Below, one piece after another: positions 1-64,000 of a stretch of DNA of 64,000 nt. Made by a program: the position numbers and the translations under genes. Source of the DNA: Paraphysomonas bandaiensis (taxonomy: Eukaryota > Protista > Chrysophyceae). The stretch lies in the NCBI GenBank assembly GCA_965644295.1, contig CBFFRP010000432.1, positions 186,001-250,000 on the forward strand, written 5' to 3'. A model generated the notes under the pieces. That model was given only the letters and a program-made list of their open reading frames with translations. It made no database searches and had not been told where the DNA came from. Within the stretch, counting starts at the first letter, position 1; each line of letters opens with the position of its first letter.

Positions 1-628
1 TATCTTTATGTCCCCCACACATGCCAGTACTAGATGCCCGGCGGTAAAGAGCGGCAGTTGAACTTGCACCATTACCAGATCCCTCCACAGCATAAAACCC
101 TTCGTTGACACATGCGCATTCATAGCTTCCAATCGTGTTCACACATTGCGCTGACGAATGGCACGAATGGGTTCCTATGGCACATTCGTCGACATCCTCA
201 ACCCAATAGTCAATGGTATGGCATTCACTTGTCTCACGCCCTCCAATCTTCCTCTGCAAGAATGCAGTCACCAAATACTTACCAATTTGTCCACTCAAAG
301 CCTTTCCATCATACTCAATATGTACCGAAGTGATATCTTGAAAATGAGAGTTCAAAAACTTAGTTGCCATTTTAATGATCATATTGTGGTGGTTTTTTGC
401 CTCAGAAACAGCTTCGTGCTGAGTGACTGCAATTTTAGCGTATCCAGTGGGCGATTTCGGGTCAGGAATAGGAGCACACTTCTCAACCTCTCGTTTGATA
501 GTAATGTCCCCATTGTTATTTATTTCAATTTGTGGATTGATTTGTAATTCATTTGTTTCTCCTGTAGAGGCTGTGGCTGTGATGGTTAATAACAGCACAG
601 CTAACTGCATAAACACGCGAGACATCAT
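1..628 (-). CDS. Secreted protein with a calcium-binding EGF-like domain (runs off window start)
   Basis: Manual translation from ATG at 628 is open to base 1: signal-peptide-like [21 protein letters not shown], then [29 protein letters not shown] (cbEGF consensus). Absent from the ORF track because no stop lies in the window. Confidence 0.8.
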
Positions 629-1403
629 CAGACTATCACACTAGCAACAATAGACTCCTGTATATAGAGGTGATTATTACTGATGTTATAGTAGATTGGT
701 AGTTGTGGTTGTGTGTGGAGTGTGCAGTGGAGATATGGCGATAGTTATATGCATATGAGTATATGTATGCATGCATTGTATGCAATGCTCATCTGCTGCT
801 CTGCTCGTGCATGCTATGAGCTACACAGTACAGTACAGTACAGCAGTATACAATATCGCCATTACAATGTAGTACTGCCCTACAGCACAATATACAGTCG
901 ACTCTATAGGATTGACTATATATACTATATAGAGTATATACATACTACTACATACTAGTATATGTACTCTGTATCCAAGTGCGGATACGACATACGATCC
1001 AATCCTCGTATTTTACTGACGTACTGTACATCTAGACTATGAGTTCCCAACACCGCACGCAACCTAAAACCCCCTATTTTTGAACGATTCTCCTTTGTTG
1101 TATTCTAAAAGTCTGTGTTTTTTTTGTGGTTTCGGTTCTCCGCATGAACGTTGTTAGCAAACGGAGTTTCTATGCACACAGAGCTGCTACACTCAACTTC
1201 AACAAACTCCTCATGCTTTAACCACAAAGGACACATTGATATGTGTCGCGGTTGTTTCCTGTTACCACTGTAATCGCTTGTAAATGATAAGTACTGCCGA
1301 TATATTCGAGTTCATATTATTTTATATTTAGCGTTGCATCCCAACTGCTGACATCTTTCGACATTGCCCAAGTTATACTCTATATGCGTTATTCAACTCA
1401 GCA

Positions 1404-2243
1404 ATGAATGTAGATGAGGACAACATATGTTATCACAATGTAATTGTGCAAACAATACGGGATTATTGTGGGCGAATATCACGAAAGGTCAATCTTTACA
1501 CTGATTCCGGAGATCAGGCCAAGCGGGCAGATAACTGGACAGTTTTCCAGGCATTCATAGGGTCATTTATTGGAATTCTAGTTTTATCATACTTAAATTA
1601 TAAGCTTGAGTTGGAAAAATCTGATTTTGTTATGATTGTGGGTAGCTTCGGAGCACAGGCTGTTCTTCTTTTTGCCGCCCCAACATCTCCACTTGCGCAG
1701 CCATGGAATTGTATATTTGGAAATGCAATATCATCAGCACTTGGAGTATCTATATTTAAACTATTTGAGGTGGGAATCGATAAATTTGAAAATTTAAGCT
1801 ATGTAGCTGCAGCGGCATCTGTGGCTCTTTCAATAGTAGTAATGCTACTTACGAAATCACTTCATCCCCCAGCTGGAGCAACTTCGCTCATTGCTGTTCT
1901 CGGAAGTCAGCGCATTCATGACCTAGGCTATTGGTATGTACTGTTTCCTGCCGTGATTGCATCTAGTGTTCATGTGTTTATTGCTCTCTTGTATAACAAT
2001 ACATCTTATCGTATTGGACGATCGTATCCTAATCACTGGGCTCCTGTTGATACTGCCATCTTCCATCCTTCCAAAAGAAAACTAGATTTTTCACCGGTAT
2101 CTGCAACCGCTAAAGCAGATGCTTCGGGGAGGAATAAGGATATTCAGTCTAATTCAGACCACAGCTATAGTGGAAATGGTGCTCCTGATGGTCAAGGACG
2201 TGAACTTGAACTAGAAGAATTAGGCAGTACGGAAACGCTATAA
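1404..2243 (+). CDS. HPP family membrane protein (family includes plastid/cyanobacterial nitrite transporters)
   Basis: 279-aa intronless ORF with several hydrophobic segments and family motifs SFGAQAVLLF, SPLAQPWN and LHPPAGA. Confidence 0.9.
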   Translation: MNVDEDNICYHNVIVQTIRDYCGRISRKVNLYTDSGDQAKRADNWTVFQAFIGSFIGILVLSYLNYKLELEKSDFVMIVGSFGAQAVLLFAAPTSPLAQPWNCIFGNAISSALGVSIFKLFEVGIDKFENLSYVAAAASVALSIVVMLLTKSLHPPAGATSLIAVLGSQRIHDLGYWYVLFPAVIASSVHVFIALLYNNTSYRIGRSYPNHWAPVDTAIFHPSKRKLDFSPVSATAKADASGRNKDIQSNSDHSYSGNGAPDGQGRELELEELGSTETL

Positions 2244-2388
2244 CACGAGGATGTAGAAGTCATCTACATATCAATATTAGTGTGTTTCGCCGTACATATT
2301 AGAATTTGAGTTTACTATATTACCAGTTTACATCTAGTTAACTTGAAATTTAACCCTGGGTGTAACTTGCCACTGTAGATGTATTAGG

Positions 2389-2644
2389 ATTCATCTTAGT
2401 ACAAGATAGTATGTGTGAGTTATGATGTTCAATGAAATATATCATGAACTGAATTAATGACTGTATCTGTTGAAGATACTTGATCGTCATCATAATGATC
2501 GTCATTATCAGTTATACTCCAAACTATTCCGTTGTGTGTGAATGTTCTGCATTATTATTCACTTTTCTACATTACTATGTTCATCACTTTACACTCTAAT
2601 AATCACAACATTATTCATACTATTATTAAGTTTAAATCTGCATT
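2389..2644. repeat. Dispersed ~260-bp AT-rich repeat, inverted copy at ~13637-13900
   Basis: For example GATACTTGATCGTCATCATAATGATCGTCATTATCAGTTATACT here is the reverse complement of sequence at ~13767-13811; similarity continues on both sides with mismatches. Confidence 0.8.
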
Positions 2645-2866
2645 AGATGTGAGATGTAGAAGTAGTGATTTAGAAATTGTAAAAAATAAAAAAGATTTAA
2701 GAATTATCGTAAGTAACGATTAATTACGGTATGTGCTGATGATATAAAAAGGAATTATAGTAGTGAAACTGAAATATATTTACCGTATATGATAGTGATA
2801 TATATCACAGATTGGTAGTTGAAAATTTAAGACAACAATCCTAACATGACAATGCTTGATATGGTA

Positions 2867-4081
2867 TTATTATTGAAAGTCTTTTTATTTAGCAATAGGC
2901 GTTAAAAACTCATTCCGATACAGTGGCTAGTTGAATGCTAGATCTACTAGTTAGACCTCTACCCATAACTAATCAGCACAAATTCTATTATCCTACTATT
3001 TAGCGCTACAGAAGCTGCTTGTGCGTCGCCGCAAGCACCAAGGTGCAACCACTTCCGTTCTTGATGTTGTGTGTGAGTTCACCCTGCTCCTGTGTCTGAG
3101 GACTCACTGGCGCGTGTTGTCCGGGGGTCTCCCCTTGGGATAAGGTTCCGCCTGGCTCTGACGTACAGGGTTCTGTATTAAGGTCCTGAGTGTACCGAGC
3201 ACTAGATGTGTGTACTGAGAGGTTGATGGTGTGGTGAAATGTGGCGGTGTCGCCATGCACCGTCTGGGCGTTGGGCATAGGTGGAGTTGCCGGAGACGTC
3301 GTCGCCGTTGTCTAGGGCCTGTTGGTTTCATACGGTCCGGTGCTATGGTCCTTTGCGTATGGTTGGTAAGGTTCATAGGTGCGGTGGGCGGTGTTCTAGT
3401 CTCGGTTCGTCTGTGGATTCCTAGTAATCTTAGCACCCTTGGGCGTTTCCGTTTCTGTCTATGTTTTGGATGCGGCTGCGGTAGTAGCCTTGGGGGACCT
3501 TTCTGTAGGGTAACGTATCTTCTTCCGCGATCTTGGATCATTAGTTTTGCTGCAGCGAAAAGCGGTAGAAGTAATTTGATGATCGCTGATTCGATGCTGC
3601 GCAGTCCTTGGGATGTCAGTGACTCATGGATGTGATCTCCAAAAACCATTTCAAGCTGAGTAGTTGTGATGGTACCCGTCCAGAATCTTTCCACCTGTGG
3701 CACGGAAGGGTTCCAGGGTGATCCATTGGGGTAGTTCCGGATTTCTCATTTCTTCTAGAAGCGCGTTTTTGTGGCTGTGAAATGCAGACTCCCTTATCTG
3801 CATTATGTTGTCATTTGTACAGTCTAGACACATATGCTTGAGTGAGTCTAGTCTAAATCCGCAGTCAGAACATGCGGCTTTAGCCATGTCGAGTCCGTGT
3901 TTGGTTTTCGCCCGGTTTCTTCCTATGCTGTAGGATTTGTCCCATGTCAGTGCTGCATTGAGTACTCGCTGGCGCAGGTGGGAGCTCACTTTGTCCTTTG
4001 AGGGTCCACCATCTGCTTGCGCCAGTTTGCGCGGAAGTAGTGCTCCGCTGTCTTTCCAGTATACAGGAGCCCGGTCAGGCC
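2867..4081 (-). mobile_element. 5'-truncated non-LTR retrotransposon (LINE) 3' fragment
   Basis: 10-bp direct repeat TGATATGGTA at 2857-2866 and 4082-4091 (TSD). (TAA)n tail at the minus-strand 3' end. ORF has the LINE ORF2 C-terminal CCHC motif CSDCGFRLDSLKHMCLDC. Frameshift near 3700. More GC-rich than its flanks. Confidence 0.85.
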
Positions 4082-4491
4082 TGATATGGTAGCGAGTGAT
4101 AGTTTACATTGGAAACATCTTCCGAGGTTTGTTCAATTTGAAGCAGTTAACTGAACGAATAAAGGACCAGTGAGACTGCCGTTCGAAACGTATGTTGGAA
4201 CAAGATTTATCCCGAATGTCTGACTATTAGCAATAGGGAATGGGAATGGCGGGATATTTACTTCTACATTAAAATAGTTGTTGCTGCAAATTATGGCTTA
4301 CACTTCTTTCAACTACTGGAGCAAATCTAAGGAATGTGAAAATAATACACCTCTAAAAAAAGACTATATATTCAGAAAAATTCAGTATAATTATTCGTAC
4401 CAAACATATATCTATAGATCTCAATACAATTTACAGATAGACATCGCAGGCATACTGTATAAGTACCACTTAACAAGAGATGTTTGTCACA

Positions 4492-5736
4492 TTAATTCAT
4501 ATTTGGCCTGTATTTCTTCGCCTCCACTTGGCCAGTTGAAGCAAAAGCAGAGGCTGCTTGAGTAAGAGGAATAACATCAGCTCTGGTAAATTTTTTTCCA
4601 GTGACCGGGCAGGTCATTGTCGGATACGCGAGTTCCTTTGCGACAGACTCAAGCATTATTTCATTTGTGTTTCGGATAGCGACAGCTTTCTGAGAAGTAA
4701 TAGTTTTCCTGACATAAAATGGGGGTTACGTCATTCGCAGCTGATTACTTTGCAATAAAATTAAGGCACTAGCACGATATACAGAATATATGATGTAACA
4801 CGAACCTGGACACGGGACATATAAACTTTACGGCGCCACTTTTTCCCTCCCCTTGGTCGTCCTCACGATGCATATTAAGAGGAACTAGATCCGACGCTCT
4901 TAAGGGCCTCTGCGTGTTAGGGCTAGGGGGACGCTTGCTAGGTCGCTTCACTGGAGCAGGTGCAGCTCCAGGAGTGAACTGAGGAATCCAGGGAGATATT
5001 TCCTTCAAACGTTTCATGTCAGTCTCTCTGTCTGTGTCGTCTATAATTTTCTGTCGACTGGCCATATAGCTCTGTTTCTCTTCCACTGCTGAAGCTTTGC
5101 GCTTCACAAGGCTACTTACACCCTCAACATCAGCAGCAAATTTCTCAAGCTCCCGTCCCCTCTCTTCTTCGCGTCGACTTGCTTCCTCTGCCGCTAATTT
5201 GGCCTACACCAATAGTCGCACGCAATACCGTCACTTAAGAAGTCAAAAATGTATTATCCAAACAATGTGGCATAATGTCTAAGGAACCACTTTTTAATAA
5301 TATATATGCATATGAACAATAGGGAATAGTAACTACAATGCACTCTCATATTGGCACAATGGTAGCGTGAATACCTGTTCCTCGTCAAATAATTTCGCTT
5401 GCCTCTTCAATTCTTTAGTCTTTTTCAAAAGGTACTCTAATATGGCCTCACGCTCGTATATATGTCCCGAAGGACTATATCACATCCATCTATTAAAGCA
5501 TTCTGCAAAACAAGCGTATACATTACCTGACAACTGCGTCGCTCACTGGCTGTAACGACAAAGAGCAGTAGCCGAATGGAAGTTGAGATTCAGCGCCTAG
5601 TCTCTGGCATATGCTCCCAAGCCCAGCTTTGACCTACAATACGATTAGACGGACCCTCACCTCTCACTGCCCACACCTTCTCATGATATCGAAAATGGGT
5701 AGCATCGCCGTTATTCTTCGAATGTTTCTGGGGCAT
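4492..5736 (-). CDS. NOSIP: Nitric oxide synthase-interacting protein (RING/U-box spliceosome-associated protein), multi-exon
   Basis: Joined exons give MPQKHSKNN...QRLGAESQLPFGYCSLSLQP...PSGHIYEREAILEYLL...SPWIPQFTP...FICPVS...AFASTGQVEAKKYRPNMN*, matching NOSIP motifs. Internal splice sites are not all resolved. Confidence 0.85.
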
Positions 5737-5851
5737 ACTCTTCAATTAACAGGAAATTATACTAGAAAACTACAACCGAATGCTGAAAATGGAACTAATC
5801 ACAGTTCCCCTCTATACCTCTATGAGCACATGAACACCAGAGAGACCTCTG

Positions 5852-6811
5852 TACATACATACATACATACATACATACATACATACATACATACATACAT
5901 ACATACATACATACATACATACATACATACATACATACATTCATACATACATACATACATACATACATACATACATACATACATACATACATACATACAT
6001 ACATACATACATACATACATACATACATACATACATACATACATACATACATACATACATACATACATACATACATACATACATACATACATACATACAT
6101 ACATACATACATACATACATACATACATACATACATACATACATACATACATACATACATACATACATACATACATACATTCATACATACATACATACAT
6201 ACATACATACATACATACATACATACATACATACATACATACATACATACATACATACATACATACATACATACATACATACATACATACATACATACAT
6301 ACATACATACATACATACATACATACATACATACATACATACATACATACATACATACATACATACATACATACATACATACATACATACATACATACAT
6401 ACATACATACATACATACATACATACATACATACATACATACATACATACATACATACATACATACATACATACATACATACATACATACATACATACAT
6501 ACATACAAACATACATACATACATACATACATACATACATACATACATACATACATACATACATACATACATACATACATACATACATACATACATACAT
6601 ACATACATACATACATACATACATGCATACATACATACATACATACATACATACATACATACATACATACATACATACATACATACATACATACATACAT
6701 ACATACATACATACATACATACATACATACATACATACATACATACATACATACATACATACATACATACATACATACATACATACATACATACATACAT
6801 ACATACATACA

Positions 6812-6843
<32 letters not shown>

Positions 6844-6845
6844 CA
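5852..6845. repeat. (ACAT)n tetranucleotide microsatellite, ~1 kb
   Basis: About 250 units with isolated substitutions at 5941, 6181, 6508 and 6625. Confidence 0.99.
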
Positions 6846-7119
6846 CCTACAGCCTATAATATGCAGCAGTATACCTATAGAGCAGGAGTACGAGTACGTG
6901 TACAAGTACCTCCACACATAGATATATGTACACTCTACGTGCTATCCAGACTACCACATAACCACAATTAAACTCAGCGCACTCCCGCTTTCCTCTCCTC
7001 GTGTGCTTTTCTCGTGTTTTTCACTCATTGATCGAGCTCTTAGCGCATATGATAGCGACCCATACAGATAAAATGGCTTCGTAATTACTGCAAATAGATC
7101 TGCTCGACTGCGTGGAGGA

Positions 7120-10100
7120 ATGTCTCATTCCTGGCGTGATTATGAAGAAATTACAGCAAATGTTATCGTAGATGCAGATGATTTGGTCGAAGATTATGAC
7201 GGTCCGTCTTTCTGCAAATGCTCAAGTTTTGAGGACAAGTCTTGCTCCAGTAATGTGTGCTATAATTATGCCACTCTGACAGAGTGCACGAAATGTACCT
7301 CATATTGTGGAAATAATAAATTTCAGAAGAACTTTTCTGTTAATCTCGATGTACGCGAAGCTAGTGATAAGGGTTTTGGGCTATACTGTTTGGAAGATAT
7401 TACGAAAGGCCAGTTTGTTAGGGAATATGTGGGCGAGCTGATCAGCACAAAGGAACTGAATACGAGGTAGTGTCTTATGTGGGTTAGTCTGTATAAGTTA
7501 CATTGTGTATGTCAGACTTCGGACATCTGCGACGGATCATATGTATGTGATGGAACTGAAATCAGGAACATATCTGGATGCCAGGAGGAAGGGATCCGTA
7601 TCCCGTTTCATAAATCACAGCTGTGAACCGAACTGCTCGGTGGAGGTATGGACGGTAGGGCGACGGTTGCGAGTTGGTATTTTTGCAATCAAAGATATCT
7701 CAGCTAACACTGAACTTACTTTTGACTATCGATGGGAACGGAGTGAGCGCCCCCTCACACGGTGAGTCCGAAAATCTGTCACTTCTTGTTATCATGTAGT
7801 CTTTCTTTTTCAGATGTTGCTGTGGTACGAAATCTTGTAGGGGATATCTTGAGGTGCTGAGTGAGGAGGACCTGGATGACCCGACACTGACACTTCGGTC
7901 GGGCTTATGGACGAAAAGTGTGGAGGCTGAGCGACTTGCAGAAGAAAGCGGCAAGGGGGGTGAGTGGTTAGTTGGGCGCCGAATAAAAGTCTGGTGGGAG
8001 GAGAACCAGTCATATTTTGAGGCAGATGTTCTCTCGTATAGTAGTTCCACATTGTTGCATTTTGTAAAGTATCTCACCGACAACGATCGTTCGTATGAGC
8101 GCCTGCTTCCCTGTAGCTCCAGTGATACGGAATGGGAATGGCTTGACGAAGAAAAAAACGATGTGATCATACGTAAACGGAAGGTGGAAGACGATGATGG
8201 GAGTAACACTAGCGCTGAATCCGCGTCAGTTGTAGAGGAAGGAGATGAGAAAGAAAGAGAAGAGAGAGCGTGTGATACCTTTCACTTGTGTGGCCACACT
8301 CAACGTCGTAGAGAGAACAGGAGTAGCTTTGTGTCCGCTGCTGTTGGTACTTCCAGTACCACGATTAAGGTCACCTACGCTGCCTGTGCACACGTACTTT
8401 CAGAATTGAACCAATCAGCAAATCTCCACTATTTTCAACGTTCTCCTGCACAAATTCTGGGAGGCTTTTGCGAATGGGCTTTTATGAAACTTAAAGTTCA
8501 AGTGCGATGTTTGGATGAATCAAAGACAACATATTCAGAGGACGATGTGGTGAGCCTATATTTCCATGGCATGCATGAGACCGTCACAAATTTGTGCAAC
8601 AAGCTCGAGAAAGCTGACGAGTTCTGTAGGTACAGTTCATTTGGATGATCTTAATGACATACAACTGACAAAAGTTAATAGGGCCGAGAAGGTGCGGGCG
8701 GAATCTGAGCGAAAAGCACTGCAAAGGTCTCAGCAGTCTGCCTCAATGACCAACGACTGGCGTTGCTGTCTCCCTAGTGATGTTGTAGAGCAATTGTGCT
8801 GCGCTGCTGGGTGCTCTCTTGACCGAGCAATGGGCTCTATTAAAGGTCTTCTCCCTCACAATTCACTTCCCCTTGTCCCAACCCAGCAAGATATTGGAGT
8901 ACAGCGGTCTATGAGACAGTCCTTATGCTTGCTCCTACAGGAAGTGAAGGCCACGGAGAGAACGTCATTCCACGCACTGACACTGCTTCAGCGATGCTTT
9001 GATGTAATGTCGAGTGCGGATATTACCTCAGATCTAATGGGATTCTTGGCTGCCTGTCTATTATTATCTATAAAATCTGTGGGCGTGTTTCGCCCGTGGC
9101 ACATTTGTCAAATCATTTCATCAGCCTACAAAGTCATTTTCCACCAAGTTTTGGAAGAGTCCGTCCCTGAGAGATACATCCGTCGCACTAGCATCATAGA
9201 GCATCGCATTATGCAAAATTTGCAATGCGACTTGCTGGTACCAGATATATCCTATTTTTGTTTGCCAGTTTCGTTTGACAAAGGTGTAAGTTGCGACGAC
9301 GAGGTGCATGCCATCTTACAAGGCATGTTTGTCCTCTGCAATTGTATATTGCGCGCAGGAGATAGAAATGTGGATGTCACAGGTGAAAGAGTAACGGTTT
9401 CTGACGTATATCGGAGCCTCTGCCCGGATTTGTTGCAATGGAACACTGTGTTCGTGCTTTGCGTTCTCCAGGCTTATCTGATGCATGCTCCTCACCAGCG
9501 CCCTTCTCTAGGTGAAGTAAACTCGGATGTCATAGCTCAAGATACAATGATTCGGCGTTCTGTGATGGAAAATCTTTCCGTATCAAAGACATTTTTACCA
9601 TTGCGCAAAGCATATATTCGATACAGTCGACTATCGGAGCACCAGACGAATAGTGTGGCAATATACTCGCCTTTTGCTTGTGAATGGGCCATGCACATGC
9701 TATGCTTACTCTGTAAAACTGCTCTGAATTCTGAGGAAGTGCATAGTGTCCAGCTTGCCGTTAGTTCAGTATGCAATTCTTTTAGTAGAGATCAGGAAAT
9801 AACGCAGTCAGCTTGGAAAGATTTGTTGACACGAGTACCTTGTGTCCTCTCTCGGTGGTGTAGAGAGATGGGTGGAACTAGCCAAGAGTACGGCCACTTG
9901 GGCCACGACTACCACTACTCTCCTCACCGCCACCCGCGACCACCTACCGCACCACCACCTCCTCCTCCACCCCCTTCTTCTGATGGTTGCACTGCTACGC
10001 CTACTCTCAACAAATTATGTCTCACTGTTCGTGTTCGCCAACCGTATAACATCTCCAGTAATCGCATGCATACGGGGTGGTTGGATTACTCTGACATGCG

Positions 10101-11956
10101 GATTGTTGGGCGGAACCAGAAACGCACTTCTAACGTCGTGCTTGCACGCTGCCCTGATTCAGCTCTCAGGGCTGTAAACGCAGGACATCTATATTACAGA
10201 GGTGTTGAGAGTGTAGACGACACTAGTACTCTGGTGGCATTGCTACCAATGCCACTACCCCGTGCACTTCAGAGCGAAGTGCGGAGGATAGCTTCTGCAT
10301 ACAGTGGCGAGCGAACAGGTTTGAACTGTGATGATTTTGGAGTCTCACCTTCCTTTCTGCGCGAGCTACTACTAATTCAGCATGTTACTTATTTTTCTGA
10401 TGCACCAGAGAGAGGATTGTATGAGGGAATTGTACCACCTATTGCTGTTGCGCGGAAGCAATACGAGCGGACTAACTGCGCTGACCGTGAAAACAAGACT
10501 ACATCAACCACATATGTGTCTTCCCCTGCTACATTTACTCCCACGCTCACTGTAAACTCTCGGTCGTCTCCCAGAATCCCTGCATCCTCTCCATGCATTA
10601 CACCGCTCTCTACGATAACCTCTATTGATAGTTGTGATAGCAATGTGGACTCCGTCATGTCCCTCCTGTCATCACTTGATTCATATCAGGCCAGCGGTTC
10701 TGCGGTTGACCCGATAACACCGTCTATTGCAAGGTTAAAACCTAGCCCCGTCTCAAACAATAGAAAGGATCATCGTTCAGCAGGACAATCAATCGGCCGC
10801 GGTACGCCCACCCCAAATGAGCTGTATTACGCTGTCCTCCCTGCACCTGCATGCCACCTGCCCCTCGCTGATGTAGTTTCTTCTATGAAAGGCGAAGTAG
10901 TAGATGTCTGGTTTTTACGTGATTTGTGTCGCGATTTGATTCAAGCGATGCGCCACTGCTCATCGCGGGGGGTGGAGTTTCGGTACATTAGCATGGATCA
11001 ACTGTGGTTGTCGTCGACTGGAAGGATCACCCTCTGTGGATTGGCAGGAGCGGTGTGGACAAGGTCGAAACTTACCACTGCAGATAGTGCTCTCCTCCCT
11101 CCGCCGGAAACTACAAATCGCAAAATCTCGAAGCATATCATGCGCCCTCCTTCTTTGGGGCAAAATATTGAATCTGCATCCCCTGAGGTGATATACGGGG
11201 AGGAACCCTCAGAACACTCTTCGGTCTGGACCGCTGCAGCTATCTGTTGCTTCATACTGTCAGGTAAAATATTTTTTTGAATTTAGTGTGCGATTAATGA
11301 AGTTCATGTATAGGTTCAATGCCCATCAAATTAAGTACTGACGAGAACAAGTACGTACAGCATATGTTTGCCCTGCTTGGTACTCCTCTCAAGATGGGCT
11401 ACACCGGTTTCAGTTCATTGCCGCGAGCAAAAGAACTAGGGAGTACTGTGCTTGTCAAAGGCAGTGGCGAAAAGATTCAGGTTAAGAGTCGACTGGTGAA
11501 GATGCTTTTGAGCTCAATAGTGAAAAGAGTTCAATGCTCTTTTGCTTATGAGAACGACCGTAAAAACTTGAAAGAAAGCTTTGACAACAGTGTGGTGTAT
11601 GCTTTGTCAGAGGCGTTGCAGTTGGTACCTTCTTCCCGCCCCTCTTTCGATAAGTTTATTAATATGGAATTCTTCACTCTTCCTGAACCAGACCATGTCG
11701 AAAGGGGGCTCGATAAAATGATAAACCTGACCACCTCATGCAGGTATAAATGTCATGAATCGTGGAATTTTGTGGCTGATTAAAATACCTTTTCGTAAAC
11801 AGAAAGAAAGAGTGGGAAACAGTTTCAACAGACGATCTGGTGAATGACGAACTGTTTGAAATGACATGGGGAGATGCGTGGTGGAGAAAACAATCCGAGA
11901 CACACACTCATAAGAGGCCCAGAGTGAGCACCAGGGATATGCACTATAGCGTTTAG
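7120..11956 (+). CDS. Multidomain protein: AWS-SET-postSET (SETD2/ASH1-like), Tudor-like, cyclin box, CDK-like pseudokinase
   Basis: Inferred exons 7120-7466, 7516-7761, 7814-8629, 8682-11263, 11314-11743, 11803-11956; all five GT-AG joins preserve frame. Motifs: AWS cysteines, KGFGL, RFINHSCEPN, ELTFDY, post-SET CCCGTKSCRGYL, LVGRRIKVWW (Tudor), LAACLLLSIK...EHRIMQNLQCDL (cyclin), SPSFLRE, SPE...SVWTAAAI (kinase fold). Start codon uncertain. Confidence 0.8.
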
Positions 11957-12434
11957 GACAATTGTGATGAATAGAAGTGAAATTTATATAATATTCTTCC
12001 TCATTGTATTTAGACTATAATACCGTTACGCATAATGCATAATGGCGTGCTTGTATGTTTTAAACACTTCGCCCTTGTTTTGCTTGCGTAATATTTTGTC
12101 TTCAGAAATGCCTCTATGATATTGACTATTTCTTAAGCATTAGGTAAAACTGCAATAGCGGATAAAACACTTGTCTGTGCTATAGCTGTATGAATCGTCA
12201 CGAATTCCAACAGCTCAACACGTTATGAAACTATGGATTATGTTTTCATGTGATCAACAATTAGCTACTGACAGTTATTGATTTCTTATTAAAAAGTATA
12301 AAGTTATAAACTTTTGACATTCCAACGCTTAGAAGAAAGTAACTGAACTTAAACTCAACACCCTCTCAGTATACTAAAATTTCTTATCATTTAGTTTCGG
12401 TTGTCTACACAACTAACCAATCAATAATTTACAA

Positions 12435-13579
12435 AAGGGCTAGGGAAAATATATTGTAAAATATATTGATTAGTGGACCGGCCAAATATTCCATCAATAT
12501 TGTTTCTGTTAAAATGGCTTACAAAACTATTGCAATCAATACTATGATAGTCATATATGAAAAGATTCTCAACTGTGGGGTGCAACATATACGTCCATAT
12601 CCATAAATATAAGGAAATAGCCTATTTTTGATGTTCTTTTCTAGTGTTTTTAATCGCCAGCTCAAACACTACTCTATACCTCTACAAATGTATGTACAGT
12701 ACTTAATATGATATAGATATATCATACTGATAAGAATAGACGAATGAAGGATGAAAGCATACAAAAGTAGAGATATTTACAGATGTTTTTGTAGTCCAGT
12801 TGAAGGTGAACCAAACAAGCACGAGTTCAAAGTCTGTAGGCGCAGACGACAACAGAATATTTGGAATAGATACAATAATTTAAACAATCACACATGATGA
12901 TGACTGGGAAGAGTCGATTGCGAAGTATTTACGGGATGTCTGCACCACTAGTCCGATGGATGCTTTCGTCTTTCAACCGTCCGATAAAGCGAGAAACAGA
13001 GTGAATTGTGGAAGAGAACCTTCCATTCACTTTCTGTGAGAAAAAATTAAATAGAAAGAGTCTTGTTTGGGTAAAATGACTGCAACGACACTTGACAAGT
13101 ATTTGGGACTTTTGGAGGTGAAAGCACGTGAAATCATAAAAGCTATGCTTTCACCTACATTTAGTCTAATAATTGACGTATGGACCATAGACTCCCACCA
13201 CTACAGTGCCATATTTGCCACCTTATATACACTCAATATGATGCTGTTTTTGAAAGCTAATCGACACTTGTGGCCGGATGCATGCATATTTCAATTCATT
13301 TTGAAAGAATATGGTGATGACGTCACCGATGTTGGCTCTGATAATGAGTATGAGGACATTTGTGATTAACTAAGCAGCACGAAGTCTTTGCTTGGAAGCG
13401 TAGTGGGTTTAGGTCATCATGCGAACTTAATGACGGGTACTAATCACGTGGATATTTGCTGAATAATGATACTAATATAGTGCAATAGTATTGTTGGGCC
13501 GGTTTAAAAATTCCATCAATACTATTGGTGAGACGCTATGTAACAATAGTATTGCAATATATTGTTCCCTCTTGCCCTG
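12435..13579 (+). mobile_element. Internally deleted, non-autonomous hAT DNA transposon
   Basis: Imperfect TIRs (AAGGGCTAGGGAAAATATATTG ... CAATATATTGTTCCCTCTTGCCCTG). 8-bp flanks ATTTACAA/ATTAACAA match 7/8, typical hAT TSD length. Transposase remnants ENLPFTFCEK and IIDVWT are joined directly to the C-terminal LNMMLFLKANRHLW. Confidence 0.8.
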
Positions 13580-13636
13580 ATTAACAATCTTAGACATGAT
13601 CTGTTATAGACTAACGATGTTCATAGCATTTTATTA

Positions 13637-13900
13637 AAATGCAGATTTAAGCTTAGTAATAGTAAGGAGAATGTTGTGATTATTAAATCGTAAAGTCATG
13701 AACACAGTAATATAGAAAAGTGAATAATAATGCGGAGCATAACTATCACATAACGGAATAGTTAGAAGTATAACTGATAATGACGATCATTATGATGACG
13801 ATCAAGTATCTTAAACAGATACAATCATTACTTCAGTCAATGATATATTTCATTGAACATCAAACTCACATATACTATCATATATAAAGATAAGAATCTT
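13637..13900. repeat. Inverted copy of the dispersed repeat at 2389-2644
   Basis: Reverse-complement similarity seen by eye over ~260 bp. Confidence 0.75.
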
Positions 13901-14796
13901 AGTAATTAAGTTTATATAATCTGTACTTATCACCAACGGGTTATCATTCAAAAACTCGAACTAAAGCATTTCATTGCATACCAATAAGCTAAACCCAACA
14001 AAAATAACTCAATGATCAAAACGGAATGCTCACTATCTGCATAACCAACTTTCATCATAGTCTCTAACTTCATGTTGCTGTTAGTCATCATCAGCACATA
14101 GAGTACACGAAGCAGATGTCTGACACAATCTACCATGAATTTAGGCTGACTTAATGCCGTGTTTTCAGTGCACATTCAACCCCAGAAAAGCAACATGAAC
14201 AAAACCGATCCCTGGCTGTCGTATGCATACATTAGTCAGGCAAATACATCAATAGGCGTGTTATTGAAGTTTATAAACAGTGCATCGACTACAGTGCTAC
14301 TGTATATGAACTGCAGTGTATTGCTATACTCTCAACGGTAGCTGAACTATACGCACATACAGAGACACGATCCGTCCGGTGCTTCCACAGATGCTTGTCT
14401 TACAGAAGTTACAGCCAGCATTGGATTGAATTTTGGTGTCTGTGTGTCACTATGAGGCTGTATCACATCTCTAGTACGTTCTAGTGAACTGTAGCGACAA
14501 TACGATCATATGTGTGGGACCTGCATGTGATGTGGACACTGGGACAGATCGTACATGTATACACCACACGACGTAGGTAGGTACATATGTAAGTATATAC
14601 TGCTGTCTGTACTACTCTATGTACTGCTCTATGTACTGCTGTATGTATGTACCTACGTACGGCATGTGTGCAATCATGTTGAGCGAGCCGAGGCAGTCTT
14701 TCCATATAATCTAGAGGTTTAGTGGGCATATTGTGTAGTGCTATCGAAACTTTAGTGGCAGTGTTCTAACTTACGTCACCTTTGGAGATATTTAGA

Positions 14797-15315
14797 ATGA
14801 ATGATGACGAAGCATCTCGTGCCTACACTAAAGCTCTAGAGCTCAAACGCCAGGGAGATTTCAAGAAGGCCTTAAAGCTGTTAGAGATCAGTCAGCGGCT
14901 TGCACCAGAATCTGGAAAGCAGCAAATCATAAATGAAATAAAAAATATGAGTTTCTCACAACATTCATCAAATTCTTCCTCGCCAGATAATTGTGAAGGC
15001 TTCAATGGGACTCCTGCTTCTTCCACTCTCACTACTATACAAAGAGTATTCGAAAGCATTAGAAATCAAGTCATCGATATGGAGAATCGGTATATTGCTC
15101 CATCGATGAGGCAATATATTCGAATAATGTTTTGCATTATTTGTGTTTTGGTGGTTTACAAATTTATTTTCAAGCAGAAGATTGCATTTGGGTCTCTTCC
15201 TGGGGATATATATTATTCTACTCCTAACACCTATGTATCCGCACCTATTGCATCTTCTCTACTTATTTCATTTTTTCTTAATGCTGGGCTGCAGCTCTTT
15301 AATAGGCAGCAATGA
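14797..15315 (+). CDS. Small membrane protein: TPR-like/DNAJB12-N-like helix pair plus C-terminal DUF2905-like segment
   Basis: N-terminus MNDDEASRAYTKALELKRQGDFKKALKLLEISQRLAP. C-terminus has a TM helix, then FGSLPGDIYY...APIASSLLISFFL, resembling the GxLPGDI motif of DUF2905. Confidence 0.6.
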   Translation: MNDDEASRAYTKALELKRQGDFKKALKLLEISQRLAPESGKQQIINEIKNMSFSQHSSNSSSPDNCEGFNGTPASSTLTTIQRVFESIRNQVIDMENRYIAPSMRQYIRIMFCIICVLVVYKFIFKQKIAFGSLPGDIYYSTPNTYVSAPIASSLLISFFLNAGLQLFNRQQ

Positions 15316-17016
15316 TTAGTAATAGATATGCTTACACTACCATTATGAAATGTGCCTCTTCGTTCTGTAATAATTATTCGTCTAGTACATTTAGCATTTC
15401 TTTCACAACAGCTAGCTTGAAGTTAAAGTGGCGAACTCAATTTAGAGTACTGCCTCCGTGATCGGAGAATACTTGCTGAAGATGATATGGAGAAGTGGCA
15501 CGCAGTCCTTTCAGGGTTAGGGTCACTACTGGATTGTATGCCCCTAATCATACGCACAGCATTCAAGTCAGAGGAATCAAATGTTAAGTGTGTTGAATAT
15601 AAATGCAATGATGATTCACTACAATTTTCACATTCAACATCACGCCTATGTACGAATTTCATTACCTCGCAGTTTCCTCAGTGGTTGAGACACCTTTGTT
15701 GTAGCTATTATTAGAATTTGGGAATTTATTGTTTAAGTTAATCTAGTATAATTTTTATTCCCTTATGTAGATACGATTTTGATATGATACTTCTTTAATG
15801 TTAATCAGGCAAAGCTACAATTTAACCTAGGGTTAAGGAGACGATGATAGAGGGTAATTACTAAAGCTAAGTCTCTGATGGCTTTTAGCTCCTCTCGTTT
15901 TCAGCTCTACTCCACCAGAATATCAGAGCTAGGTGTAGTTTGTCCTGCACGATCTCACTTACAATGCAGTTCAGGTAGATAGTTCATTAGTGGGAAACAG
16001 TGGTGACGCAAGGGTCCAGAACATTTTGTGTTCAGTTACGCCACGAAACTCACCAATGCGAATATGTTTTGCCTGAACCCTTCTGGTCAAAAAACATTAC
16101 ACAAGAATTTGTGAGTGACTTTTAAATTAGCAGAGGCTAAGTATACGACATAATTATGGTGATCTTTGTTGATGTGCAAAAACTGCCTTTATATATAGCA
16201 ATTGATACATTCAATTGAACCTATATACTTGTTTCCTTTGTTTCATCTGTAATTTCCTCGTAGTGGTCAGAGATATCAAACATTCGGCCATCGTTGATAG
16301 GCAGCGTCATTGGTAAGATATCAACAGACTACTTCCTCTAGTTGAGATATAGGCTTGTTTCATATTTTGTTGAAGCTATAGAGTGTCATACTCATCTGAA
16401 TAATGCAAAGAGTACCTTGCAAGACGTAGGTGTGAACATGAGCTGCATAGTCTCTCCGCTCTGCCCATCCGATATGCTGCTCAAACTAAGCTGTAAGCTA
16501 TAAGTATCCCTATAGCTCGATGGGGACTACATTTCCTTGGACTTGAACTACTTTATCGAGCCCTACCCATGGCATCATACTATACGATAGTAGGATAGTG
16601 TGAGATTGCTAGATATGATGGACACATGGACACATGGACACACACAACAACAGGAGTGAGTGCGGGGTATACTGCTGTGTATACGGGTGTATACTTCCTA
16701 TGTTGGTATCTTTTCATATTCAGCTACGTGGCCAAACCACGGCCACATCACCAGCAGCAGCACGCAATCAGAAGGAATTCAACATATGATGATATATGAG
16801 TATGTGTTTCCCTGCCTTGAATTCCACACGAACGAAGTGAGCGATATAGATATGAATGAAGTCTAAAGAAAGTGAAGTTATTGGCTGTATGTGATACGTG
16901 AATATACAGTAACTAACATATCTGGAATAGACTGAGACGAGCCATACATAACTAACCCGTTTAAGAGACGACTGATCCCATATCGATACATTCAACGACA
17001 AGTCTCTGTGAGATCG

Positions 17017-19066
17017 ATGGGGTGTGGAAGCAGCTTATCAGATGGAGGTCTATACAGTGTAGAAAGTGTATCCATCTATCTGATATGTGTGTGTAGATAT
17101 AAGTGCCTTCATTGCCGTATATACCACTTATCAACGAGATTTCACTGCATTACGACTCACAGAAATTGATGTCAAGCATCTCTATAAAGTCTTCATTGAT
17201 CTCGATGAAGAAGGATCAGGATTTGTTAATATTTCTGATATATGCGCTCGCTGTGGTGTGAAGGAGACTCTATTCACAAGACGGGCGCTCTCCATATACG
17301 ATGAGCACAATAAGGGGGCTGTTACTTTTCATGAGTTTGTGGTATTGTTGTGGAATATATGCACTCTTTCAACTATGGCTCTTGGTATGTTTATTATAAG
17401 ATACTTTGGGTGTCTTGTATTCACGTGTTGATGTAGTGGACTACGTGTTTGAGTTATATGACACTGACGGCAGCAAGGACATCGACCTGGAGGAGGCCCT
17501 TGTTCTGATAACAGACATGTACGGGGAGCAATTCTCCAAGAATTTAGAGGTCATTTCCTGTGTATTTATTCTTACCTGCTTCTTACTGACATTTTTGTTT
17601 ATTGGCAGGCTGTGAGGTAATTCAGAACACTGATCATGTGCTCTTATGCGTTGATTACTGTTCGTGTACTCAGAGTGCACCGCGAGATCAGCCACTTGAA
17701 AAAAGTCAAAACAATTGACATCAATGTTTTTCATTATTTCGTTAAAGTTAACTATTCTTTAATGGATCCAGCGTACGGACTTCAGAGACAGTTAATCAAT
17801 GGGGTGGGGTTTGTTCATTCTTCTATTCCACATACGTATTATTTATCTGTATGCTTGCAACACACTATACATTGGTATGAAGTGTGGTAACTGATACGCT
17901 TTACTTCCAACAGATTTTAGGTGAAGAGTTCTGGGTTCGACATGGAAAACGCAGAGTGGAATCCTATGGCTCGAAGGGTTATCTCAGTGCTGATGAGATT
18001 CTTGCGAGTTATGGCCGGCGGAACGTTCCCAAGGTGCCTGCACACATGAAGGCCAAGAAAGTGAGAAGGATGTCATCAGAAAAAAATCCAGGCCTAGGAA
18101 GTGAGAATATAGATAAGAAATCTAAGGAGTGGCGGGAAAGCAGAATTTCTGATAACAATCCTGACACTGCTGTGTACGTATCTTATCGCTCGTACGACTG
18201 CATGCTCGCATATATTCTGCATTTCTTTCGATAATTTGTTTATTCGTTTTTTCATAACAGGGGCCTTGATAGCTTCGTATCGAATAAAGGCTCAGGGTAA
18301 GTGTCCTAACTCAGAACTTTTTATAATTTTACTTATCATTCATAAACTTATAGGCTTCTCTCAGTCGGATCATCGACGCAGAACCTCCTGTACGTGTATA
18401 TAGTGATTATTGGGGCTGAGTAATGAATGTAATGTACAGGGACTTCAAAGAAAAAAGTAAAAACCCTCAAGGTCGGCGACCCAGTCTAAGGTGTGCTTCA
18501 TATTATGTACACAAGTGTATGAACGCGACATATCATTATTCCTCCTGTATTCTGTCTTTTTAATTGAGAAATGTATATATATTCAGCAAGGAGACAAGTG
18601 CCGAGCGAGATATATCGAGTAGGCGTGGAAGCATCACTCGAACTGATTCAATGTAAGATGCATATTCTGCTGTGCCATATTCGTATGCGTTGTTGCTAGC
18701 ACATACCATGATGTGTACTTACATGTGCTACACTGAGCACTGCATTGTATTCTTGTTTAATTTGGGTGCGGTAATTACGTGATGCGCAGGAACTCTCGTA
18801 ATGGGTCCAGACGAAACAGTCTAACGGCTAACGGGGATGAATCCTCAAGAATTCGCTTTCTCTCTAGTAAGGAGATCAAAGTAAGTCCAATGAAAGGAAG
18901 TCGAAAATTATTCAACGCAATGGAGAAGGAACCATCGAACCCTTATCAGCTCACACGACGAGGCAGCAAATCGGGAGGTAACATATCACCTGTTTTGAAT
19001 TCGTTCAGTGACTTCAGTTGTGATGTCGACAGGTTCGAACACTGTAAATTTACAGTAATATTGTAA
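17017..19066 (+). CDS. N-myristoylated EF-hand protein (calcineurin B/recoverin-like) with low-complexity Ser/Arg tail, multi-exon
   Basis: MGCGSS start; EF loops DLDEEGSGFVN, DEHNKGAVTFHEF and DTDGSKDIDLEE; many short GT-AG introns. 3' exons are approximate. Confidence 0.75.
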
Positions 19067-19812
19067 AGCTCTAAATTTGGTTGTGACATCTGAATGACAG
19101 ATGACTCTGCACGTATTAATACAGTACATTCTTGTTGCTGTAGGTTTGAAGATAGTGTTGGTTGATAAGTTATTGTGCCGTATGTGTTATGTTATGGTGA
19201 TATATACTTCTCTTTTTAGTGGTACTGTACTCACAACTTCGATACAGTGGGAGTTTTCTGTTTCCAATTTTACTTAATAAGATAACCATATCAGTTTGAT
19301 GATATCCTCAGTAGAACATTGAATTGAATATACTTTTCTATCATTTCACTTTTGTATGATAATAATGTACCACTTTTGTATTTTACAAACTATTAAACCC
19401 TGGGCTGTTGCATGTCGTAATATTATCCTGGAAATATGTGGTATATTAGTGTCCCATAGTCTAGCAAGTAGCTAGCTAAATGCTATACACTCGACTCCTA
19501 CTTTGTCGTAAACACTGTATGCCTTCATTATAGAATAAAGGAAAAAGTACCGATACACAGGTGGAAATGAATTGTGGGTAGAGTTATCAGAACACGCACG
19601 GAAACAATGCACTGTGTCACTTTATTGTTATAAAATACGTGAACAATACTCTCACAATACACTCACAATTCATTTAATAAACAAAAATATACAACTAGCA
19701 ACTAGCAGGGCAAGGTGGAATTGCTTTGTAATAGTCTGTACAGAGACACAAAATGACAACGACGACGTAATATTCGGGAGAGCTGATAATATGAGGCACA
19801 TTTATATACAAA

Positions 19813-22198
19813 TCATATTTCCTCGTCATCAGACTCCCCAAACATACTGTCCATCGCTTTTGTAGCAAGTTCATCTAATGGAGATATCACCACCGGTCGT
19901 CTGTCGTCGACACCGTCACTTGCATCCGCCGCTTGCCATAGAATACTCAATCTGCAGACCGAAGCACAAGTTGATGAATTCCCTACAACTACACTATCAG
20001 TAATGTTTGCCTCTATGGGCGCCGAGGCAGCTAGACGGAATGGTATCTTGCTTCCCAAACACATATCGTCTGACTGATCACATGAAACGGTAGAATTGGT
20101 GGGCACTTCACATTCTTGTGGGCAGCGCCGCCGTACTGCAAGGCACCTATGTGGGCACGTTCTGTCCACCTGCGATCCCCGCCAAAACTCTATCACACAC
20201 ACTGACCGTCTCCCCTTCAGAAGAGGACGTACGCTGTGATATTTATGAGAGACAAAGCACAAGGCATCGAGATATCCGAAACGGTGAGTTTTGAAGTTTC
20301 CATCCCTCTCTAATGTCTGCACTTCACCCCCCTCAAAGTCGTCACCAGGGGATGAGAGCATGATATCAAGGGTAATGAGAGAATCCTGATCATAATGAAA
20401 AGAATCTCCAAGTCCTTCACTCGGTGCGAGCTGTGTATGGTATTCAACAGCTCTAATACTGAATCCTCCCTTTAGCAACCCCCATTGTTCAGTTTCATCT
20501 ACCCGCTGTACGGCCTCGCATAACCGTGAACGTAGATCTGACATAGTCTTTGCAAACGCCCCGTCTGTGTGAAGAAACAAAACTTCCCAGAGACTACTGC
20601 TACGACTGCGTACCTCTCGACCTAGACGTGCCGCTGATGGTAAGTTTGAGTTGAGTTTCTTTCCTGCTAGTGAATGAAGCGCCAACGCATCTGACTCCGA
20701 GAGCAACGCTGGGATCACAACCGCATTAGTGGCCTGAGCGTGTGATACGTCCATAGAAAGATCAGCTTCCTTTGACCCCATGAGATTGTGACGAATTCGT
20801 GCAGCAGCTTGTGTATCAAGAGTTTCCACGTGGGTTTGCCACCAACTTGTAGTTATACTTCCCTCATTAGGCCAATGAACTGAAACACATGGCACAAAGC
20901 CCACCGGATGCTTGGAATGCATTTCCACCAACTCATAAAATCTACCGGAACGCCCAACGCATTCAACAGCTGCGGTTACTCGATTCATACATGAGTACTC
21001 CATGTCCGCTTGGCTTCCACAAGCCAAGATTCCCCATGGATGTAAACTTCCCACCACAGCACTTAAACACTCTACACTTAAGCCAATCAAAGCGCACGAG
21101 CTTATCAGGACAGCATCATATTTCTCAGTCAGCAAAATGTCATCCATATTCCCACCTACAACTACCCGCAGATTGCGAATTGTATCCCGTTGTATTGAGA
21201 AGAGCTCCATCACACTTTCAGCTTTTATTTCATCCTCCTCGACGAGAGTGACGTTCACTGCGAATTCACCACTAGTAACCGCCTTGAAGAAGATTCCAAC
21301 GGCATGCAATGATGCTCCTAAAAGGAGAACTTCAAATGGCTCGTCTCCGCAACGATATGGGAGGGAAATCGAGACGGAAGCCAAAAGCATAGCTGCCAGG
21401 GTTGTTTCATGCCAAGTCTCGAGGTCAGGGACAGAAATATCACTGGGTAAGGGAGAGACCACAACCTCCATCGCAGGTACAGCATTTGGTCCTCTCCAGG
21501 TATCCTCAACAAGCTGTCGAACTACAATCCAGTCATCTTTCTCTTCCACCTGATCCGCTCGGGAACTCTTTAGTCTACGTTTTCGCCTGGATCTGTTGGC
21601 ATCTTCACTGTATTCACCGAAATCGCTACACTTCACCACATCAAGAATACTAAACCCCCTGTACATTTGAGTTGGCATATGTTGCAGTTCTTCTGTTACA
21701 AGGCTTAGCGCCTTAGAGTGTTTCAATATTTTTACAGCCCAGATCACATCGCCTGCTTGGGATGATCCAGGTGTGATAAGCATAGAGAGGGACTGTAGAA
21801 ATGCAAAGTGACTTCCCCCATTAACCTCTGGCATACTAGACAAAGCTCCTGTCAACCTGAAATTAAGATCTGGTGAGTTGATAGCAGTGCACAGAGGTGT
21901 GGGATGAGTACCTGTTGCGGTATATGTACTCTCCCGCACAGTATCCTCTGCCCTGCACACTCCATCCCCATCCACTGAGTCTCCTATGTACATACTCCTG
22001 TAGACACTCCATAAGATCCTTGATAGCCTGTCTGAGGTGTTGATAATGAGTTGTATCACTCTGTATCACTATTAATAGAGGGACTATCCAGTTCTTATCA
22101 ATCAGACCCTCTGCTACACTCTCAATAGAAGAAAGATCCCCCTGGGAGAGAAGGGACTGTATGTGAGAGGTCAGAGACTCTACTGTCGAGAGGCTCAT
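19813..22198 (-). CDS. Degenerate SAM-methyltransferase-like (spermidine synthase/METTL13-like) domain fused to a 2OG-Fe(II) oxygenase
   Basis: Exon 1 (22198 to ~21912) splices in frame into the 748-aa ORF. Oxygenase motifs HYDQDS, DFEGGE, YHSVRPLLKGRR (HxD...H...R). Central EVLLLGA...VTLVEED...KYDAVLI is Rossmann-like. Confidence 0.7.
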
Positions 22199-22931
22199 AG
22201 TGTAGTTCTAATAGAGAGGGGTGTGGAAGTCTCTCTCTATATATACATATATGTATGTATCATATAGAAGATTGTTGTGGACATCTGAATACGCACGATA
22301 CACGCACACTACTGTATATACAGTACATGGGTACACAACTACGATGATGATGAATATGATACAAAGAGCTAAAAATCAATGGTTTCGAATATCAAAAGTC
22401 TACATTTTATATCACTGTAGGAAAAAAAACATGTTTTATCATCTGCAGATTATGTGGTTTGACAGCCACATGTCCTTTCAAGATCTCATTAGGATTCATG
22501 GTCATAAGCTCCTCTAAAACATTGCATACAGTTGTTTATATTGACGATGCAATCATAATTTCCACACTCGAGGTGGAGATGCATACATCATCAATGAACT
22601 TACTTGGATGTGAGTTTTCTATACGATGAGTTTGGAAAGAGACTCTCAGCTAGAGGCTGATGATGAATAGTATGAGCTGCTATTCAACGGTCTGATTATG
22701 CAGTGTCAGTGGGTCATGTGATCTGCTGACTGCGTGGTCTGATACATCCGGTGATATACAGAAGGTAAACATCAGTGTTGTTGTGTGCTGTATATTACAT
22801 ACTGGCCAATGATAATCTTCACAAAACATGCCGTTTACCCGACATAATTCTCTTGATGATCCTGTGATGTGAGGCCATCGTGTGTAATGTACTTGTATCG
22901 TATATGTACTGCACTTTATGTATATACATGA

Positions 22932-23147
22932 AATGTGAATGAGGAGATAGTGATGCCGCCCCAGTCTAAGGGCAAATGCCAGTGCGGAGAGCATCCAATT
23001 ATCGTTTACTGACACATTGCATGTGTATACGTATGTGTGTGTATCTTGGCATGATCGATATATAATGTGAATGAGGAGATAGTGATGCCGCCCCAGTCTA
23101 AGGGCAAATGCCAGTGCGGAGAGCATCCAATTATCGTTTACTGACAC
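22932..23147. repeat. Direct duplication of an ~85-bp segment
   Basis: AATGTGAATGAGGAGATAGTGATGCCGCCCCAG...TTTACTGACACA occurs at ~22932-23016 and ~23063-23147. Confidence 0.9.
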
Positions 23148-23524
23148 ATATTATCGATCTTGCTTTATGTCTATATGAAAGCTGTGTGATGATACAATGG
23201 ATTCCCCTTCAAGACGTTCACCTAGTGATCGCTGATTGATTAGTCCTAACTGACAGCTTAAAATCTGTATACCTTTATGCGTTTTATTCAATTAATCGTG
23301 TATTTTCAGAATCGCCTAAAATGGACCTCGACCTTTGAAGTCCAAAGATTGAAACAACATTTTGGGTAGGTACCATGTCAATTTCATTTTCTATATATGA
23401 AACGTATACACGTATATTGTGGTGGGGTATGATGAGAAATCAGTTCTCCCTGAGGCTCTTGTGGCCATGTTGACGAAACATAGTCTTCAAAGTTCCCTGA
23501 CCCAATCACACACCACACTTTTAC

Positions 23525-23720
23525 TCGTAACAAGAGTGATGTCACTTTTTATTCCTGATGATATTGTCATTGGAGGATATGTCATAGTTACTCTGACTTG
23601 TATACGACAATATTCTCAATATTATATATATCTATATCTGTGCTCGTAGCAAGAGTGATGCCACTATATATTCCTGACGATATTGTCATTGGAGGATATG
23701 TCATAGTTACTCTGACTTGT
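23525..23720. repeat. Direct duplication of a ~78-bp segment
   Basis: CTCGTA[A/G]CAAGAGTGATG...GGAGGATATGTCATAGTTACTCTGACTTGT occurs twice with a few mismatches. Confidence 0.85.
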
Positions 23721-23989
23721 CTACGTGGTGCTCTAGTATTTACTGTATTTGATGATTGCATTATTATTTTTATAATTTTTGCATTCTATAGGTTCGCAAA
23801 TCGCTGGCAAATGTACTCAAATTAGCTGCGTGTCGATTGTAATAGTTTGTCTAACTCTTATGCGCTCAAATATCACGTTATGGATTATTGCTCCCTATCC
23901 CTGATCTACTTCCAGAGCTCACAAAACGGCGGTAGGCCATTCCTTTCTGTGTGAAAGAAATAAACCAAAGAAAGTAATTTAGTATAATA

Positions 23990-24341
23990 TAATATACTAT
24001 ATAGTGTTACTAAGTTGCTACTAAGTGTGAATAGAAGTAAGTGTTACTAAGTAAGTGTCGAAAGGTTATGTAAGTAAAAGTTACGTTGTATCGAATATAA
24101 TATAGTGTTACTAAGTTGCTACTAAGTGTGAATAGAAGTAAGTGTTACTAAGTAAGTGTCGAAAGGTTATGTAAGTAAAAGTTACGTTGTATCGAATGTT
24201 AGTTATGTAAGTAAAAGTTACGTTGTATCGAATATAATATAGTGTTACTAAGTTGCTACTAAGTGTGAATAGAAGTAAGTGTTACTAAGTAAGTGTCGAA
24301 AGGTTATGTAAGTAAAAGTTACGTTGTATCGAATGTTAGTT
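23990..24341. repeat. Minisatellite, ~100-bp unit x3 plus partial units, built from TAAGT subrepeats
   Basis: ATAGTGTTACTAAGTTGCTACTAAGTGTGAATAGAAGTAAG...GTTACGTTGTATCGAAT is tandemly repeated. Confidence 0.95.
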
Positions 24342-25222
24342 AATGGTAAAAATGAAACAAACTAAGACTAAGGAACAGATAGCAAAAAATATTACTAAAT
24401 AAGTAGAAACAAACGATGCAGGAAGCAGTGTTAAGTCAGCCGACGGAAATGAATTGGTTTCAGTGAGCTGGTCATGATACCGTGATGTCTCCGTTCGGCT
24501 GTTCGAGCTGCCACATGCTGCTGCTCGTTTAAAGTATCCATTCCCTTGCGGCGAATATTAGTAACGAATCATTTCATCCAGTGTATCTGGACAAGTAAGA
24601 GCATGCAATGTCTGATAGAAGGGATCAGGACTGCGGTCTTCCATGATCGAACACTCTGCAGGATCGTCAGGCAAGGGAGTAAAATCTTCCTCAAGCTCCA
24701 GAGCGCAAGTAAAACTCCAGGATTGTCAGGCAAGGGAGTTTTACTTGCGCTCTGGAGTATATTCTGGATACGAGTGTATGTATGGGAGTTCTATGAGCTC
24801 TACTGGGATGCCCTTCGCGCTAACGAGAACAAAAGCGTCGTTTTTCATCGTCTTGTCATGGAGCATGCCAATAAAGAAGTGTCACTCCAGGCAACACTCA
24901 CTGTGAGGACACGAATCTTAGTCGTGATGATAACTCTGACTTGATTGCAGTGAAGTTGTGATTGTGTAGTAATCGCAAATGCTATGCGGCTGACTAAAGT
25001 GTGACGTCGAACAGAACATTGAAGTATGGGCAGGCACTGGTATATGAACAGCGTTTTGGAACTCCAAGAAGCAGATAGGGATGGTTTGAGGGAACAAGAT
25101 ACCATCATCCAGCTGAAATCTTGATGTCGTGCTGCAGAAACCGCAACTTCAATTAGATAGTAGCGAATGCCACGCACTTAGATAGTGATTTCTTGGAATT
25201 CCAATAAGGCAACAATTCTGTG

Positions 25223-25380
25223 TGTGGGAATAAGATCCAGCAGAATATGTCGATCCAGCAAAAAAATCCAGGCTTTTTTGATGCATGTTGTTTTTTGACG
25301 AATATATTTCAGAGAAATAACGAAAAAAGGTCGATTTTTTTGCTGGATCGACATATTCTGCTGATCGACTTATTCCCACA
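25223..25380. mobile_element. MITE-like element with ~47-bp inverted ends
   Basis: Perfect 31-bp inverted pair at 25238-25268 and 25333-25363, extended by TGTGGGAATAAG / CTTATTCCCACA. Confidence 0.65.
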
Positions 25381-26664
25381 GAAGGAATTTGAGAGAGCGA
25401 ATACACTGTGAATCGTGCCATTATTAACTGTGAGTTCGTATAGCAAGCTTCATCACTATGCGGGAGAGCTATTGTGAAGGTTTATGCCTCATTATCGACA
25501 AAATGAGCGTGACAAGTGGGTTCCCGTGACCTGTAGAAAAGCGGAGAGTGTATGTCTCGAGGTTATTGAAGATGACGCAAGCAAGCAGAATGCCTATTAG
25601 TATTGGAGGGGAGAAAAGCATTTGAAATGCGCAGTGAAAGTTCAGTCCGAGTACGTCGTTGATTCATGTGCTGATTTACAGCATGAAACCGTGTTTGAAA
25701 TGGAAAAAGAAGACCATTCAGGTGAGGTAGTGGATATGCTCGACTTACTGAGCAATGCTCTCAGTCGTGGTAGAAAGAGAAATAATGTATCAGAAATGGC
25801 TTTAAGCTCCAGAGACTCCCGGCTAGTGTCAGGTAATAAGTATTGGTACTAGAGACTAGAGTAGTAGAGTGTGTAGCTGGAGTACTATTGGGCTGTTGAG
25901 TAATAATCAGTTCATTCATTGGGGTACAGTTATTGCTTTTCTGTTACATGCGCAAGCAATAATGAGAACTAGATGGTGTACTGTAATGAACTATAAGATT
26001 AGGTGAAATTTAGCATATATCAAGATTTGTCGTTAATTTGCAGCAAACGCATGCATGTGTATGTCTAATAATATATTTTTCCTTGTCACTTTCCAAGTAC
26101 TTTTGCACAAGTCTTCATTTGTGTTGATAATTCATGCACTTTTCAGATCCGCTAAAACAATATTAAATGCACGTTCCTGTACTTAAATTGTTATAATCTA
26201 GCGGATTGGTTTTGTATATATATGCCCTTGTTGAATTTAAGGCATTGCTATCAGGGCCGGGTAATCATTAATGGGTGCCCTGTTCCCGGTAACTGTAATG
26301 TCCCAGCAAATTGCAATCAATAAATTTTGATTGAATTGAATACGGTCGGCTGTAATTTGTTCATTTGTAAACCATATCAATACAGCTAGTTGCAATGAGT
26401 GATGAGATATGTATTGGAATTGAAGGTTTAGTTGAGATCAAAATGACAAACTCGGATATGGGTTACTGTGGTAATATGTAATATATAGCAAATAGTATCA
26501 CACATACAGAGTGTAATGTTTACTTTTCGCTTTGAATGTAAGATATATATTATATCACACTATATTATACCACCCACTATATAAAACTGTAAGGAACAGA
26601 ACAGTAGTCATAACGGTCACAGTGTATTTCCCAGCAAACATGATGCGAGACAAGGTCTTCTAGT

Positions 26665-29281
26665 TTATGAGCATTCAGCGGCTGCTGCTTCCGTAACGCT
26701 TTCCGCAACAGGAGGGTATGAGTTGCTTTTATGTTTGGGAACAAACTCAAATCCCTAATACATACCAAAGTCACACCAGAGATGAGAAAATAGAGCATTA
26801 GAGGGGTGGGATCAAATGATTGTCGATGATTATAAGCACTGCATGAAACCGTTTCTGATATTAAAGAATACTTACATCCGGCAATGGGCCGAGGAGGATT
26901 TTGCTAATCTCAATCCAGTCCTTGGAATTGGGGCTGCTGAGAAGGGTCTCCAGATCTCCTCTTCCATGCTAAATACAATAAAATAAGTGGTGATATCTCT
27001 AATTCGCCAACTGTATGCATCATAACATGCATCACTCAGTATCACCAAACGTACGTAAGAAGGGGGTTTCTGAGATATGCGTTGAGGGAGTCTAGCGGTG
27101 TCTATGAGCCCGACAGGTACATATCTGTGAGTGAATGAGAGCCATTCCAGCAGAAACCTTCTCGTCGTATTGACCCCTTGTTGATCTGACCCCCAGTGTT
27201 CAAGGCCATACCACACAAAGCGTTTGTACATATCAAACCTCTCAGACGCAGATATGTCCCAATGACGCTCATCTTTAATTTCAGTGGGCAGCCACGGCTT
27301 GATGATGGCACCTCGCCCTGCAACCATGATACAGTTATTAAAGCAATTGGACAAATACACACAAAAATTAAATGTTAGAAACTGCACTCTACAAATTCTC
27401 ACCAATCATGGCGCAATTAGAAAGTCCAACCTCATCCCCCGTCATATTACTCTGCAACTGGTGCTGGTGGGACTTCCAGTCTTCGTATGAGAAAATATCA
27501 CCGTTTCCTGAAGTAAAATGTAGTATAAGTATTACAGTATAGCACACTGCCAGGTTCACCTATGATTGGAATAGGGGCGAGAGTGGGATCCTGTGATCTC
27601 GCAGCAGTGAGGATATAGTCCCAATTCGCTGGACCGGTGTACCGCTGCAATCTACTGCGGCCATGCATCTGCGGTACATACATCATGAGCAAACGGTATG
27701 CAATGTATTAGAATGCCGTATATCAGATGTGATTGCCATAGTCAAGTCGCTTTCAATACAATCAACTCACCATTATGGCTGCAATTTTTCCCTTCGAGGA
27801 TTTCTGAAGCTCGGGAATAAGCTTGTGACCTGTTGGGTTCTTTTCATCCCATCCGGTACGAATCTTCACAGTCACAGCTCGAGTGAGGTGCTTTGTCAGT
27901 GAAGACACGATTTCGCAGAGCTTTTTTGGTCTATTCATGAGTGCAGAGCCTGCACCACGGTTGCATATAACATCAATGGGGCACCCGCAGTTCAAGTCAA
28001 TAAAGTCCGAGACGGTTTCATGTTCAAGAATCTGAGCAAGAATGGAAGGAGAAGTAATAAGATGAAGTCGAAAAATAATACATCATCACTGAAAACCAAC
28101 ACTAACATATACAGGATATCACACACCTTTGCAAATCTTGCCATATTGTCTGTGTGACCACCAGCTATCTGAATTCCGAACTCCTTTTCACTCTCATGTT
28201 TACGTAACAAAGCCCACTCCGACGACTGTTCGACAGAAAAAAAAATAAGACAACTATGCAAAGCAATATGATTGGTACACTGAACTATGTGATCACCATA
28301 TCACACAGTTTCGTAACAGTGAATAGGTGGTGCACGCAGGTGATACCTGTCCCATTTGAAGGTTGTGCACCATGGCCATCTGCAGGGGTTAAGTTAGTGA
28401 TCGTCAAAATGATGAGCAACGTAAAAGACAACCGGGTGATACAGTGTAATAAGTAACACACCTCTCCACAAGTAATATCAGCTCCAAAGTCTTTAAGAAT
28501 GCGCCGAAAAGGTAGGTTTCCGATAGTTGTCAACGGAGCCACATAAACCTTGTTCGAGAAATCGATAAGTTTTACAGGGTCTGCAGAGGGATATGGCGAC
28601 GAATCAAAAGAAGAGGCTATCGAAGGAAGAGACGAATTTGTATTTGCAGGATATTCTGAAGATGGATTCTCAGAAGGAGCCGATTCAAGTGAGGTGCCAT
28701 TGCTCTCCGGGTGCTGGATATCACCACCTGTTCTCTCACTCGGTGGTACGTACGACTTCTTCCGCAGCATATTCTGAAGCTCCTTACTGAGCACATTAAA
28801 TGAAACACGCTCCACAACTCCTCCTTCCTCAACAGGTCGCGTTAAATTCTTCCCAGTCTGCTTATCGATGTGACTGCTTCCAAACCTGCACATAAGTCCT
28901 GATCGACAGTACCCATAAGCTTCATACTCATGACAGACCGGTCCGATGTCTTCCGGCTTATTCTCAAGATACTTTATCACATCATGACTACAATTGATTG
29001 TTAGACAGCTCGTTGGATGAAGAGATACATCGATTGTACCTGTATTTACAGGAGTCTCCGAAAGGACAATCCAGTCCCTGAGCGGTCTTTGTACACACCC
29101 TTTCCTCTGGAGCCACCCTGTTATCTCTTGGTCTCTTCTTACCAGATCGTTTAGATGAATTTGAATCCCCTGTAGTGGATCCAGTAGCTGGGGGTGGTCC
29201 TGTAGTGTCAGGGGTGATGTACTGGGCCATAACACCCACAAAATAATCATTAAGAGGGCACTCCGCTCCTGTTGACTCCAT
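26665..29281 (-). CDS. DUS3: tRNA-dihydrouridine(47) synthase, multi-exon
   Basis: CCCH fingers (CPFGDSCKY; [13 protein letters not shown]), [58 protein letters not shown] and [10 protein letters not shown]. Confidence 0.95.
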
Positions 29282-29681
29282 AGTATACTTCACAACCAAT
29301 CTTATCCTTTCGAAATGGTGTTCTTGATCAATGATTCGCTCTTACACAAGAACTTCGTCTTCTTTGTATGCTTCAGGCACTTCATATACTCAGTCACTCC
29401 ATCGATCTTGTCCATGGACAGAGTACAGTGTAGTACGATGTATATACACAACTTTGAGTGGTGGGCTGAGATTTCAAAACATATGAAAAGTGCTGTATAC
29501 AGACTTCCATACATAGAGGAGACTACAATACGTATAAGATCCTCACTTATAGAATACAGTCTATGTACATCTCCACACATGACGCATATCTCCATACATA
29601 CATACATACATACATACACGCAGAGAGGTGCTTCATTAATCATTATATTCAGTATCTACTTAGCTCGTACATAACACTGAT

Positions 29682-30109
29682 ATGGGACGAAGAAAGAAGG
29701 CTGCCAAGAAGGCAGTTAAAAAGAAAAGGTATCACCATTACAGTCTCTTATGATGATCACATGAGGCTTATATATATACACACACAGACCAACAGTGCCT
29801 AAAACTTTCAAATGCTGTCGTTGTAATCATGAAGATGCTGTCGAATGTATCATTGATGTAAAGTGTAAAGTTGCGAACTTAAACTGTCGACTGTGCGGTG
29901 CGAACTATGAGTCAACTAGAGTGTCATGTAAGTCCTTAGGGTTCTCATGACTGATCTTATTACATCTCTACTGCAGATTTAACTGACCCGATCGATGTAT
30001 TTTGCGAGTAAGTCTTTTAATTATATCTGTATTATAATTTACGGTATGTTTTTGTAGATGGATAGACTCATTGGAGGATGAGGAGCTGCGAGCTAGGGCC
30101 CAACATTAG
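29682..30109 (+). CDS. ELOF1: Transcription elongation factor Elf1/ELOF1, 4 exons
   Basis: MGRRKKAAKKAVKKK|RPTVPKTFKCCRCNHE...CRLCGANY...LTDPIDVFCE|WIDSLE; missed by the ORF track because of introns. Confidence 0.92.
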
Positions 30110-31272
30110 CTGACCTGAAATAGTTGTAGTTAATTTACTTTAGGGTTGGGCTTTAAATTTCTCACCTAGGAAGCGCTTTCAAGTATATACTATAGTGTTA
30201 TTAATATCTCGTGAAATTAGTACAAGTTCTCGACGTAACTAGCCTACTATAATGTAGGAGTATCGCTGTCTTGTGTCCACATTCCACTTTGCATTGTCAG
30301 TCACAAAAAAGATGCTACAGCGACCAGATAGAACTCTGCACTACTATAGTGGATAATGGATCAACTATAAAGCGCCTCTTAATTTTAGAATATATGCTGT
30401 AAGACTTAGTCGATTATTTAAGGTTATATTTCGACGCATTATTCTGTGTCTCCGTATCATTCGAGCACGTAAGGATCACCAGTTGAAAGGAATGCCATCT
30501 GTTACTAGCTACATTTCATTTTCACATCTACTTAAGAACAACTGTATACTTTTTGGTAGCAGGGGCTGGACCCTGGTAGCCATTAGTCATTGATGGTATT
30601 ATGGTAACGCCACTATCAATGCGGGGAAGTATTTTACTATTATCCCCATTTTGTCTCAAAAAAAAGCATTCAACTTCAATATTGGGTTCAACAGAAGCTC
30701 ACTTCTATCCTAAGTATGATAATGACAGTCGTATATATGTGATTTCATTATAGTACACACAATTATAGAGAAACCACAATCATGAGTTAAACCATTAGAC
30801 ACAAGTTATATTCCATCCTTCGACTGCTGTCAGTGCAAGTGATCTGTCTTCATATCCAGGACTTCGAAACAACTTCAAGAACATTACAGGAGACCATATC
30901 TGATGCTACTATATAGGTGGTTAGGAGCAGTGGCACCCAGTTCTTTCAGGGTTTGAGCCATATCGTGCTTCTCATGATATTGTGTGCCTCATATCATACA
31001 CACATCATTCGATCAGATGCACTTGAAAAGGTAAAGCCTGCTGTATATAAATGTGATGATGATGCTAATTAAGGGAATAAGAAGCCTCTCTTTCACCTTC
31101 AACTGTTCACATTCATCATCACACTTACAGTATACATATCATTGATTTGAAACTATATGAGTTCTCATTTGTGTTCTTAATGTTAATCAGGGAACATCTA
31201 TTTCTTTATACAGCAAGCATGCTACAAATAGCTATACAATGTAATATTAACTTTTCAACGTCATGAGGATAA

Positions 31273-31404
31273 GCTACAATTTAACCTAGGGATAAGGAGT
31301 ATCGTCCCTTGTCAAAATTTTAAAACTCCGGCTTTTCGCCCTCGTTTCAAAATTTTGAGCGCGGGACGATGTAGCCTCCTTATTGCCCGTGGTTAAATAT
31401 AACT
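31273..31404. mobile_element. Short MITE-like inverted-repeat element
   Basis: Imperfect inverted arms AGCTACAATTTAACCTAGGGATAAGGAG...ATCGTCCC..TCAAAATTTT versus AAAATTTTGAGCGCGGGACGAT...CTCCTTATTGCCCGTGGTTAAATATAACT. The left arm also occurs at ~15813-15840. Confidence 0.5.
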
Positions 31405-31959
31405 ATATCCCCATTCTGTCTCAAAAAAAGCTTTTTTCTGACCTGATATTGAGAAACTGAAATATTTTGATCTTTCAAGCGAGAGGTTCCATATGTAGGA
31501 CATTATGCGTCGAACAAAATGAGATTGTGTTGTTTGTCACAACTTCGTGTAAACAATATTAATTAATCTATTTAGTCTAACGACAAATTCTCTCTGAGAT
31601 CTAGTTAAGAATGAGCAATTTCCAACAGCCACTTGAAGTGCCTCATTCGTGGTGTTTGCAAGTAAAGTTTTCACTGTTTTATGTATGACATATATATATG
31701 ACTGGGTTAACTACAATGCTTGGGAGAAAATTACCACATTTGAATAGCTGAAATTATATACAGTGATGACAACCAGGTCACATCCAATCGCTAAACTTCA
31801 AAAAGATGTCATGTATAATTCATATTGTAAACGACAATGTAATACACTCGACAAAAAACAGAAAAGCGGCTGTCTACAGCATAAAGTACTGCAACTATAT
31901 CTTCTTAAAAGTTCCGACTGTAATATAGTGCAATATAACCTCTAAATATAAAATTCCAA

Positions 31960-34900
31960 CTACTCCCAGTCGCTAGGGTCTGTATCTTGTAAATACAAAT
32001 CTTCACCATGTCCCCGTGGAACGGCCATCAAAAAATATCGATCACGAAATTGTTTGCGGATAGCGGGATTGACCTTGCAACCGGTTTCTGGTGAACTACA
32101 GTATGTAACGATTACCTGTCCTTTACGAGGGACCCCATCCCATGACTTAGCTTTGTCGGGATCGATAGTCCAACTAGTAGGCAAATCCCACCCCGCTATA
32201 AACATATCCACTAGACTTCGGCGGTACCTAGGGTACAAAAAATTCTCTCCTGGCTCAACAGCCGCGAACTTTCCTAGCATTATGGCAATATTTCTGCTAT
32301 CATCATAACTCAAGTTGATGATGAACAGTTTGTCAATATCCCACACATTAATCGCATTTTGCCACCCGACACGGTCGTACACTGCTGCATGGTTCGTTTG
32401 CGGCAGTGTCTTCATAACAGTTTCCATATTTTCAATGTCAACAATACGGCTAAATACACACAGTATAGCACTTTCTCTGTGAGGTTGAGCATCATACCCG
32501 AACTGAGGAAATTCCGCAACAATGCGTGCAGCCTGTTTTGCAGTAATCCATAGAGATCCAATTAATGTTCGGAGCTGCAAAAACTTGAAACCCCAAAAAT
32601 CGTATGGAAATGTATTGAGATCAACCTTCGGATTACCACGATCTGAGGAATTCCTCATCCTCCATCGCCATAATGTGTTGATAACAGCGGTAGCATCATC
32701 TGGTGTGGATCCTTTGCCACTATTGATATATGACTTCACAAGGAAATTGGGGTCTTGTGGAATTCCTTCGACACACACATCTACTTGCTGAAGCACAACA
32801 TGTGAGTTAACGCTACCAGCAAATTTATATGATAAAAATTCTGCACTTTTGGTGTCGGTTGTCCTGTGGTTTACCATGCGAACAGTGTTAGCATAGACTC
32901 CGAGTGGCCCAAAGAGCTTCGAGCAAACATCTCTACTTCTATTTGCGACACCTTCCTTCGACCAGTCCGAACATTTAAGGCGCACTATAACTTCTGACCC
33001 TATCATGTAAATGTCGTCGTTTATCACATACCTCTTGTGTGTTGGGTTAAGAGATGAAGGATTGGGATGTTGAAGTGTACCTATAGTAAATTGTGAAGCT
33101 GTCTCTCCGGTAAGGTTCAGAATCTCATTGATTGTGGCTGGTTTCGTAGGCCGGTCGGAGTCATCCGGTTTTCCCTGTCCGAAGAGTTCGTAGGCGCCCC
33201 CGTCATTCTTTCGTATACAAGAAATTGTCTCGAGAAGATGATCCTGATTGTTGCTGAGAATACGGATGCATAAGTACACAATAAATCGATCGGGAACAGC
33301 TTCCATGAAGTACATTGCTGTGTCGCTGTTAACGTCACTTGTGATGGTATTTACATCGTCATCTTTTAGGGACAGGTAGAAGTCACTATACTCCGTCATT
33401 AACTGGTTTCGAATATCTTCTGTCTGGCAAGGGAGTACACTGGGTACAAATCGCACTTCATTTCGCACAATAAAATGTCCCAATATCTTTGATGGGTCTG
33501 GACCATTAGTTTTCTCAGGAATCACACCACAGTCCACCTCTGTGGTAAGAGCCGGCATCGAATGCGAAGGCCCTCCGAGCTCCTTTTTATTTTCTACCAC
33601 AGCTGGCTCTAATGTAAAGGGATTGTCACGATTGTGATCATCAAAATCACCAAACGAGGGTACCACATGCCTCGTTTTCCTCCTGCCTCGACGAATACTC
33701 TGAATTGGAGCTGAGGCGGCGTTATAAAGCCCACGAAGCACCAACAAATGCATTAGATGGTCATCGTTAATGGCAAAGCAGTCCTCGGCTGGCCTCGCAA
33801 TAGACACAAAGTCAAACTCAAAAACGCCATGGGTTTTATCTTCCAACCCCCTGCTAAAAAACTCATCACTGCAGCCCCTCTCAATCACCATACGGCGATA
33901 TCTCTCATTTCTAAAATTGGTTCTGTTTTGTTTCTGAGCGGTGTATCCATTGTTTGGTGTGTTCCACGAAGGCATTGCACGACGTATATAGGCGTTCTCA
34001 TCAGCACTAATTTCCATTAACCTGACACCAGCCAGTCGATCTAAAGGATTATCCAGATCTAATGAATAATGACCACTGAATGCATTAACACTGATATAAA
34101 ACATACTCCTCATAACTTGGTGAATATCTTTCAGTGCGACGAGCATATTCAAATGATTCGAGAACAAAACGGAAGTATTAGACGTATCGCGAACACAAAG
34201 TAAAAGATAGGCCATAATCTCGAGTTTATCTTTTGCCTTCGAGGTGTCTCCCATAGCATTAATGATTTCATTAACTTGATGGCTTTCGAGTACCAAATTC
34301 CTGCACAATTTCAATATATTCATACATTCCTTGGGATGGTCTACAAGCATCTTAATGAGGCGTTTAAGGCCAGTAGCATTTAAACAGTCTATAGGGGTGG
34401 CACATCGTGGGGCATAGGAAAAGTCCACAGTCAGTTTTCCAGCATTGGGTATATCCCATTTTTGATTGGTACCGCAGTCATGAAGAAATAACTCTTCTTC
34501 TACAGCCATCCATTCCTCGGCCTCCATGAAGGTGTACTTGTGGGGTTCCCTTCTCTCGGCTTTCCTCCACGAACCATACGGTTGTCCCCTATGCACCGCG
34601 GGATTATTCGGACGATAAAGTTTAATATTAAACTTCTTCGAGTTAAAGGTTTGTCTGTTTTCATAACCTATCTGTGGAGCGTTTTGGTACTCGATACTCT
34701 TGAAACTATACCCTCGTCGAACAGATGCCAGACGATATAACTCAAGAGCTGTACATTTATCGCGCGGCCTAGCCAAATCCAGAGTGTACTTTCCATTCGG
34801 GTAGGTCATGTTCGGTCGAGATGACATTCCCATACTCACGGACTCTTCACCGAAAGTGCATTCCTTCAAAATAATTTCTCGCTCAATTGAGTGATAGTTC

Positions 34901-37403
34901 AATGTCTGAAGGAGTGCCACTCCACCTACATGCCCAAGTGGATTTCCGCTCATATTTAGTACTTTTAAGCACGACCCCAGCCGTAATCCCGTGGCCACCA
35001 CAAATGCTCCTATGGTGCCAATGCCATTGTACGAAATATCTACAGATGTGAGTGCACTATTCGCCGATAGGGCACTTCCAATAGCTTCGGCCCCATCATC
35101 TTTAACATTATTATATGCCAAATTGAGCTCAAGCAGTGTGCTGTTATAGAATATTGCTTTACCAAGATGTACAGCAGTTGCAAGCCCAAGCTTATTCCAC
35201 GATAAGTTCAGAGACTGAAGTGTAGAGTTTGCACCAAGTGCATGGGCAACAGCCGCCCCACCAGATAGCCTACCACCTTGCTTAGTTTTGACACTCTTTT
35301 CGCCAATCCCCCCAAGCTTATTGTGACTCAAATCCATCTCAACTATTGACTGATTAACCTCAAGAGCATCCATAAAAATCGCCACCTCATCATCATCCAA
35401 GTCTGCGTTCGACATTTTGAGTACTTGAAGAGTGCAGTTTGATCGTTTTAAAAAATGTGTTAGTGCCTCTGCACTCTTGGAATCAATTTTATTCTCTGAT
35501 ATATCCACACTTGTTATCTGTTGCTGTGAAGCGAGTGTATGGATAAACTTTCCCATACCGCGGTCCGTCAAGCGGTTATCTCTGAGGTTTATTTTGCACA
35601 AGTTAGGGAGGTCTTGCACTACCGCCGATAAGTATATAATATAATCATCCCCAAGGGATCGATGTGCAAGATTAAGCTCGTCGTCATCAGGGGAGTGCCT
35701 GATAATAATAGGAAGCGGGGCAACTTTGCCATCCTTTATGATAAGCTTTAAGAAACGATGTCTGGGAGAAGTCAGTGGAATTCTCTTCGGCGACTCGTCC
35801 TCAAAAACTAATAAATTACAAATTAGCTTATGAAAATGAAAAATACAGTCTGTCAGACACGACACATATCATGGCATGGTGCACCCCACCCACCTAAATC
35901 ATCATCATCGTCGTCGTCATCGAAGTCAGTGTCCAAGCGAAGAAAAGCCCCTGCTCATAACGAGTGAATATCCAGTAAAAACATCACACTATACTTACTG
36001 GAAGAGGGCGAAGCGTTTAACTGTTGTAGCTGCGCCAACGCCATAATATTGGATCGCTGGTTTCCAGAAGAATGTGGCCTAGCACCACTGACGGGATTAC
36101 TGCGGGATGCAAGTGCACTGATTGGTCGTCTCCGTTGACCGGAAGCCGGTCTGCCAGATACAGGGCGACCAGACTGCAGTGGAGAAGATCCAGGACGGCT
36201 ATTCCCAGAGGAACCTATCCCTTTAAGAACTGGAGTATCACCCCCACCAGATTCGAACTTCTTGGACAGGCTGTATGCGACAGTGAGATATAAACCATCA
36301 TTATCGACATATATAGACGTACGTGTTGTACAGCATAAAAAACTTCGTTCTTGCTTTTTCTCCAAAATAGTTGTCGATTTTAGGATTTCCATCATATTCC
36401 GGCTCGTCAGGAATCGTTAAAGAAGTCTCAATTATAGAAGAACGACTGTCAAACTTAAACATCTCGTCCACGAATTTCAGACTATCGGATCTTTTCATGC
36501 TAGAACAAGTTGAAAACAGATCGCCGTCATCAGTAGTAGCAGCAGAGTCTGAACCACAGCTGACCGAATCCATACTACCAAAGTTCAAAGGGCCATAGAC
36601 CTCATCATCCTCTTCATCACTTTCCTGTGGAGTAATAACGTCGTCCATCAGAGTGGTAGCGCCATATCGGAACCTCGGGCAGTAGTTTCGTGGTTTAAAC
36701 GGACTAAACAATAAAAGAAAGATATATAATACACACACTTGGTAGAAGATGTATATTCACACCTCTGAACAGTATTACGACTGTTATAAGTTTTATCAAA
36801 TTTCATCAACTCGCTAAACTCCACCAGGCCAGGGAAGTGAATAGATTCACTTGTGTCAGACATCACATCATCGTCGCTTTCAAGTGTATCGTCGGGGTCC
36901 GCAGCAGCGATTCTTTGGCGCCCAGCTTGTCGTATCTCCTCTAAGCACTTCATCTGAGCCCTATGGCGTCCCCTTCTCTTCAAGGATTCCTCCTTTGCTT
37001 GAACATCATTACCAAACAATCCACGCTTTTTTTCAATTTTCTTCATGTAGTTTACAACCTCTGATGACTGAGTTTTGAGTGCTCTCTCCTTTTGCATTGA
37101 TTTATAAGATGCAATGTCCAGATTTCGAAGATTCCTTGATTTGGATTTTTGCCCACTTGTGTCACCTTTTCTAAAGTGGCTCGTATTGGCACGCTTTAAA
37201 CCTGGTCGAATCCTTTTCTCCGGTGTTGAGCCATCTTTCTTCGATGGGCTGCGGGGACTGACCTTTGAAGTCGTTTCTGGAGAAGGATTAGCAAAAAGAG
37301 TCGATTGTACACGTCGTAATGGTGGTTTTGTTCTTCTAGACTGGCATTCAAACTCTCCAGTATGAGCTCTGGCTTTGGTGTAATCCACTGTCCGTGTCTG
37401 CAT
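31960..37403 (-). CDS. Large RNI-like leucine-rich repeat protein, multi-exon
   Basis: Four co-oriented ORFs. The 1301-aa ORF has repeated LxLxxNxLG units (LNLSWNKLG, LNLAYNNVKDDGA, VDISYNGIG). Exon joins are approximate. Confidence 0.8.
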
Positions 37404-38037
37404 CCTTTACACCTCACCTCTTCTACAATACAATCGACTGATCCTCACTATCACTTACCAATATCATAACGTAACCAGTATACAGATAACTTCTACTGGT
37501 CAGTCTGTGATGGTATATCTTCATATGATGAGGTGTCATGTCTATATATGTATGTATGTATGTATGTATGTGCATGTATTCATATGTTAAGTTCTAGTAC
37601 ATAAACACAACTGCTATGAGAAGAATACAGTGTATAATAAAGAATACACAACACTTTCTGTACAAGTGTGTGTATAGAAAATATATAAGGATGGTAATAC
37701 AGTCTGTATTATGTGTATTCCGTTTCCGTTTCTGGTATGATATGGTGATGATGATGTCTGTAGAGATGGTATAGTGATGAAACTGCCGAAGGTTGTTATG
37801 AAGATTGCCGTATAAGAATACGGAGGATAGATATGGGCACTTCCGTATGGATATATACGTATGTGTGTATGTATGCATGTATGTATATATGTATGTATAG
37901 AGGGAGTGTAGTATATAGTTGTTAGCTGTGTATGTATATGTATATGTATATGTGTATGTATGTCATGGTATGGCTTCTATATCATACTTCCATACCATCA
38001 TAACCTAATCAACCTTCTGTAGCATCATATAAGTGTA

Positions 38038-39173
38038 ATGGAGGTGAGTCTATATCACTCTACATGTAGGAGCATAACCCATGCCCTCTCTCTCTCTATG
38101 TATATATATATCAGGGTCACGCTGAACTAATCGCTCTACAACGACTAGATGAAACATGCTCTCAACTTCAAAAACAGGTATCATATTAATGATTCATTTC
38201 AATTAATTGGCTTATAGTTTTATTCAGGGGAACTACTTGGAAGCATTGGAGTGTATGGAGAGAGGCCTCGTGCTCAGACAGCATTTCTTTGGAGCAGATA
38301 GCGAAGAAGTTTGGAATGCCTGTAAAACTGTGGGAGAAATGTGTAATCTTTTAGCGATGACATATTTACAACAAGAAGATTTTAATATGGTCTTGGAGCT
38401 CCTCAAGAAAGCTGAGATCCTTACAGAGCGAGATCCTCCAGGAAGGGCTGCAACATTTAACAATTTGGCATGTTATTACCGTCGTCAAGGGAAATTACAT
38501 GCTGCTCTTCAATACTTGCAAAAGGTAATATTAATGTCATTAAGTTTTTGTGTGTGACCTCGTGCATTATCAGGCACTGAAAATAGAGTCCAAGCTACCT
38601 AATGTACAGAATCCCGCAGACACGCATATCAATGCGTGCGCCGTGTTGTCTCAGCTTGGCAGACACCAGAGTGCTTTGGAACACGCACAAAATGCACTTA
38701 TCCTTCTTCAGGAGGAGTTGTTATCCCCTCCTGGAAGTGACTCTGCTGCTGCCCCACCTCAGGCAGACCGCATTGCGGTCTTGGCGATTGCTTACCACAA
38801 CATAGGTGTAGAGCAAGAATTCTTAAAAAGGTACGAACAGAGCATGCTGTCGTATCGGAAGGGTGTTGAAGTTGCAGAGAGATACTTAGGAGCGAAACAT
38901 GCCATTTGCATTACGCTCAGGAATTCTTTGTTGGCGGCGAAGAAGGCAGCCGCGAAGGAAGAAATGAAAGCTGGCGGGAAAACAACGGGAACACGAGGTG
39001 CTCATGGAGCTAAAGGTGCAACTGGTAGTGGCAGTAAAGCACTGGTAAAAAAATCTCGAGGAGATACTTCTGGATACTCTGCTACCGCTGAAGATAAACA
39101 CGAGGCGGATCGACTTGCAAGCACGATATCTTCAGACATGCCCCCCACCAGTCTTGAACCGGGACACAAGTAA
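38038..39173 (+). CDS. Kinesin-light-chain-like TPR protein, 4 exons (first coding exon 6 nt)
   Basis: ATG GAG|gtgag, then GHAELIALQRLD..., AATFNNLACYYRRQGK, ADTHINACAVLSQLGRH and AIAYHNIGVEQE (TPR units). Confidence 0.85.
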
Positions 39174-40963
39174 TGCCAAGCAACAAAGAGTAGCAGATGT
39201 AGATTAAAGCAGCATGATATGAATATATTAGAATTTTTGTGAATGATTGCATATTTCACTGCATTATTGGCTTAATACCATGGGTTCGTTTCGATTCTGT
39301 TTGGAAGTTGTAGATAATAAGAGTCAGTCATAAATTCAAAAATATTTTCAAAGTACAGTCACATAATAGGAAAACATGTACACTCTCGGTGACTCAGTGA
39401 ATAGTATTGTGTATAAGCAGTTTGGTTCACACGCAAAATAGCGACTGTAGTTAGCTGTACGTTGTATATTAATCCTACGTCATCAAGGTGGTAAGATAGT
39501 CAACAAAAAATGAATTATTAAGACTTCGCGCAATTATAATAGCTTGCTAGCAACGCATTACAGAACAATGATAGCATAGCGATATCGTTCATGTGACCAT
39601 AGAAAAAAACTGTTGCTATGCATCAGGGCTGTGTAACAATTAATTGGCGCAGGTTGTAGTCTAAAATTGCTAGTAATACTTGCTTGTTAGTAATTGCACT
39701 TAGTAAGAAAGCTTAGATAAACACTTTCAGTAGATAATTATAGATTATAAGAGTTATCATTCCTCGTTCAATGTCATTCTCGAACTCGTGTTATTTCTAG
39801 TACAATCTTACATCGTCACTACCTTGTACAGTCAATATATATTAGTTTCAGTACTACAATAGCTATCATATCATTGGTTCTCAATATACCGTTAGCTACT
39901 TTAGTACTTTGACTAACGGTTATAATTCAAATATATCTTAGAAACTACAGCTTTTAATTTTTCAAAAACAGCAACACACAACATTGCTCTGTATCAACTA
40001 ATTGGTTTTCAATTAATTGAAGAAATTTTACATCAGTTATAATTTCAATTATTATTTGCTGTCCCGATTACAATTACTGGTTGGTGAATCCTCCTATTTT
40101 TTCTTCACTGATCTAAAAACAGGGGGGTTTATGCACTCCTGAAAACCAAGGCAGCTATCGAAGTCATTCAGTGGAGAAGTGAAGGAAGAGAAGCGCTATC
40201 ACTCATAGCATATGAAGATCTAGAGATGTCCTGTAGATCATAGAGTGAGTTTTATCGACAGCTTCATTGACCCCTCTTCCCCATAACACACAAGGGACTC
40301 ATCGCTATATATAGGTACAAGCTAGTTAGGCTGGATAGACATACACGCACAGAGTTAAGTAGATTACTATTTATATCAGTTAACAGTTACTTTTGTTTAT
40401 GCTCTGTAAGCCATTAATATGTTGTCTGGTGTGAGATGGTATCTTAGACAGTCACTGTGTGTAATCAATGTATAATTTATATAAGAACTAGCTACTGGGA
40501 TTAATACCGAAATTGACTAGGTTGAGTCATTTATTACTTTGACTAGTTGATTCCACCAATTTTGATATGACTTGGTTTTTCAACCAAATTGACTTGGTTG
40601 AATTATATTTCCCATTGACAATTATTTGTTACGCAGCCCAGGTATACATATTACATATTGCTACCAGTAGGTTGGTAAATTGGCAACCATTTATTTTAAT
40701 AGAAAACCAAAATATTGTTAAGCAGGCCTGGCTCTTACAAGGTATGTGCCCGCGCACTGTACAACCAAAGAACTACAGCGTTTTCATAATCTGTTTATAG
40801 CACCGTTCCAGCAAATGGGTATGCTATGAAAGCATAAAAAACAAAAACAATCATTCCGCGTGCTACAAAAAGAAAGATATATCTTATTCACATCAAGAGT
40901 AAACATCGAAAAAGTACAGAAAATTCAACACAACATATATCTACAATCATTTTCAATTCCGCA

Positions 40964-43900
40964 TCAAACTAAGCCGCCATATTCATCGTCCTCGGATTCT
41001 ACTTCCTCAGCAAGGGATTGATCCAAGCTAGCAACTAGCGACGAATCCTCTTCATCTATAATAAAATGGGACTCGTACTCTCGATAAGTATGAGTTGACC
41101 ATAAAGCATTCTTGTGTTTTCTATCAAAACATTTACGACAGAACGGTACCTCGCAATTTACGCAATGCACTTCAGCTCTTTCTACATCACATCTGCTGCA
41201 CATTGGAATTTCTCCATCCACTCGCATGCTGCTCTCATCGTCATCAGAGTATTCAAGGTTGTCGTCATCAAGCATGGACGCCCTTCGAACCAGCCTATCC
41301 GTTGCTTGTATCACATGAACAAACCACGTTTCGACAGGGACTACAGTAATATTAATTCTGGAACTTCCTTCAACAGATCCATCAAATGATTTGAATTTAA
41401 TTTCTTTAGTTGACACATTTTGTTCCTGTAGCTCAGCTGCTTTCTCATTCAGATGTTCTTCACAGTAGAACTTTTTGTCATTCTCCAAGCGAGCTATTGC
41501 AAATGCTTTGGGGCCACAAATGTCACAAAACACGGTTTGTGGTGGCTTTTTCCATTGCATTTTCCAAGTATGTGGATTATAGTAGTATGTGTCACCTTCA
41601 GCATCAGTCAATGGCACCCAATGGTTCTTTGCGTCAATATCATAGGATCCCAAACTCTGAGGCTTGTCCCACGAAGTGGTATTTTTCCGAGTGTCCACAT
41701 AGTAGTATGCCTTTAAATTAGCATCAAACCGCTTTTCGTACCTTTTATATGCTCGTTGTCTGAGCACTCTCCGAGCAATCATACAACGAACACATCCCTG
41801 TATCTTGGTGGCAGCCCACTCCTTCATCCTCTCTTTCCGTCGTGCTTCTTGCTCCTCTTCCATTAACCGCTTTTCTTCTTTAGCTTTTTCAGCAGCAACA
41901 GCTGCATCATGCATCTCTTGTTCAACCCGCTTAATCTCCTCCTTCCCTTCCATTTCTATTACCTCATCAGTGGCTATTTCTTTCGCCTCTGGAATCTCCA
42001 TTGGAATTCTCATCTTGTCCGCTTTGCGTAACACTACTTTAATATGGTTCTTGATTCGTTTCTGAAGCTCTTTTTTAAGCTCCTTCTGATAGGGGGTCTC
42101 AGGGTTTAGGAGGGAATGTTTACACTCTGCCATACGAGCTTTCTGTCGCTCTACCTTTTTCAGCTCCCATGAATGGAGCCACTGCTCGATGAAGGCTTCC
42201 TCTGCTTTCTCATTCTTTTCTAGTCGCAATTGTTCCTTTCTCTCTTTTTCGTACATATCAATTCTACGGCGATATGCTATGATTTTCCCCTTCTGAATGG
42301 CAGTTTGGTTTTCATGGAGTCTATCTCTATCGTGCTCCTCCTTTCGTTTCTTAAACCAGTCCTCCAGCTCCTGCCGATATATCCGTTGCTTTCGAAGATT
42401 TTCAGCCTTGTGTTGAACCATTTCCCGCTCTAGCAATTCTTGATCTAATTTTTTCTTCAATTTGTTATAAGCTTTCATTTTTCTAACAAAACGTCTCATG
42501 TAGTTCTGAATACGTGTGGCTGCTCGCAGACTACGCTGCATTTCGAATAAGTGGCGCTGCTTTGCTAGCTGCCTCATACCGGTATCGTAGGCTGCCTCTA
42601 CCTTTTTCTGCACTAGTCGCCTTGCCATCAATCCTCTGAAAGTTTTCTGAATCATAACAGCGGCCCAATCGATATGCATCGTTTCCTTCTTGTACTTGAT
42701 GCGGGATTTCATTGTCCGACCAACAGATTGTATTTGTAGTGCCTTCTTGTTAACTTGAATCATGAGTCGCCTCCGCGCCCTCCCGATGCAACCACGACCA
42801 TACCGCTGTATCACTTGTGACTGCATTTCTTGAATTACAGTCCTCCGCCAGTAGTCAAAGAAATATGCCTGCCTTGCATGGCACCAATGCACAAACATTT
42901 TCACAATAACCCCACGAGCGAGCATTCGCCGCCCACAGTAGCGTCGCCACACATTCAAACTACCACCAAGAATACGAAGTCTCTTACGAGACAAGAATAG
43001 GTCCGCTTCGTTGTCACAGCGAATTTCTCTCCGAAGAGTGGCAATGATCTTAAGAATAGTAGGATGGTAGTAATTGTCCTCTAGCACATACGTGTGAATA
43101 CGCTTATCTACAGGGAACAGAGCACACGTCAATCGCATCATAGTGTTTACCGAATCTACTACCTCTTCGGCCAAATACAGTTGCCGCCTCAAGGTTATCC
43201 TTGAACTTCGTGCCAGATATGAGTTTGTCGAACAATCGAAATGATAACATCATATCATCATAATCGGATGGTGCATTACGAGCGTGAACCATCTGCATAA
43301 GAATACAAATGTATAAGACAAAGTTTCACTCAGAATTCGGGAAAGCATAAAGTCTACGCGTATTACATACCTGAATTGCTTCGAAGTCAGTCTGAACAAG
43401 CTCAAACCAGCAGTCATCAACAATTGATCGGATAGTGGATCTTGAAGATAGAACTACAGGGACCTGAATAATATCCTTTATCGTTGATAACTTGAGTTTG
43501 TCCCTACACTCCATGTCGAGAGATCCCGATGATGCGAATATGGAGTAAGCCAAACGAAGATGCCCGCGCACAGGTTCATCTGCGTGAATTATAAGGGCCA
43601 AAAGGTATAGAAATGCGCGCCAATCCACTTTATCTTCTTCGTCGATGTCGAATGCCGTAAACAAGTTGGACAATTGTACTTCAGTTTTGTTAGACATATC
43701 AAACCCAAATACTCGACGCATTACGATTAAAAACTGTGCTTTAGACATATACTTGGCAGGTTCAGTTCTAAACATTCGTTCATATAGACCTTGATCATAG
43801 CCCCCGATAGAAAAATGTCTGTAATCGAGTCCAAGTGACGCAGTTTTCTTTCGTATCATCTTTTCAAGAATAGCAAGCATCTCAAATTGTCTCTGTTGAA

Positions 43901-44147
43901 ATTCTCTTTGGCGCACATCCTTACTTCTCAAATATGTATGTCTAACTTGTTCCCGATAGGGTTCTGGTAGAGCTCCAATCTTCTTGCGAAGCTTATATAA
44001 ACTGGCCTCCTCAAGAGTGTCAGCTGATTTGGCTGTATGAATCTGCTGTAAATAACTCTTCTCTTTATCAAGTCGTTTATAACCGACATTCACACAAAAC
44101 AATTCATCTTTAATAACTTTAGCTAAATATTCCCTCTGTGGATCCAT
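40964..44147 (-). CDS. EF-hand / IQ-motif / coiled-coil / WW x2 / B-box protein, multi-exon
   Basis: DIDEEDKVDWRAF (EF-hand); IQKTFRGLMARR and IQGCVRCMIARR (IQ); YYYVDTRKNTTSWDKP and YYYNPHTWKMQWKKP (WW); CSRC...CVNC...FCRKC...H...H (B-box). Confidence 0.85.
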
Positions 44148-45258
44148 AATTAATGACAGAGTGTCGCTGTAATAGCGATATATGCGACTAGTTAAGGCGA
44201 TAATACACAGTCATCAGATAATGAGATACGGCACATGTATACCAGTATGAGTTATACTGATATCTTGCACCTACTGTACTCTTAGTGAAAGTAAGGATTG
44301 AATGTAGCAGCTATGAATGAGATGGTCTGGATGTTAGTTACATGTACATGTCCGGCCTGTAGCTGTGTGCTGCATGGAGAGGACGTCTATATATACGTAC
44401 AGCAGCAGTATGTACATGGCATGCTGTATACTGCTGTACATATCATAGACTACAACTAGGATTATAAAACTGCTGTGTATATGAGGGTTTACTGTAGTAT
44501 GAGTGGTATTATTCAGTATTCCACTGTGTACTCGCCGATACTCTGCACTGTAGTACTTATAGATCGGCCTCCAGCAGTACACGTAGACCTGTAGATATAC
44601 TGTATGCATATCTTACTGGTGGTCCCCTAAATTCCATTAGTTTAACTGAAGGGTTGCTGAGACTCGGCCAACAGACGAAAGTGGAGTAATTATTAAACCG
44701 TTCTCTATGCAATTGTACTGCGATTATAATCAATCCTTGTGGTTATTTGCTACAATCAATGCACCAGGCTATAGTCACTTGCATATAGGAACAATCATTA
44801 ATCGTAGAGCCCCTCACAACTTATAGAGAGCAATTTGAATGGAAACTATCACAATATTTTCTGTACTCTAAACACTTTCCTGTAGTTTCGTGTTACTATG
44901 CTCTATCTAGACTGTCTCTGATTATTTCATCGTGAGGCATCATTACTCCTTTCCATACTGACCGTCGAGTTGAATGTTGTTTTGATATAAAATTCACCTT
45001 TGGGCTGTATGAGTGCGATTGATAAAAATCCTTATCTGTTCTATGGAATATGACAGCAACAACAATAGAATTTATTGTTATCAACTGTCATGTATTAGAT
45101 AGCTGTTATAATATTAACTTTGAGCAACAACCTGAGCATTTCACAGGAATATTGGAATATATTATGTTTACCTGAGCTATAACTATGTAATTTACTAAAT
45201 ATAATATGGAAACAAACTATAATGCGCAGTCAAAAATATAGCTATGGTATCATGACGA

Positions 45259-45853
45259 TTGAAGAAGCGTGATTATTGCAACAATACAGAGGATGATGAA
45301 GCTGAAGTTGGATATGCGGAGAAAATTCTTCAATCAGCTCAAAAATTTAAGAAACGGAAAGTTGAAATATCTAAGTACAGGTGCACGAGTCATGTAGTAT
45401 GTACTTCCAATACATGTGAACGCCTGTTCAGCGCAGCAAAACTGATTATATCAGTGCTGCGCAAACGTATGCATCCTACTACACTTAATATGATGTTGTT
45501 TCTGAAAGCTAACTGACAGTTGTGGCCGGATGCAAGCATATTTCAATTAATATTGGATGAATATGGTGATGATGATGTCACCGATGATGGCTCAGAGGAT
45601 GAGTATGAGTAAACTTCTACTCAGTTAAGAGTTAAGAGTAGTGGGTCTGATTATCAAGTGACCTTAGACCTTATAATGACAAGTACTAAAAACTACGAAT
45701 GTTACCTTACTGATTAGTCAAACTAATATATGGCAATATATTGCAATAGTATAGTAGGGCCGGTTTAAAAACTCCATCAATACTATTGATTATTGATGGA
45801 ACGCTATCTAACAATCTAACAATAGTATTGCAGTATATTTTTCCCTATCCCTG
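45259..45853 (+). mobile_element. hAT transposon 3' remnant (dimerisation domain and right TIR), same family as 12435-13579
   Basis: TSNTCERLFSAAK...LNMMLFLKAN followed by a premature TGA. 3' sequence is shared with the element at 13230-13579 and ends ...TATATTTTTCCCTATCCCTG. Confidence 0.85.
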
Positions 45854-45996
45854 GCCTACACTATGGCCACGTCCTCGGAATGGGACACTAGAAATTACAC
45901 CAAATTGACTAGGCCCAATAATGGATACCATTCGTTAATATTAGCATTTAGTATTACTTATTTATTCGAATGAATCCGTGGTACACTTAGGATTTT

Positions 45997-46872
45997 TGTA
46001 ATAACCAGCTATCAGGTTATTCTACTCTACAAGCTCTCTATTGTATATGCTTAAGTTTGTACATACTATCTGTGCAAACATAGATTGAATATTATTATTA
46101 TTACCATAACTCACACTGAGATATATGATGTATTATGACTATGACAATTCATGCTTATTATTGATATTTACATAATCATTCAAAAGACAAAGAGAGACAT
46201 GATTATCAATAATGAGACATAATGATGATACTGATGATGGATGATATATATATATGTTCTTATTATATATATATATTGACTTTAAGGCTGGAGAAGTTTA
46301 CTGGAGAATTCCGGGTTTGATATCCACGCTGATAGATGTGTATTGCCAGATTATCCAGTAATACAGTTATACATTACGTATTTCCTTCAGTGCTTATTGG
46401 GGATTGATTGTACTAAGGAGTACGAATACCAGGCTTCAACTACAAAGAGAATACTGAATGTATCTTCCCTTATACAGTTGTGATGAGTTATTATGATCAA
46501 CTGTGTTAGACTGATGTGTTTGGTATTGAATATGAATGATGTTCATTCCATTGATCACGGAATCGTAGGTAGACATATTTATATTATTGATAATAAGATG
46601 CAATTTCCTTACTCTTGAAATTGCTGGTAGATAGCATTGTAGTTGTAGACATATATTTGTTCATTGTGATTTGATTATATTGTTATTATTATGGAGGAGG
46701 AGACTCTTGATAGCGCACAAGAGTCTACTAAATTCGAGTCAGTGAGAAGGACCCTCAGGCTTATGCTTGGAGGGTTAGACCCTTCCATTGCCAATGCCAG
46801 TGAGGATCAAATCCGGGATATAGGCTTGGCATTTGGGTTGTCTGAGATCGAATCAGAGACGTTGGTGTCTCA
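45997..46872 (+). repeat. 5' LTR
   Basis: TGTAATAACC...GGTGTCTCA; matches 55398-56273 at a constant offset of 9401 with no difference seen by eye. Confidence 0.97.
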
Positions 46873-49800
46873 ATTTTTTAAGGAAATTTCATCTCTCAAT
46901 CAACAAAGTGACGACTTTAGAGAGACAGAAACTCATGAAGCAGACAGTCAAGCAACGACTGTTCCAGAACTGGTGGATCGTCTTAGTAGTCCGGAGGAGG
47001 AACCCTTGTCAGCCCGAAAACCTCTCGCATTCGGTAAGGACGCTATTCAACCATTGAGGGCTCAGGATGATTTTTGTTCATTTGATGCAGATGCGACAGG
47101 AGATAGTCCAGTACATATGGACCCCTTGCCATTCAAGGGACAAAGTAACAGGGAGGATGAGGATAAGGAGTGTCATTACACACCCTTACCTCACGCAGGG
47201 GATGAAGCACACAATGTGCTACATTCCACCTCTGGATTGCAAGGTGTATATAACACCAGCAGACCAGACCAACTAGGTAGAGATGCGGATAGGTGTCAAA
47301 TCTGTCAGCGACTCACAGATCCCAAGCGTCTCACCGCAGGAGGAATATGTTATTATTGCTCGGAAAATCAATGTATCGATTGTAAGGACCAGGTAAATTC
47401 AATGGAAATTCAGGGTGGTCTATGTTATCGATGCCGAGTAAGAAGGGGGATACTCAGATCAAAGAGACCCACCACAGACACATTAGAGAAGTGCATAATA
47501 TTGGGCCATAGAAGATTGCGTCCTCGGCCAGACCTAAACGAGGACACATATATGGAGCATTTGTACCTGGATCGTGGGGCTAGAGACCCTATGGACCTAA
47601 AGATTTCTCTTAACATCCTGCAACAGTACGCAGATCGACGGAGGGTACATACCACCAGATGGTCAAGACAGCGATACACCGCTCATATAGCAGAGCCACT
47701 GCAGCATTGGGAGCAGCAGATTTACATGGCTTGTACAGCTACTGAGGTCACTGATCGTTTACAGGACCACTTTTTTGAGCAAATGAAAATAGCAAGAGAG
47801 AGTTCTGCGGAAGATATTTCTCAGCTTGCCCAACTAGTCTTAAATCGAGGAAACGGCTTGCAATTACCATCAAATGTTCGCGAGTGGTTAAGTAGGCTGA
47901 CAGTTCTTGACAATGTACATGAGTTAGTGGCTGAAGAGCACATTTACGAAACAGCGGAATTGTGTATGGTGCTGAACCAATACCTTGATATAAGAGACAT
48001 GGCTGAAACTATGTGGGAGGAGGCCGATAGCCAACTAATGATGCGCTGCAACCTCCTCAGCAAACAACTCAGTCAGCAAAATAAAAAATTTGGATCTTGG
48101 GAAGAGAGGACCGTTGACTCTGACGATGAGTCATACCACTCCTTCGTCAGCAATGGTAGTCGGGGTTCCTTTGTCAGCAGAGGAAGTCGGTCAGCGGATA
48201 CCAGATCAAGTACATCCCGAGTGTTGAGTTCTAGGGGTTCAAGATCGAATTCCCGTATTTATCCAACTGAAGATGGCAGACTGCTAGACGCACAAGCATT
48301 CGGGTGTCACCTTCAACAAATTGGAGAGCAACACTGGTCACTGCTCTGTAACCAAATGCGATCGTCTAGAGCCATGCGGTTAATGTCTAAAGCATTGCCC
48401 AAAGCTACTCCATGGAGAAGAGAAGTCAAGGAGCCTACTCTCTACATGAAGACTGATGACAAGATGCGTCTAGAGAAAGATCATTCTAATCGATACCCCA
48501 TTGAAAGAGGACTCCGTTTTGCTGTCCAGAAGGCACGTCAGGCCAAGATGGGGCTGAAAGATTTGGTCATACAGACAAAGAATGGTTGGTGTTTTAAGGG
48601 CGGCTTTAAAGAGGAACTGCAACGGTTGTCTTTGAATCGTGTGCCAGAGATATGGGATGACCAGGAGGATAGCCAATTAGCCACTGAATATGAATTTTGG
48701 ATGCGTCGTTGGGTGCATTTCTGCCATTGGGCTATCCGTAATTATTGTCCCGTACAGACCAATGAACAGCGTGCCAAACAGATTGAGGACTGGGCTGCTC
48801 CTGATCTCGCTACGCCTACAGCAGTTATGCAACTATATTATGAACTAAAAGAGGTAGTTGAACATAATACGCCGGATCGCCAGACGGCACAGGTGATGGA
48901 AGAATCTATGCGCCGAGTGGTAGGAAAAGAGCCTGTTTGGGGTAAATCGTTGGTTGCAGCGTACGACAATAAGATCACAAAAATTGAAAGGGCGAAGTCG
49001 ACTGAAAATTGGAGTCTATCATGGGAGGAGGTAGAATCAATCTGGCGAGAGATTCAGGAAGAATTCCAGCAGGGAACGCTGCTATACATTATACGTCCTG
49101 ATGTCCAATCTAGTAAACAACCAGACACAACTAAGGGTGAGGGTGGCTTACGACGACATCACAAAGTTCATGCCGGCATACGCGAGGAACCCAAACCATC
49201 TCTCACACCGATTGAGATTGCGAAGCTTACATGTTCACGATGTGGCCTTCGACATAGTATTAACAACGCTCAATGCCGACGCATCACGAATGGGAAATTT
49301 GACCCACTTGGATTTGTGTCTGAGACACCACGTAACATTGAAAGGAATCGAATATACAATTTTTGGTTGTCCAGATTGAATAAGTATAGCCAACCTTGGT
49401 CTCAGTTGCCTACGGCTCAGAAGGAGGAATTTCAGGCAGCATTTCGGGATTTGACTAGCCGGTGGGATGGAGGGAGTGCTTTGCATACGACATTCATTGG
49501 TGGCGAACGGAAGAAATCTAATTCCATAGCATCAAGTGTTTCTAGTACACCACAAGTACATTGGGCGGATAGTGATGATGACTCTTCTTTCTCTACACTG
49601 GATGACTCTATACCTGCTCACAGTACAGACTCACTTTCCGGTTCACGATCTACTAAGTCAAAATCAAAACCCAAACGAAAGGTTCATGCTGCACAAAAAG
49701 TTCGATACTTAGTGCACACTGTGACACCTAGGGATGAATCTCAAGATACATTATCCATGTTTCGTGTTCTATATGATACAGTTGATGAAACTGGTAAACC

Positions 49801-50761
49801 AGTACAGAGAGTCGGTTGGCACCAGGTGGATCATGGCTCTATGGAGTCCTTGATCGACGAAGAGTGTGCAGCCCTCTTGAATCTTAAGCGAGTACGAATC
49901 CCAAAGAGAGACCGGTACATTATTCGGGGAATAGGTTCACAGGATATCGCTGTGAGTTGGAGAGCTTGTCTTACCTACACTGTTACTGCACAACGGGTCT
50001 TACCTGTGGCAGTGTTGCCGGGAGAGGCACCACTTTTGAACAATGCAAAGGAACCAGTTCAGTTGAAAGCATGGATACCAATTATCCCTAATTGTTCCAT
50101 GAATGTAATCTTTGGAGGTCATGCATTACGACGTATCAAAATGATTGACTTGTTTGATCATAAACTGCTGTTGTTCCAAACTAATGGTATTCAGTATGCA
50201 ATGCCTCAATTCAACTGGAATGAAACTGTTACGCAAATGGCATCAGCTCAGGACCCTGTGGTACAGAAATGTGTTGCACGCCATCTCCGTGAAAACAAAC
50301 CTCAACCTCACAAGGCTGCAGTCTGCATATCGAAACATATCCCACCGCATTCTAAGATGCGGATTCCTGTTCAAGTGGGCAAGGGTGCTCCGTTAGGTGG
50401 ATGGATACAGACTCTGCCAGAGGTTGCAAGGATTAATTCAGGTGATGATGCTAATGAGCCCGTCTTACAATTTGAAGATGCTATTTGTACGGCGAACAGA
50501 CCTTATATATGGGCTTCTAATCATACCGATGATTGGATACATCTACCGGGTAGACCGCGTTTAGTTGTACGACTTCAACCCATATTATTGGGGATGCAGG
50601 TTCATAATCAGGAGACGGTGGAAACTGCTATGAATGGCAGTGTCGAGACGGAGGATACCACTATCATGCCTACTGATGACAAATTCCAGCATTCAGATAT
50701 TTCTATGTTATCTGAAGAGAATCACGAAAATGTCACTAGGCTGGTGTCCTCATCGAAATGA
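46691..50761 (+). CDS. gag: Retrotransposon ORF1: Gag plus aspartic protease-like domain
   Basis: 1356 aa. Four CxxC pairs (47294-47434), knuckle CSRCGLRHSINNAQC (49232-49276), protease-like VDHGSMESLID...IFGGHALRR. Confidence 0.85.
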   Translation: MEEETLDSAQESTKFESVRRTLRLMLGGLDPSIANASEDQIRDIGLAFGLSEIESETLVSQFFKEISSLNQQSDDFRETETHEADSQATTVPELVDRLSSPEEEPLSARKPLAFGKDAIQPLRAQDDFCSFDADATGDSPVHMDPLPFKGQSNREDEDKECHYTPLPHAGDEAHNVLHSTSGLQGVYNTSRPDQLGRDADRCQICQRLTDPKRLTAGGICYYCSENQCIDCKDQVNSMEIQGGLCYRCRVRRGILRSKRPTTDTLEKCIILGHRRLRPRPDLNEDTYMEHLYLDRGARDPMDLKISLNILQQYADRRRVHTTRWSRQRYTAHIAEPLQHWEQQIYMACTATEVTDRLQDHFFEQMKIARESSAEDISQLAQLVLNRGNGLQLPSNVREWLSRLTVLDNVHELVAEEHIYETAELCMVLNQYLDIRDMAETMWEEADSQLMMRCNLLSKQLSQQNKKFGSWEERTVDSDDESYHSFVSNGSRGSFVSRGSRSADTRSSTSRVLSSRGSRSNSRIYPTEDGRLLDAQAFGCHLQQIGEQHWSLLCNQMRSSRAMRLMSKALPKATPWRREVKEPTLYMKTDDKMRLEKDHSNRYPIERGLRFAVQKARQAKMGLKDLVIQTKNGWCFKGGFKEELQRLSLNRVPEIWDDQEDSQLATEYEFWMRRWVHFCHWAIRNYCPVQTNEQRAKQIEDWAAPDLATPTAVMQLYYELKEVVEHNTPDRQTAQVMEESMRRVVGKEPVWGKSLVAAYDNKITKIERAKSTENWSLSWEEVESIWREIQEEFQQGTLLYIIRPDVQSSKQPDTTKGEGGLRRHHKVHAGIREEPKPSLTPIEIAKLTCSRCGLRHSINNAQCRRITNGKFDPLGFVSETPRNIERNRIYNFWLSRLNKYSQPWSQLPTAQKEEFQAAFRDLTSRWDGGSALHTTFIGGERKKSNSIASSVSSTPQVHWADSDDDSSFSTLDDSIPAHSTDSLSGSRSTKSKSKPKRKVHAAQKVRYLVHTVTPRDESQDTLSMFRVLYDTVDETGKPVQRVGWHQVDHGSMESLIDEECAALLNLKRVRIPKRDRYIIRGIGSQDIAVSWRACLTYTVTAQRVLPVAVLPGEAPLLNNAKEPVQLKAWIPIIPNCSMNVIFGGHALRRIKMIDLFDHKLLLFQTNGIQYAMPQFNWNETVTQMASAQDPVVQKCVARHLRENKPQPHKAAVCISKHIPPHSKMRIPVQVGKGAPLGGWIQTLPEVARINSGDDANEPVLQFEDAICTANRPYIWASNHTDDWIHLPGRPRLVVRLQPILLGMQVHNQETVETAMNGSVETEDTTIMPTDDKFQHSDISMLSEENHENVTRLVSSSK

Positions 50762-53700
50762 GTAGACGGCAAAGAGGTGAATCGGCCACCTCCGGAGCCA
50801 CCGCCTGTTAACATAGCCGATACGACTTCGGATTGTCCACGACCGGAGTCATTCCCTGTGGAATTATGGAATTTAGTGGATTTGTGTCAGCGAAATTCAG
50901 TTCAACCACGATTTGACAAGTACACTCCTGACCGTCTTCAAGAGTGTATTGAACTGATTTTAACTAAGCTGGATATATATAAGGATGATGAAGCAGTCTC
51001 GTTGCAAGGGGAGATTTCTATCGACGCGGATACTATAGCTTCACATCATAATGAACGTGATTATTTTTTGGCTCAAGCTTTGGCCAATATTGATGTTTTC
51101 TGTTTTCCTGATCCCGATAACCCTCCACGGATTAAGGATTATAAAGTGAGTATTGAAACTACTGATGAAGTTCCGGTTCGGGCGCGACCTCGGAAATATT
51201 CTTTATTGCAACAAGCATTTTTAGAGGCTAAAACTGGTATGATGCTTCGTCAGAAAAAGCTTCAACCCTCAAACAGTGATTGGAGCCATGGTTTAGTTCT
51301 GGTTCCTTATCATGACCGTATTCAGAAATTTTTAGATAAATGGGGAGACACGGCACATTTAGAAATCTTCAAAAAGGTTAATTGGCCTGAAGTGGCCACA
51401 TTTTTTCGGATGTGTTCAGATGTCCGATCGCTCAATCAGAAAACTAAGGTAGATATTTTTCCACTTCCCAGGATTGATGACTTGCTAGATAGCATTCCTG
51501 TGGGAACTGACCGGTTTTCAGCGGGCGATATTGCTGATGCATTTTTCTGTGTGGAGCTTGACGCTGATAGTCGATTTAAAACGGCATTCCGCACTCATAA
51601 CGCTCATTTACAGTATACGGTGATGTTACAAGGCTGGGTCAATGCACCTTCACACTTTAGTAGAGTCATTGCCCAGACTTTTGAAGACATGGATCGGTTT
51701 CAAGTCTCTGCATACCTGGACGATGTGCTTAACCATACTGGGGGTTTTCGTGCACATTTCCTGACACAGCAGTCCATATACGATAGACTTCGAAATCGTC
51801 ATCTTACATTTAAAATTGAAAAGACTCATATTAATTATCGGGAGCTGCGGTTCCTTGGACATATTCTGTCCAGAAACGGCCGATGCCCTGATCCGAAAAA
51901 GGTTGAGGCGATTACAAATCTTGCAGACCCAGAGGACGTTACGGCTGTTCGATGTTTTTTAGGAAGTACTTCATTCTACCGTCAGTATATTCCTCAATAC
52001 GCAGACGTTGCGTTGCCTCTGTATGACTTGACGAAGAAAAATGTCAACGTGAAGAAACTCTGGCGCCCTGAGATACACGGCCATGCCATGGAGAGGCTTA
52101 AAGAGGCGCTGCGGAAGGCTCCTGTGCTTCGTTACATTGATAATTCTAAACCGTTTGTCATTCACCTGGATGCTTCCAAGACAAAGCGTGGTATCGGTGG
52201 GGTTCTCATGCAGCATGATGACGCAGGGCAGCTCCATCCGGTGGAATATTTCAGTCGTAAGTTAACTCCTGCTGAACGAAATTACTCGGCCACGGATTTG
52301 GAATGTAAGGCCCTCAGGGATGTTATTCTCCATTGGCATATTTATCTGAGTAGTGGTCGTAAATTTGAAGTCCACTCTGACCACAATTGCCTGAAATATA
52401 TGGTCCATTCAGTGACTGCAACACTTAATCCACGATTGCTGGGATACCTCATGGATCTTCAATCATATCGTTTTGCTTTACATTACAAAAAAGGGGTGGA
52501 AAATGTAGTTGCTGATATGTTAAGTCGCCTTTGGCAAATAGGGGATGTACCGCCAGCTACTAGGGAGGAGCTCTCCGATCATCTCGGGCCGGTGGTTGAT
52601 AATGAGGATCCAGACCTCATCCGATCATGGGGGGCTGCAAAACGACAGTTGAGTAAATTGAAACGCCAAGCGGTTGTGGAGGCGCAAACTATTAAGAAAA
52701 CTCATACTTGCTCTAGCAAATTTGAGGTTCAAATCTGTAATTGTGATGCGCTGGATTTGGATTTGTTGTCTTCTTTGACTAATGTCAAGAAAGGGGGAGT
52801 ATTAGGGGAAAGTTCAGAATTAGAAAATTCTGAAGTTAGATTTAAAGTGGCTGGCTCTACATTAAAAAGAAGGAAACAGCCGAGCATCGATGTAGAACAA
52901 TATAGTTGCCAGGTTGAGAATCTACTTAAAGAATTGAATATTACGGAAGTCCAGGAAACTGGTGAGTCAAGGATGAAATTCAGCAATTCGGGACAGAATA
53001 TACAACATGCAACTGCACACTCGAACCGAACTAGCTTTCATCCATCTCGAACAAACTATATGGATAATCCAGATGAGTCAGAAGATATGAAGTTAATTCG
53101 AGAACGACGAATTTCTGGTTACAATCAATGTACTATTCTTCCATCGACAAAGCTAAAAGCAGGATGGGGACTTTTTGCCACCAAACAGATCTGTCCAAAT
53201 GTTGAGATTTGTGATTATGTGGGTCCGGTTGTATCTGAAGGAGTGGATCAATTAAGCTCCAATTATGGGATGCAGATGATTGCTGGAGCACATCGTAAGA
53301 TTGTTATTGATGGATGGGAACCTGGTTCAAGCTTAGGTCGATATGCGAATGATGGGATATCCAAACAATTGATTAATGCGAAGTTGATATGGAAAAAATC
53401 TAAAGGAGTTTTGATGGCTCTTAGAGAGATCTTGCCTGGGGATGAAATATTTTTTGACTATGGTAAAGAATTTTGGAGTACTAGAAGTGATCAACTTAGT
53501 CCAGAAGATAATCAAATTCTGAATTTAGATGGATCTCGACGGAAGACTACCGTGTCTTTTAAAGATGAATTTGAGTTAATTGTGTACGATCAAAAACGGA
53601 AAGTTCAGGAGAAACTATATTCCAAAATCTTTAAGTACAGCGATGAAGAAAATTCCAGAATCCAGGAACTTGTTGAGATGGAGGAACGAAATACTAGGAA

Positions 53701-55342
53701 TTTCGAGAGAACTCTCCGATATCTAGAAACCGACGCTTTGGAGAAGTACTCTTATGAGAACCTAGTACAATGCCAATCACTTGCTGACGAATTGCAATAT
53801 CTGGTAGGCAGAAAGTATATTGATGACGATAATTTCCAAAAATATGAGATTGCTTCAATACATTATGATGAAATGCATAAGTTAGTGGTTGGTCATAGGA
53901 GGCCTTTGTCAGGGAAATTGGATAGATATGATACTCACCCATTCGCCGTATGTGGAGAATCTGGATTATGGGAGTTATCAGATCAATATTTATTAGATCA
54001 TCCGGAAGAAGATCCGGAGATTAAGTGGCCTTCGAGTAGAGAGAGTATGTTTCAGATCCAAGAAAATGATACTCAACTTGGATTGATTATATCACAGTTA
54101 TCAAATTTTGAAACTGGCCATGAGTTAGAAGTGGATGGTCATGTTTACAAGTTACATGAGAATGCAGATGAACCATCGCACAAGACACTATTGAGAAAAC
54201 ATGTTCAGAAAAACAAGGGATCAATAGATTGGCAAATTATGGTCCCTCAGGTGTTACGTTTTCAACTAATGAAGTATTTCCATGAAGGATATACGCATCC
54301 AGGAACACAACGAATGCTTGAAACTTTGAAATTGAGATATTTTTGGCCGTCAATACGCAAGGATGTACAGAAACATGTGGAGGAATGTATACCTTGTAAA
54401 TTACGTAAGACCTATCAAACGCGACCAAAGATTCCAATAATGAAATACCCTGATGCAAAATTTCCTTTGTCACGAATACATATTGATTTAACAGGAAGAT
54501 TGGTGAAAACCAAAAGTGGTTTCAGTTATATTCTAGTGGTAAAGGATTTCCTTACTAAATTTGTTTGGCTTATGCCTCTTAAGAACAAGACGCCTTTGGA
54601 AGTGGCTAATGCTTTGATTACTCATGTGTTTTGTCCATTTGGGTTACCAGAATTACTGGTGAGTGATAAAGGCACAGAGTTTGTCAATAAACTGACCAAA
54701 GCAATATCCAAGTTATTCAAGTATAGAAGGATTAACACTACTCCTTATACTCCAAGGAGTCAGGGTTTAGTTGAGAATCACAACAAGACGTTGAAGGATC
54801 AGTTATACCATTTTGTAGGTGTATTACAGGATGACTGGGATATATTTTTGCCTACAGTACAATTGATGTATAATACTACAGTGTCCTCGAGCACAAGTTT
54901 TACTCCATATTATATGATGTTCGGTAGAGAATGCCGTTTACCATCTATAGAGTTTACATTGTCCTCGAAACTTTCCGAGCTTCGATTACAACCTGGAACT
55001 ATTGAAGCTGAATGGATAGATAAATTGTTGATTTCTTTGGAACAAGCTTGGAATTATGCAACGAAGAAGGCTCAAAAGAATCATCTTCGACATAATATAG
55101 TATCTAGGCGACCTCGAGAGTTCAAAGAATATAATGCTGGTGACTTATTCTTCAGAATTCGACGTCCAATTAATGTGTTTAAATCGGCTGATGATGAGGA
55201 ATTGTATAAAATCAATGCCAAATTACAAGCTAGATTTGAAGGACCTTATAAAGTTATTCGGCGACTAAGTCCAATACTTTATGATGCTGAAATTGAAGGA
55301 AAAGAGGTTCGAATAAATGCTACTAATATGAAGCCATTTTAG
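50762..55342 (+). CDS. pol: Retrotransposon ORF2: RT - RNase H - SET - integrase, in frame with ORF1 after a single TGA
   Basis: RT: FPLPRIDDLL, KTAFRT, YLDD. RH: LDASK...YFSRKL...NVVADMLSR. SET: GWGLFA...RYAND...EIFFDYG. IN: HEGYTHPG...CIPC, HIDL, SDKGTEF, VENHNKTL, FEGPYKV. Confidence 0.97.
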   Translation, partial: VDGKEVNRPPPEPPPVNIADTTSDCPRPESFPVELWNLVDLCQRNSVQPRFDKYTPDRLQECIELILTKLDIYKDDEAVSLQGEISIDADTIASHHNERDYFLAQALANIDVFCFPDPDNPPRIKDYKVSIETTDEVPVRARPRKYSLLQQAFLEAKTGMMLRQKKLQPSNSDWSHGLVLVPYHDRIQKFLDKWGDTAHLEIFKKVNWPEVATFFRMCSDVRSLNQKTKVDIFPLPRIDDLLDSIPVGTDRFSAGDIADAFFCVELDADSRFKTAFRTHNAHLQYTVMLQGWVNAPSHFSRVIAQTFEDMDRFQVSAYLDDVLNHTGGFRAHFLTQQSIYDRLRNRHLTFKIEKTHINYRELRFLGHILSRNGRCPDPKKVEAITNLADPEDVTAVRCFLGSTSFYRQYIPQYADVALPLYDLTKKNVNVKKLWRPEIHGHAMERLKEALRKAPVLRYIDNSKPFVIHLDASKTKRGIGGVLMQHDDAGQLHPVEYFSRKLTPAERNYSATDLECKALRDVILHWHIYLSSGRKFEVHSDHNCLKYMVHSVTATLNPRLLGYLMDLQSYRFALHYKKGVENVVADMLSRLWQIGDVPPATREELSDHLGPVVDNEDPDLIRSWGAAKRQLSKLKRQAVVEAQTIKKTHTCSSKFEVQICNCDALDLDLLSSLTNVKKGGVLGESSELENSEVRFKVAGSTLKRRKQPSIDVEQYSCQVENLLKELNITEVQETGESRMKFSNSGQNIQHATAHSNRTSFHPSRTNYMDNPDESEDMKLIRERRISGYNQCTILPSTKLKAGWGLFATKQICPNVEICDYVGPVVSEGVDQLSSNYGMQMIAGAHRKIVIDGWEPGSSLGRYANDGISKQLINAKLIWKKSKGVLMALREILPGDEIFFDYGKEFWSTRSDQLSPEDNQILNLDGSRRKTTVSFKDEFELIVYDQKRKVQEKLYSKIFKYSDEENSRIQELVEMEERNTRNFERTLRYLETDALEKYSYENLVQCQSLADELQYLVGRKYIDDDNFQKYEIASIHYDEMHKLVVGHRRPLSGKLDRYDTHPFAVCGESGLWELSDQYLLDHPEEDPEIKWPSSRESMFQIQENDTQLGLIISQLSNFETGHELEVDGHVYKLHENADEPSHKTLLRKHVQKNKGSIDWQIMVPQVLRFQLMKYFHEGYTHPGTQRMLETLKLRYFWPSIRKDVQKHVEECIPCKLRKTYQTRPKIPIMKYPDAKFPLSRIHIDLTGRLVKTKSGFSYILVVKDFLTKFVWLMPLKNKTPLEVANALITHVFCPFGLPELLVSDKGTEFVNKLTKAISKLFKYRRINTTPYTPRSQGLVENHNKTLKDQLYHFVGVLQDDWDIFLPTVQLMYNTTVSSSTSFTPYYMMFGRECRLPSIEFTLSSKLSELRLQPGTIEAEWIDKLLISLEQAWNYATKKAQKNHLRHNIVSRRPREFKEYNAGDLFFRIRRPINVFKSADDEELYKINAKLQARFEGPYKVIRRLSPILYDAEIEGKEVRINATNMKPF

Positions 55343-55386
55343 GTTCGCAGTGAACTTCGTTCCGCATACTGGCGTATGCGACTGCT

Positions 55387-55397
55387 GGAGGGGGTAG
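55387..55397 (+). other. Polypurine tract
   Basis: GGAGGGGGTAG immediately 5' of the 3' LTR. Confidence 0.9.
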
Positions 55398-56273
55398 TGT
55401 AATAACCAGCTATCAGGTTATTCTACTCTACAAGCTCTCTATTGTATATGCTTAAGTTTGTACATACTATCTGTGCAAACATAGATTGAATATTATTATT
55501 ATTACCATAACTCACACTGAGATATATGATGTATTATGACTATGACAATTCATGCTTATTATTGATATTTACATAATCATTCAAAAGACAAAGAGAGACA
55601 TGATTATCAATAATGAGACATAATGATGATACTGATGATGGATGATATATATATATGTTCTTATTATATATATATATTGACTTTAAGGCTGGAGAAGTTT
55701 ACTGGAGAATTCCGGGTTTGATATCCACGCTGATAGATGTGTATTGCCAGATTATCCAGTAATACAGTTATACATTACGTATTTCCTTCAGTGCTTATTG
55801 GGGATTGATTGTACTAAGGAGTACGAATACCAGGCTTCAACTACAAAGAGAATACTGAATGTATCTTCCCTTATACAGTTGTGATGAGTTATTATGATCA
55901 ACTGTGTTAGACTGATGTGTTTGGTATTGAATATGAATGATGTTCATTCCATTGATCACGGAATCGTAGGTAGACATATTTATATTATTGATAATAAGAT
56001 GCAATTTCCTTACTCTTGAAATTGCTGGTAGATAGCATTGTAGTTGTAGACATATATTTGTTCATTGTGATTTGATTATATTGTTATTATTATGGAGGAG
56101 GAGACTCTTGATAGCGCACAAGAGTCTACTAAATTCGAGTCAGTGAGAAGGACCCTCAGGCTTATGCTTGGAGGGTTAGACCCTTCCATTGCCAATGCCA
56201 GTGAGGATCAAATCCGGGATATAGGCTTGGCATTTGGGTTGTCTGAGATCGAATCAGAGACGTTGGTGTCTCA
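55398..56273 (+). repeat. 3' LTR (includes a duplicate of the first ~61 gag codons)
   Basis: Matches the 5' LTR and explains the short ORF at 56092-56289. Confidence 0.97.
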
Positions 56274-56593
56274 TTTTACCTCGCCTTAGCTAGTAGGTAG
56301 CAGAGAGCGCAAATGTAAAATATCATTTTGGTTGTGTTTTTTGGTTAATAAAATTTCGTGTTTTTATTCGGTTGAAAGAGCACCTAGATGCAGTCGGGAA
56401 GTTGGAAATAATCGTTTTCCCTGTGGTTGGACTCTGCCCATATAGATATCTCTTTTCGTTCTTCCGCCCCCCTTCCTTGAAATTACTGCAGCTATGTTGC
56501 ATTGGTTAGACCTTACTACAAAGACCTCATTTTGTTCTGTATTGTGAAGCTACGTGAGCATCATTTGCGCCTATCATTATTAAAACTCTATAC

Positions 56594-57793
56594 TTATCTA
56601 CACATATTTTTTCGAGCAAGAAAGAAAGATAATTTGAAAATAAAAATTACCAACAAAAGAAAAACGCAGTGTTGCACATTTGATAATGGCGATACAAATT
56701 CACCAGCGGCCACATGAGGAAACTGTGATAACAGTCCTTCAGTACGACCATCTCGGTGAAGTAGTCCTCTGCGAATAGATGTCTCTAAGTCATGCCTTCT
56801 AAGTGCGTACTCCTTACGCAATATACTCCGGGTCTTCGGTATATTCAGTACTCGTTTAGAACGCATTCCGTTTCCTTTACTATCGGCCATAGCGGCCGTG
56901 GTATTGTGACTCTTCCAAAAACTTCGTACAACGTCAAGCACACTGTTGTCACTTGCCAGGCTAGTGTCCCACATACATATCTGTAATGACGGCACACCCG
57001 CAGATTTACTGAGAGACATGGATATTGTATTCAACGCTACATAAGCTCGTTGCAATTCGACTAAAGCTTGATCCCTTCCAAATATTCTCTCCAGCACCGC
57101 AATTTGAACCAAAGCATCAGTCACTAGATTCTCACTTTGAAGACAGCTGATATAGTCGAAAGGATGGAGAACATTCGCATTTCCCCATAGTTTCGGATGA
57201 CATATAGAAGTTGATGGATGCACTGACATACGGCGCTTGGACCATTCCACCGGATCGCGGAGTGAAACAATGACTGCCTGATCAGGGGCAAAATGTAGGA
57301 TATCTGGCAGAATGCCATCAAGAGGAAAATCAGAGGCAAACTCGTAATGCAAAAGTAAACTTGTAAGTGCATGACGATAGCTCTCCAGAAGATCAGCGGA
57401 TCGACATTTAAGAGAGCTATCAGTAATGCATACGGACATAGCCAAATTCCACTCCTGCATCGCTGTTCGTCCATCTTCTACGTTGCATCCATCCCAATAA
57501 TGCATTGCAGTAACTCCTAATTTCGAGCACACTAATTGATTTAGTGCACGTGTTCCAGTGGTGCCACTTCCTACATTGATTGACTTTAGTTTAACAGTTG
57601 ACTGGTTCACTCCAGGTAGAGTGAGGTTATATCGAGGACCATGTAACACATTTGCTATAGACACTGAAACATGTTCATTCTCATCTACTGCCTTCGAACA
57701 ATTACTTTCCATACGGAATATATGTATATATGGTGGACTGCAGGGTTGAAATACTTCGATCATTCCCTCCCATACTTGTAGGAGATGAGACAC
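56594..57793 (-). CDS. Sulfotransferase-family (P-loop-like) protein with C-terminal hydrophobic segment
   Basis: INVGSGTTGTRAL...HY...SDFP...VSLRDPVEWSKRR resembles the PAPS-binding motifs of the Sulfotransfer_4-type family. Gene ends uncertain. Confidence 0.65.
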   Translation of the reverse strand: MSHLLQVWEGMIEVFQPCSPPYIHIFRMESNCSKAVDENEHVSVSIANVLHGPRYNLTLPGVNQSTVKLKSINVGSGTTGTRALNQLVCSKLGVTAMHYWDGCNVEDGRTAMQEWNLAMSVCITDSSLKCRSADLLESYRHALTSLLLHYEFASDFPLDGILPDILHFAPDQAVIVSLRDPVEWSKRRMSVHPSTSICHPKLWGNANVLHPFDYISCLQSENLVTDALVQIAVLERIFGRDQALVELQRAYVALNTISMSLSKSAGVPSLQICMWDTSLASDNSVLDVVRSFWKSHNTTAAMADSKGNGMRSKRVLNIPKTRSILRKEYALRRHDLETSIRRGLLHRDGRTEGLLSQFPHVAAGEFVSPLSNVQHCVFLLLVIFIFKLSFFLARKNMCR

Positions 57794-58480
57794 ATATATA
57801 CATCTCTAGAGCCATAATTTGTCCACCTGCTGCATCCAATTCACATGTACTGCTGTACTATGTCTAGATGGACACTACCTCTCTAGTTTGTGGTACAGCG
57901 TACAGCAGTACTCTACAGCAGTGTACTGGCGTACTGCTGTACTGGTGTAGGTGTGTGAGTATATTCCAGTACGTATAACGTTGTTGTATGGTTCATGATC
58001 ACTCATACCGGCTGTGTTCATATGTTCATCCTTCTGGAAAAAAAGATACCATAGGCACACATATATAAAGCCGTACTTTCTATCACTCATGCGATCCCTT
58101 CATAGTAAAAAATCAGCTAGTACCAGAAAGTCAGAATGATAGATAGAATGTGTGCGTACGTACAGCAGTGGTGCACTTATGCCTGTCTCTGTACATATAT
58201 ATGCATATATGTGGCCACTATCATATGTTACAGTCACACTGAGACAAGATAGAAATGGATTAATCTCAATTATTCTATCTGTGTATCCACAATGCTATCA
58301 CTGTAGTATGTTAATGCTCCAGTAGAGATATTCATTGACGAATACATTACTCTCAAGTGTGCCATTCCCTGATATTACTATCATATCTATCTATCTATAT
58401 ATCCATATGAGGTGACATACCAGTCACATCACTTATATATAACTGTATATCATTTATAACTGTACTTATTAACGATAATT

Positions 58481-60875
58481 ATGGGTCCCACAAGCCCACG
58501 TCTAAAGAATGCATTGCGATCTCTTATATCTATTCGAGTATTGGGCATGAATCTACAGGGGACCGGTGAGTTTAAAGGTTTTTTTACAAGAAAAGAGATC
58601 TATACGACAATATTTCAAATAGAAGTTTGTTTTGGAAGATTCAAATGGACAGTTAGAAAGCTTTTTGATGAATGTCGACAGTTTTTGCTGACTGTTCATC
58701 CATTCAAGGCTGAGGAATTCGACGTATGGCTGAGTGTGTAGGTGTGATTTATTTGCTAATGTTTTCACAGGCTGTATTTCCAAGTGAGGTAGACATTGAT
58801 GATGATGTTTTCGTGTTAGTCGAGCGCAAAGAAGCCATGGAACGTTTTCTCGAGGAGATCGTTGGTGCTATGGACTTTTTAGTCTACAAACCATTGTTCT
58901 ACTTCCTTAATTCCAAGGAAGAGTTGAAGCCTCTTGAGATGACAGTGGTTCGTATTCAGGCCGCGATTAGACGATTTCTGGTTAACAGGCGACTAACTTC
59001 CGTACGTCAACATTTACCTGATGACGTTTCTCAAACTAATACATACTGCGCAGCTGGTCATAGCCAAGTATCGCAAGGAGCTGGCATCTCTGCGACGGTT
59101 GTTACTGGACGGTATTGAGGTTCTTGTTGTCATATCAAAACCGGAAGAGGAGGGCTCTGGGTTGCACAAACGGGTGTGTACCGCAGGTTATGTCATATTA
59201 CTTGGTTTAATTGGGGACGCAGGTTTTGTGGCTGGCTGAGAGTCCGGGCGAGCCGGGATTGAGTCGCTTGTGTTTGACACGTGTAGATGAATTCAAATCT
59301 CTCGCGGATGAACTCCAACGGGCAGGTGGTGATAGCAGTGACAGTGAGATCGAGTCCGTGGGTGACGGCAGAGACAGCACATGGCTATATGAAAAAGGAA
59401 CCTCTGGCCCAGGTTAGTTGGTGTAGCAATGTGTAGTACGGTGTCTGGCATTCTGGCATGTGTAGTGCATACGAAATCTCATGTATATACCAGGAATATT
59501 TTTGTCTGATATAGCGGAGGTGCGGGCTGGGCCAGCCTCTCACGGGTTTGGTCCCATGCTTACCTCTGATATGGAGTCAGGGACCTGTGCTCCGGGTATG
59601 TTTTTTGCGTAGCCTTTGCTCAATATTGTTTTCTTATGCGCGTCTAGATCATGTTCTGGATATATCCCGCTGTGTAACCGTTGTGGGCACAGAAGCTACA
59701 CTGGATATCCAGGTAACGTATTCTGTTTATATGTAATCATTGTATGGTGAGTAGTGTTACAGTTGGTGGACATCGGTAGAGGCACTCGCATTCGTAGCAG
59801 GGCGTGGTTCGTTGACATACTCTTCCTACTTGCGACCCAGTCACTGGGACAAGAAGAGCGGGCGTTGCGGCAGCGAGTGTGGTGGCGACGCGTTGAAGGA
59901 ACAGGAAACAGGAGGCCACGTCTGAGTCAAGCAAGACAGAAGGAAGCTATTCTCTTCGCAGATATTCTCACCGACTCCATTCAAGTAGACGAAGAACTCT
60001 TTGACCGATCATGCGCACTTGGTATGTCCCCTTCTGAGACCCGCATCGTGGGTAAAACGATGTGGTTGGAGCCGGCTTCGAAGCGGTTCCTTATAGCCGA
60101 TTCTTTCATGGAGGTAGCTCTCGCACAAAAGAGTGCGCCTGTTATACGAGTGAGTCCTAAGTCTTACCTATCTCATATGTAAACCAATTCTATCAGGGAC
60201 TGGATGTTGATGACATTTCAGAGATACGGCCAGGGCGGATGTCTTTTGCGTGTGATGGATCAGCATATCTAACATGTTTGACCATCGTTGGTAGCGAGAC
60301 ATGTATATGTCTTCCTGTAGATTCAGTGGCGATTAGAAATGGCCTTTTGCGCCAGTTTCAGTCCTTCATATTGGTGAGATAATATCTCGAACAAGATATC
60401 ATTTTAATTTTTTGTTTAGTATAACAGAAATCATGAGCGAGGTATGTATCGTCCAACTTGCGCCACGCAGGTTCAACGGACATCTCTCAAGAAGGAGAGC
60501 TTACTCCATGCAATGAGCTCCCCAAGTAAACCACCCACCCGTCGTAAGTCTACTCCTGCCTCCCTCAATAAGAGCTATTGCCATGAGCAGGACGACCTCT
60601 GGGTTCGAGCTAACGCGCCTCATGGGAGTGAGTACAGTCCTTTGATTAAACCCGGAAGCAGTGTGCCCAAAGACTTTTGGATGGCAGGATCTGCAGTCAA
60701 TGGGTCGCCTAGAAGACACTCCACTATGTCTGCCCCAGAGACAGATGTAGAATACGGCGCTAAGTCAGCAGACGGGAGTACCACCGGACCAGTAAGCTCA
60801 GATTCTGAGCGAGAGGGTGACATCTCTGCTCTACTGGAATTAGAAGAAGGGCCCACTTCCGCTGGGATAAATTAG
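58481..60875 (+). CDS. PX-like domain + IQ motif protein, possible PH-like region, multi-exon
   Basis: Series of co-oriented ORFs with GT-AG junctions; PX-like WTVRK...FP...ERKEAMERFLEEI...FL; IQ motif IQAAIRRFLVNRR. Confidence 0.55.
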
Positions 60876-61189
60876 AAACAGACACTACACTGCCATCGTT
60901 TTCCAATAGATAGATAAATTTTGTCCTTATGACCGATTCGAAAATATTTACTGTGGTTGAAACATCACCGAAATGTCGTGAATTATAATCTCAATACTTA
61001 ATGCATGGATTAACTGGAAACAAAGTAAGTCAATAAAGTTGACACAACAGTTGCTTCAGATGGACAACAAATAATGTAAATGAATTTTTAATTATCGCCT
61101 AAAGCACAGAAGTTGCTTGTCGTAATAAATATAACATAAAGATATATGATATATGTATGGTATTGTACATGTGCTATCCCAAAAAAATA

Positions 61190-62190
61190 TAAATTTTGCG
61201 GTAGTCTTCCGGACGCATTTACTGTTTTGAATTCATTGCAATATATGGACGTTTACAATAATATGTTGGGAGGAAGTTTATCGTCATCAGTCTACAGCCT
61301 TCGTAATATGGAATTTCTTGATCTGGATTTCAATAGTTTCATTGAGCTCTGACATCGCAAATTTATCCGCACTTTACTATCTTGATATCAGTAGAAATAG
61401 TTTGACTGGAAGTATTCCTTAAAATATTGGATCATTGTCACGACTAAGTGAGGAGTTTCGTTTGTTTTCGAATTTCATGAGTCGATCAATTCCCTCAGAA
61501 ATTGGGAATTTGTAGTATGTTGCGGATATGACTTTTTGGAGTAATGCCCTAACAGGTTCACTTCCTCCTAGTATGGGAAACATGACAAGTCTTACAGTGC
61601 TCTATATGGGAGAAAATCTTTCACGGGATCTGCCCCTGATTCGTTTGCGAATTTAATACACCTCACCCGCCTGGAATTGTATGGTAACTACATGAATGCT
61701 ATTTATCCACGTGCATTGTGTGAGCTATCGACATTGACATGCCCCTACTCCACACCCTACATTTTTTCCTACGACCATACCAAGCACTTCTAGTGTACCA
61801 TCTGGAGAACCATCAAGTCAACCAACATCTTCCCCAAACAGTTCCCCAACGTGTCTACCGTCAGTTGTACCATCAGGACAACCAACATGTTTGCCGAGCA
61901 GCATTCCTACTATGCTGCCATCAGGGAAACCGAGTTATGTTCCTACATCGATACCTACTTCTCAGCCGACATCTCCGACAAGTTTACCATCTGGAGAACC
62001 GTCAGGTCAACCAACACTGTTACCAACTTCTCCTAGTACGCCGCCAACAGAGACGCCGAGTAGTGTACCAAGTAGCAGCCCTACTTCCCCGAGTAGTTCT
62101 CCAACGTGTCTACCATCAGGAGAACCGACCTGTGTGCCGAGCATCATTCTTACCGTAGGTAGTAGGAGTTTCGATTTAATAGCCAAGTGA
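61190..62190 (+). pseudogene. Disrupted extracellular (plant-type) LRR gene with PT/PS-rich stalk
   Basis: LDISRNSLTGSIP*NIGSL, IPSEIGNL* and NALTGSLPPSMGNM contain in-frame stops and frameshifts, followed by PSGEPSxQPT repeats. Confidence 0.8.
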
Positions 62191-63383
62191 TTCCATACCG
62201 GTTTGAAGATATAGTGAAAGCAAAGTAACTGCTAGTAATTAACTACCGATTTGCAACACCATTACCAATATGTTGCAGTAATTGTAATGTTGAACGCTTG
62301 AAAAGCTGTTGCTGCAACAGTATTGGCAAACTCAACTTCCTTCAATATACATCTATGTTAATTAAGTAACACTTAAGTACGTACAGTTAGATTTCGGCAC
62401 ATTATATCTCATTGCGCACGCACAATGAAGGTTATGAATGCTACTTGGTATAGTTGCTCGGCGCAAAACATTGCGTCTCAGTTTAGTAAGCTCTAGCCTC
62501 TAGCTAATAGATATACTGTTGTTCAATACGCTTGCAATAGAATACAAGTAGACATATGACAACAAGGGCACTCAGCATTACTTTTCTGTATGCTGACGAC
62601 TTATAGAGTCATAGAGCACATTTCTCCACACGATGTGGCAACGCACGATAATACAAAACAACTCAGAGCTGCGTGTAGGCGCATGTTCGATCATTAAATT
62701 AACAACAAATCATGCAATGATCTAGAAAATTAATCCTTTGACAACAATTATTCGCTATTTGCGCCACGTTTCATTAAAAGTTTTCCTTTAAACTCTTCGG
62801 AGTATGTGGGCCAAAACATCCACTGCGCAAACAAAAACAGAGGAATGCCAAACAGAATCTTCCTCTTTCTCTTCAATAAAGATGGGACAGGTGATACGTT
62901 GAAGCTAGGCATGTTTATTTAAATTCGTTGGTTATGATTTCTTCAAATTAAATCACTGACTGAGTGTGAAGTAATGGCAGTATGGTGATATATATATATA
63001 TATATATACATACAGACATTGCATCACACCAACTACACAATACACACACATGCACACACACCTCGCAAAGCAATAACAGTGTATGCGTTCACATACACAC
63101 TCCACACAAAAAATCCCAGGTTTTCTCGTTTTACCCACAGTGGATATCAATTTTATGAACAGTATTTGCGGAAAACTATAAAAAATAGCACTATTACTTG
63201 GAATTTACCCACAACAATACAATCATGAACACATATAAGAAAACTGAAATGTCGTTTTATGATTCGATTTTATGTGGTGGAGTTTTAATGGGAAAGTATT
63301 TTTGTGACAAGAAATTAGATTACAAGCTGAAGCGATATATACCAATCTCCACTTTGGTATTGTTTCATTGAGAGAGCGCTGCC

Positions 63384-64000
63384 ATGGTTGTTAAGTAAGG
63401 AAATTTTGATATGATCTTTTGTAAAATTAATACGGGTGTGATGCAGAACTGATCTTTGCGCATTTAGCGAATTTAGAATATACCCTGGCCATGGAATGAA
63501 ATTCATTCGCAGGGACGGTCAGGTCCGTTTGTTTTGTGCATTGAGACTTATGGCTCTAACAGCTGTATTGTCTATTCTCACAGCCCATCTTTCTTTCTTC
63601 TTCCAAGTGCAAGCACATGGTTAACCAGAGAAAGAAGCCTGCTAAGTTGATGTGGACCCAGTCCTGGAGACGCCTCAACAAGAAGGGCAAGGAAGAGGGT
63701 GCCACAAAGAAGAGGTGACGCAGTTTATTTTTTACAATATGTTTCTAATTTGTAAATATATAGAACACGCAAGGTTGTTAAGGCTCAGCGTGCCATCGTC
63801 GGTGCATCTCTTGAGGAGGTATATTTGTGTTGATAACTATAGACTTTGTCCTCACTAGTATTCAGCTCAAGAAGAAGAGACTCAGTTCCAAGCCCCAGGG
63901 CGTCGCCGCTGAGGCTGCCTTAAAGTGCGTTGTATGTTGTTTATTAATGTAATGTTGATATATTTTCTACAGGGAGGTCAAGGGCCGCCAAAAGGCTGCT
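63384..64000 (+). CDS. RPL24: 60S ribosomal protein eL24 (runs off window end), multi-exon
   Basis: Joined exons: MVVK|TDLCAFSEFRIYPGHGMKFIRRDGQ|PIFFLSSKCKHMVNQRKKPAKLMWTQSWRRLNKKGK...QRAIVGASLEE. Confidence 0.95.

Follow-up and report, generated by a model that had tools for sequence, protein, structure and literature searches.

Element organization and position of the stop

The locus raises the question of how the RT and integrase of a retrotransposon could be produced when a stop codon stands in frame ahead of them. The window, that is, the whole stretch of 64,000 nucleotides of Paraphysomonas bandaiensis DNA analysed here, carries a very young Ty3/gypsy-like LTR retrotransposon (45997-56273), in which a frame of 2,884 codons (46691-55342) contains a single stop, TGA 50759-61. 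The description of this TGA and of an ORF2 continuing in the same frame, as given in an earlier note on this DNA, was exact to the base. The main features of the element are the following:

45997..46872, + strand: 5' LTR, 876 bp, with TG...CA ends, read from the sequence
46691..50758, + strand: ORF1, 1356 aa, with a Gag-like region, a retropepsin-fold protease and ~190 conserved residues
49751..50218, + strand: protease of predicted retropepsin fold, with the D-H-G-S active-site motif at 49829-49840
50759..50761, + strand: in-frame TGA, candidate read-through codon, next base G
50762..55342, + strand: ORF2, 1526 codons, ending in TAG, with RT, RNase H, SET and integrase
55398..56273, + strand: 3' LTR, after the polypurine tract GGAGGGGG at 55387-94

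The LTR ends, the target-site duplication (TTTT at each flank of the element), the polypurine tract and the PR-RT-RNase H-IN order are those of a Ty3/gypsy (Metaviridae-like) element. In a self-BLAST, 45997-46877 and 55398-56277 were 99.9% identical, and an LTR pair identical or nearly so indicates a recent insertion. The sequence after position 46872 starts ATTTTTTAAGG, and a TGG-type primer-binding site was not seen there by eye. The start ATG of ORF1 falls within the 5' LTR, and the alignment of ORF1 with its relatives revealed the ~190 conserved residues beside the Gag-like and protease parts.

No Pfam protease was detected in ORF1 at E<0.01. The C-terminus of ORF1 was modelled with AlphaFold; residues 1-185 of the model reached a pLDDT of ~70-90, and a Foldseek search with it returned DDI1 RVP domains and retroviral proteases on top (E 6e-6, prob 1.0). 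Weak DDI1 matches were also obtained in a profile search with the ORF1 C-terminal region. Since the domain upstream of the TGA is predicted to fold as a retropepsin, the stop does lie after the protease, as the earlier note had proposed. The same note had called this position unusual. That is true of read-through, whereas among retroviral recoding events as a whole it is not, because frameshifts after PR exist in alpharetroviruses, betaretroviruses and deltaretroviruses.

The Pfam matches in ORF2 followed the order RVT_1, RT_RNaseH, Integrase_H2C2 and rve, with the SET domain inserted ahead of IN. ORF2 has no in-frame ATG in its first 159 codons. The one at codon 160 lies inside a conserved N-terminal extension of the RT, ahead of RVT_1 (residues 215-369), and the position of the first ATG is not kept among the relatives described below. 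Hence, the claim that no ATG precedes the RT domain is almost correct: it holds when the N-terminal extension is counted as RT, but not for the RVT_1 match. These data bear on the possibility that the TGA truly terminates and that ORF2 is made on its own, from an internal promoter or by internal ribosome entry or re-initiation. A precedent exists in Candida Tca2, whose junction had a minor promoter and gave no read-through in S. cerevisiae (PMC2194720), and the hairpin found downstream of the stop in the present element could have some other purpose. Separate expression was nevertheless considered very unlikely, given the 159 codons without ATG, the location of the first ATG within clade-conserved sequence, its variable position among relatives and the coding-type conservation that begins at the stop. 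Moreover, RT and IN without a Gag fusion would miss the usual packaging.

Conservation of the stop in genomic copies and in relatives

When the copies of the family were aligned at the stop, a check that the earlier note had suggested, the TGA was present in all nine copies within the genome (context in the window AAA-TGA-GT) and no copy with a sense codon was found. The copies are 99–100% identical near the stop, and eight of the nine have both ORFs intact, the open frames flanking it being 1363 and 1526 codons long. They differed at 78 sites over 6,042 nt (45 synonymous and 33 non-synonymous), with no stop and no indel. Between 50762 and 54100, 21 synonymous and 18 non-synonymous differences were counted, with zero stops, and the RT-RNase H core 3' of the TGA showed seven synonymous vs two non-synonymous changes, a ratio indicating that ORF2 is selected as coding sequence. 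By this comparison, both ORF1 and ORF2 are under purifying selection. A stop-free copy of the element was not found in the genome, which has just one other related family, at 44% identity. A degenerate genomic relic at C297 breaks off exactly at window position 50812 and is therefore uninformative on the stop.

The TGA could also be an ordinary sense codon or encode selenocysteine, through a variant code or SECIS-directed decoding, and UGA is indeed reassigned in some protists. However, the element has one TGA in its 2,884 codons, whereas four full-length HSP70 genes and dozens of transposon ORFs of >1000 codons had none in frame. On these counts, TGA is not a sense codon in this host. In addition, relatives carry TAG at the same site, which selenocysteine decoding cannot explain, and the probability of such a reading was regarded as negligible.

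These relatives are five metagenomic elements (L063, L064, L065, L066 and L067) that share 55–59% identity with the window across the N-terminal region of ORF2. All of them have an in-frame TAG-G at the codon homologous to the window TGA, with x-x-G-K...E-P directly after it, and together with the window they formed one clade (SH-aLRT 98) in a tree built by a quick search. The comparison thus comprises six lineages, including some close pairs (L063/L064). Past the stop, variation in the Lys, Pro and Val codons is confined to the third base, so this stretch is read in that frame, and the G-K, E-P and V codons are conserved in relatives with unrelated upstream sequence.

A disabling nonsense mutation, in a non-autonomous lineage copied in trans, would be compatible with nine copies so similar near the stop, possibly derived from one master. 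A private in-frame TGA does occur in another element, L069 (P0072), near the junction. This element lacks both G-K...E-P and the stem, falls in a different clade, and P0052, its near-identical sister, is fused; L069 was therefore treated as carrying a private nonsense mutation and was excluded from the structure alignment. For the element of the window, the lack of a stop-free copy, with the only other related family at 44% identity, the purifying selection on ORF2 and the five diverged relatives holding a stop at the same codon as a different triplet make this explanation highly improbable. The simple CGA/TGG-to-TGA mutation that the earlier note had left as an option was rejected, in view of the nine copies, the selection on both ORFs and the TAG of the relatives.

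The sister elements L078 and L075, from a clade with an endonuclease domain, carry TAG-G in frame where Gag meets PR, and the sister clades show either an in-frame TAG ahead of the protease or a single ORF. The TAG-G of L078 and L075 suggests that read-through is apparently habitual in the group.

The proteins from either side of the stop were used as separate search queries. No further relatives were obtained from the metagenome contigs, either with alignment A3 or with a degenerate DNA pattern for WSHGLVLVPY, nor from the genome contigs or viral contigs scanned, so that the comparison is limited to the contigs found via protein look-ups. Among other candidates, L068, considered for a -1 frameshift, lacks a stop at the junction, and its frame changes within conserved sequence, probably because of an error on a 9x long-read contig. 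L070, considered for the same reason, is a member of the endonuclease clade, and two more contigs were uninformative: L076, of the endonuclease clade and with breaks, and L077, which ends at the contig end.

RNA structure downstream of the stop

The region 3' of the TGA contains the following features:

50762..50773, + strand: spacer, 12 nt to the upper stem, holding GGC 50768-70, the 5' arm of the lower stem
50774..50792, + strand: upper stem-loop (stem 1), GAGGTG 50774-79, a 7-nt loop and CACCTC 50787-92
50797..50799, + strand: GCC, 3' arm of the lower stem, within the conserved Glu-Pro codons
50816..50821, + strand: GCCGAT, candidate 3' arm of stem 2, complementary to ATCGGC 50781-86 in the loop

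Stem 1, the 1-nt loop, stem 2, the 23-nt loop and the 12-nt spacer were all found where the earlier note had placed them, and GGC 50768-70 and GCC 50797-99 are able to extend stem 1 as it had supposed. The sole polymorphism of this signal among the genomic copies (50764 A/T) is synonymous and falls in the spacer.

The upper stem-loop is part of the RNAfold MFE structure, and RNAalifold independently recovered stem 1 with its GGC/GCC extension as the consensus of the alignment. Stem 1 had 95.4% of its alignment cells paired, vs 33–51% in slid controls, and both sides had changed in five of the seven pairs of the upper stem, at the price of amino-acid substitutions; the covariation score was reached by 1 of 500 shuffles. 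In all six lineages the lower stem begins 6 nt and the upper stem 11–12 nt after the stop. The search for compensatory changes in relatives, also suggested in the earlier note, was thus borne out by the five covarying pairs and by RNAalifold, and stem 1 is confirmed by them at the sequence level. Conservation of the stop and of the stem-loop, and covariation of the latter, are evident from the same alignments. The lower stem (pairs 10-12 with 42-44 of alignment A4) is invariant in every row and coincides with conserved codons, so it is no proof by itself, covariation being impossible there. Perfect 6-bp hairpins in the same spacer and loop range occur at ~2.5–2.8% of positions, and the local folding energy of the window did not differ significantly from that of shuffles (z = -0.86). 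An Rfam scan of 50650-50950 with E up to 10 gave one chance match, to an unrelated family.

The hairpin also bears on whether a short intron over the stop might be spliced from some transcripts, the spliced mRNA giving Gag-PR-Pol and the unspliced one Gag-PR. GT and AG do occur on either side of the stop (removal of 50744 to 50776, for instance, would take out 33 nt in frame), and Copia-type elements set their Gag:Pol ratio by splicing. Nevertheless, the nearest AG (50764-65) is lost in four intact copies (GTA to GTT), and the G-K, E-P and V codons are conserved immediately after the stop, with third-base variation, while the upstream sequence of the relatives is unrelated. Since splicing would also give no role to a covarying hairpin at read-through distance, it was considered quite unlikely.

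The candidate pseudoknot would be formed with a first loop of 1 nt (50780) and a second loop of 23 nt. The duplex between the hairpin loop and the downstream arm had an energy of -9.2 kcal/mol, with 0 of 1000 control windows as good, and a hairpin combined with a 6-bp loop-to-downstream match was found at ~0.2% of positions, whether counted over the element or over the whole window. Stem 2 is perfect in the window (chance ~0.002). A counterpart at the same position was found in two of the five relatives (Fisher p=0.03), with p=0.008 for L066 and p=0.03 for L065 in a position-specific test, and none was found there in L063, L064 and L067 (not significant). Alternatively, in the RNAfold MFE structure, the 3' arm of stem 2 pairs in a nested manner with CGGC 50767-70, 5' of stem 1. 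With a match in only two of five relatives, stem 2 is unproven. Therefore, of the H-type pseudoknot proposed in the earlier note, stem 1 covaries and stem 2 is perfect in this element, but stem 2 is absent from three of the five relatives and has a nested competitor; the pseudoknot is possibly the form that the stimulator takes.

Read-through model and comparison with known systems

A stop and a matching RNA hairpin kept in distant relatives make occasional ribosomal read-through most likely. TGA 50759-61 would accordingly be a programmed leaky terminator of an active Ty3/gypsy-like element, stimulated by a 3' RNA structure, a reading to which a probability of about 0.8 was assigned. As the route to RT-RH-SET-IN, read-through is strongly supported by the comparison of the six lineages. 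The earlier proposal of read-through with a pseudoknot is thus backed in its first part by the conserved stop and the covarying stem 1, while support for the pseudoknot is only partial. That read-through takes place, how efficient it is and what stem 2 contributes are matters that we infer from the sequences. According to this model, the majority of ribosomes would halt at the TGA to give Gag-PR, and in a minority a near-cognate tRNA would insert an amino acid at the UGA to give an in-frame Gag-PR-RT-RNaseH-SET-IN. The RNA structure past the stop would act as the stimulator, its lower GGC/GCC stem starting after 6 nt and its 6-bp upper stem after 12 nt. The +4 G would probably assist, and in the family of the window an MLV-like H-type pseudoknot may arise through additional pairing of the hairpin loop with 50816-21.

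Among retroviruses and RNA viruses there are well-documented cases of stop read-through that involve a 3' RNA structure. To our knowledge, read-through in LTR retrotransposons has mostly been inferred, always at the Gag/Pol boundary, and recoding signals of protists are hardly known. Read-through would most likely be, in this element, a known trick at an unusual position.

The MLV gag-pol signal consists of a UAG, an 8-nt purine-rich spacer and an H-type pseudoknot (PMC3159437). The window shares with it an in-frame stop ahead of pol, a +4 G, a purine-rich spacer and a compact 3' structure, which could adopt the same topology (6-bp stem 1, 1-nt loop, 6-bp stem 2 and 23-nt loop), and in L063 and L064 the stop and spacer even start as TAG-GGA-GG. 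Unlike MLV, the window has UGA, a spacer of 12 nt to the upper stem or 6 nt to the lower one, a stop after rather than before the protease, a stem 2 that is not conserved across its clade, and no Rfam family match. Structures that stimulate read-through from the 3' side have spacers of 7–12 nt (PMC3159437). They include a stem-loop class found in alphaviruses, tobra-, furo- and pecluviruses, and Drosophila hdc and kelch (Firth et al., 2011; PMC3159437), in which a stem 7–12 nt past the leaky stop shows compensatory substitutions; the clade of the window presents both traits. However, that class has stems of 10–14 bp and loops of ~100–270 nt (PMC3159437), whereas the hairpin of the protist retrotransposon is compact and bipartite (3 + 6–8 bp, loop of 7–12 nt).

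In-frame stops at the Gag/Pol junction have been described in fission-yeast Tj1, Tosmo1-3 and Tcry1 (PMC10085805) and in Candida Tca2 (PMC2194720), and likewise in Dictyostelium Skipper, as cited in PMC10085805. All of these resemble the present case in being LTR elements with pol in frame, one stop apart, and in keeping the stop among related elements, but they separate Gag from PR-RT-IN, whereas in the window PR is upstream of the stop. In the fission-yeast elements the stop stands in the context GAA-TGA-CT and no structure has been described (PMC10085805), in contrast to the AAA-TGA-GT of the window, where the stop is followed by G and by a covarying hairpin. In Tca2, a UGA with a predicted pseudoknot gave no read-through in a reporter (PMC2194720), so that signatures of this kind can mislead.

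Recoding at the PR/RT boundary is also found in alpharetroviruses, at gag(PR)/pol, and in betaretroviruses and deltaretroviruses, at pro/pol. In these viruses it is a -1 frameshift on a slippery heptamer, whereas the ORFs of the window are in the same frame and split by a stop. Recoding at this boundary implies that the protease is equal in amount to its upstream partner, with less RT-IN.

A broader evolutionary scenario is put forward tentatively, at slightly less than even odds. The window would belong to an undescribed SET-bearing Ty3/gypsy group of marine protists in which the read-through site has moved from Gag/PR, as in the endonuclease sister clade with TAG-G, to PR/RT, with a new covarying hairpin and, in the family of the window, a convergent MLV-like pseudoknot. 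PR, with an atypical D-H/P-G-S motif, would then be equal to Gag, and only RT-RNaseH-SET-IN would be rationed.

The site is phylogenetically supported, with a stop kept as TGA or TAG and a compensating stem at PR/RT. The eukaryotic lineage concerned has received little study, and the element family also has a SET methyltransferase domain. The site provides a compact candidate read-through cassette of ~65 nt for protists. Furthermore, elements with a single ORF, with the stop before PR and with the stop after PR make up a natural series for the setting of the Gag:PR:RT ratio and the movement of recoding sites. Finally, a caution for annotation pipelines arises, as such elements get divided into two "genes".

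The reading frame and its interruption

The in-frame TGA at 50759-50761 is predicted to be a programmed read-through site with a 3' stem-loop, a reading to which we assign a probability of about 0.8 on comparative sequence evidence. We set it no higher mainly because of the Tca2 precedent: there, a UGA and the pseudoknot predicted behind it did not suffice to drive read-through in a reporter (PMC2194720). The features concerned, all on the forward strand, are as follows:

45997-56273, complete LTR retrotransposon
46691-55342, single frame (ORF1 and ORF2) whose sole interruption is the TGA
50759-50761, TGA
50768-50770 with 50797-50799, lower stem (GGC/GCC)
50774-50779 with 50787-50792, upper stem (stem 1)
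50781-50786 with 50816-50821, stem 2 of the candidate pseudoknot

Both LTRs were 876 bp long, had TG...CA ends and were identical or nearly so; TTTT flanked the element on both sides, and a polypurine tract lay directly 5' of the 3' LTR. On inspection, no TGG-type tRNA primer-binding site was seen after the 5' LTR (46873-46900). The ORF1 ATG was located 182 nt inside the 5' LTR, with the frame continuing across the LTR end (46691-46872). Elsewhere in the window, an 8-nt unit is repeated in tandem over 1 kb (5852-6851), and a related 125-nt stretch lies in inverted orientation 31 kb away (37845-37972).

Pfam searches, run like all others on the two ORFs separately, detected RT, RNase H, a SET domain and integrase 3' of the TGA, and no protease 5' of it. 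The last 340 residues of ORF1 were modeled with AlphaFold from a six-sequence alignment, and the first ~185 residues of the model (pLDDT about 70-90) matched DDI1 retropepsin domains and retroviral proteases in Foldseek (E 6e-6, prob 1.0). Weak matches to DDI1 also came from a profile search of PDB sequences. As judged from this model, the upstream domain is a retropepsin fold, which places the stop after the protease, where the earlier note had put it. The active-site motif was D-H-G-S in the window (49829-49840), D-P-G-S in the metagenomic relatives L063-L067 and in a second SET-bearing family of the same genome (family B, L058), and the canonical D-S-G-S in the endonuclease-clade elements L075 and L078. 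That a weak enzyme is offset by a high dose of it would be speculation. The ~190 residues between protease and stop (50220-50758) were conserved in the clade, with motifs DPVV, IPIK.GK, EPTIC.AD and ITPV; their modeled pLDDT was below 50 and no family match was obtained.

Conservation of the stop

The TGA was present in all nine copies covering the site in the 62.5-Mb genome; in eight of them the frame stays open for 1363 codons before it and 1526 after it. Among these eight intact copies, 78 sites vary over 6,042 nt, of which 45 are synonymous and 33 non-synonymous, and stops and indels are absent; 21 synonymous and 18 non-synonymous changes lay 3' of the TGA (50762-54100), and the RT-RNase H core had 7 versus 2. 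Both ORFs were therefore under selection as coding sequence while the lineages separated, a pattern hard to reconcile with a dead ORF2. The non-synonymous differences clustered in the RNase H-SET linker (52778-53021) and are shared by the C119, C123, C201, C210 and C207 copies, which suggests sub-lineages or recombination between copies. Only one change fell within the 63-nt signal, a synonymous A/T in the spacer (50764, four copies). A degenerate relic of this family (G000:C297:799961-800440; 77% nucleotide identity, many stops) was also found; its homology starts exactly at 50812, just 3' of the hairpin, and the sequence upstream is unrelated.

A word search with ORF2 retrieved many metagenomic RT-RH-SET-IN proteins, and contigs were taken where the predicted N-terminus fell at the junction. 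In L063, L064, L065, L066 and L067 (5/5), a TAG at the homologous codon closed an upstream ORF of the same frame; two variable codons come next, then Gly-Lys, a variable stretch and Glu-Pro-x-x-Val. The Lys, Pro and Val codons varied at the third base only, as expected of translated sequence. Over the N-terminal region of ORF2 these relatives share 55-59% identity with the window, and a quick tree placed them in one clade with it (SH-aLRT 98), so that the comparison covers six lineages, several from short metagenomic contigs. Long intact frames lay on both sides of the TAG in L063 and L064; L066 was broken elsewhere, and L065 had an extra frame change ~100 nt downstream, beside a run of C (L065:9813-9925), which may reflect either a mutation or faulty assembly. 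Retention of a stop at a single codon over this divergence, with a TGA/TAG switch, excludes the chance nonsense mutation entertained in the earlier note. Another relative, L069, was rejected as an instance of the same signal: its in-frame TGA nearby comes with neither motif nor stem, and the junction is fused in a sister protein almost identical to it, marking a private lesion.

Decoding of the TGA by a variant code or as selenocysteine was excluded in practice: the 2,884 codons of the element include one TGA, four full-length HSP70 genes (whose canonical C-termini are followed by TAA) and dozens of transposon ORFs of more than 1000 codons contain none, and the relatives use TAG at the site. 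Internal initiation of ORF2 is unlikely, since no ATG precedes codon 160 and the ATG there falls within conserved sequence. A short intron removing the stop is still conceivable, although four intact copies have lost the closest acceptor and conservation of the coding type sets in two codons past the stop.

The hairpin and the candidate pseudoknot

Downstream of the putative read-through site, the coordinates of the stems, loops and spacer in the earlier note proved exact. About 2.5% of positions, in the element and in the window, have a perfect 6-bp hairpin within 6-14 nt, and the local fold as a whole was of ordinary stability (z = -0.86), so that the argument is comparative and not energetic. 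A hairpin of differing sequence was found at the same place in all six lineages, each closed across a small internal loop by an invariant GGC/GCC triplet pair.

Upper-stem arms (5' / 3') in the six lineages
Window: GAGGTG / CACCTC
L066: GGAGGG / CCCTCC
L067: GAGGAC / GTCCTC
L065: GAGGGA / TTCCTC
L063: GAGTGAT / ATCATTC
L064: GGGTGATC / GATCACCC

RNAalifold on the MAFFT alignment returned exactly this bipartite stem-loop, on which 95.4% of cells were paired, versus 33-51% with the 3' partners slid by 1-3 columns. Compensatory change was evident in the upper stem, where 5 of 7 pairs were altered on both sides, and the covariation score was reached by only 1 of 500 shuffles. Since these changes alter the encoded amino acids, the pairing and not the peptide is kept. 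The lower stem begins 6 nt from the stop and the upper stem 11-12 nt, the latter inside the 7-12 nt range of read-through-stimulating 3' structures (PMC3159437). A G directly followed the stop at 6/6 sites. No Rfam family matched the hairpin.

The H-type pseudoknot proposed earlier stood up in part. Stem 2 is perfect in the window's family; about 0.2% of positions have a hairpin whose loop finds a perfect 6-bp partner in the 45 nt that follow, and the loop/downstream duplex (-9.2 kcal/mol) was equaled in 0 of 1000 control windows of the same ORF. In steric terms the arrangement corresponds to the MLV pseudoknot (6-bp stem 1, 1-nt loop 1, 6-bp stem 2, 23-nt last loop), likewise with 0 nt between the 5' arm of stem 2 and the 3' arm of stem 1. 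When the 12 nt homologous to 50814-50825 were examined for a match to each relative's loop, pairing was found in L066 (6 bp including one G-U, p = 0.008) and L065 (5 bp, p = 0.03), but not in L063, L064 or L067 (Fisher p = 0.03 over the five); without the position constraint, p was 0.06-0.6. Moreover, the 3' arm of stem 2 has a nested alternative partner in the GGC region on the 5' side of stem 1, and RNAfold chose this pairing in the window and L066. Across the clade the pseudoknot is not conserved; its formation in the window's family is possible, with the odds somewhat against it.

Known systems and related families

Read-through of an in-frame stop is established in gammaretroviruses. Alpha-, beta- and deltaretroviruses recode after PR by -1 frameshifting, whereas the window's element has an in-frame stop there. 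In the accepted read-through LTR retrotransposons (Tj1, Tosmo, Tcry1, Tca2 and Skipper) the stop always lies between Gag and PR-RT-IN (PMC10085805), and thus before the protease rather than after it. No description of read-through at the PR/RT boundary, or of this hairpin, was found; the position and the hairpin would be the new elements, in-frame-stop read-through and recoding after PR being known.

No stop occurred at the PR/RT junction in family B (L058-L062 on C463, C476, C75, C339 and C661), a SET-bearing gypsy family that is 44% identical in RT and whose Gag, protease-like region and RT share one ORF of up to 2,219 codons, nor in the large endonuclease clade, which has an Exo_endo_phos domain upstream of RT. 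Both endonuclease-clade contigs examined carried an in-frame TAG-G at the Gag/PR boundary (L078:4476-4478 and L075:9754-9756), 185-236 codons before the protease motif, separating a long Gag ORF from PR-EEP-RT-RH-SET-IN and with GC-rich hairpins downstream. This is a putative second read-through site, at the canonical boundary; in-frame stops therefore seem habitual in the group, with the window's clade using a different boundary. Additionally, many predicted N-termini in the endonuclease clade clustered a short way before a KDPGR motif common to them, consistent with a conserved stop at that place.

Follow-up and report, generated by a model that had tools for sequence, protein, structure and literature searches.

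A SET-fold domain under purifying selection between RNase H and integrase in a young Ty3/Gypsy retrotransposon family

Transposons read host chromatin through chromodomains, and some have acquired domains that methylate or demethylate DNA or that bind methyl-DNA. Can a retrotransposon also carry a domain of the histone-writing kind, and what would it do there? The question is raised by a locus in the chrysophyte Paraphysomonas bandaiensis, within a stretch of 64,000 nucleotides (contig CBFFRP010000432.1, positions 186,001 to 250,000 of the forward strand) that was analyzed as a whole, is here called the window and provides the numbering used throughout. A first-pass annotation of this DNA had proposed a SET lysine-methyltransferase domain at 53129–53476 (+), inside the Pol of a Ty3/Gypsy element and between its RNase H and its integrase. 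We confirm the peptide at this position, in one frame that is open over 50777–55342.

The SET-bearing element is an intact Ty3/Gypsy LTR retrotransposon of 10,277 bp (45997–56273). Its 5' LTR (45997–46872, +; 876 bp, TG...CA), inside which ORF1 begins with its ATG and first 61 codons, is matched exactly by the 876-bp 3' LTR (55398–56273, +; 100% identity). The target-site duplication TTTT ends the flank directly before the 5' LTR (45993–45996, +) and recurs directly after the 3' LTR (56274–56277, +), and the polypurine tract GGAGGGGGTAG, read directly from the sequence, adjoins the 3' LTR (55387–55397, +). The PR-RT-RH-IN order, with a weak PR, completes the Ty3/Gypsy character. The sequence 3' of the 5' LTR belongs to ORF1 and lacks at its start the TGG that is usual for a tRNA primer-binding site. 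Nine near-identical copies are present in the genome, with 97–100% identity over the SET region of Pol. In each of the four copies checked end to end (the window copy and three further full-length ones) the LTR pair has 0 mismatches, and the three others carry 4-bp target duplications of their own, AGTC, AATA and ATAT. The element has recently transposed and the family is young and mobile, which bears out the recent activity that had been proposed from the matching LTRs. In marine metatranscriptomes, short contigs match the SET and integrase regions exactly, although these are contigs only, for which DNA carry-over is possible.

ORF1 (46691–50761, +; 1,356 aa) is Gag-like, and its C-terminal part is protease-like: the Asp_protease match is weak (Pfam, ORF1 ~1045–1087, E 0.004, below the cut-off), and related Pols carry a homologue of this region in their N-terminal part. 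The frame ends at a TGA (50759–50761) that is in the same frame as ORF2 and lies at the identical place in four other copies; RNA folding downstream of it (z −0.93) does not support a read-through structure. The Pol frame (50762–55342, +; listed as an ORF of 1,521 aa from 50777) has the layout RT-RH-linker-SET-linker-barrel module-IN. It opens with a reverse transcriptase (RVT_1; 51404–51868, +; Pfam E 1.4e-18, Pol residues 210–364) and an RNase H (RT_RNaseH and RT_RNaseH_2; 52076–52468, +; Pfam E 1e-27 and 3.7e-28, Pol residues 434–564). A charged, poorly conserved linker without a family match (linker 1; 52469–53083, +; within-family dN/dS 0.17–0.24) leads to the SET domain, for which the family HMM gives an envelope of 53084–53503 (+) around a Pfam match at 53162–53464. 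Beyond a second linker come a conserved small beta-barrel with helices, here called module 2 (53711–54091, +), and the integrase, with its zinc-binding Integrase_H2C2 domain and rve core (54242–54754, +; Pfam, Pol residues 1156–1212 and 1230–1326) and an SH3-like C-terminal domain of the Tf2-1 type (55205–55285, +; Pfam E 0.0023, below the cut-off). No Chromo family matches the integrase C-terminus of the window Pol at E ≤ 0.01 in Pfam. From the RNase H end to the integrase zinc finger there are 591 codons, in good agreement with the approximately 580 extra codons first counted, and part of them is ordinary linker.

The domain between RNase H and integrase is a genuine SET-fold domain. Pfam SET (PF00856) matches Pol residues 796–896 over the entire profile (1–105 of 105; E 3.7e-7, 31.0 bits versus a cut-off of 22.4), and a second SET-bearing family of the same genome, family B, scores 51–53 bits (maximum 52.6). 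Searched against the PDB as a single sequence, the domain finds the SET domains of EZH2 and EHMT2 (E ~1e-5); the family profile finds EZH2 (6e-13) and G9a (1.4e-12), and also MLL, SETD8 and PRDM12. Almost all of the top 50 fold matches to the AlphaFold model are SET or PR domains (Foldseek E ~5e-6), and structure comparison with VIA places SETD6 (Z 9.2) and MLL1 (Z 9.1) first, followed closely by SET7/9 and the SMYDs, using an AF2 model that is weak to middling for the window SET part (pLDDT 30–85; model residues 46–89 below 50). A direct reading of the window Pol finds no Cys-rich post-SET region, as had been annotated. The PR-type family PRDM2_PR (PF21549) has no match at E ≤ 0.01 in the window copy; it scores 31.5 bits in family B (cut-off 27) and is below the cut-off in other relatives.

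The RT-RH-SET-barrel-IN layout extends well beyond the nine copies. It is common to two families of the genome, of which family B has 46% RT identity to the window family, and to about a dozen metagenomic lineages, mostly from marine or seawater metagenomes with others from other metagenomes; the independent assemblies that contain it range from 41 to 56% in GC. Searched exhaustively, the SET region of Pol returned 488 hits. A word-indexed protein search with the same query retrieved a single one, this element in ENA metagenomes, a low number that is due to the limits which the method sets on length and words and not to rarity. Among the more than 80 matches listed for other Gypsy elements of the genome (24–26% RT identity), none has a SET match. 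The SET-bearers fall on one side of the RT tree, which is compatible with a single origin in a tree that sampled one non-SET family. In trees of the SET domain itself (FastTree and a quick IQ-TREE), the Gypsy and LINE SETs have a 36-tip group in common (SH-aLRT 90), but the domain is too short to settle Gypsy monophyly, the sister group or a closer relation to the LINE SET. The position of the window SET outside the main Gypsy clade in FastTree is treated as noise.

Divergence between lineages also indicates how the domain evolves. The SET dN/dS is 0.05 for L031 versus L032 (58 synonymous and 18 non-synonymous changes), 0.05 for L022 versus L023 and 0.02 for L022 versus L025; module 2 gives 0.02–0.13, and the integrase 0.02 in one pair. 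The SETs of family A differ by 3.5 synonymous and 2.5 non-synonymous changes, too few for a dN/dS of their own. Both SET and barrel module are under strong purifying selection, the SET much like the integrase, and the earlier proposal that the domain is maintained is borne out by these three pairs together with the SET shared by divergent lineages. The SET in this Gypsy Pol is a real, selected instance of a retrotransposon capturing an epigenetic domain.

A capture from the host SET gene at ~7120 was considered and rejected, as that gene is matched by neither the TE-SET HMM nor the genome search; no non-TE gene of the genome matches the window SET at E ≤ 1e-3. The first-pass annotation had seen more likeness to minimal bacterial or viral SET proteins than to this host gene, and the nearest stand-alone look-alikes are indeed small SET proteins on giant-virus-like and metagenomic contigs. 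Proteins of ~150 aa on giant-virus-like contigs share the N-D variant of the SET motif described below, as does a LINE of the same genome, and the nearest ESM Atlas clusters to the TE SET are viral stand-alone SETs, which we regard as a lead only. The likeness is one of motifs and Atlas clusters. The C-terminal motif presumably resembles that of the chlorella virus vSET, although vSET itself is absent from the PDB matches (all 49 for the single sequence and the best 60 of 151 for the family profile). The link hints at virus-retroelement gene flow in marine protists.

What might such a domain do for the element? The reading that we favor, with a probability of roughly 0.6 based on sequence and modeled structure, is that the selected SET-barrel unit of this Gypsy lineage is a lysine methyltransferase delivered to the nucleus and probably directed at histones. 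Pol would arise by read-through of the one in-frame TGA that follows the Gag-protease ORF, and at a guess the SET-barrel unit might then enter the nucleus as part of, or beside, the integrase. There the SET would act as a SAM-dependent protein-lysine methyltransferase, most likely on a histone tail of nucleosomes on the fresh insertion or in its surroundings, or alternatively on a host or element protein. Its mark could bring about a chromatin state that is good for the element, by escape from silencing or by a safe, tolerated landing site. A more specific version, which we hold only tentatively and judge less likely to be right than wrong, has the Gypsy lineage, and independently a LINE, adopting a minimal giant-virus-like SET that is fused to the barrel, travels with the integration complex and writes a histone-lysine mark around the new copy.

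Module 2 could be a chromatin- or DNA-binding partner of the SET. This second conserved, folded module of the insert had been missed in the first-pass annotation. It begins ~100 residues downstream of the SET, is conserved at 30–40% identity across 15 sequences and is modeled with a mean pLDDT of 84. A Pfam search with it gave no match at E ≤ 5; against 48,000 PDB chains (VIA) the best match is CAP-Gly at Z 5.9, followed by Tudor at 4.8 and chromo barrel at 4.5, and an ESM Atlas structure search returned generic small-barrel matches only. An assignment as a reader is unsupported, given that the structural matches are generic SH3-like barrels only. Pol is interrupted within module 2 in some copies, namely C238 and, from metagenomes, L029 and L030.

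The conserved residues bear on whether the SET could be an enzyme. The window domain contains GWGLFA, DYVG, GRYAND...NAK and EIFFDYGKEFW. Across 13 divergent sequences at 30–37% identity, the second Gly of GxG (G-W-G-L-F-A) with the following L-F and the catalytic Tyr in E-I-x-x-x-Y-G are invariant, and both motifs align with those of EZH2. The Tyr aligned with that of the EZH2 S-E-Y-C-G segment, which we take to be Y641, is nearly invariant, so the lysine-channel Tyr is conserved. The GxG and catalytic-Tyr motifs named in the first-pass annotation therefore stand, whereas its RxxN(H) is really N-D: the N-H of R-F-I-N-H-S is replaced family-wide, with the Asp invariant and the Asn changed to Gln (Q-D) in one branch. 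This change in the SAM pocket, present throughout the family, speaks against a writer. The N-D also occurs in 109 of 149 related hits without a TE label, which makes it a trait of the subtype and not a lesion of the window copy.

Among PR-type SET domains with altered motifs there are inactive ones, and activity is absent from many PR domains. On another reading the SET is catalytically dead and would tether the integration complex to a host protein, for instance a histone tail, as a reader or anchor analogous to a chromodomain. Besides the N-D of every member, the marginal PRDM2_PR scores, with family B just above the cut-off, point this way, and a position beside the integrase would suit targeting. 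However, conservation over deep divergence is strict for the GxG, the two Tyr residues and the aromatic Y-W at the C-terminus, which exceeds the needs of simple binding. The N-D subtype is also kept in the free-standing 150-aa proteins on giant-virus-like contigs, which makes an enzyme the simpler reading, and we consider a dead tether unlikely.

Somewhat less probable again is an active SET with a substrate outside chromatin, such as a Gag, RT or IN encoded by the element itself or a host factor of restriction or trafficking, by which it would stabilize or regulate the replication complex. Several SET enzymes of the same fold methylate non-histone proteins, for example SETD6 (RelA), and SETD6 is the top structural match here, with SET7/9 and the SMYDs near; the SET is moreover produced in cis with candidate substrates. 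Against this, the sequence profile matches enzymes for histone H3K27, K9 and K4 best, and a LINE with quite different proteins has the same SET subtype, which points to a target shared by the two elements, host chromatin for example. An artefact or accident, whether a host exon, a chimeric assembly or a once-captured passenger decaying neutrally, has a negligible probability, as a one-off capture or chimera is refuted by the same architecture in nine copies at different loci, a second family and independent metagenome assemblies, by purifying selection (dN/dS 0.02–0.05) and by the lack of any matching non-TE gene in the genome.

If the domain is a writer, a histone-type lysine methyltransferase fold under selection in the Pol of an active LTR element, and of a subtype that also occurs in a LINE of the genome, would extend the epigenetic toolkit of transposons to the histone-writing layer, and the transposon would program its own chromatin rather than merely read that of its host. 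A young, intact, multi-copy family with divergent relatives is tractable material for asking if the chromatin state at an insertion can be set by the mobile element itself.

Our literature search found no published account of a SET inside Gypsy Pol. The first-pass claim that no characterized example exists is fair, with the reservation that the 2022 survey by Grau-Bove et al. (bioRxiv 10.1101/2021.11.30.470311) contains gene models of SET-TE fusions and that a LINE of this same genome has a SET. Among the rows listed in the survey's table there is no RH-SET-IN row. Its Symbiodinium model Smic2990, 'SET RVT_1 DnaJ', joins a PRDM-like SET to a LINE-type RT, as far as the survey's entry goes, and is much like the LINE found here. 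The models are, at least in the entries concerned, survey-level and without element anatomy, whereas here the full element is described. Captures of DNMT, DAM, TET and MBD domains by retrotransposons (de Mendoza and colleagues, bioRxiv 10.64898/2026.05.21.726589; SET is not in the list of captured domains) are alike in placing an epigenetic domain in the polyprotein of protist LTR, DIRS and LINE elements, recurrently across classes, and in their likely prokaryote- or virus-like source. However, those domains act on DNA, whereas SET has the fold of a protein-lysine methyltransferase.

The vSET-like proteins of giant viruses and small metagenomic SETs are similarly compact (~130–150 aa), without pre- or post-SET Zn clusters, and the viral stand-alone SETs share the [GA][RK][YF]-A-N-D motif and Y-G-x-x-Y-W ending of the TE SET, but they are encoded as separate genes, outside any polyprotein, on viral contigs that are large and low in GC. 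SETMAR/Metnase likewise unites a SET with a transposon enzyme in a single protein; in its case, however, a host gene took up a mariner transposase, the reverse direction, and the product is not a mobile element. The chromoviruses, such as MAGGY and Tf1, also have a Gypsy Pol with a recruited chromatin-related domain near the integrase, presumably aimed at host chromatin. In these elements a reader, the chromodomain, sits at the integrase C-terminus, whereas here a domain of the writer fold lies N-terminal of the integrase, in the interval between RNase H and integrase.

The Pol ORF (window 50777-55342, + strand) is one open frame of 1521 codons, in which Pfam places RVT_1 at residues 210-364, RNase H at 434-564, Integrase_H2C2 at 1156-1212 and rve at 1230-1326, with a weak match to a Tf2-1-type SH3 domain at the C-terminus and no chromodomain. 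The first-pass annotation had read a SET domain from a peptide between RNase H and integrase, within some 580 extra codons. Translation of window 53129-53476 (+) returns that peptide, 591 codons span the RNase H end to the integrase zinc finger, and Pfam locates SET (PF00856) between the two enzymes at residues 796-896, matching the entire 105-position profile at an E-value of 3.7e-7 and 31.0 bits (curated cut-off 22.4 bits). A PDB search with the Pol sequence alone matches EZH2 and EHMT2 over their SET domains (E ~1e-5), with the GWG, Y-x-G and FFDY motifs aligned to those of EZH2, and a profile of 15 family members reaches EZH2 at 6e-13 and G9a at 1.4e-12, followed by MLL, SETD8, SETD2-type enzymes and PRDM12. 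An AlphaFold model of residues 770-1160 has a mean pLDDT of 67, with 30-85 in the SET part and values <50 at model residues 46-89. Despite this low-confidence part, the model matches almost exclusively SET/PR domains, including G9a, MLL1 and SET8 with Foldseek (E ~5e-6) and SETD6, MLL1, SmyD1 and SET7/9 with VIA (Z 9.2, 9.1, 8.8 and 8.6). Pfam, PDB and fold matches agree, and a SET domain in this Gypsy Pol is confirmed, far beyond chance.

The element is bounded by LTRs at 45997-46872 and 55398-56273 (876 bp each, TG...CA, 100% identical), carries the 4-bp target-site duplication TTTT on both flanks, and has a polypurine tract, GGAGGGGGTAG, abutting the 3' LTR. ORF1 (46691-50761, 1356 aa) starts inside the 5' LTR, which encodes its first 61 codons (46691-46872, with a copy at 56092-56273); coding sequence continues directly past the 5' LTR, with no obvious tRNA primer-binding site there. 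The C-terminal part of ORF1 shares homology with the N-terminal portion of related Pols and has a weak aspartyl-protease match (E 0.004, below the cut-off). A single TGA (50759-50761) separates ORF1 (Gag-protease) from the in-frame Pol and, since it occupies the identical position in four other copies, Pol is likely produced by read-through; the RNA fold downstream is no better than that of shuffled sequences (z -0.93). Across the genome (62.6 Mb, 669 contigs) there are nine copies, 97-100% identical over the SET region. Full-length copies on contigs C123, C210 and C191 have 0 mismatches between their respective LTRs and their own 4-bp duplications (AGTC, AATA and ATAT). Identical LTR pairs with separate target duplications point to very recent transposition, and the four full-length copies support the earlier proposal of a recently active family with matching LTRs. 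Older dead relatives also exist in the genome, as decayed relics with many stops (G000:C297:800555-801566 and G000:C234:193154-193597) have an RT 56-59% identical to that of the window family.

A second SET-bearing Gypsy family of the genome (family B, contigs C476, C661, C339, C463, C75, C654 and C656) has the order RT-RH-SET-IN, 46% identity to the window element in RT and 36-38% in SET, and SET scores of up to 52.6 bits with Pfam. About 12 further divergent Pols, complete or fragmentary, share this layout (loci L031 and L032; proteins P0003, P0007, P0010, P0012-P0016 and P0024); they come from scanning metagenomes and from searching 1.84 billion representative proteins exhaustively. The GC of the metagenomic contigs ranges from 41 to 56%, and several hosts are therefore involved. 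The more than 80 other Gypsy matches listed in the genome (24-26% RT identity) have no SET match. A branch with full support sets the SET-bearers apart in an RT tree, which is compatible with a single SET acquisition but does not prove it, because the tree includes just one SET-less family. The element is found in many marine or seawater metagenomes of different studies, and short exact-match contigs in marine metatranscriptomes, one of 264 nt over the SET and several over the integrase, hint weakly at transcription. One sub-lineage (L031:1723-9243 in RCNA010000123.1, P0014 and P0016) has a single ORF of ~2500 aa in which RT is preceded by an Exo_endo_phos domain (an APE-like endonuclease) that follows the protease-like region, in the order PR-like, EEP, RT, RH, SET, barrel, IN; an APE-type nuclease and an integrase within one LTR-type Pol are an unusual combination.

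The SET is under purifying selection, and in the young family the insert is constrained as a whole. Between the window and C238 copies the dN/dS is 0.12 for the whole insert, 0.17 and 0.19 for the linkers and 0.19 for the SET, the last from only ~6 changes, and the needed power comes from deeper pairs of loci. There the SET gives 0.05 for L031 versus L032 (58 synonymous and 18 non-synonymous changes), 0.05 for L022 versus L023 and 0.02 for L022 versus L025, a range of 0.02-0.05 that speaks against neutral evolution; the integrase gives 0.02 in a deeper pair. Of the outcomes that the first-pass annotation had named as refuting its reading, namely a missing HMM or structural match, a SET confined to a single copy and neutral change, none was observed. 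Conserved equally to the SET is module 2 (window 53711-54091, Pol residues ~980-1105; dN/dS 0.02-0.13 in deeper pairs), confidently predicted to fold as a small barrel of five strands flanked by helices (mean pLDDT 84). It has no family match in Pfam, no informative match in the ESM Atlas structure search, and structural matches to generic SH3-like barrels only (CAP-Gly Z 5.9, Tudor 4.8, chromo barrel 4.5); a role as histone reader is not supported. Not all copies are intact, as a frame change breaks Pol inside module 2 in L029 and L030 (ENA metagenome contigs) and in G000:C238 (L009).

When 13 sequences (30-37% identity) are aligned, the insert resolves into these two conserved modules with variable charged linkers between. 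In the SET, the second Gly and the L-F of G-x-G-L-F-A are invariant, and the nearly invariant Tyr of Y-x-G aligns with that of the EZH2 S-E-Y-C-G segment, which we take to be the lysine-channel Y641. The motif G-R-[YF]-A-[NQ]-D-P...N-A-K has an invariant Asp at the canonical His position (ND), E-[IV]-x-x-x-Y-G-x-x-Y-W has an invariant catalytic Tyr and Trp, and the Cys-rich post-SET region is absent, as previously claimed. This ND / Y-G-x-x-Y-W subtype recurs in 109 of the 149 non-TE-labelled matches among the best 150, and in stand-alone proteins (~150 aa) whose IMG/VR contigs, low in GC and reaching ~190 kb, look like giant viruses. The H-to-D change is fixed across the subtype, free-standing viral proteins included, and hence is no lesion of the window copy; it is the main caveat to the SET being an active methyltransferase. 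That the domain is a non-catalytic tether, with its catalytic Tyr kept throughout, we consider unlikely.

A LINE of the same genome (G000:C143, L027:3042-9998, minus strand; also C146 and C477) encodes the same subtype in a single frame of >2300 aa ordered SET, APE endonuclease, RT, with three matches. P0040, a related metagenomic protein, joins a RickCE-like cysteine-protease domain to a SET of this subtype, and P0038, a metagenomic protein of 2700 aa, combines two SET domains with PRMT5 arginine methyltransferase and DOT1-like domains. The LINE SET and the SETs of all Gypsy elements form one 36-tip group (SH-aLRT 90) in a SET tree whose resolution is otherwise too poor to identify a donor or count the captures. 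Recent capture from a host gene is unlikely, given that the TE SET has no match at E<=1e-3 among the non-TE genes of the genome and that the host SET gene near window 7120 is unmatched by the TE-SET HMM. The closest ESM-Atlas clusters by features are small Nucleocytoviricota SET proteins (score 0.89), a lead only. Its closest free-standing look-alikes, small SET proteins of giant-virus-like and metagenomic contigs, fit the initial view that the SET resembles minimal bacterial or viral types more than that host gene.

The element itself, the SET fold with its conserved motifs, the architecture common to the lineage and the purifying selection are established. Beyond these, we suggest that read-through of the TGA would yield a Pol in which the SET-barrel unit remains on, or near, the integrase, and that the SET may act as a lysine methyltransferase, most probably on a histone tail at the insertion. 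A non-histone substrate is a somewhat weaker candidate still than the tether. That the SET in Pol is an artefact is vanishingly improbable: nine copies, family B and metagenomic lineages carry it.

For a SET domain within a Gypsy Pol, a full-text literature search found no description, in line with the first-pass annotation, which knew of no characterised example. The TE-borne epigenetic domains listed in a 2026 preprint, by a group working on captures of this kind, are chromodomains, DNMT, TET, MBD and DAM, with SET not among them (bioRxiv 10.64898/2026.05.21.726589). SET methyltransferases do appear among the chromatin domains fused with TE domains in the survey of Grau-Bove et al. 2022 (bioRxiv 10.1101/2021.11.30.470311); the rows listed of its supplementary table contain no RH-SET-IN arrangement, and they include a Symbiodinium entry that joins a PRDM-like SET to a LINE-type RT.
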